Below, piece by piece: positions 1 through 33,044 of a stretch of 33,044 nucleotides of DNA; within the stretch, counting starts at the first letter, position 1; the number at the start of each line of letters is the position of its first letter. The stretch lies in NCBI GenBank assembly GCA_023150835.1, contig JAKLKB010000068.1, positions 1 to 33,044 of the forward strand, in the 5' to 3' direction. The notes under the pieces were generated by a model. That model was not told where the DNA came from. It worked only from the letters and a program-made list of their open reading frames with translations, and did no database searches. A program made the translations under genes and the position numbers. Origin of the DNA: Myxococcota bacterium (GTDB lineage: Bacteria > Myxococcota_C > UBA6777).

Positions 1-72
1 GCAGCGTCTGCATTTCGTGCATACAGCGTGCGTCATGAAAAAACAAAATCCCCGATGCTTCCGACTTTCGCT

Positions 73-108
73 CCCTCCCCTGTTCACGGGGGAGGGCGGG
101 GTGGGGGG
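73..108. repeat. G/C-run palindromic REP-like hairpin with GTTCAC centre
   Basis: CCCTCCCCTGTTCACGGGGGAGGG followed by G-runs. Related copies at 31206-31236 and 25524-25538 (partial). Confidence 0.7.
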
Positions 109-190
109 CTTTCCTCCGCTTCACCTAACGCCTATGGGGTGAACCCCCACAAAATCAACTAACAAGTCCAAAAAAACGGCATAACCTCGA

Positions 191-1072
191 TCAATCGGCA
201 GTTTCCGTCGGTGTGATCGTCTCGCCCAACAATCGGCGAACGGCGACACTCGCACACGCAAGACCAAAGGCTCCCGTCACAAAGCTGGCTGTTCCGTAGA
301 TCATCGCACGATTTTCGCAGGAGTGATGGTCATTTTTTCCCCCGGGACACACACAACGGAACCCCATCCCACCGTCATAATGCAGCTCTTGCGGCTCGCG
401 TACTGCTTCCGAAGAAAACACCGCTGTCACTCCAAACGGCCCTTTTTGCGGGAAATCGTACTTTTGCCGAAGGATCTTGCGCAGAGATTGAGCCAACGGA
501 TCGACCCGTGTATCGGCCAGATCGCCGATCTGGACCCGCGTGGGATCCATCCGCCCCGAAGCCCCCGTCGAAGACACCAGCGGGATCCCTCGTTGTACGC
601 ACTGCGCGATCAGATGGCACTTTGCCGTGATGTTGTCGATCGCATCCACCACCAAATCGACCGCATGACCGAACAGATCATCGGCATTGCTGGCCGAATA
701 AAACTGCTCGATCGCCACGATCTCAGCTTGCGGATTGATCAGCCGCAAGCGCTCCGCCAACACCGCCGCCTTGTAATGCCCGATCGTCCCCTTCATCGCT
801 TGCAGTTGCCGATTGCTGTTGGTGATACACACCCGATCAAAGTCCACAAGCACCACGCGACCGATCCCGCTGCGCACCAACGACTCCGCCGCAAACGAAC
901 CCACCCCACCCAAACCGATCACCATCACCGAAGCATCGAGCAATCGGCGCATCCCGCTGTCGCCCACCAACCGCCCCATGCGATCAAAACGGCGATGAAG
1001 CCGATATTCATCCTCGATCTCTTGCCCATCGCTCGGCAAAGAGAGCCTCTCTTCTTTGATGATCTCTGACAT
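191..1072 (-). CDS. tcdA: tRNA threonylcarbamoyladenosine dehydratase (ThiF/E1-like family)
   Basis: 293 aa. RFDR..RL, VIGLGGVGS nucleotide-binding loop, DFDRVCITNSNRQL, VVDAID, DPLA..LRK.LR and GTASFVTGAFGL match TcdA/CsdL. Confidence 0.9.
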   Translation of the reverse strand: MSEIIKEERLSLPSDGQEIEDEYRLHRRFDRMGRLVGDSGMRRLLDASVMVIGLGGVGSFAAESLVRSGIGRVVLVDFDRVCITNSNRQLQAMKGTIGHYKAAVLAERLRLINPQAEIVAIEQFYSASNADDLFGHAVDLVVDAIDNITAKCHLIAQCVQRGIPLVSSTGASGRMDPTRVQIGDLADTRVDPLAQSLRKILRQKYDFPQKGPFGVTAVFSSEAVREPQELHYDGGMGFRCVCPGGKNDHHSCENRAMIYGTASFVTGAFGLACASVAVRRLLGETITPTETAD

Positions 1073-1082
1073 CGATCTTGTC

Positions 1083-1898
1083 CTATCTCTCGGATTTACA
1101 CAACGAAAACAAGCGCTTCGTATTTTCCACTGTCTGCGCTTCTAGGTCTTGTAGCGTCACACCTCGCAAAAAGGCAAGCTCCGCAAGCACAAACCGCAGA
1201 TTCGCTGGCTCATTCCACACCATCTGCCCCACCAACGGCGCTGGTAACATATCGGGCGCATCCGTTTCACACAACAACCACTTCGCGTCAAGCATCTTCG
1301 CCGCATACCGCACCTTCCGCGCTTGCGGTTGCATCACCCCTCCCCCAAACGAGATCGACAACCCCAACGCCGTATAAGACTTCGCCACCTCAAAGCTTCC
1401 CGAAAAAGCATGCACCATCCCACCCGACGCAGGAATCCCATCACGGCGCAAGATCGACAAGATTTGTGCGTGTGCTTGAACCCCATGCAACACCACAGGC
1501 CAATCCAAGGCTCGTGCGATCGCCAACTGCTCCCGAAACGCCGACTCTTGCGCCACCCACGAGTCCTCCCCCACTCGCCGCGAATGATCCATCCCGATCT
1601 CTCCGACCCCCACCGCAATCCCCTCTTGCCTTCCCTGACGCAATGCCCCTTCCAACTGCCCGATCATCCGCCTCCACTCGCGCTCACCGCTCCGCGAAAC
1701 CACCCAAGGATGCACTCCGTACGTCACCACGATCCGTCCCCGCTCTCGCAATGCCAACGCCCGCTGACGCGCCCATCCCTCCGGCTCTACTCCCGCCACG
1801 ATCATCCCCTCCACTCCCGACAACCACGCCCGCTCCAACACTGCCTCCCGCGTCTCCTCGAACCTCCGATCGTCCACATGACAATGCGCGTCCCACAT
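1083..1898 (-). CDS. tatD: TatD family metal-dependent hydrolase/DNase
   Basis: DAHCH, GVHPW, VGEIGMD, VVLH, HAFSGS and ETDAP motifs. Ends 10 bp upstream of tcdA on the same strand, so probably an operon. Confidence 0.9.
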   Translation of the reverse strand: MWDAHCHVDDRRFEETREAVLERAWLSGVEGMIVAGVEPEGWARQRALALRERGRIVVTYGVHPWVVSRSGEREWRRMIGQLEGALRQGRQEGIAVGVGEIGMDHSRRVGEDSWVAQESAFREQLAIARALDWPVVLHGVQAHAQILSILRRDGIPASGGMVHAFSGSFEVAKSYTALGLSISFGGGVMQPQARKVRYAAKMLDAKWLLCETDAPDMLPAPLVGQMVWNEPANLRFVLAELAFLRGVTLQDLEAQTVENTKRLFSLCKSER

Positions 1899-2000
1899 CT
1901 CGACCTCCTTTGCTTTCTCTTGTTGACCACACGCAGCGTTTCACTATAGTGAAACCTTGCTTTCTTTCTGAGGGGTCCCGCAACATCCAAGAGCCGAACC

Positions 2001-4829
2001 ATGCGTTCTGATAAGCCTATCCCGTCACCGCGCCCGCACGAGGAGTCGACCTTCCAACACGCTCCCATCGACCAACTCGACCACGCGCTTGACGAATCCT
2101 CCGAACACCGACACTTTCCCACCCAAGAACGCCATCCCCCTCGCGGAACCCCTGTCGGTCGATACATCCTGCTTGAACCCGTATCCAGCGGCTCCGTCGG
2201 CACCGTCTACACCGCCTACGATCCCGAACTCGATCGCAAACTCGCCGTCAAACTCCTGCGCGTCGACCTCCATCATTACCAAGACCCCGCCGAAGCCGAA
2301 GTCCGCATCCAACGCGAAGCCCGCTCCATGGCCCGCCTCTCTCACCCCAACGTCGTCCAAGTCTATGACACGGGCCGCTTTGGCACGCAACACTTTATCG
2401 CCATGGAGTTCGTCTCAGGAAACCCCCTCAAACAATGGATGCAACAACCCCACTCCCTCCAAGAGATCCTTCAAGCCCTCCTCCAAGCTGGACGTGGACT
2501 CCAAGCCGCCCATGAAGCCGGCCTGATCCACCGCGACTTCAAACCCGCAAATGTCCTCCAACGCGAAGACGGCACCTTTTGCGTCGTCGACTTTGGCCTC
2601 GCACGCGGCAGCCTCCGTCAACCCAACAACAACGAACTCTCCACCACACCCAGCGGAAACTACGACGAGATCCCCGACGACTACAAACTCCTCGATCTCG
2701 ATATCTCGCTCACCGAACCCGGGCAGATCATGGGAACCCCAGCCTACATGGCTCCCGAACAACTCAACGGACAAGAAAGCGACGAACGCACCGACCAGTT
2801 CGCCTTTTGCGTCTCCCTCTACGAAGCCCTCTACGGCGAACGCCCTTTCTTCGGACATTCCCTCGAAGCCCGCACCCAAGCCCACCTCCAAGTCCAACAG
2901 ATCCGCAGCATCAAAGGATTTTCTGTCCCCAAATGGCTGCGCTCTCTCCTCCAACGCGGTCTCGCACCCCAACGCGAAGACCGCTTCCCCACCATGCGCC
3001 TCCTCCTCGACGAGATCGAGTCCAGCCTCCGACGACAACGCGAACACGATCGCTGGCGATGGCTCGCCTTGATCTGGCTCTTTCTCTTTGCTGTCGGACT
3101 CTCTTGGCTCGCCTTCCTCTCCCCTTCCTCTCCCTGCCAACAAGCCCACTCCCACACCCAAAAACTCTGGAACCCCACCACCCAACACGAGATCCGCACC
3201 GCTTTCCTCCAAACTCGCCTACACTACGCGCTCCCCACATGGGAACGCGCACAACAAGCCCTCTCCTCCTACGAAGACGCTTGGCGCAACCAATACACCG
3301 AAGCCTGCCAAGCCACTCACCTCCACAAAGAACAACCCCTCGCCTCCCTCGCTCTTCGCACCCAATGCCTCCATGATCGACTCCAACAATTCTCCTCTCT
3401 CGTCAGTCTATTTCGTAAAGCCGACTCCAAGATCGTCGAAGGCGCCATCCGTAGTATCTACCAACTCGATCCCCTCGACGAATGCAAAGATCTCCTCGCC
3501 CTCAAACGCACCAAACACCCCCTCCAAGACCCCAAAAGCCAACAAACCCTCCAACACCTTCACAAAGAACTTTCTGTCGTCAAAGCCCTCCATGATACGG
3601 GAAAAAGCAACGAAGCCTACGAAACATTGCTCTCTATCATACAACAAAGTCGCTCGATCTCTTATCCTCCCCTTCAAGCCGATATCCTCTACCGAAAAGC
3701 CACCCTCTTACACTTCCAAGGCAAAAACCAAGACGCCTTTGACACCGCACAACAAGCCCTCTGGATCGCCCTCCGACTCAACGATATCCGCCTCCAAGTC
3801 CTCCTTTATCTCGAACTCCACAGCATCGCCCAAGATCTCGCACGCTACCCAGATGCCGAACGCTTCGGCATGTACGCCGAATCTCTCTTGCCCCTACTCA
3901 AAGAACCCGCACTCATGCAACTCCGACTCGACCGCACTCGCGGCGTCATGGCCTTTTATCGCGGACAATACCCCCAAGCCCTCCAGATGTTCTTGCGCGC
4001 CTACAAAGCCGCCAACCGCCACCTCAACCCCACCCACCCCCAACGCGGACACATCCTCAACGCCCTCGGCGCTGCCTACCGCAAAAACAACCAACCCGAA
4101 CGCGCCATCCACTTTTACCAACGCGCCATCCACCTCACCACCCAAGCCCAAGGCCCCGACCACCCCTTCATCTCCACCATCGAAAACAACCTCGCCAACA
4201 TCTTTATGCAAAAACAACAACACCACAAAGCCCTCCAACTCCAAAAAAACGCCCTCCGACGCATCGACGGCATCGTCCCCGAAAGCCACTCCCTCTTCCT
4301 TTATCTTCTCGGCAACATGGGCATGACCTACACCGATCTCAAACGATGGAAACCTGCCAAACGCATGGTCTTTCGCGCCCACCAACTCATCCAAAAACAC
4401 CACAGCAAAGAACACCCTCGCCTCGCTGCAAGCTACAACCAGATCGGCTACTTTTACCTCGCCCAACGCCGCTACAAACGCGCCCTCCCTGCCTACCAAC
4501 ACGCTTCCGATATCTACAAAAAACGCTTCCCCAAACAAGGCCACCCACAACTCGCCGAAGCCTTATACGGACTCGCCGAAAGCCTCTTCTTTTCCCACCA
4601 ACACGAAGCCGCCAAACTCTCCGCTCTCCACGCTGAAGAACTCTTCGCACGCTTCAATATCCACGACCACTACCGCGTACGCAATCTTTTCTTGCTCGCT
4701 CACATCCACCACAAAGATCGTACACTCCGACCTCTCGCACGCCCTTTCGCGGAAAAAGCTCGCTCTTTCTATCCACACCTCCCACAAAAAGAGATCATCC
4801 CTGCGTACCTTCGCAACGTACCCCATTAA
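2001..4829 (+). CDS. Membrane Hanks-type Ser/Thr protein kinase with C-terminal TPR repeats
   Basis: AVK, HPNVV, HRDFKPANV, DFG and GTPAYMAPE. Hydrophobic segment WLALIWLFLFAVGLSWLAFL. TPR-like repeats (NALGAAY, NNLANIF, GNMGMTY, NQIGYFY). Confidence 0.92.
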   Translation: MRSDKPIPSPRPHEESTFQHAPIDQLDHALDESSEHRHFPTQERHPPRGTPVGRYILLEPVSSGSVGTVYTAYDPELDRKLAVKLLRVDLHHYQDPAEAEVRIQREARSMARLSHPNVVQVYDTGRFGTQHFIAMEFVSGNPLKQWMQQPHSLQEILQALLQAGRGLQAAHEAGLIHRDFKPANVLQREDGTFCVVDFGLARGSLRQPNNNELSTTPSGNYDEIPDDYKLLDLDISLTEPGQIMGTPAYMAPEQLNGQESDERTDQFAFCVSLYEALYGERPFFGHSLEARTQAHLQVQQIRSIKGFSVPKWLRSLLQRGLAPQREDRFPTMRLLLDEIESSLRRQREHDRWRWLALIWLFLFAVGLSWLAFLSPSSPCQQAHSHTQKLWNPTTQHEIRTAFLQTRLHYALPTWERAQQALSSYEDAWRNQYTEACQATHLHKEQPLASLALRTQCLHDRLQQFSSLVSLFRKADSKIVEGAIRSIYQLDPLDECKDLLALKRTKHPLQDPKSQQTLQHLHKELSVVKALHDTGKSNEAYETLLSIIQQSRSISYPPLQADILYRKATLLHFQGKNQDAFDTAQQALWIALRLNDIRLQVLLYLELHSIAQDLARYPDAERFGMYAESLLPLLKEPALMQLRLDRTRGVMAFYRGQYPQALQMFLRAYKAANRHLNPTHPQRGHILNALGAAYRKNNQPERAIHFYQRAIHLTTQAQGPDHPFISTIENNLANIFMQKQQHHKALQLQKNALRRIDGIVPESHSLFLYLLGNMGMTYTDLKRWKPAKRMVFRAHQLIQKHHSKEHPRLAASYNQIGYFYLAQRRYKRALPAYQHASDIYKKRFPKQGHPQLAEALYGLAESLFFSHQHEAAKLSALHAEELFARFNIHDHYRVRNLFLLAHIHHKDRTLRPLARPFAEKARSFYPHLPQKEIIPAYLRNVPH

Positions 4830-4864
4830 CCCTTCTCTCTCAGACTTCTTTAAGGAGTGTTCTC

Positions 4865-6037
4865 TTGAATACGATTCAACCTCAAGACTTTTTCCCAATG
4901 CTGCGCCAGATCCTCAGCCAACCTCCTTCTCCAAATGCGTGGCGCTCTCTACGCCGGCTCTTTGCGCTTTGGGCGGCTGGAGACGAAAAAGAACTCGGAC
5001 TCCAATACACACGCAACCACCTCCAGACATGGGACAACGATCTGCGCGTCACTTTCAAGATCGATCCCACCGATCCCTTCTGGACGCTCGCTCGGACGCT
5101 CGATATCAGCTATACCACCGATGCTTACACCTTCCAAGAATCGAACCTTGACGCTCAATCCCTTACTCACCTCACAGGCTTACGTATTCGGATCGATTAT
5201 TGGAATCAACTCTCTGCCTCGATGAAGAAAAAATGGAGCCATCTTCGGTCTCTCTCGCTCACGCACTGCGCACAACACTCCCGTCTCTCCTTCCAAGGCA
5301 CTGATCTCCCTCATCTTCAACGCCTCTCCCTTTCCCATTGCGATAAGCTCGAACACATCGACGATATCGAGCCGATCGCCCATCTCCAATCCCTCCGCTG
5401 CCAACGCTTGCTTCTTCTTCAACAAGCCTCTTTTCTCGCTCATCTACCCCAACTGCGCTCTCTTCACCTCCACATCCTTCCCAGTCTCCAAAGCCTCCAG
5501 CCTTTTTCTTTGTTGCCGCACCTTCAACACCTTTTCCTCGGGGGCTTCCAGACCATCCACGATCTCGCTCCCCTCGCGGCCCTCACTCAACTTCGCTCGC
5601 TTTTCCTCAGCGATACCAAGTTCATCCGCAGCCTTGAACCCCTCGTCGGTCTCCAACAACTCCGATCCCTCGAACTTCGCGGTGGACAGCGGCTCTCCGA
5701 ACTCGACATCGATCAACACCTCCCACAACTCCAACAACTCACCGCCCGTTCCGTCCCCAACATCCAACAAAAAACCATCCACAACACAACGCTTCGCGCT
5801 CTTTATCTCAGCCATCTCTACAAACTCCAAGTTCTCTCGATCTTCGATGCCCCACAACTCCAACACCTCACCCTCAAACACGCCCCTGCTCTCACCCGTT
5901 TCGAGCTCCATCACCTCCCCACCGAACTCTCGCACTTGTCCATTATCAACTCTCGCGATGGGCGTCTCGATGTCCAATCCAACCGACACCAAGAAACTCA
6001 AGAACACCTCCAACGCATCGCACGCATCGGCCTTTAG
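4865..6037 (+). CDS. Leucine-rich repeat protein
   Basis: Repeated LxxLxLxx units (LPHLQRLSLSHC, LPQLRSLHL, LTQLRSLFLS, LQQLRSLEL). TTG start preceded by TAAGGAG at 4851-4857. Confidence 0.82.
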   Translation: MNTIQPQDFFPMLRQILSQPPSPNAWRSLRRLFALWAAGDEKELGLQYTRNHLQTWDNDLRVTFKIDPTDPFWTLARTLDISYTTDAYTFQESNLDAQSLTHLTGLRIRIDYWNQLSASMKKKWSHLRSLSLTHCAQHSRLSFQGTDLPHLQRLSLSHCDKLEHIDDIEPIAHLQSLRCQRLLLLQQASFLAHLPQLRSLHLHILPSLQSLQPFSLLPHLQHLFLGGFQTIHDLAPLAALTQLRSLFLSDTKFIRSLEPLVGLQQLRSLELRGGQRLSELDIDQHLPQLQQLTARSVPNIQQKTIHNTTLRALYLSHLYKLQVLSIFDAPQLQHLTLKHAPALTRFELHHLPTELSHLSIINSRDGRLDVQSNRHQETQEHLQRIARIGL

Positions 6038-6056
6038 CGCACTCTGGAGCCCCACC

Positions 6057-7775
6057 ATGAACGCATCGCCTCCGCCTGATCTCGCCCAACTCTTCGCCGC
6101 CCCCCTACCCCTCAAAGAACGAGAGATCATTAGCTGCCTCAAAACCCTTCGATCTTTCACGCAAGATCTCCCCACCCACCGACAACACCCGCGCTACCAC
6201 GCCGTCTTACAAGCTGCGAAGCGCTTCTTGTCTGCCGTTGAACGCGCAGAACAAAACCCCCGACCCACCGCCTCCATCTCGGAATCCTCTTCCGAATCAT
6301 CCCGTCCATCCGATCTGTCCATCCACTCCGCAGACTCCCTCCAAACCGAAGATGCTTTGCTCTCCGATCCCTCCATTTCCATCGCCTCCGATCCCGCCCT
6401 TCCCTCCGATTCCGCTCTCCCCTTCGATTCCGCCCTTCCCTCGTCTGGCCAGACGGCTACATTTCGCATCTTACAGCGCCGCCACTGCTACGCTTGCAAA
6501 CAAGCGATGCTCCATCGTCATCCCCGATACGACGCCTTCTGTGTGCCGTGTGGAGAGATCAACTGGAACAAACGCCACCAAAGCGCCGATCTATCGGGAA
6601 GATGCGCAATCGTCACAGGTGGGCGCAGCAAGATCGGCTATGCCACCAGCCTCAAACTCTTGCGTGCAGGCGCAAAAGTCCTGATCACCACGCGCTTTCC
6701 AAAACATGCAGTCGAGCGCTTCGCCAAAGAGCACGACTTTGCCTACTGGCGCGAGCGTTTGATCGTCCACGGGATCGATCTGCGATCCTTCCCTGCCATC
6801 GCCGCTTTTACACAAGAAGTCCCCCATCTTTTTAATCGCCTCGATATCCTGATCAACAACGCCGCGCAGACCATCCGACGCCCCCCACGCTACTACCATC
6901 CGCTGATCGCTGCCGAAACCACTCCCTTCTCTTCGCCCGATCTATCCGAGATATTGAGTCCGTCTTCTCGCCAACACTACGACCTCTGCCGCCATCTTCC
7001 GCCACCGTTTGCATCCCCTCCAACCACCGCCATTTCCTCCGCTGCACGAACCGACACACCTCCCGAAATCCAACCGTCACAAACGTCGATCACGCCGTGG
7101 CTTCCGCCCACAGGCATCGCTTCTCTCGGCGAGATCGCCCCTGCATGGCGACAACACGCCTCGTTTCTTTCGGGCGTTCCCTTTCTCCCCGAAGACCTTC
7201 TCACAAGCTCCCAAGACTTCCCGACCGATCAGATCAACCGCTACGGCGAACTCGCTGATATGCGCGATCTCACCAGTTGGGAGATGGAGATCGATCAAGT
7301 CCATCCCTTCGAGCTTTTCGAGGTCCACACCATCAACGCGATGGCTCCTTTTTTGCTCATGCGCGACCTCCGCCCGTTGATGCTTCAAACTCCCGATCCC
7401 ATGCGCTTTATCGTCAACGTCACCTCCACCGAAGGCCAGTTCAGCAGCCTCAAAGACCCCCTCCGCACCACCCAAAAAGGCCCCCGCCACCCACACACCA
7501 ACATGACCAAAGCCGCGCTCAATATGCTCACCCTCTCAGGCGCAAACACCGATGCCAAGGTCGGGATCTTTCGTACTGCCGTCGATCCCGGGTGGGCCTC
7601 CATCGAAAATGGCCGTTCCATCCGCGAACAATGGTTTGCCCTCGGCATCGACTCACCACTGACCATCGAAGACGCCGCCGCCCGACTCTGTGATCCGATC
7701 TTCTCTCCGCTTCTCCACCAAACTCCCCCTCCCTACGGGGTCTTACTCAAAGATTTCCGCATCGTCCATTGGTGA
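6057..7775 (+). CDS. Short-chain dehydrogenase/reductase with N-terminal CxxC...CxxC motif
   Basis: VTGGRSKIG, LDILINNAAQT, IVNVTS, HPHTNMTKAALNM and AVDPGW. Start moved from the ORF-track 5634 to ATG 6057 (GGAG at 6046), which removes the overlap with the LRR gene. Confidence 0.85.
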   Translation: MNASPPPDLAQLFAAPLPLKEREIISCLKTLRSFTQDLPTHRQHPRYHAVLQAAKRFLSAVERAEQNPRPTASISESSSESSRPSDLSIHSADSLQTEDALLSDPSISIASDPALPSDSALPFDSALPSSGQTATFRILQRRHCYACKQAMLHRHPRYDAFCVPCGEINWNKRHQSADLSGRCAIVTGGRSKIGYATSLKLLRAGAKVLITTRFPKHAVERFAKEHDFAYWRERLIVHGIDLRSFPAIAAFTQEVPHLFNRLDILINNAAQTIRRPPRYYHPLIAAETTPFSSPDLSEILSPSSRQHYDLCRHLPPPFASPPTTAISSAARTDTPPEIQPSQTSITPWLPPTGIASLGEIAPAWRQHASFLSGVPFLPEDLLTSSQDFPTDQINRYGELADMRDLTSWEMEIDQVHPFELFEVHTINAMAPFLLMRDLRPLMLQTPDPMRFIVNVTSTEGQFSSLKDPLRTTQKGPRHPHTNMTKAALNMLTLSGANTDAKVGIFRTAVDPGWASIENGRSIREQWFALGIDSPLTIEDAAARLCDPIFSPLLHQTPPPYGVLLKDFRIVHW

Positions 7776-7783
7776 GAGGAGTG

Positions 7784-7897
7784 ATACGATATCCGCTCAT
7801 CGTGTGATCGTAAAACGTAGGGGCAGACAGGTGTGGCTGCCCGATAGCAGGGCATCTACGCACGATCCTTCGATCACACATCTTGCGGATCTCGTAT
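7784..7897 (+). repeat. Family B: TIR-bounded MITE/REP-like element, copy 1
   Basis: Left end ATACGATATCCGCTCATCGTGTGATCG and right end CGATCACACATCTTGCGGATCTCGTAT form an imperfect 27-bp inverted repeat. Internal GTAGGGGCAGACAGGTGTGGCTGCCC. Confidence 0.85.
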
Positions 7898-7908
7898 GAC
7901 TCGTTGCC

Positions 7909-8034
7909 AAAAAAGCCGTGTTCGTGAGCATTCAAGCGACAGGGTCGCTGTCTTGAGATATCTGTGGTCTCTTCGTTGATATGGGGTCAAGGGGCGGCAG
8001 TCTATGGCGGGGTATGGGGTAACACCCCACAAAA
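7909..8034 (+). repeat. Family A: ~125-bp dispersed hairpin element, copy 1
   Basis: AAAAGCCGTGTTCG...CAAGCGA...GATATGGGGTCAAGGGG...GGCGGGGTATGGGGTAACACCCCACAAAA. Confidence 0.85.
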
Positions 8035-8080
8035 CCCCATCGAACGGCCTAAGTCCACTGGCGATCGAGCCATTGCATGG

Positions 8081-11047
8081 TCAAAACAGATCTTCGATCA
8101 TCTTGGCGGTGTGTGTGGCATCTTGGGCCGCATCCCAGAAAAATTGCTGCATCACAAAACCTGTTTTCTTGAGCTGGATCGTCACCCGTTTTCCTTGGGG
8201 CAGACGCAAGGTCAAAGGCGTTTTTCCTCTCGACTTTTTGTCGACAAAGACACGGACGCCCGCAGGCTGTGTGGTGATCCGAAGCGTTGCGAACGCAACA
8301 ACGGGCCTCTCCACAGGAGCGGGTTGAGGAGAAGGTTCACGTCTTGCTACGGGTTCTTCGCGCCTTGCTGCGGGTTCTTCGCGTCTTGCTGCGGGTTCTT
8401 CGGATCGTTCAGCAGGGGCACGATGCTGCGGCCCTTTTCGTTTGGCTCGAACAGGGCGTTTGTGGATCTTGTGATATTTGGGGGGGCTGCGTCGTGGACT
8501 CTGTGCTGCGGGTTCGTCTTCTTCGTCCTCTTTTTCGTCTTGTTTGGTTTCGGAGGTTTTATCAGACGGAGAAGTCGGATCTTGGGGGAGGTCTTTGATG
8601 CGAGACGGAGGAGAAAGAGGTCGTGCGTCTGGATTCTCTGTACCCGCATCGGAAGAGGCGGTAGGAAGGGTGGAGTCGACAGCCTTCGGAGCAATCGACG
8701 AAGGTGTTCGCGATCGGGTAGGTGAGGTCGGAGCTCCCCCATCCAAGGGAGACACAGAAGGTTTCGGATGCTGCGGTGCCTTCGCATCTTGTCTTGTGGT
8801 CGGGTCCGATCGGGGAAGATCTTTTTTGGCGGATGATTGGGTATCTTGTGCTGGTTGCCCACGCAATCGCGCCAGTCGACCGAGCAGGCTTTCTCCTTGG
8901 TAAGCGAGCCACAGATGCAACAACAGCACCGTCGCCACAACCCCCGACAGAAAGATCACCACGACGCCCACCCAAGATATCCCGCTTGCTTTTGACGAGG
9001 CGGTTTGTGCGTCATGTGGAATGGCAGCGATATCTTGCAACGAAGGCGAAGATGGATGGATCGAACGCACAGGAACGGCCTTTCGCTCACGCAGCTTTTC
9101 GGCGGTATCCATCGGAGCGTGCAAGGGCTTGGAGGCGTTGCGGAGTTCTTCTTGCCATGCGAGGGGATCGGCTTCGAGGTCGACTTGGGCCAACAGCACA
9201 TCGCTCGAAGAGTGCCGATCTTGCGGATCATTCGCGGATTGCGGAGCTTTGAGACGCGGATCTTCGGGCGACGAAGAGTCTTGCAGGCGGCTGTTTTCTT
9301 CGCGCAAGTAAGCGGGGATCGCCAAAGGCTCCATGACATAAGTCGGGACTTCTTCTTCATCAAGAAACGCATCGCTCGGGGCTTCGAGAGAGGTCAACAA
9401 GTTTTGTAGCGCAGGATCACGCAACTGGATCTTGTTGCGTTCTTTTGAAGAAAGAGCCGCCGCGAGTTGCTCGCTAGAGGGAAGGGGGATCTCACGAGGA
9501 GCAGCGATAGGCGGGAAAAGGATCGCATCACTCGAACTCGGCGGACGCAGCGAATCTCCCGAAGGCGTCCCAAGAGAGTCGGAAGATGCGGCGTGTTGTA
9601 GCTGTTCGGAGGACGAAGTACCTTTGTGCGAAGCGTCGCGAAGCGGCGTAGGGACGGGCGTAAACAAAGCCTCTTCTGCGTGTTCGTGAGGACCGGCTTT
9701 GTTGGCTTGAAGACGTGCGGTCTCACCTGCGCTGGGGTGGGTTTGGCGTTTGAGCGTATGTGTACCCTCAAACGCCGCTCCCATCGCCACCAAGCCCCCA
9801 GATGACTTCTCTCTTTTTCCTTGCAAGGATGCGGGACGAGCGGGCGACGGCAAAGGCGGGTGCATCGCAAAAGCTGACGGGGCCACCTGTGCGCCAAACG
9901 CCGAAGAGCCGATCGGCACAAGCGCAGGGTGGGCAGCAAGCATCACCCCACCCGTCGAGGCACCTGTCGGAGCGGCTTGGCTCTCCACAAAGGACATATC
10001 GCCTTGAAATGCGCTGTCTTCGAAGTCTTCGGACTCTGACGTATGCGCAAATACCGCACTGTGAACGGTCCCTTCCATCGCACGTTTGATCGCCTCAAGA
10101 AATCCCGTCACAGAGTCAAAACGATCTTCGGGTCGTTTCTCGATCGCGGTCATCACGGCTTGTTCGAGCGCAGAAGGAAACGGATGATCCGGCCAGATAT
10201 CCGAAAAGGGCGGAGGCATCGCAGAGATGTGCCGTCGAATCAGCTCAGGCATCGTCGGTGGATCCGCAGGATCGAGAAACGGCGATTGCCCCACCAACAG
10301 CTCGTACAAAATAATCCCAAGCGAATACAGATCGGCTCGTGCGTCGACGTCCTTGTTTCGGCACTGTTCGGGAGACATATACGCAGGCGTTCCCACAGGA
10401 GACTGCGTCAGTTGAAGCGAACGATCCCAATCGACGGGCTTTGCAACACCAAAGTCGAAGATCTTCACGAAGTACGGGTCATCTTTGCGTTGGATCAAAA
10501 AGACGTTAGACGGCTTGAGATCACGGTGGATAATCCCCTTGCGATGGGCCACTTCCATCGCTTCGCAGATCTGGCGAAAAACGTGCAACGCCAGATCGAC
10601 CCCCGGCACATCATCCAGTTCAAGTAAGAAATCTTCGAGTGTGATACCTTGTAGGTACTCCATCACATAGAAGTATCCGAGCTTTGGCTCTTCGCCAAAG
10701 TCATCATATACCCGCACAATGTGCTCATTTTCACGAGAAACGCTGGAAGTGGTTTGTACTTCTCGGCGAAAACGCTTCTCCATCCCGGGTTGCTTGAGTG
10801 CTTCGGACTTGATCACCTTGATCACACGCTCGCGATCCACATCCAACCAGATATGTTCCGCAAGATAAACCTTGCCAAAGCCACCCTCTCCAAGTTGCCG
10901 CAACAACCGATATTTCCGCGCCACCAGCGACAAAGGGAACTGACAGCGCGGACAAAAGGTAAACTCACCCGACTCCAATAGCTCACGCACTTGGGAGGTG
11001 TCAGAACCACAACTTGGGCAATTGGAATGATACAGTTCGCGAGACAT
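8081..11047 (-). CDS. Membrane Ser/Thr protein kinase with N-terminal zinc ribbon and C-terminal PEGA domain
   Basis: CPSC...CPRC, LGEGGFGKVY, HRDLKPSNV, DFG and GTPAYMSPE. Long Ser/Pro-rich linker, TM segment WVGVVVIFLSGVVATVLLLHLWL, PEGA-like LRITTQPAGVRVFVD...GKTPL. ATG 11047 preferred over 11071. Confidence 0.9.
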   Translation of the reverse strand: MSRELYHSNCPSCGSDTSQVRELLESGEFTFCPRCQFPLSLVARKYRLLRQLGEGGFGKVYLAEHIWLDVDRERVIKVIKSEALKQPGMEKRFRREVQTTSSVSRENEHIVRVYDDFGEEPKLGYFYVMEYLQGITLEDFLLELDDVPGVDLALHVFRQICEAMEVAHRKGIIHRDLKPSNVFLIQRKDDPYFVKIFDFGVAKPVDWDRSLQLTQSPVGTPAYMSPEQCRNKDVDARADLYSLGIILYELLVGQSPFLDPADPPTMPELIRRHISAMPPPFSDIWPDHPFPSALEQAVMTAIEKRPEDRFDSVTGFLEAIKRAMEGTVHSAVFAHTSESEDFEDSAFQGDMSFVESQAAPTGASTGGVMLAAHPALVPIGSSAFGAQVAPSAFAMHPPLPSPARPASLQGKREKSSGGLVAMGAAFEGTHTLKRQTHPSAGETARLQANKAGPHEHAEEALFTPVPTPLRDASHKGTSSSEQLQHAASSDSLGTPSGDSLRPPSSSDAILFPPIAAPREIPLPSSEQLAAALSSKERNKIQLRDPALQNLLTSLEAPSDAFLDEEEVPTYVMEPLAIPAYLREENSRLQDSSSPEDPRLKAPQSANDPQDRHSSSDVLLAQVDLEADPLAWQEELRNASKPLHAPMDTAEKLRERKAVPVRSIHPSSPSLQDIAAIPHDAQTASSKASGISWVGVVVIFLSGVVATVLLLHLWLAYQGESLLGRLARLRGQPAQDTQSSAKKDLPRSDPTTRQDAKAPQHPKPSVSPLDGGAPTSPTRSRTPSSIAPKAVDSTLPTASSDAGTENPDARPLSPPSRIKDLPQDPTSPSDKTSETKQDEKEDEEDEPAAQSPRRSPPKYHKIHKRPVRAKRKGPQHRAPAERSEEPAARREEPAARREEPVARREPSPQPAPVERPVVAFATLRITTQPAGVRVFVDKKSRGKTPLTLRLPQGKRVTIQLKKTGFVMQQFFWDAAQDATHTAKMIEDLF

Positions 11048-11168
11048 CGTCTTTCCGAGCGTTCGCAACAACGCGATGGTTTACGATCGTGTGACAAAAC
11101 ACCCAATCCAAAAGAAACCCACTCTAGAAGACACCATCCCTACCGTCAAGAGGACGCATCCTTCCGCC

Positions 11169-12350
11169 TCAACAGAACAAGATATCTTCAAGCTGCGTGC
11201 GAAACGACGCAAACGACGAAGCATCGAGCGATTGCAACAGCGCATACAAACGCTCCCGCAACGGCCCCTCTTCGACTGCCAAAGCCCGTCGCAACGCCTC
11301 TTTCGCCTCTGTTGCCAACACACCCAACCGCGCCAACGCCTCGATCGCGTTCAAACGCACCCAATCCGAAGGATCGCACAACGCTTCCAACAACGGCCCC
11401 AACACAGCAGGCGTCCCGATCTCTCCCAACGCTTGCACGCGAAGCTGACGCACGTTTTCACTCGGAAATCCCTCACACCGCAACAGCGCAGGCAAACAAG
11501 CTTCCCCCAACACACGCGCTCGCGCTGGCACCCACACCGCGATATCCGACGCTGCGGCCCAATCCACCCATTGCTCGCCACCCCAATACACCTTTGCCCA
11601 ATCCTGCGCTCCTTGCGCCTCTTCATGCAACGTCAACACACACAACATCACCGCTGGGATATCTTCGCTTGGATCTTGGGACAACAGCCCAAACACCCGA
11701 CCCAACGCAGCCTCCGTCCCGCCAAAAAATTCTTCGTTCAGCATCGACCACAGATCCTCGATGATGCCGCCAAATGCCTCCGACAACCACGCCAGATGCG
11801 CCCCCAGATCCCGCGCTCCACTTTCTTTCGTATAGCCCCAAAACAACGTCTCCAACGACCAACGCAAAAACACCCTGCGTTCCCTCGCCAACAATCGATC
11901 CAGAATTCGCCCCGCTCTCAACCAACGCCATGCCCCTGATTCGTACCGACGCTCTAACAAAAAAGACCCCAATAACGAACGCACCGATCCCCAAGGCGTC
12001 CAAGGCTTTTCTTCGACAAAACGCACACGCGGCTCCAACAAGATCGCCCCCCTGCCTCGTGTTCTCCGACGTTCATACGCATGTAGCTGGATCTGCGAAG
12101 CATCAGGAACCCCCGTCTCACCCCGCCAATACGCCCTGCGCAAGATCACATACCAATATGCAGCCAAAGAGTCTCGAACGGGCAAAGCCCCCGTCGGTTC
12201 GTCTTCATCGTACGGGCAGAACTCCCCAAACGGCAGCGAAAAATACGGTCGCCCTTTCTCAAGCCAGCACCCAACCTCCGTATCTTCGGCCAAAACCTCA
12301 TGAAAACAAGCCCACACACCCGCATACTCGCCCATCCGTTTGTCCATCAC
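11169..12350 (-). CDS. HEAT/PBS-lyase repeat-containing protein
   Basis: C-terminal VRQLRVQALGEIG...LLEALCDPSDWVRLNAIEALARLG. N-terminal two-thirds not recognised. Confidence 0.7.
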   Translation of the reverse strand: MMDKRMGEYAGVWACFHEVLAEDTEVGCWLEKGRPYFSLPFGEFCPYDEDEPTGALPVRDSLAAYWYVILRRAYWRGETGVPDASQIQLHAYERRRTRGRGAILLEPRVRFVEEKPWTPWGSVRSLLGSFLLERRYESGAWRWLRAGRILDRLLARERRVFLRWSLETLFWGYTKESGARDLGAHLAWLSEAFGGIIEDLWSMLNEEFFGGTEAALGRVFGLLSQDPSEDIPAVMLCVLTLHEEAQGAQDWAKVYWGGEQWVDWAAASDIAVWVPARARVLGEACLPALLRCEGFPSENVRQLRVQALGEIGTPAVLGPLLEALCDPSDWVRLNAIEALARLGVLATEAKEALRRALAVEEGPLRERLYALLQSLDASSFASFRTQLEDILFC

Positions 12351-12378
12351 ACTTCCTCACTTTCTTTTTTCATCCACC

Positions 12379-12570
12379 CCCGCAACGTACAGACCCTCCC
12401 GATAGTTCGCGCCTCGCTGTTCTGCTGCTTGCACAAAGTCGAAGCATGTCGTCCCGCAACATGCCGCACAAGCCACCGCAGTTCGCTCCTCGCTGTTCTG
12501 TTGCTTGTGCGGCATCCGAGCCTGTCGTCCCGCAACGCACCACCCCAGCCACCGCAGTCCGCCCCTCGCC
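12379..12570. repeat. Degenerate 74-76-bp tandem repeat (~2.5 units)
   Basis: CCCGCAAC at 12379, 12453 and 12529. AGTTCGC(G/T)CCTCGCTGTTCTG(C/T)TGCTTG at 12404 and 12480. Confidence 0.75.
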
Positions 12571-12623
12571 CGCCTACCCTTGGCCTCTGGCTTGCGCCCA
12601 CAAGATGCACTACAACATCTCCC

Positions 12624-12791
12624 TCTCTTCGAGGACTTTGCCTACAAAATTGCTCCGCACACTTGAGAACCTACCTGACGACGACAACATTCCTGTCTCT
12701 TCGATGGCCTTGCCTACCCCACAAAGGTGGGTCATGTTCGCGGTGGGTTTCCCTACGAGTCTCTTCGATGGCCTTGCCTACCCCACAAAGG
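12624..12791. repeat. 33-bp direct repeats with unique spacers
   Basis: GTCTCTTCGATGGCCTTGCCTACCCCACAAAGG is identical at 12695-12727 and 12759-12791. Degenerate copy from 12624. Confidence 0.85.
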
Positions 12792-12805
12792 AAAAGGAGT
12801 TCCAA

Positions 12806-13879
12806 ATGCCCGCACCTTCGGATATCCGCGTCTGTGTCACAGGAGCCGCCGGCTTTATCGGCACACACATCGTCCATCTGTCGCTACAGCGGGGTTATCG
12901 TGTTCGTGGCACCGTACGCGACGCAAACAACGCCAAAAAGATCCAGCACCTACGCGAAATCGCCCAAAAAACCCAAGGCGATCTCGAACTCGTTAGTGCC
13001 GATATCCAAGACGCCGATTCTCTGCTCCAAGCTGTGCGCGGATGCACTTGGGTTTGCCATGTCGCCTCGGCGGTTCAACTCCAAGCCAAAGACCCCCAAA
13101 AACAGATCGTTGATGTCGCTGTCCAAGGCACCCAAAACATCCTTCACGCCGTCACACAAGCCAAAGATGTCAAACGCCTGATCATCACCTCTTCTGTCGC
13201 TGCGATCTACAGCGATCTCCCCAAACCCCAACACCGATACACCGAAGCCGACTGGAACGAAACCGCCACCCTTCAAAGCAATCCCTACGCACTTTCCAAG
13301 ACACTCGCGGAAAAAGCCGCTTGGGATCAATGGAAAAAACTCCCAGAAAAAGACCGCTTTGATCTCATCACGATCTGCCCTGCCCTTGTATGGGGGCCTG
13401 TGTACACACAAGACCACCTCCGCACAAGCCCTGTCGTCCTCTTTGATGTCCTGCGCGGAAAATTCCCCGCCATCCCCAACTTTTCATGGGGCATCGTCGA
13501 TGTCCGTGACGTGGCCGACGCACATCTGCGCGCACTCGAATCCCCCCAAGCTTCCGGACGATACCTTTGCAGCCACCAATCTATCTGGCTGCACGAAGCC
13601 ATCGCCCAACTCAAACCCCATTTTCCCCACGTCCGCTTCCCTTCCCGCCGCCTCCCCGACTTTCTGATGTACCTCGTCGCCCTCTTTGACAAGCGCCTCT
13701 CTTTCTCCTTCCTGCGCCGAAACCTCAGCATCCAAACACTCTTCGACAACACCCGCATCCAACGCGATCTCGACCTCCACTTCCGCCCCCTCGACACCAC
13801 CCTCCGCGAGATGTGCCAATCCTTCTTTGATCGCGGCTTCCTATCCAAAGACCTCAAGCGAAATCCGAGAGATGTGTGA
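12806..13879 (+). CDS. NAD-dependent epimerase/dehydratase family (aldehyde reductase/dihydroflavonol reductase-like extended SDR)
   Basis: VCVTGAAGFIG, VRGTVR, HVAS, TSSVAA, YALSK (YxxxK) and VDVRDVA. AAGGAG precedes ATG 12806; the ORF-track start at 11774 is a spurious extension. Confidence 0.9.
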   Translation: MPAPSDIRVCVTGAAGFIGTHIVHLSLQRGYRVRGTVRDANNAKKIQHLREIAQKTQGDLELVSADIQDADSLLQAVRGCTWVCHVASAVQLQAKDPQKQIVDVAVQGTQNILHAVTQAKDVKRLIITSSVAAIYSDLPKPQHRYTEADWNETATLQSNPYALSKTLAEKAAWDQWKKLPEKDRFDLITICPALVWGPVYTQDHLRTSPVVLFDVLRGKFPAIPNFSWGIVDVRDVADAHLRALESPQASGRYLCSHQSIWLHEAIAQLKPHFPHVRFPSRRLPDFLMYLVALFDKRLSFSFLRRNLSIQTLFDNTRIQRDLDLHFRPLDTTLREMCQSFFDRGFLSKDLKRNPRDV

Positions 13880-13887
13880 GCGAAGAC

Positions 13888-14122
13888 CCGCCTCTTCCGC
13901 CTCTTCCGCCCCTTCCGCCCCTTCCGCCTCTTCCGCCTCTTCCGCCCCTTCCGCCCCTTCCGCCTCTTCCGCCTCTTCCGCCTCTTCCGCCTCTTCCGCC
14001 TCTTCCGCCTCTTCCGCCCCTTCCGCCTCTTCCTCCTCTTCCGCCTCTTCCGCCTCTTCCGCCTCTTCCGCCCCTTCCTCCCCTTCCGCCCCTTCCGCCC
14101 CTTCCTCCCTCTCCGCCCCTTC
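13888..14122. repeat. 9-bp tandem repeat CCGCC(T/C)CTT, about 26 units
   Basis: Directly visible array starting 9 bp after the reductase stop codon. Confidence 0.97.
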
Positions 14123-14127
14123 TTTTT

Positions 14128-14179
14128 CTGCCTTCTTTCCGTGCCTTCCGTGTTTTCCGTGGACTCTTCTTTTTGTACG
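14128..14179. repeat. Family C: TTCCGTG 9-mer units ending in TCCGTGGACTCTT
   Basis: CTGCCTTCTTTCCGTGCCTTCCGTGTTTTCCGTGGACTCTTCTTTTTGTACG. Near-identical to 22963-23006 with one extra unit. Confidence 0.85.
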
Positions 14180-14226
14180 TTTCCAAATTTTAAGCGTTGA
14201 CAAACGAAAAGTGTTCTGTTTCACTC

Positions 14227-14248
14227 AAACGTGATCTACGTCACCAAA
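14227..14248. promoter_or_regulatory. Putative CRP/FNR-family operator upstream of the TonB-dependent receptor
   Basis: AAACGTGATCTACGTCACCAAA versus the CRP consensus AAATGTGATCTAGATCACATTT. TTGACA at 14197-14202 lies just upstream. Confidence 0.55.
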
Positions 14249-14503
14249 CCAATGCCCCGAGGTGGCCTTGATGTCACACATTCGCATCCCGCAGAAGCCC
14301 CCCCCACCGCCCTCTTCACTCCGTGTCCTCGCGTCTTGCGCCAACGCGACGCTCCACGATCCGCATCCGCCATATCCTCGCAACAGCGGCCTCTTCCACC
14401 TTGTGTCACTTTTTTTGAGAAATCGTTTTTTCCGTTCGGACATCCACGCACAAAAGAAGCCTTTTTCCGAGCCAAGTCGCCTCTCTTTTGCAACGGAGCA
14501 TCC

Positions 14504-17389
14504 ATGATGTCATCTCAACCAACCTTGCTTTTCTCTCGCAAAAGCTCGGCTCCACCGCCTTATTTGGCCGCAACTTCGCTCTTTTCTTTCTTGATCTTCT
14601 CGGTTTTCCTTTGCCTGCCGCTGCAAGCCCAAACCCCTCCCCCCAAAAAAGACCCCAAAACAGCCACCCCAACGCTCAAGGTGATCCACACACCCCTCAC
14701 CACAACCCTCGTCGGAAGCAGCCTCACCATCCGCCTCCAGATCCCCGACAACGAAGAGATCGACGAAGTGTACCTGTACTTTCGGCGCGCTGGCGAAACG
14801 GCTTTCCGCAACCAACGTATGACTCTGCGCGGGGGAGACACGTACAACGCCACCCTACAAAAGTTCCAAGTCGTCCAACCCGCCATCGAGTATTACGTTT
14901 CCGCCATCGACGTAAACAAAAAAACCCTCTTTCTGTTTGCCAACCCCAAAGCCCCTCACAGCGTCCGTGTGGTGACGCGCTTGAGCGCCGAAGATCGCGC
15001 AAAGGCCGAAAAAGCCGACGAAGACAAATCCACTCTCGACGAAGACCCCGACTCTTCCGCAACCGTTATCTCGGCGGCACGCCGCGAACAAAGCATCCAA
15101 AGCGCGCCCGGTATCATCACCGTTATCACCGAAAGCGAGATCCGCGATGGGGGTTGGCGCGATCTGCGCGAACTACTCCGATACTCCGCAGGAATCGACA
15201 TCAACGACGACGGACACAGCCCAGACATCGGTGTACGTGGTATCAACCCCAACCAAGCCTACGGCGACAAGATGATCATGCTCGTCGACGGCCATAACAT
15301 GGCGTGGCGCCAGTTCAACCGAAACCTCGTCAACCCCTCGTGGGTCAGCATCGACAACATCAAACGCATCGAGATCATCCGTGGTCCCGGGTCGGCTCTC
15401 TGGGGTGCAAACGCCCTCAGCGGCGTCATCAACATCATCACCAAAACCAACACCGACCTCAAAGGCTACAACGCCACTGCAGGACTCAACCCCCTCACCC
15501 AAAGCTATTTCCTCCGACTCCAAGGCGGCCAAGAACTCTTTGGCGGTATCACCTTTCGCGCCGCTTTCTCCCTCGACCAACTCCGCAACAACAGCACCAG
15601 CCTCTCTCCAATCTACGAGTTCCAAAAACTCAACAACTTCCGCTATTTCCCATCCAACATGGACGCCTACTCCCAAAACTTCTACGGGCAACTTTCATGG
15701 CGCGGCTTCAACCTGCGCTTTATGCAAAGCCGCTACGCCCCAAACGCTGTCTTTTCCGGTCAAAACTTGCTCTCCAACTCCAGCGTCCTCGGCAACAACG
15801 ACACCTTGCTGTCCACCGACCGCTACATCGTCCGCCTCTCTTGGACCGCTCTGCTCGGTGCATGGGGAACCTTCTCCTTGTGGGGAGCCTACGACAACTA
15901 CGGCTACAACAACGACGCCCGCCAAGGCGTCAACTCCCTCAGCAAGTTCGACTCCAGCGCAAGATTGCGCGGAAACTCCCCCAACTTCGGCGTCTATGAA
16001 AAAGAACAAGGCGGACAAGACCTCCGCTTCCAACGCTACTACCCCGCTTGCTCCGAGATCGACCGCGAAAGCGATACCCCCTGCATCAAGATCGCCACAG
16101 GAAATCGCGGTGAGCAGGTCTGTAGCGTCGTCGCCAACCCACGCCAAGAAGCCAGCCAAGGACAACAACTCCCATACTCTCCCTTCCTACCGAAAGAATG
16201 CCGCAACATCTACACAACAGGCCGATACAACACCCCCATCCGTGCCGCAGACAACCGCCTCGAAACAGGCGCACTCCTCAACGCCCAGATCGGCAACAAC
16301 TTCTCCCTCACCACCGGCATCGAGTTCGAATACCTCAACATGGCCGGCTTCTACTTCCCCGAATTCGAGTCCTACACCAAACCACCCAACTACATCAACA
16401 TCCACTTCAGCGGATACATCCAACTCCAATACAACCTTCTCAACTACGTCGAATTTACCGCCGGCGGGCGCTTTGACTACGACACCCAGTACAACTTTGT
16501 CGCCACCCCCCGCGCCAGCATCGTCGTAACACCCGGCGCAGGTACCTACATCAAACTCCTCTACGGTAACGCCTTCAAAGCCCCCTCCATCCAAGACCGC
16601 TTCCTCTTTATCGACCGCAACGCCATCCTGTTCGGAAACCCCGATCTACGGCCCGAATCCGTCCATACCCTAGAACTGCAACTCGGCTGGTATCGCCGTG
16701 GCTTGATGGCCGTCAGCCTCAACGGATACGTCTCCTTCTTCAATGACCTGATCAGCCCCGTCGTCCGCGACCGCTTCGATCCTTTCCTCGGTGAAACCCG
16801 TTGGAAAGAGCAAGTCGGTGGCGAACAAACTCTCCCCTCTCGCACCACCAACTTTGTCCAAAAAAACAACGCCGAACAGATCACCACCTACGGCGGCGAA
16901 TTCGAACTCCGACTCTTCCCTACCCGTAGACTCAATATCCTCGCAAGCTTCGGACTTTTCCTCGGCCAAGACAGCCAAGGAAAAGCCCTCCAATACGCCT
17001 CCACTTGGAAAGGCGCTCTCCAAGCCTCTTATCTCCTCCGCCTCGGTGACATCGGACTCTTGTTCTCCGCTGGTACCGTCATCACCAGCGGAAAATCCGT
17101 CCCCCGACAAGCCTTTGCCCTCGCTGACTCCCTACTCCCCGCCCAAGACGCCGCCAGCACACAAACCCTCCCCGTCCCCAGCTGGACCGCTGAAACCGAC
17201 CCCAGCACCGAAACCCCCCTCTACGTCAACACCTACGCCACCATCCAACTCCTCCGCTTACTCAAAAATATCGACCTCGGCGTCCGCCTCAGCAACTTCA
17301 TCAACCGCGACAACTACGATGCCGGAACCGTCCTCCTCTATCCACAACAACGCCTCGAACTCTACACTTGGCTGCGTGTCCGCATCTGA
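14504..17389 (+). CDS. TonB-dependent outer-membrane receptor with extra N-terminal domain
   Basis: Signal-like segment ending PLQA. Plug motifs VISAARREQSIQSAPGIITVIT, VRG, LVDG and IKRIEIIRGPGSALWGANALSGVINIIT. Barrel motifs GGRFD, FKAPS, GNPDLRPE and NFINRDNY. GGAG precedes ATG 14504. Confidence 0.9.
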   Translation: MMSSQPTLLFSRKSSAPPPYLAATSLFSFLIFSVFLCLPLQAQTPPPKKDPKTATPTLKVIHTPLTTTLVGSSLTIRLQIPDNEEIDEVYLYFRRAGETAFRNQRMTLRGGDTYNATLQKFQVVQPAIEYYVSAIDVNKKTLFLFANPKAPHSVRVVTRLSAEDRAKAEKADEDKSTLDEDPDSSATVISAARREQSIQSAPGIITVITESEIRDGGWRDLRELLRYSAGIDINDDGHSPDIGVRGINPNQAYGDKMIMLVDGHNMAWRQFNRNLVNPSWVSIDNIKRIEIIRGPGSALWGANALSGVINIITKTNTDLKGYNATAGLNPLTQSYFLRLQGGQELFGGITFRAAFSLDQLRNNSTSLSPIYEFQKLNNFRYFPSNMDAYSQNFYGQLSWRGFNLRFMQSRYAPNAVFSGQNLLSNSSVLGNNDTLLSTDRYIVRLSWTALLGAWGTFSLWGAYDNYGYNNDARQGVNSLSKFDSSARLRGNSPNFGVYEKEQGGQDLRFQRYYPACSEIDRESDTPCIKIATGNRGEQVCSVVANPRQEASQGQQLPYSPFLPKECRNIYTTGRYNTPIRAADNRLETGALLNAQIGNNFSLTTGIEFEYLNMAGFYFPEFESYTKPPNYINIHFSGYIQLQYNLLNYVEFTAGGRFDYDTQYNFVATPRASIVVTPGAGTYIKLLYGNAFKAPSIQDRFLFIDRNAILFGNPDLRPESVHTLELQLGWYRRGLMAVSLNGYVSFFNDLISPVVRDRFDPFLGETRWKEQVGGEQTLPSRTTNFVQKNNAEQITTYGGEFELRLFPTRRLNILASFGLFLGQDSQGKALQYASTWKGALQASYLLRLGDIGLLFSAGTVITSGKSVPRQAFALADSLLPAQDAASTQTLPVPSWTAETDPSTETPLYVNTYATIQLLRLLKNIDLGVRLSNFINRDNYDAGTVLLYPQQRLELYTWLRVRI

Positions 17390-17478
17390 TCCCCTCACCA
17401 AACAACCCCCCACCGATCACCACCCCACCGATCACCCTTGCCACACAAGGGTGAAAAAAAAGAATTCAATTATCTTCA

Positions 17479-17500
17479 AAAAGTGATATACATCACAATG
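17479..17500. promoter_or_regulatory. Putative CRP/FNR-family operator upstream of the binding lipoprotein
   Basis: AAAAGTGATATACATCACAATG (GTGA-N6-TCAC) in an AT-rich patch. Confidence 0.55.
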
Positions 17501-17660
17501 AAACGCGACAATCCACCTGCGATTGTAAGATCGTTAAAGATCGCGTTGTCGTCTACGACCAGACAAGGGATCTGTCAGCCTCGCAAAGGTATGCAACGGC
17601 TCGAGACGAAACAATTGTGGGGTGATGCCCCACGCCGACACAAGAAAGGTTTCAGCCATC

Positions 17661-19031
17661 ATGTCCAAAGCATCTTTGCGTGTGAGTTTCTTTCTGTTGT
17701 TTGCCCTCTTGTGGGTGTTTTCCGCCGCCTGCACCACCCCTGTCGATCCGCCCAAAAAACAAGACAAGTTTATCTATGTCAAAGGACTCTTCGATCTGAC
17801 CGGCGGAACCGCCGATGTCGGTATCTCCTACAGCAAAGGCGTCCTCGACTCCATCGAAGAAATCAACGAAAAAGGCGGCATCGATGGCTACAAGATCGCC
17901 ATCGATTGGAAAGACTACAGCTACGTCGCCAACAAAGCCGTCGAGTTCTACGAAGAGTGGAAAAAGAACGGATGGCTCAACGATCCACAAAAACCCGAAT
18001 CCAAGGCCGTAAGCATCTTCGGGTGGGGCACCGCTGACTCCATCATCCTCAGCCCCAAAGTCGCTGAAGACAAAATCCCCTATATCTCCGCTTCCTACGC
18101 AGGAAGCATCGGCTCCCCCGTCCCCGTCCAAAAAGAAATCGACCTCCCCAACGGCACCAAACACTTTGTCGAAACCAAAGGCGCCCCCTACAACTTCTTC
18201 GCCGGAACCGACTACTCCACCTCCATCCGACTCGCCATGCAATTCATCAAAAACAGCGGCGGAAAGAAGATCGTCTTCATCTACTGCAACGCCGGATACT
18301 GCAAAGATCCCATCCCCGCCGGAAAAACCTACGCCAAAGAGATCGGTCTTGATATCGTAGGCGATATCGAAGTCAACCTCGACTTCACACGCGAACAAGC
18401 CAGCGACGCCATCAAAGCCGGACTCGAAAAATTCCAAGTCACCGAAGCCGACAACCTCTGGGCATGGTACGGAAATACCGCCAAAACCGCCGTCTTTTCC
18501 GCCCAAGGCTTCGCCAAACATGCCCCCTCCAACGCTCGCGGTATCTCCAACGTCTGGGGCTTTGACGAAAGCGTCACCAAACGCTGCAAAGATGGTTGGG
18601 ATGGCACGGGTGAACCTTGTGTCGAAAAATTCTTTGGCATCATGCCTTTCGCCGCCTTTGGCGACCTCAACTACCCCGAAATGAAAGAAGTCGTCATCCA
18701 ACACAAGAAATACCGCGAAAAAGCCAAAGAAGCCACCACCCTCTACGCCGATGTCCGCTATGTCCAAGGCTACAGCAGCTTTTTGATCTGGCGCCGCATC
18801 GTCGAAAAACTCCTCAAAGACAAAAAAGAAATCACCGGAACCAACATCAAAGAAGCCTTTGAAACCTACGGCACCCTCTCCACCGGCGGACTCACCCTCA
18901 ACCTCCAATTCTCCTCCGACGATCACCGCCCTAGCTCTGGCGCTCTCGTTTACGCCGTCGGCTCCGATGGTAAACTCTCTTACAAAAAAGAAGTCAGCGC
19001 CTCGCTTAAACCCGAATGGAAGGGTTGGTAA
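17661..19031 (+). CDS. Periplasmic substrate-binding lipoprotein, LivJ/branched-chain amino acid (type I) family
   Basis: Lipobox-like LLWVFSAA|C, DLTGGTADVG, INEKGGIDG, GWGTADS and FSSDDHR. No permease or ATPase genes adjacent. Confidence 0.85.
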   Translation: MSKASLRVSFFLLFALLWVFSAACTTPVDPPKKQDKFIYVKGLFDLTGGTADVGISYSKGVLDSIEEINEKGGIDGYKIAIDWKDYSYVANKAVEFYEEWKKNGWLNDPQKPESKAVSIFGWGTADSIILSPKVAEDKIPYISASYAGSIGSPVPVQKEIDLPNGTKHFVETKGAPYNFFAGTDYSTSIRLAMQFIKNSGGKKIVFIYCNAGYCKDPIPAGKTYAKEIGLDIVGDIEVNLDFTREQASDAIKAGLEKFQVTEADNLWAWYGNTAKTAVFSAQGFAKHAPSNARGISNVWGFDESVTKRCKDGWDGTGEPCVEKFFGIMPFAAFGDLNYPEMKEVVIQHKKYREKAKEATTLYADVRYVQGYSSFLIWRRIVEKLLKDKKEITGTNIKEAFETYGTLSTGGLTLNLQFSSDDHRPSSGALVYAVGSDGKLSYKKEVSASLKPEWKGW

Positions 19032-19110
19032 GCAAAAGCGCGTGCATTCGTCTTGAGATCGCACCGCCAAACAAAAAAACATTGCCTTGACGCCTGCTTT
19101 CTCGCAAAAT

Positions 19111-19138
19111 AGGGGCATCCTTTCGGGATGTCCCTTTC
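19111..19138 (+). terminator. Putative intrinsic terminator hairpin after the binding-protein gene
   Basis: AGGGGCATCC-TTTCG-GGATGTCCCT stem-loop followed by a short T-tract. Confidence 0.5.
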
Positions 19139-19207
19139 TCCCTCGCAACTTGGATTCGGCTGGAGAATGGCACTCCGACCTTCGACACGATCTGTGGAGA
19201 GTTGTTT

Positions 19208-21724
19208 ATGAACAATCCAACGAAAGAGGAACAAAGCTCTGGCGTTTTATTTGGCAACTACCAAGTCATCGCCAAACTTGCAACCGGCGGGATGGCTGAG
19301 TTGTTCCTCGCCAAACAACGGGGTCTTGCAGGGATCAGCAAGACCGTTGTCATCAAATGCGTCCTCCCGCACCTCGCCTCCAGCGACGACTTCGTCCAGA
19401 TGTTTCTCGATGAAGCTCGCGTTGCCACCCATCTCCAACACCCCAACATCGTTCAAATCTTCGAAGTCGGCCAAGTCCGCAACGTCTACTACATCGCCAT
19501 GGAATACATCCGTGGCCTCGACCTCAAACGCATCCGAAAACAAGTCTACAGCATCAAAGAATTCCAACAAGATCCTCCCTTTAACCTCTTCGCTGGCATC
19601 ATCTCCCAAGCCGCCGCAGGACTCCACTACGCCCACTGCGCCACCGACGAAATGGGCAGCCCCCTCGGCATCATCCACCGCGACGTCAGCCCCAACAACC
19701 TCCTGATCTCCTTCAACGGCGTCGTCAAGATCGTCGACTTCGGTGTCGCCAAAGCCGCCACCCAAGAACACCGCACCCGCGCTGGTATGCTCAAAGGACG
19801 ACTCAGCTATATGTCCCCCGAGCAGATCTCTGGACAGCCCGTCAAACCTTCGTCCGATATCTTCTCCCTCGGGATCGTCCTCTACGAGATGGCCACCAAC
19901 CGACGCCTCTTCAAACGCGAAAACGAAGCCGAAACCGTCCAAGCCGTCCTCAAATCTCCCATCGCTCCCCCCGAAAAATACTACCCCTCCATCCCCCCCG
20001 AGTTCAGCCGCATCATCATGAAGTGCATGGAACGCGACGAAAGCAAACGCTACCAAGCCGCCGAAGAACTCCGCCTTGATCTTGAACACTACATGCACTC
20101 CACCGAACATTACAGCCCTCACAAGATCTCCGAGTTTCTCGACCGGCACTTCAGCGACGACAAAAAACAATCTTCCACAGGTGTCCTCGCCAACCCCTTT
20201 AACCAAGCCGACCTCCAATACCTCGCCTACCGTACAGGCCAGTTCGGCAACGCTCCCACCGGCAGCCATCCCAGCCACCCCGGTGCCCTCGATCGCAACA
20301 ACACCTCCGCAAGCTTCTCCGATGTCGGGGCCGATTCTTCCTTTGGCTACTTTACCCGCGATGAATCCGGCGTCAAAGGCGTCGTCTTCGATCCACCTAC
20401 CAAAAGCCGCACCTTTCTCTGGGTCTTCCTCTTGCTCTTCGTTGGCCTCGGAGCCGGCCTTGCCGTCGCCCAATGGGAACAGATCAACCGCTGGCTTTCC
20501 AATGCACCCCCTCCCCAACCACCCGCCCCTCGCGTCGATATCGCAAAACGCAAAAAACTACAGGCCGAACACCAAGCCAAGATCAACGACTTCCTCGTCA
20601 ACCGAGCCTTTCAAAAGGCCCGCGCTTATCTCGCTGATCTCCAAAACTCTCCCGATGCTGCTCTCCTTGGCTCTTGGCTCAAAGACACCCAACAAAGCGT
20701 CGAACTCGAATCCAGCCTCGCCAGTGTCGAACTCTTTTACGGACAAAAAAATTACGATGACGCCTTGGCTTTGCTCAAACGCCTCTTGATGGACTACTCC
20801 GGCAGCGACCAAGTCCGCGAATGGTACCAAAAAGTTCAAAAAGCCAAAGAAAACGCAGGCAAAGAACCCGTCGCAACCAAACCTCCCGAAACTCGCGACG
20901 ATCCCGAAGAATCCTCCTCTAGCAAACGCCGCAAACGATGGCGACGACGCCCTCCACCAAAACGCCGAAAAACCAAACCCACCAAAGTCGCCAACGTCGA
21001 ACCCGCCGAAGTCACTCCGCCCGTTCGCCCCGATCCACCCGCAACCGAGGAAAAAGGCACCGTCTTCGTCAATTCCACACCCGCTGGCCGCGTCGAACTC
21101 GATGGCCGCCTGATCGGTTATACCCCCATCAACGGCCAAAAGATCAAAGTCGGTACCTATCGCCTCACCGTCCGACGACCCGGATATCTCACCAGCTCCC
21201 GCTCCATCACCGTCACCACCTCCTCACCCGTCGAACTCAACATCCCTCTCGAAGCCATCGAAGTCCCTCGCGCTGCTCCCCCTCGCACCGAACCTCGCAC
21301 CGAACCTCGCACCGAACCCGACCCCCGCCCTGCACCCTCTTCCGATGAACCCAAAGCCAAGATGGACTTCTCCAATATCCAACTCCCTCGACAAAAAACC
21401 ATCCGACTCCTCATCACCGACCCTCGCGGACTCGTCGCCAACCAATACACCGACGAACACGCCGACCTCTGCAAACAGATCGAAGACGAAGCCGCCCGGG
21501 TCCTTGGACCCTCCTTCTCCGTCAAAGGCGTCACCCTCGCTTGGCAAAAGTTCGTCCGACAACAAGCCACCGAACAAACCACCCAAAGTATGCGCTTTTA
21601 CCCCCGCGCTGCCGCCTTCGTCATCTACAACAACCTCACTCGTGGACGCGACCGCAGCCGTGTCGCACAACTCCTCGTCCTCTACCAACGCAAAAATCGC
21701 TTCCGCCAATACGCCAACAAATAA
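19208..21724 (+). CDS. Membrane Ser/Thr protein kinase with helical/TPR-like region and PEGA domain
   Basis: LATGGMAELF, FLDEAR, HRDVSPNN, DFG and KGRLSYMSPEQ (myxobacterial-type). TM segment FLWVFLLLFVGLGAGLAVA. PEGA-like GTVFVNSTPAGRVELDG...GYTP...GTYRLTVRRPGY. Confidence 0.92.
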   Translation: MNNPTKEEQSSGVLFGNYQVIAKLATGGMAELFLAKQRGLAGISKTVVIKCVLPHLASSDDFVQMFLDEARVATHLQHPNIVQIFEVGQVRNVYYIAMEYIRGLDLKRIRKQVYSIKEFQQDPPFNLFAGIISQAAAGLHYAHCATDEMGSPLGIIHRDVSPNNLLISFNGVVKIVDFGVAKAATQEHRTRAGMLKGRLSYMSPEQISGQPVKPSSDIFSLGIVLYEMATNRRLFKRENEAETVQAVLKSPIAPPEKYYPSIPPEFSRIIMKCMERDESKRYQAAEELRLDLEHYMHSTEHYSPHKISEFLDRHFSDDKKQSSTGVLANPFNQADLQYLAYRTGQFGNAPTGSHPSHPGALDRNNTSASFSDVGADSSFGYFTRDESGVKGVVFDPPTKSRTFLWVFLLLFVGLGAGLAVAQWEQINRWLSNAPPPQPPAPRVDIAKRKKLQAEHQAKINDFLVNRAFQKARAYLADLQNSPDAALLGSWLKDTQQSVELESSLASVELFYGQKNYDDALALLKRLLMDYSGSDQVREWYQKVQKAKENAGKEPVATKPPETRDDPEESSSSKRRKRWRRRPPPKRRKTKPTKVANVEPAEVTPPVRPDPPATEEKGTVFVNSTPAGRVELDGRLIGYTPINGQKIKVGTYRLTVRRPGYLTSSRSITVTTSSPVELNIPLEAIEVPRAAPPRTEPRTEPRTEPDPRPAPSSDEPKAKMDFSNIQLPRQKTIRLLITDPRGLVANQYTDEHADLCKQIEDEAARVLGPSFSVKGVTLAWQKFVRQQATEQTTQSMRFYPRAAAFVIYNNLTRGRDRSRVAQLLVLYQRKNRFRQYANK

Positions 21725-21834
21725 TACGATATCCGAGTGATGTGTTCCCGTAAGATAGTGTGTAGACGCCCTATTGTTGGGCCACACCTGTCTGCCCCTA
21801 CGTTTTCCGATCACACGCCCTGCGGATCTCGTAT
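21724..21834 (-). repeat. Family B element, copy 2
   Basis: Ends ATACGATATCCG and CGGATCTCGTAT. Reverse complement contains CGTGTGATCGGAAAACGTAGGGGCAGACAGGTGTGGC, nearly identical to copy 1. Confidence 0.85.
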
Positions 21835-21858
21835 AACCCCGTCCCTTCGCCCTCTCCA

Positions 21859-21970
21859 CACACCTCCTCATCTCCCCGTCCCTCCGCACACCTCCTCATC
21901 TCCCCGTCCCTCCGCACACCTCCTCATCTCCCCGTCCCTTCGCACACCTCCTCATCTCCCCGTCCCTTCG
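21859..21970. repeat. 28-bp tandem repeat x4
   Basis: CACACCTCCTCATCTCCCCGTCCCT(C/T)CG at 21859, 21887, 21915 and 21943, between convergent genes. Confidence 0.95.
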
Positions 21971-22000
21971 CACTCTCCGCACACCTCCATATCCCTCGAC

Positions 22001-22942
22001 CTACCGACCATACCACCACGACACCCCCAAGATCACCGTCGGCGTGTACACCAAACCCACCCACAAACTCAACGACCAGATCCGCGCCATATACCCCGCA
22101 TCAAGGCCCTCTTGTACGGCGTACGCCAACACCGTCGACGCCACAGGGGCCGTCCCCGCCAACAAGATCACCGTCGCCATCATCTCTTCGGGCTGCCACC
22201 AAAACACCCACACACCCGCCCCCAACAACCCTCCCAAAAAACGCACACCCAATACCCCCAACATCTCTCGCGCTTCTTGCCCGTCCTTCCACTTCCCCCC
22301 TCGGATCGTCAACAATCCTCCCATCGCCAACAAACTCAACGGCGTCGTCAAACTGCTCAAGATACCCACACCGTCCCACAACACTCGCGGTATCCGCACT
22401 TCCAACACGCGCACCCACAACGCCAACAACAACACCCAAAACAACGGAAAACGCCCCAGCTTCGAACCGATCGCTCTCCACGACATCCGCCGCGTCCCCC
22501 CATAATACACCGACAGCACATACACCAACGACGCCGACAACAAGATATTCGCAAAGTCCAACAAGATCAGCCCCGATAACGCTTTCTCCCCATACATCGA
22601 CAACACAAACGGGTACACAAACGTCCCCAAGTTCATCACCATCGGAGCCGTCACCAACACTCCCCGACGCTGCGACGGCTCCACTCCTCGACTCCACCAC
22701 CACGACAACAACCCACCACCACACACGATCCACACCGCACCCATCGGCAAGATCCACACCCGCCCATCCAATCGCGCCCCCTGCAACGAACGAAAGATCG
22801 TCGCTGGCAACGCCACAAACACCACCATCTGCAACAAAAAGCTGCTCCGCTCGTAGGTCAAAAAACCACTACGGCGCAACAACCCGCCCAATCCCACCAA
22901 CAACCACAACGGCAACAACCGCTCATACAATACCACCCACAC
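22001..22942 (-). CDS. AEC (auxin efflux carrier) family transporter
   Basis: Highly hydrophobic. VALPATIF, NLGTFVYP and PLSLLAMG motifs and TAPVAS. GTG start at 22942 is inferred (~313 aa); the longer ORF runs through repeat DNA. Confidence 0.82.
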   Translation of the reverse strand: MWVVLYERLLPLWLLVGLGGLLRRSGFLTYERSSFLLQMVVFVALPATIFRSLQGARLDGRVWILPMGAVWIVCGGGLLSWWWSRGVEPSQRRGVLVTAPMVMNLGTFVYPFVLSMYGEKALSGLILLDFANILLSASLVYVLSVYYGGTRRMSWRAIGSKLGRFPLFWVLLLALWVRVLEVRIPRVLWDGVGILSSLTTPLSLLAMGGLLTIRGGKWKDGQEAREMLGVLGVRFLGGLLGAGVWVFWWQPEEMMATVILLAGTAPVASTVLAYAVQEGLDAGYMARIWSLSLWVGLVYTPTVILGVSWWYGR

Positions 22943-22962
22943 AAATCGGCCCCTTCCCTTTC

Positions 22963-23006
22963 CTGCTTTCTTTCCGTGCCTTCCGTGGACTCTTTCTTTA
23001 TGTACG
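22963..23006. repeat. Family C copy
   Basis: CTGCTTTCTTTCCGTGCCTTCCGTGGACTCTTTCTTTATGTACG. Confidence 0.85.
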
Positions 23007-23306
23007 CTCCGCAAACACCAACATACTTCGATCCGCAGTCTTTGCCTTGTTTCGATCCATCCGCGCTCTTTGTCCTCGAAACCTCTCACCCCGCCCGCAT
23101 CCATCGCAAAAAAGCACCCACAACGCAAGCCCCCCCATCCTCCGCACCCACAACACCACTGAACCCCTCCCTTTCCACCTCGTCCAAAGATTGTTCTTGA
23201 AAAACCGAATCCTTTTCGTGTACAAAACGCTCCCATCACAACGGATCCCCTTTTCACCCCAACCCGCGTACATGATCCAAAACGCGGACAATCCAAGGAG
23301 ATTGTG

Positions 23307-25481
23307 ATGACTTTCGGCAACCATGCCCGCCTTCAAGCGATCAACACCGTCGCTCGACAAACCATCCCTCCCACCCAAGTCAACGCCAAAGGCACCGCCC
23401 CCGAAAACCTTTTCAACGCCAACGTCTTCCATCAAAAAGAGATGGAAAAGCTCCTCCCCAAGGACATCTACCGCTCACTCAAACGCACCATTGAGCGCGG
23501 CGAACAGTTAGACCCTTCCACCGCTGACGCCGTCGCTGCCGCCATGAAAACATGGGCTCTCGCTCGCGGGGCCACCCATTACACTCATGTCTTTTATCCG
23601 CTCACGGGCCTCAGCGCCGAAAAACACGACTCTTTCCTTACCCCCAACTACGAAGGCGGAGCCATCACCGAATTCAGCGGCGCACAACTCATCCAAGGCG
23701 AACCCGATGGTTCGAGCTTTCCCACAGGCGGCATCCGCCAAACCTTCGAAGCTCGCGGATACACCGCTTGGGACGTCACCAGCCCCGCCTACCTCCTCGA
23801 AACCCCCAACGGCTCGACTCTTTGCATCCCCACCGCCTTTGTCTCGTGGACAGGTGAAGCCCTCGACGGAAAAACCCCGCTGCTGCGCTCCATCCAAGCC
23901 CTCAACCAACAAGCCCAACGCGTCCTCAAACTGTTTGGCGATCAAACCGAAAAAATGGTCGTCGCCACCGCTGGCGCTGAACAAGAATACTTCTTGATCG
24001 ACAACCACTTCTATCATCAACGCCCTGACCTCTTTACGGCGGGACGCTCGCTGTTTGGGGCCAAACCCCCCAAAGGCCAAGAGATGGAAGACCACTACTT
24101 CGGGGCCATCAGCGAACGCGTCCTCCACTTTATGCTCGATGCTGAACACGAACTCCTCAAACTCGGTGTACCCGTCAAAACCCGACACAACGAAGTCGCC
24201 CCCGGACAATACGAGATCGCCCCCGTCTACGAAAACGCCAACGTCGCCGCTGATCACCAACAACTCACACTCACCACACTCAAACGCGTCGCCACCCGCC
24301 ATGGCCTCGCCTGCCTCACACACGAAAAACCCTTCGCTGGCGTCAACGGCTCCGGAAAACACGTCAACTTTTCCCTCGGCAACGCCCAAGTCGGAAACCT
24401 CCTCGAACCCGGCGACAATCCACACCTCAATGTCCGCTTTCTCGTCTTTTGCTCCGCTGTCATCCGCGCCGTCAGCAAACACGCCCGACTCCTGCGCGCC
24501 GTCGTCGCAAGCGCCGGAAACGACCACCGCCTCGGCGCAAACGAAGCTCCTCCCGCCATTATCTCTATCTTCCTCGGCGAACAACTCACCGAGATCTTCG
24601 AGCAGATCAAAACAGGAAAAACCGCCAGCAGCAAAAAAGGCGGTACCCTCGGCCTTGGCGTCGATACCCTCCCCCGTCTTCCCAAACATTCAGGCGATCG
24701 CAACCGCACCAGCCCCTTTGCCTTCACGGGAAACAAGTTTGAATTCCGCGCCGTCGGGGCCAACCAGTCCATCGCTATGCCCATCACCGTCCTCAATACC
24801 ATCCTCGCCGAATCCCTCGACCATATCGCTTCCCGCCTCGAATCCGCCAACGGCGAACTCGAACCCCAAATCACCCAACTCATCCGCGAGATCTACACCG
24901 AACACGAGAGCATCGTCTTCAATGGCGACGGCTACTCCGAAGCTTGGCACAAAGAAGCTGCCGAAAAACGCGGCCTACCTAACCTCAAAACCGCTGTCGA
25001 TGCTCTGCCCGCTTACAAAGATCCCGCAAGCATCGCTCTCTTTGAAAAGTACAACATCCTCTCCCCTCGCGAACTCGAAAGCCGCGCCCACGTCTTCATC
25101 GAACAATACAACCGCACCCTCCTCGTCGAATCACGCCTCATGCTCGAGATGGGACGCACCCAGATCCTCCCCGCTGCTTACCGCTTCCAAAACCAGATCG
25201 CTCAAACCTGCTTCTCTCTCAAACAACTCAACAAACCCGCACCCGAACAACTCCTCGACAAAGCCGTCGAACACACCGACAAACTCTACGCCGGACTCGA
25301 ACACCTCGGCCTTCTCCTCCAACACCACCACGAAGATCCCCTCCAAGAAGCCCGCTTCCTCTGCGACAAAGTCGTCCCTCAAATGACCCTCGTCCGACAA
25401 CACGCCGACTCCCTCGAATCCATCGTCGCCGACGACCTCTGGCCTCTCCCCACTTACCAAGAAATGCTCTTCCTCAAATAA
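23307..25481 (+). CDS. glnN: Glutamine synthetase type III
   Basis: [86 protein letters not shown] and [17 protein letters not shown] at 23295-23300. Confidence 0.96.
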
Positions 25482-25561
25482 CCGCTGTCACCTCCTCCTC
25501 GATCGGTGTTTGTGGGGTTTCACCTCCCCTGTTCACGGTCTTTGGCTCTTACAGGGGGACA

Positions 25562-25685
25562 ACTTTCCGTACTTTCCGTACTTTCCGTACTTTCCGTACT
25601 TTCCGTGCTTTCCGTACTTTCCGTGCTTTCCGTGCTTTGCGAAGCGCGCAACTCCCGTTGGTCGTTGTCCGTGGACTCTTCTTTT
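25562..25685. repeat. Family C expanded array: 8 x (A/G)CTTTCCGT plus TCCGTGGACTCTT tail
   Basis: Units at 25562-25633; tail at 25668-25685. Confidence 0.93.
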
Positions 25686-25838
25686 CGATATCCTCTGCGT
25701 GATGCCCGCGTTTTGTACCCATGTAAGAGCGGCCATCTGTGGCTTAACAAGGCGCGTATGGGGTTTCACCCCGCACCCCACAAAACCGTCACATCGCACG
25801 AGTTCCTAAGGTTTCCCCCCCGCCTCGACTGTTCCCCC

Positions 25839-26180
25839 TTCTGGAAACCTGAACGCCTTCGAGCGCCCTCCGCAACCTCTTCTGGAAACCTGAACGCCTT
25901 CGAGCGCCCTCCGCAACCTCTTCTGGAAACCTGAACGCTGCCAAAAAGTCCCGCAAGGCTTTACTAGAAACTTTTTTGGAACAATGCTGCTTCGATTTTG
26001 TGCTTCTGCAAACCAGAACGGCACAATCGCCTTTTTTTTTGCCGTTCAACGAACCTGAACGCCTTTGGGCGCTCCCCCCGACCTCTTCTGGAAACCTGAA
26101 CGCCTTTGGGCGCTCCCCCCGACCTCTTCTGGAAACCTGAACGCCTTCGTGCGCTCCCCCCGACCTCTTCTGGAAACCTG
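25839..26180. repeat. Two arrays of a 41-bp tandem repeat
   Basis: Core CCTCTTCTGGAAACCTGAACGCCTT. Units at 25839, 25880 and 25921, then 26052, 26093, 26134 and 26175, with ~110 bp of unique sequence between the arrays. Confidence 0.95.
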
Positions 26181-26213
26181 AGATGGGATGGGAAATAGGC
26201 GAAGTATACGAGG

Positions 26214-28199
26214 CTAACGTTGTGGAGGTGCCACAGGCTGCGACGGGGGAATCTCCATCCCGCGACTCGGGGCTGTGGAGGGTTCTTCTTTTGGGTCTGT
26301 TGGTGCGGGCGATGCCGCGCCTGCCGGCTTCATCTGCAAGTAGCTATCGAAGTCGCTATTGCTGTTGATCGGGCGCATACGACCCCACATCCAAGCGTAT
26401 TGCATCGGAAACATCGCCGTCAACACCGCTTGCATCCCCTGTAACCTCGGTGCATAACGTCGCGCCAACACTGCCATCTTCTCGATATCCAAATACCCCA
26501 CCCCGTTGTTCGCGGGGCTTTGCTTGAGCGCTTGCGCAAAATGCGCAGCCTGCAACACAGAAGCCGCCTTGTTTTCTGTCGTATCGAGGATCGCTCGCAA
26601 CATCGGAAGCGTCGCCCCTCTCTCGGGTTCCACCGTCAACACCGCAAAACGCCCCACCCGCATCAGCGCGATATCCAATGGAAACCCACTTGGTCCCGAC
26701 ACTTGCGCTCGGTACACCACACCGCTCGGCGTCGTAAAACTCGATAGCTTCGCTCGCGGATTCGCCCCCAACGTCTGAACTCCACGCGCCCACCACCGAC
26801 CCATCTTCTCGTCAAAGCTCGCTCCATCCGCGATCTCCAGATACAACGCCCCTTGCAACATCTTTTGGCCTTGCGCAGACAACGTAAACGCCACTTCTTC
26901 ACCCAAGATGCCTCGCCACTTGGCCAGCGGGATATTCATCGGCATCGGACCCATCGCCTTAAGCATCTCGTCGAAGAAATCGACATACACTCGCACAAAA
27001 TTCCCGCTCAACAACGCAAACACATCTTTCGGGATCGATGAATACACCCGCATCGCCGACACCAACGGCAACGTCTTGATCGCACGAATCAACGGAAGCT
27101 GATCGCCTCCTTTGATCTCCATCTTCATCCCCGCGCTGTAGCGATCCCCTTGCACTTTCCCAATCAACCACGCATCCCCGTAAACTCCGATGTATTTCTT
27201 CGAGTACTCCTGAAACTTATCCAAGTACTCCATGAAAGGCATCCCCTGAAGCTGCTTCATCTGTTGTTGCTGCTGCTTCATCGCATCCTTCGTGAACTCC
27301 TGATAATTCAGATACATCTGAAATCGCGTCTGGGCATCTTGGTTCTGCACAAAAGCGTCATGCTTCGGGTGTTTCGCTTGGGTCGAAAATCGATCCAAGG
27401 CCGCTCGCAAACTCTCTGGCCGCGACGCCAACACCACATAACCTGCCTTGTGGATCGCCACCCCAAGCTTGTCCATGCGCATCACATACGCCTCTTTGTA
27501 AGGCGTCAACGGCGGAGCCTGTAGATTTTTTTGCATCCACACCTGCGGGTTGTCGAGATCTCCGCACGTCACCGTATCCCCTTGGATCACAAATGCACGC
27601 ATCTCCCGACACGCCCCTCGCTTGCGCATCATCCCACTCGTAAACAACTCGCCCATATCCTTGGGCATCCGACCATAACGCGACTGGTACAACTGCACCG
27701 CTTGCCGCGCATCCGCACAGATCCGCTGACATGTCTGGTACTCTTGCATCGCAAAATAATTCGGCAACACCTGCTTCACCAACGCCAACACCCGATCCGT
27801 ATTCTGCAACGGCAACACCGCGATCATATCGGGGATTCCTTTGGCCGAGTACAAGTCGCTAAAATACACTGTCGCGCTCGGACGCGCCGGCAAGCCCAAC
27901 GCCGCAAAGGTCTCGTTCCAATCCTGCGGAATCGACGGCAATCGTAGCATCTGCGCCATCTGCATCCGCCCCATCCCCAACACCCCTCGCGCTGTCGCCT
28001 CCATTCCATAACGGCCCGAAAGCGCCATCAGATCGTCCAAAGAAGCCTGCACATCGTTGAAATGGAAGATCATCGACCCCTTGCTGTCAAAAAACCGCAG
28101 CGCTGTATACGGTTGGGCTTGGACTCCCCATGCACTCAACCACAACCACGCTCCCAGCAACGCCACCAATCCCCGCATCATCCGTCTTTTTCGTTGCAT
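26214..28199 (-). CDS. Exported hypothetical protein (possibly DUF3352-like scaffold)
   Basis: AAGGAG precedes ATG 28199. Signal peptide MQRKRRMMRGLVALLGAWLWLSAWGVQA. Segments GYVVLASRPESLRAAL, LGEEVAF and GYLDIEK resemble DUF3352-type proteins (weak, by eye). Confidence 0.7.
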   Translation of the reverse strand: MQRKRRMMRGLVALLGAWLWLSAWGVQAQPYTALRFFDSKGSMIFHFNDVQASLDDLMALSGRYGMEATARGVLGMGRMQMAQMLRLPSIPQDWNETFAALGLPARPSATVYFSDLYSAKGIPDMIAVLPLQNTDRVLALVKQVLPNYFAMQEYQTCQRICADARQAVQLYQSRYGRMPKDMGELFTSGMMRKRGACREMRAFVIQGDTVTCGDLDNPQVWMQKNLQAPPLTPYKEAYVMRMDKLGVAIHKAGYVVLASRPESLRAALDRFSTQAKHPKHDAFVQNQDAQTRFQMYLNYQEFTKDAMKQQQQQMKQLQGMPFMEYLDKFQEYSKKYIGVYGDAWLIGKVQGDRYSAGMKMEIKGGDQLPLIRAIKTLPLVSAMRVYSSIPKDVFALLSGNFVRVYVDFFDEMLKAMGPMPMNIPLAKWRGILGEEVAFTLSAQGQKMLQGALYLEIADGASFDEKMGRWWARGVQTLGANPRAKLSSFTTPSGVVYRAQVSGPSGFPLDIALMRVGRFAVLTVEPERGATLPMLRAILDTTENKAASVLQAAHFAQALKQSPANNGVGYLDIEKMAVLARRYAPRLQGMQAVLTAMFPMQYAWMWGRMRPINSNSDFDSYLQMKPAGAASPAPTDPKEEPSTAPSRGMEIPPSQPVAPPQR

Positions 28200-28340
28200 T
28201 GTTTCTCCTTTTACAACGCAGCCCAAACTCTGTAGGCCGCCATCCAACGCTCGACACTCAACAACCTTCAACACTCAACAACCGTGAACGACTCGGCAAC
28301 CGCGCAAGTCCTCTCCGTATCAAAGCGACGCCGCTGGCCC

Positions 28341-28464
28341 AAAAACCGTGTTCGCACCCGCCCAAGCGAGAGCATTGCCTGTTTGAAAAACGCTCGATCT
28401 CTTCGCCGATACGGGGTCAAGGGTGCCGCGACCTATGGCGGGGCGTGGGGTGGAACCCCACAAA
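28341..28464 (+). repeat. Family A element, copy 2
   Basis: AAAAACCGTGTTCG...CAAGCGA...GTTTGAAAAACGCT...GATACGGGGTCAAGGG...GGCGGGGCGTGGGGTGGAACCCCACAAA. Confidence 0.88.
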
Positions 28465-28481
28465 GCCGAACAGACGGCAGC

Positions 28482-28643
28482 ATACGATATCCAGAAGATG
28501 TGTGCGCCATGTCGAGGCGATCCGCCGATATCCAAAAGATGTGTGCGCCATGTCGAGGCGATCCGCTGTAATTGCCCTGTTCTTGGTCTGCCACAAGGGG
28601 CAGCCCCTACGTTTTACCATCACACCACAGACGGACTTCGTCT
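28482..28643 (-). repeat. Family B element, copy 3, with internal 41-bp duplication
   Basis: Begins ATACGATATCC. Reverse complement contains GTGTGATGGTAAAACGTAGGGGCTGCCCC. Bases 28485-28525 recur at 28526-28566. Confidence 0.78.
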
Positions 28644-28657
28644 CAACGCTCTTCGTC

Positions 28658-30697
28658 TTATAACTCTGCCGCCAACAAGGTTCCTTGTTGAATTGCGCGT
28701 TTGGCATCTAATTCTGCCGCCACATCCGCACCACCGATCAAGCGTACCTCTTTTCCTGCCGCTTGCAAGGGGGCCAACAACGCACGCTGCGGCTCTTGTC
28801 CTGCGCACAAGATCACATGATCTACCGCCAGTACTTGAGCCTTTCCCTTCACGCTCAGATGCAGCCCCTGATCGTCGATCTTTTCGTACACACAGTCCGA
28901 CAGCATCGTCACTTGCTTGTTGCGCAACGTCGTCCGATGAATCCATCCCGTCGTCTTACCCAAGCGCTCCCCCAACTTCCCGCCTGATCGCTGGCACAAA
29001 TAGATCTGCCGCGCAGGGGCCGACACCACCGCCTCTTTCAACGCCCCCGGGCGCGAATGGCTCATATCCACGCCCCATTCATCCATATACGCCGCGATAT
29101 CTTGCGACGTCGGCGTCTCTTCTTTCCGATGCGTCAAATACTCCGCCACATCAAACCCGATCCCGCCCGCTCCAACAATCGCCACCTTCTCCCCCACAGG
29201 CCGATGCCCTTGCAAGACATCCACATAAGACAGCACTTTTGGATGATCTACCCCTTGGATACGGACTTCGCGTGGGACCACGCCCGTTGCCAACACGATC
29301 ACCTCGTACTCTCCGCTCTGCAAAAATGCCGCGCTCACCCGCTCTCCCAAACGCACTTCCACACCCGTCAAGCGCAACTGCGTTTGAAAATACCGCAACG
29401 TCTCCGAAAACTCCTCTTTGCCCGGGATCTGCCGCGCCATCAAAAACTGCCCACCGATCTGTTCTCCCGCCTCAAACAACGTCACCTTGTGACCGCGCTT
29501 CGCCGCTGTCGTCGCACACGCCAATCCCGCTGGACCCGCACCTACCACCGCGATCCGACGCGCCCTTGTCGTCGCCTTGATCGTGATCTCTGTCTCATAA
29601 CACGCCAGCGGATTCACCAAACAACTGCATCGCTTGTTTTGAAAGATGTGATCCAAACAAGCCTGATTGCACGCGATGCACGTATTGATCTCTTCTTCTC
29701 GACCTTCTCTTGCCTTTTTTACCCAATCAGGATCCGCCAAAAACGGCCTTGCCATCGAGATCAGATCCGCATCTCCCGCCGCCAACACCGACTCCGCAAC
29801 CTCTGGCATATTGATCCGATTCGAGGCCACCAGCGGAATCGACACCTCGCCCCGCAACTTCCGCGTCACCCATGTAAACGCCGCTCGCGGAACCATCGTC
29901 GCGATCGTCGGCACTCGCGCCTCATGCCAACCGATCCCCGTGTTGAGGATCGACGCCCCCGCTTCTTCGATCGCTTTCCCCAACGTGACGACTTCCTGCC
30001 ATGTGCTACCATCTGGAACCAGATCCAACATCGACAACCGATAAATAATCAAAAACTCCCGTCCCACCGCCTCTCGAATCTGTCGCACGATCTCCACAGG
30101 AAAACGCATCCGCTTCTCGTACTCTCCACCCCATTCATCGCCGCGTTTGTTCGTATGTTGTGCAAGAAACTGGTTGATCAAATAACCTTCCGATCCCATC
30201 ACCTCCACACCATCATAACCCGCTTCTTTCGCTCGCACCGCACAGTTCACAAAGTCCCCTATCGTCCGCCTCACTCCACCATTCGACAATGCTCTCGGGC
30301 GAAACGGACTGATCGGCGCCTTGATCGCACTCGGTGCCACCGCCAACGGCGAATAACTGTACCGACCCGCATGCAAGATCTGCATACAGATCACTCCTCC
30401 CTCCCGATGCACCGCGTCTGTCACATAACGATGCTTCCGCACCTCCCACCCATTCGACAACCGCGCCGCAAACGGCTTCACCCATCCCGCAAAGTTCGGG
30501 GCCACCCCTCCCGTCACGATCAACCCCGCTTCCCCCGCTGCTCTCGCCGCAAAATACTCCCCCAACTTCTTCAAACCAAACCACTCTTCTTCCAAACCCA
30601 CGTGCATCGAACCCATCATCGCCCGATTCTTCAACGTCACATGACCCACTTCCAACGGGGCCAACAAATGCGGGTACTTCGCGTTTCCTCCAACCAT
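28658..30697 (-). CDS. fadH: NADPH-dependent 2,4-dienoyl-CoA reductase
   Basis: LKNRAMMGSMHVGLEE, QILHAGRY, GYDGVEVMGSEGYLINQF, GIGWHEARVPTIA, the 4Fe-4S motif CIACNQACLDH...C, GAGPAG, GAGGIGFD and ELDAKRAI. Start ATG 30697. Confidence 0.96.
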   Translation of the reverse strand: MVGGNAKYPHLLAPLEVGHVTLKNRAMMGSMHVGLEEEWFGLKKLGEYFAARAAGEAGLIVTGGVAPNFAGWVKPFAARLSNGWEVRKHRYVTDAVHREGGVICMQILHAGRYSYSPLAVAPSAIKAPISPFRPRALSNGGVRRTIGDFVNCAVRAKEAGYDGVEVMGSEGYLINQFLAQHTNKRGDEWGGEYEKRMRFPVEIVRQIREAVGREFLIIYRLSMLDLVPDGSTWQEVVTLGKAIEEAGASILNTGIGWHEARVPTIATMVPRAAFTWVTRKLRGEVSIPLVASNRINMPEVAESVLAAGDADLISMARPFLADPDWVKKAREGREEEINTCIACNQACLDHIFQNKRCSCLVNPLACYETEITIKATTRARRIAVVGAGPAGLACATTAAKRGHKVTLFEAGEQIGGQFLMARQIPGKEEFSETLRYFQTQLRLTGVEVRLGERVSAAFLQSGEYEVIVLATGVVPREVRIQGVDHPKVLSYVDVLQGHRPVGEKVAIVGAGGIGFDVAEYLTHRKEETPTSQDIAAYMDEWGVDMSHSRPGALKEAVVSAPARQIYLCQRSGGKLGERLGKTTGWIHRTTLRNKQVTMLSDCVYEKIDDQGLHLSVKGKAQVLAVDHVILCAGQEPQRALLAPLQAAGKEVRLIGGADVAAELDAKRAIQQGTLLAAEL

Positions 30698-30882
30698 CCT
30701 TCGCTCCTTCGCTTCGCTTCCTTCGGTGAACCTTGGCTCATCGTTGTACCCAAACGCCCCTCCCCCGACAAGGCCCCTTCTCCACACCACCACAAGCCAT
30801 CCGCTTCTTTTCGGGTTTAGGCCGCGTGTTGTGGGTTTTGTTTTTGGCCGCTCTTTGCGTTTGTTTTGGCTGCTCTTTCGGC

Positions 30883-31005
30883 TTTGTGGGGTGCCACCCC
30901 ACGCCCCGCAAGGGAACTTCGTCCCCTTGACCCCGTATCGGCGAACAAAGCATCCTTTTTCAAGCCAACAACACCATCGATTGGACGGGTGCGAACACGC
31001 CTTTT
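30883..31005 (-). repeat. Family A element, copy 3 (inverted)
   Basis: Reverse complement AAAAGGCGTGTTCGCACCCG...CTTGAAAAAG...GATACGGGGTCAAGGGGACGAAGTTCCCTTGCGGGGCGTGGGGTGGCACCCCACAAA. Confidence 0.88.
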
Positions 31006-31205
31006 CAAACCCATCGCCACGCCTCTCTGACCTCCACGAACACCCCTCCTCAAAAAAACAGGTGCAAAGCTCCAAGACTTTGTGTAGAGTCCAATCATTC
31101 ATCCACCCAAGCCCCCCTCCACTTCAACGAAGCCCATACATACGTCCACGACCAAACACCTCTCCGAACTCTTTGCACGAAAACTCGTCTTTGCCTGCTC
31201 CAACT

Positions 31206-31236
31206 TCCCCCCGTTCACGGGGGGATTGAGGGGGGG
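31206..31236. repeat. G/C-run palindromic REP-like hairpin, second copy
   Basis: TCCCCCCGTTCACGGGGGGATTGAGGGGGGG. Confidence 0.7.
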
Positions 31237-31297
31237 AGAAAAAAAAAGGCGATCAAGACCGACTCTACGAGGTTTCCACCTTAACAAGGCGCGTATG

Positions 31298-31344
31298 GGG
31301 GCAGCCCCTACATCGTTCGTGTACACAAGGGGCGGATTTCGTAT
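31298..31344 (-). repeat. Family B half element
   Basis: Reverse complement ATACGAAATCCGCCCCTTGTGTACACGAACGATGTAGGGGCTGCCC matches the left arm and GTAG core. Confidence 0.62.
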
Positions 31345-31418
31345 CACCTCTTCCCTTGTGCAACCTCATCGGCTAGAACGAAAAAGACACTTTTTCCAAA
31401 CCGTAGAGGAAAACGATC

Positions 31419-32813
31419 ATGGCTATCACACGCCCCACCCATCCTGCGATCCCACAGACAACCTCGACAACTTCGACAACCTCTGCTGCCCCGAGACCGA
31501 CAGGCTCCACAGCCCCAGCGTCCCCGACGACGGCACATCCAACCACGACGCCCCCAACTACGGCAGCAGCGCTCCCTGCGGCCCAAGATCAATTTTCTCC
31601 AGAGCTTGGTTCGAGTTTTGTTCACCAGCTTCTTGGGTTAGATCGAGACGCAGACGGACGGATCAGCCGCCAAGAGTTTGCCACAGGCCAACCCACCCTT
31701 GAACGCATCAGCCAAGACGGGCGCCCCCAAAATCGCGCCGAACAAAGCGTATTTCGCGCCATGATGGACGCTTATCGGAGTACCCCAAGCCAGCCCACAC
31801 CGACGAGTCCATCACCCACGACTCCAAGTACTCCCGTATCTCCGTCCCTGACAAGCCCCAACGCCTCCGCAACCAACGAAAACGACCCCTTGCTCTCTTA
31901 CAGCATCCAAGATGGACGCCTAGTCGCGCTCGCTCCTCATGCGGGGACATCGATCCCACCGCTATTTTCGACGCCTCATCTCGATGCAAACCAAGGGGGG
32001 CTGCCCTCCACCTTACTGGCGACTCCTACAGCCCGCGTCATACACGGCGATGACCCGGGAGATTTCTACTGCGAACACATGTTCTTTGGCGCACAGATGG
32101 CGGCTTCTGCACCCGAAAGCAGCATCCAAACCAACGCCCAAGGCGAAAAGCTTGTGGGCTTCTTGCACGTTCCTTCGGATGCTTGGACGCAACAAGCCTC
32201 CTCCGCAGGTTACACCCAAGAACAACGTCACGCAGGAACCCGCCAAGTGATCGGTGCTGCGTTGCGCGGATACGCCGACCAGATCGCCGCGCAACAAACA
32301 GACGGGTCGATCCGTATGATGTTAACGGGTTATGACCAGTTCATGTCTGTTCGCAACAACCCAACGGGCGACTTTGTCTCTCATCGCGAAAACCTTGATG
32401 CGAGTATGCGCGCTGCGTTTGGCGATCGGTTGCTTACCCCCCAAGGCTCGCCCGTATCGATCGAGCCGCCCCCTTCCACCGACACGCACTCCTACCGCTA
32501 CACGATCCGAGGCGAAGACGGAACCCCCCGCGAGATCGAGCTTACAGCGTCTCGCTTTCCTGTGGACGATACCACGATCAATCCGCAGTCTTCGACTTCG
32601 ATCCAACGATCCATTTCCCGATATGCCCCCCACGCCGTGATCTCGATGGGTGTCGCAGGCTCGGGTTCCTACAAGGCCGAACACCGCGCCGATAGCGGCG
32701 GCCTGTTGCGCACCTCAGACAGCGCACAACACAACGAATCCGCCACCGACACCCTCCGCCTGCGTGATAACTTCTCCCTCGCACGCGCCATCCACGCCGG
32801 ACAACGACCCTAA
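31419..32813 (+). CDS. EF-hand protein with putative circularly permuted pyroglutamyl peptidase I (C15)-like domain
   Basis: Thr/Pro-rich N-terminus and EF-hand DRDADGRISRQE. Motifs DDPGDFYCEHMFF, VGFLHVP, MMLTGYDQF..VRNNPT and PHAVISMGVA...AEHRA. GAGG precedes the ATG. Confidence 0.75.
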   Translation: MAITRPTHPAIPQTTSTTSTTSAAPRPTGSTAPASPTTAHPTTTPPTTAAALPAAQDQFSPELGSSFVHQLLGLDRDADGRISRQEFATGQPTLERISQDGRPQNRAEQSVFRAMMDAYRSTPSQPTPTSPSPTTPSTPVSPSLTSPNASATNENDPLLSYSIQDGRLVALAPHAGTSIPPLFSTPHLDANQGGLPSTLLATPTARVIHGDDPGDFYCEHMFFGAQMAASAPESSIQTNAQGEKLVGFLHVPSDAWTQQASSAGYTQEQRHAGTRQVIGAALRGYADQIAAQQTDGSIRMMLTGYDQFMSVRNNPTGDFVSHRENLDASMRAAFGDRLLTPQGSPVSIEPPPSTDTHSYRYTIRGEDGTPREIELTASRFPVDDTTINPQSSTSIQRSISRYAPHAVISMGVAGSGSYKAEHRADSGGLLRTSDSAQHNESATDTLRLRDNFSLARAIHAGQRP

Positions 32814-32922
32814 CTCCTCGCCCCACCGAAGCCAACGCCCCCGACGCACCTCGACCAACACGCGAAACATGCCTCGCACCCGCCCGAGCCACCCGCCCCC
32901 AAACTCGAAAACACCTCACAAC

Positions 32923-33044
32923 AAAAAAGCCGTGTTCGTAGCACTTCAAGCGACACAGATGTTGGTTTGAAAAACGCTGTTGGCCCCGTCCATACGGGGT
33001 CAAGGGAGCCGCGCTCCCTGCGGGGCGTGGGGCAGCGCCCCATA
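32923..33044 (+). repeat. Family A element, copy 4 (reaches window edge)
   Basis: AAAAAAGCCGTGTTCG...CAAGCGA...GTTTGAAAAACGCT...ATACGGGGTCAAGGGAGCCGCGCTCCCTGCGGGGCGTGGGGCAGCGCCCCATA. Confidence 0.88.

Follow-up and report, generated by a model that had tools for sequence, protein, structure and literature searches.

A putative circularly permuted pyroglutamyl peptidase (C15) domain with an intact Cys-His-Glu triad in a Myxococcota protein

The open reading frame (ORF) at 31419..32813 on the forward strand of the window, i.e. the whole stretch of 33,044 nucleotides analysed here, encodes a protein of 464 residues, P0001, which is very likely a permuted homologue of pyroglutamyl peptidase I (peptidase family C15). 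We further hold, with good confidence, that its residues ~189-464 form a C15-fold domain in which the two halves of the chain have exchanged places and the catalytic triad is intact. A natural circular permutant had been proposed by the first-pass annotation, whose ORF is present in the window as it described. The proposal is supported by the gain in profile score upon reordering, by conservation of the triad, and by a confident single-domain structure model with a circularly shifted order of elements.

The ORF, whose coordinates include the stop codon, starts at the earliest start codon (ATG) past an in-frame stop, and therefore an upstream extension is impossible. A Shine-Dalgarno-like GAGG (31406..31409, forward strand), read from the sequence, lies 9 nt upstream of the ATG, and the N-terminus MAIT/MAIS is common to P0001 and P0005, a relative with 66% identity. 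A metatranscriptome contig of 1591 nt spans 31294-32884, including the whole ORF, with zero differences. The end of the genomic contig is 231 nt away from the ORF, inside a repeat. No sigma-70-like promoter was found in a scan of 30600-33044, and the Rfam, promoter and terminator scans around the ORF yielded nothing notable.

In C15 peptidases the Cys residue is the nucleophile, the His residue is the base, and the Glu residue orients the His. The four motif blocks of the family are all found in the translation where the first-pass annotation had placed them, in swapped order. With the nucleotide coordinate of residue r given by 31419+3(r-1), the block DDPGDFYCEHMFF contains Cys218 (32070..32072, forward strand), the predicted nucleophile within G-D-F-Y-C-E-H, and VGFLHVP contains His250 (32166..32168, forward strand), the predicted general base within G-F-L-H-V-P. 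The block MMLTGYDQFMSVRNNPT begins at residue 300 (nt 32316), and PHAVISMGVAGSGSYKAEHRA contains Glu421 (32679..32681, forward strand), the predicted third residue of the triad within Y-K-A-E-H-R-A-D. The Cys and His blocks are thus N-terminal to the LTGY/NPT and Glu blocks, the reverse of the canonical arrangement. In the reordered profile alignment the three residues occupy conserved C15 positions, being aligned with the invariant canonical Cys144, His168 and Glu81, respectively. The annotation's test of triad conservation among homologues also came out in its favor: Cys218 is kept in 207 of 208 non-gap family representatives, His250 in 212 of 213, and Glu421 in 193 of 208.

The surroundings of the triad are partly retained. 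Among 58 strongly conserved canonical positions, 22 have the same majority residue in the permuted family, including G10, N20-P21, G70, Glu81, P132, G140, Cys144, F166 and His168, and 36 do not; the replaced invariants include Asn145, which becomes Glu, as well as Arg82, Ser136 and Ala139. The reordered alignment pairs canonical F11 with Tyr305 (62%), F14 with Phe308 (70%), Y142 with Phe216 (60%) and L143 with Tyr217 (95%); we take these aromatic and hydrophobic residues to belong to the pyroglutamate (pGlu) pocket motifs. Directly past the nucleophile, N145 and Q146 are paired with Glu219 (82%) and His220 (95%). Arg270, Asp384, His438 and Asn451 are conserved residues specific to the permuted family.

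The swapped order is most directly seen by profile-profile comparison. We built a family profile from 114 relatives and compared it with a canonical C15 profile of 218 columns. In the native order, the hhalign score is 69.8 (E 9.6e-10) over 90 columns, covering canonical positions 3-102. With the halves swapped, the score rises to 103.6 (E 5.7e-15) over 161-197 columns, covering canonical 3-173 with Glu, Cys and His aligned, which bears out the better C15 match that had been predicted for the reordered sequence. In global mode, positions 2-276 of the reordered profile are aligned with 1-216 of the 218 canonical columns (E 1.2e-16). The swapped order is not a product of chance: five column shuffles and one reversal scored 12-17 (E ≥ 0.12), against 103.6. 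Cutting anywhere from ORF residue 259 to 299, in the stretch that separates the His block from LTGY, gives about the same, optimal reordered score.

Two further comparisons give the same order. Searching PDB sequences with a profile of 20 members yielded 24 matches at E ≤ 10, 21 of them pyroglutamyl peptidases (best E 4.4e-4), and the matched stretches are swapped: query 141-166 lies on chain 1-26, 234-263 on 49-79, and 46-104 on 122-172. Comparison with NCBIfam shows swapped stretches too. When an HMM of canonical enzymes was used, both halves were detectable in 111 of 219 members, and all 111 have the swapped order, none the canonical one.

The gain from reordering is visible only by profile-profile comparison. 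The first-pass annotation had expected two partial matches to PF01470 in inverted order, and this expectation failed for P0001 alone, since neither the whole protein nor either half matches PF01470 at E ≤ 10. The only single-sequence match of P0001 is to NF009676, with residues 214-282 on profile positions 139-201 of 215 (E 6.8e-4); at 19.7 bits against a cut-off of 199, it does not reach the curated C15 threshold. PF01470 matches at E ≤ 10 occur in 10 of 20 relatives, and in a set of 12 short members 6 exceed the 22.7-bit cut-off with partial matches. Self-concatenated sequences searched with the canonical HMM (hmmsearch) gave short fragments and no single full-length match, the doubled form scoring above the native one in 4 of 220 cases. 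By BLASTP, the short member P0191 and the Pcp of the window's own genome are aligned only over the equivalent of the N-terminal half (E 0.003).

The predicted core comprises two segments. The first half, residues 189-296 (31983..32306, forward strand), corresponds to canonical C15 ~129-216 and runs in the order strand, Cys helix, His strand and long helix (E56-61, H68-80, E97-103 and H118-141 of the AlphaFold2 model, where model number + 149 gives the ORF residue). On its own it matches canonical 129-174 (hhalign Prob 88, E 3.2e-6). The second half, residues 297-464 (32307..32810, forward strand), corresponds to canonical 1 to ~128 and contains the first strand with LTGY, the NPTGDFV helix, PVDD, the MGV strand, the Glu strand and the last helix. 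Alone, it matches canonical 3-102 (Prob 96.9, E 1.6e-10), and a separate profile comparison of this half with canonical C15 gave Prob 94.7 and E 6.2e-8. Within it, residues ~325-378 (32391..32552, forward strand) constitute an insertion relative to canonical C15, a gap in the profile alignments that is modelled as a helix and a beta-hairpin (H174-188, E206-215, E221-231); it is absent from the short family members of 205-260 aa, e.g. P0188.

The region preceding the core is of a different kind. Residues 1-56 (31419..31586, forward strand) are a low-complexity N-terminus rich in Thr, Pro, Ser and Ala with no hydrophobic segment resembling a signal peptide; over the first 45 residues no stretch of 10 aa exceeds a Kyte-Doolittle value of 0.03, and Pro, Thr, Ser, Ala and Gly make up a fraction of 0.59. 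Residues ~57-125 (31587..31793, forward strand) compose a helical module with an EF-hand-like loop, DRDADGRISRQE, at residues 75-86 (nt 31641-31676). Pfam matches this module to EF-hand_5 (E 0.026) and EF-hand_1 (E 0.16), in both cases below the cut-offs; among the 219 family representatives the helical module recurs in 17 and the loop motif in 11. Immediately before the core, the model places three short strands at residues 160-186 (31896..31976, forward strand; E11-15, E18-22 and E34-37), with lower confidence (block pLDDT 66-78), which have no counterpart in the canonical C15 profile.

The AlphaFold2 model is one compact domain (pLDDT 93.3, pTM 0.88), and its order of secondary-structure elements is that of a C15 domain shifted circularly. 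Cys218 is located at the N-terminus of helix H68-80, His250 within strand E97-103, and Glu421 at the end of strand E269-272. Against 48,161 solved chains, VIA-align ranked two pyroglutamyl peptidases highest, 3rnz_A first (rmsd 3.2, 115 aligned, model 148-315 on chain 2-129) and 2ebj_B second (rmsd 3.1, 112 aligned, model 150-315 on chain 1-123), with Z values of 5.7 and 5.5 that are weak, lying below the tool's clear level of 8 and tied with kinesin-like motors at Z 5.0-5.4. Both matches comprise the C-terminal half only, over the ranges predicted from sequence; all structure aligners used here are order-dependent. A Foldseek search of the PDB had no match at E ≤ 1e-3, with tyrosine phosphatases at the top of its list (TM ~0.2), and VIA re-alignment of its top 1000 chains placed no pyroglutamyl peptidase in the best 50 rows. 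The Cys/His half modelled alone (pLDDT 88.5) was uninformative, with helical noise at a best Z of 4.1 and no pyroglutamyl peptidase in the best 50 rows.

The rearrangement is shared by a family, to which P0001 belongs by virtue of a core of ~270 aa with Cys...His...LTGY/NPTGDFV...Glu in that order. The 114 relatives found at E ≤ 1e-3 are collinear with the query core, as are the 202 clusters (50% identity) found with the same cut-off, of which 167 reach E ≤ 1e-10 and 84 reach E ≤ 1e-30. In 139 of the 150 matches listed, the match is a single stretch; the other 11, short or partial proteins of 206-362 aa, match in two. The family occurs mostly in metagenome-assembled genomes of Myxococcota and in uncultured Myxococcota-like bacteria, and it has no model of its own in the copies of Pfam and NCBIfam used. 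When 32 reordered members were placed in one tree with 32 canonical enzymes, a single branch split the two sets (support 100/100), and the permutation appears to have had a single origin; P0001 is placed in a derived subclade of the family tree. Tandem C15 duplicates were considered as intermediates, and none of three longer proteins is listed with two PF01470 domains, which is weak evidence. Recent acquisition of the gene, raised by its weaker third-position GC skew, was rejected after the orthologue in a same-genus genome proved unremarkable among its neighbors.

How the permuted chain would be organized can be proposed from these alignments. The ancestral C-terminal helix would run directly into the ancestral first strand, with the junction near ORF residues 290-298, and the chain would have been opened in the loop between the pre-'GIPA' helix and the 'GIPA' strand (canonical ~128/129). 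The new chain would accordingly present the strand, the Cys218 helix, the His250 strand and the long helix first, and the LTGY/NPT and Glu421 half last. Cys218 as the nucleophile, His250 as the base and Glu421 as the residue orienting His250 would then come together as they do in canonical C15. The N-terminal 190 residues would be accessory, comprising a disordered Thr/Pro-rich stretch, the EF-hand-like module, a linker and the three extra strands, possibly serving calcium control or targeting. Homology, swapped order, conservation of the residues and a confident model of one domain are what the analysis shows; the geometry of the triad, the activity, the substrate and the cellular location are inferred.

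The domain is probably an active Cys-His-Glu hydrolase. Its most likely activity would be to strip pyroglutamate, or a small blocking group like it, from peptide N-termini, an activity of the pGlu type being predicted because of the homology and the aromatic residues retained around the nucleophile. The residues beside the nucleophile differ, with Cys-Glu-His in place of Cys-Asn and with the family-specific Arg270, Asp384, His438 and Asn451, and therefore the substrate may differ as well. Assigning pyroglutamyl peptides as the substrate is accordingly tentative.

Somewhat unlikely, albeit the strongest of the alternatives, is a role for the domain as an effector or toxin module that is exported or delivered and acts on a substrate other than ordinary pyroglutamyl peptides, with the N-terminal region serving secretion, targeting and calcium-dependent folding outside the cell. 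Such a substrate might, for example, be the N-terminus of one specific protein, or an amide in a component of the cell envelope or of prey. A crude hydropathy rule picks out a hydrophobic N-terminal segment in 11 of the 170 full-length members, and in several of these it is a plain Sec-type signal followed directly by the core (e.g. P0093), but P0001 and the other members (159 of 170) lack one. A LysM fusion (P0108), a patatin phospholipase upstream of the domain (P0183), EF-hand-like loops in P0131 as well as P0001, and the location of the domain at the extreme C-terminus of seven long proteins (P0131, P0132, P0150, P0183, P0099, P0096, P0087) all point towards delivery. The altered residues beside the nucleophile and a canonical C15 gene retained in the own genome are also consistent with a different task, as are the pyroglutamyl-peptidase toxin domains noted in PMC3482391. 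However, a survey of 28 loci (blastp 1e-8), in which antisense ORFs of the GC-rich loci disturbed gene picking, turned up no conserved neighbor, for instance an immunity gene. Next to the window gene itself we saw no genes for toxin delivery or immunity, and the phage and plasmid collections gave no match; in addition, the canonical pocket motifs have kept their aromatic residues.

A more specific version seems to us quite improbable. In it, P0001 would be a calcium-dependent peptidase that a predatory or host-associated Myxococcota-like bacterium exports as an effector, and it would unblock or cleave specific N-termini of prey or host proteins instead of recycling pGlu peptides. The free N-terminus of the permuted cassette would allow its attachment behind signal peptides, linkers, calcium-binding modules and large delivery regions, and export might use a non-Sec route because P0001 has no signal peptide. 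A link to type III secretion was rejected: the own genome has an FHIPEP match of 778 bits, but FHIPEP is found in 348 of the 401 genomes sampled from the phylum (a tally that takes in G202) and in 26 of the 27 carriers, so it discriminates nothing. The own genome gave no flagellin or VipB match.

Rather unlikely is a cytoplasmic housekeeping enzyme that does the same job as canonical Pcp and is merely permuted. Conservation of the triad and of many pocket-motif residues would fit such an enzyme, and 17 of the 114 relatives have already been named 'pyrrolidone-carboxylate peptidase' by JGI pipelines, the rearrangement being unmentioned. A canonical PF01470 match (E ≤ 1e-3) is absent from four of the five other carrier genomes, one of those four being only 64% complete, so the permuted gene could replace the canonical one. 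The own genome, however, carries one canonical C15 gene (149 bits), which makes the permuted gene an additional and separate one there; another genome, G006, also has both forms. Against housekeeping also stand the long and variable N-terminal extensions (the Cys is located at 15 to 718, median 90), the Sec signals and the LysM or patatin fusions of some members, the replacement of the invariant Asn past the nucleophile by Glu-His, and the patchy distribution, with carriers being at least 27 of 401 genomes of one Myxococcota-type phylum.

A catalytically dead domain, derived from C15 and serving in binding or scaffolding, is very improbable: P0001 is recognized by no curated model and 36 of 58 canonical invariants are changed, but the catalytic residues are among the best conserved positions of 219 representatives, as under selection for catalysis. 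Chance resemblance of motifs, or an assembly or gene-calling artefact, might be suspected from the weak single-sequence searches and the contig end within a repeat 231 nt away, but deserves next to no credence. It is refuted, as far as the tools used here allow, by the profile controls, by the identical order in all 111 informative relatives, which come from many separate assemblies, by a same-genus genome with the gene in the same neighborhood, and by the RNA-library contig without a difference.

Taken as a permuted C15 domain with an intact triad, the protein is a case of natural circular permutation in a catalytic cysteine peptidase fold. With a few hundred sequence clusters, it is of moderate interest for protein evolution, as a rearrangement of a known fold that opens no long-standing question. 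It offers a test of how an active site assembled from widely separated parts of the chain can survive being rewired, and the co-residence of permuted and canonical genes in one genome adds to its usefulness. It is also a warning for annotation, since order-dependent tools such as Pfam and Foldseek miss permuted C15 or return fragments. The changed residues beside the nucleophile, together with the fusion partners, suggest a possible starting point for new omega-peptidase specificity.

Our literature searches found no paper on a permuted C15 peptidase. Zhang et al. 2012 (PMC3482391) list pyroglutamyl-peptidase domains among the toxin domains of polymorphic toxin systems and of PVC-type secretion; neither 'circular permutation' nor 'circularly permuted' occurs in the first 300,000 of the 357,715 characters of that paper. 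The use of a C15-type domain as a C-terminal module of large proteins is common to those systems and to P0131, P0132, P0150 and P0183.

A domain in Pfam 38.1, PF27118 'PA0049_N', may already cover part of the permuted family. It co-occurs with partial PF01470 in ESM Atlas clusters of 227-258 aa, mostly from Pseudomonadota, and Pfam would be expected to render a permuted C15 as just such a pairing, an N-terminal domain followed by a partial C15 match. The Atlas cluster nearest by features to the distant member P0185 has PF27118 in 44% of its members and PF01470 in 12% (score 0.84, a lead only), and a second such cluster, near P0050, is a weak lead. Judging by their titles, papers on PA0049 deal with transcript or biofilm studies or with an unrelated topic.

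MTA/SAH nucleosidases, futalosine hydrolase and purine nucleoside phosphorylases share the broad alpha/beta fold class of C15. Their residues ~1-138 are aligned with model 148-315 at Z 4.2-5.3 and rmsd 3.1-3.5, a resemblance to P0001 at the fold level only, with no sequence relationship and no Cys-His-Glu triad. The closest known system is pyroglutamyl peptidase I itself (MEROPS C15, PF01470; TIGR00504/NF009676), of which 3RNZ/1AUG from Bacillus amyloliquefaciens, 2EBJ from Thermus thermophilus and 5Z47, listed as a pyrrolidone-carboxylate peptidase, are solved examples. Once the order is corrected, its homology to the P0001 core extends over the whole domain, and the LTG[FY]..F, NP[ST], LPV, G-x-A, G..C and GF.H.P motifs are common to both. 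The permuted family differs from it in the circular shift with new ends at canonical ~128/129, in the insertion of ~50 residues in long members, the three extra N-terminal strands and the long extensions, and in having Glu-His where an invariant Asn follows the canonical Cys.

The ORF at 31419-32813 on the forward strand encodes 464 aa and starts at the first start codon past an in-frame stop, with GAGG 9 nt 5' of its ATG; the window is one entire contig, 33,044 nt long, of a 7.56-Mb genome (G000; 239 contigs, 93% complete). The first-pass annotation read this ORF as a circularly permuted pyroglutamyl peptidase I (family C15) with a complete catalytic triad. The translation indeed contains the four C15 motif blocks at the residues claimed, and their nucleotide positions are arithmetically correct. 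The Cys block (DDPGDFYCEHMFF, with Cys218) and the His block (VGFLHVP, with His250) precede the first-strand block (MMLTGYDQFMSVRNNPT, starting at residue 300) and the Glu block (PHAVISMGVAGSGSYKAEHRA, with Glu421), all on the + strand, which is the canonical order swapped. Two partial Pfam C15 hits in inverted order had also been expected, and this expectation did not hold for the window protein alone: PF01470 (Peptidase_C15) matches neither the whole protein nor either half at E <= 10, and the sole Pfam matches are sub-threshold EF-hand ones at residues 74-88. Among NCBIfam models, residues 214-282 match positions 139-201 of 215 in NF009676 (pyroglutamyl-peptidase I; E 6.8e-4), a weak and partial match of 19.7 bits against a cut-off of 199 bits.

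The homology to C15 is apparent at the level of the family. A 20-sequence family profile yields 24 matches to PDB sequences at E <= 10 (best E 4.4e-4), and 21 of these, namely the top 20 and the last, are pyroglutamyl peptidases. The matched stretches are swapped, with family positions 141-166, 234-263 and 46-104 corresponding to enzyme residues 1-26, 49-79 and 122-172, respectively. PF01470 is matched at E <= 10 by 10 of 20 family members, and 6 of 12 short members pass the Pfam cut-off of 22.7 bits as partial matches. Two relatives display both halves: P0073 aligns to NCBIfam models with 4-54 on 135-178 and 94-125 on 1-32, and P0188 (205 aa) aligns to 5Z47 with 83-162 on 5-78 and 2-52 on 133-180 (E 2.1e-5). 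With an HMM built from canonical enzymes that were retrieved with the canonical Pcp of G000 itself, both halves are detectable (>= 2 bits each) in 111 of 219 members, all of which have the swapped order and none the canonical one; one half or none is detectable in the other 108.

Reordering raises the C15 match in profile-profile comparison, as had been anticipated, but not in hmmsearch on self-concatenated sequences, where no single long match was obtained. In an hhalign comparison with a core-only family profile, the native order scores 69.8 (E 9.6e-10; 90 columns, canonical 3-102), and swapping the halves at ORF residue 293 increases the score to 103.6 (E 5.7e-15; 161 columns, canonical 3-173). 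The swapped profile in global mode scores 90.2 (E 1.2e-16) over 197 columns, covering canonical 1-216 of 218, and the controls remain at 12.4-17.4 (five column shuffles; E >= 0.12) and 16.3 (reversal; E 0.17). Glu421, Cys218 and His250 match the canonical Glu, Cys and His in the swapped alignment. A second profile comparison in native order agrees, with family 171-295 on canonical 4-84 (Prob 94.7, E 6.2e-8). When the cut point is scanned, the score stays at its maximum across ORF 259-299, past the His block and ahead of LTGY, and the new chain ends lie at around canonical 128/129, between the helix ending '...AL' and the 'GIPA' strand. The claim of a natural circular permutant is borne out by this score gain and by the uniform order among the 111 informative relatives; on these sequence comparisons, the core is homologous to C15 and circularly permuted. 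A tree with 32 sequences from each side, reordered members and canonical enzymes (the latter a narrow sample retrieved with one query), has a single branch parting the two sets (ultrafast bootstrap 100, SH-aLRT 100), which is consistent with a single origin of the permuted family.

A word-indexed search with residues 150-464 retrieved 114 proteins at E <= 1e-3, of which those with a named source come mostly from Myxococcota, Myxococcales or Deltaproteobacteria MAGs; 17 of the 114 already carry the JGI name 'pyrrolidone-carboxylate peptidase', and one has a precomputed PF01470 match. Among 1.84 billion cluster representatives, an exhaustive search matched 202 clusters at E <= 1e-3; of these, 167 reach <= 1e-10 and 84 reach <= 1e-30. 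Among the 150 clusters listed, 139 match the query core (~model 40-315, ORF 189-464) in a single stretch, and the remaining 11, which are short or partial sequences of 206-362 aa, do so in two. The gene is present in at least 27 of 401 genomes of one Myxococcota/Deltaproteobacteria-type phylum and in 2 of 6 from the small phylum to which the window itself belongs; the 28 loci in species-representative genomes are nearly all from MAGs labelled Myxococcota or Deltaproteobacteria. Loss of the triad among homologues would have argued against the annotation, and the residues are kept: Cys218 in 207/208, His250 in 212/213 and Glu421 in 193/208 non-gap rows of 219 representatives. Gly214, Tyr217, His220, Gly247, Phe248, Pro252, Arg270, Gly304, Asn314, Pro315, Asp384, Gly411 and Asn451 are among the other positions that are at least 90% conserved.

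The AlphaFold2 model of ORF 150-464, built on the 114-sequence alignment, is a confident single domain (mean pLDDT 93.3, pTM 0.88). It comprises a strand (205-210), a helix with Cys218 at its start (217-229), a strand with His250 (246-252), a long helix (267-290), the LTGY strand (298-305), helices (315-337), an inserted hairpin (355-380), a helix (395-402), a strand (406-413), a strand ending in Glu421 (418-421) and the last helix (453-461), an order which we take to be the canonical C15 topology, circularly shifted. Foldseek against the PDB returned nothing at E <= 1e-3. An independent search of 48,161 chains placed pyroglutamyl peptidases at ranks 1 and 2, 3rnz_A (rmsd 3.2 Å, 115 residues; model 148-315 on chain 2-129) and 2ebj_B (rmsd 3.1 Å, 112 residues; model 150-315 on chain 1-123), although their Z scores of 5.7 and 5.5 are under the tool's 'clear' level, and kinesin-like motors tie with them at Z 5.0-5.4 (rmsd 4.6-4.9). 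The matched ranges are those predicted from sequence. Since the aligners used depend on chain order, at most one half is alignable; modelling the Cys/His half on its own was not informative. We infer that Cys218, His250 and Glu421 converge in space.

The regions preceding the core are variable. In the window protein, residues 1-56 are rich in Thr/Pro and contain no hydrophobic segment, a module at residues ~57-125, common to 17 of 219 representatives, contains an EF-hand loop of canonical appearance (DRDADGRISRQE), and a Pro/Thr/Ser linker with three low-confidence strands leads to the core. Across the family, the distance between the N-terminus and the Cys ranges from 15 to 718 residues, with a median of 90. 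A hydrophobic N-terminal segment occurs in 11 of 170 full-length members, some of which have a plain Sec signal followed directly by the core. Fusions include LysM and, placed upstream of the permuted domain, patatin. Seven long proteins carry the permuted domain at their extreme C-terminus. The metagenomic P0183 (1354 aa) carries a patatin-like phospholipase domain (502-693), resembling also CBASS and anti-phage lipase models, and a C-terminal permuted C15 domain (1065-1331).

The same-genus genome G001 keeps the order of type III glutamine synthetase, DUF3352-like gene, 2,4-dienoyl-CoA-reductase-like fadH and permuted gene; across the 28 loci, no neighbour conservation was found beyond it. 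G000 also carries one canonical Pcp, as does 1 of 5 other carrier genomes. In an RNA library made from one activated-sludge sample, contigs cover the ORF; one of them, 1591 nt long, spans 31294-32884 with 0 differences, which fits a monocistronic transcript but does not prove one, as such libraries can contain DNA. The fadH-like ORF (28658-31102, - strand; 814 aa) has probably been called too long at the 5' side, with its Oxidored_FMN match beginning at residue 146 and a same-genus orthologue of 688 aa; the intergenic region before the permuted gene would therefore be ~700 nt and filled with repeats.

A ~125-nt intergenic repeat lies at 30875-31010, 28341-28470, 7911-8036 and, in reverse orientation, 32925-33042, so that inverted copies flank the permuted-C15 ORF and the contig terminates within one. 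It has 535 blastn matches in G000 (218 near full length, ~71 per Mb; median identity ~76%), equally in both orientations, and a first count placed it on 188 of the 239 contigs. It is abundant also in same-genus G002, was not found in G001 or three same-family genomes, and has neither a strong consensus RNA fold nor an Rfam match. A second, composite repeat (31165-31365; 344 matches in G000) adjoins the ORF on its 5' side, and its summed RNA-library contig depth of 137-783 in three of four runs, versus 3-18 over the ORF, could be explained by copy number. Some of these contigs have a 1-nt length variant at 31239, within a G/A run. A 41-nt unit is tandemly duplicated in perfect register (98% identical) at 28485-28566, in the spacer 3' of fadH.

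The window as a whole has an extreme strand asymmetry: GC skew at third codon positions ranges from -0.50 to -0.79 in + strand genes and from +0.28 to +0.72 in - strand genes; the + DNA strand is thus C-rich at synonymous sites regardless of gene orientation. The contig skew is -0.295, against a genome median |skew| of 0.13 (184 contigs >10 kb, 40 above 0.2), and a same-genus genome has a weaker form of the asymmetry. Three eukaryote-like Ser/Thr kinases, one with TPR repeats and two with PEGA domains, occur within 33 kb (2001-4829, 8081-11071, 19202-21724), besides an LRR protein (4865-6037). The kinase-PEGA gene at 8081-11071 (- strand) is the sole near-unskewed window gene (+0.09) and could be a recent inversion or acquisition. 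Elsewhere, G000 encodes a full-length FHIPEP (FlhA/SctV-type; 778 bits, contig C131, 35691-37727) and, at 93% completeness, has no match to Flagellin_N or VipB, a pattern that points to a non-flagellar type III system. In the related phylum sample, 348 of 401 genomes have FHIPEP.

No permuted C15 is described in the literature searched. A 2012 survey (Zhang et al., PMC3482391) mentions pyroglutamyl-peptidase toxin domains, and 'circular permutation' or 'circularly permuted' is absent from the portion of its main text covered. Close to two family members, the ESM Atlas has clusters that combine PF27118 'PA0049_N' (Pfam 38.1) with a partial PF01470; at scores of 0.82-0.84 these are no more than leads, and PF27118 may already represent the half of such proteins that holds Cys and His.

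The core is very likely to be an active Cys-His-Glu hydrolase, whose predicted substrate, by homology, would most likely be an N-terminal blocking group of peptides, either pyroglutamate or one of similarly small size. Compared with canonical C15, where 58 positions are at least 85% conserved, the permuted family has the same majority residue at 22, and it has Glu219 in place of Asn145 and His220 in place of Gln146. These altered nucleophile-adjacent residues, together with the accessory modules and the coexisting canonical gene, would also allow another function, which might be extracellular. The window protein departs from two curated C15 criteria, the model threshold and the motif order, and is therefore best regarded as a member of a sister family, in permuted form, of the C15 fold.
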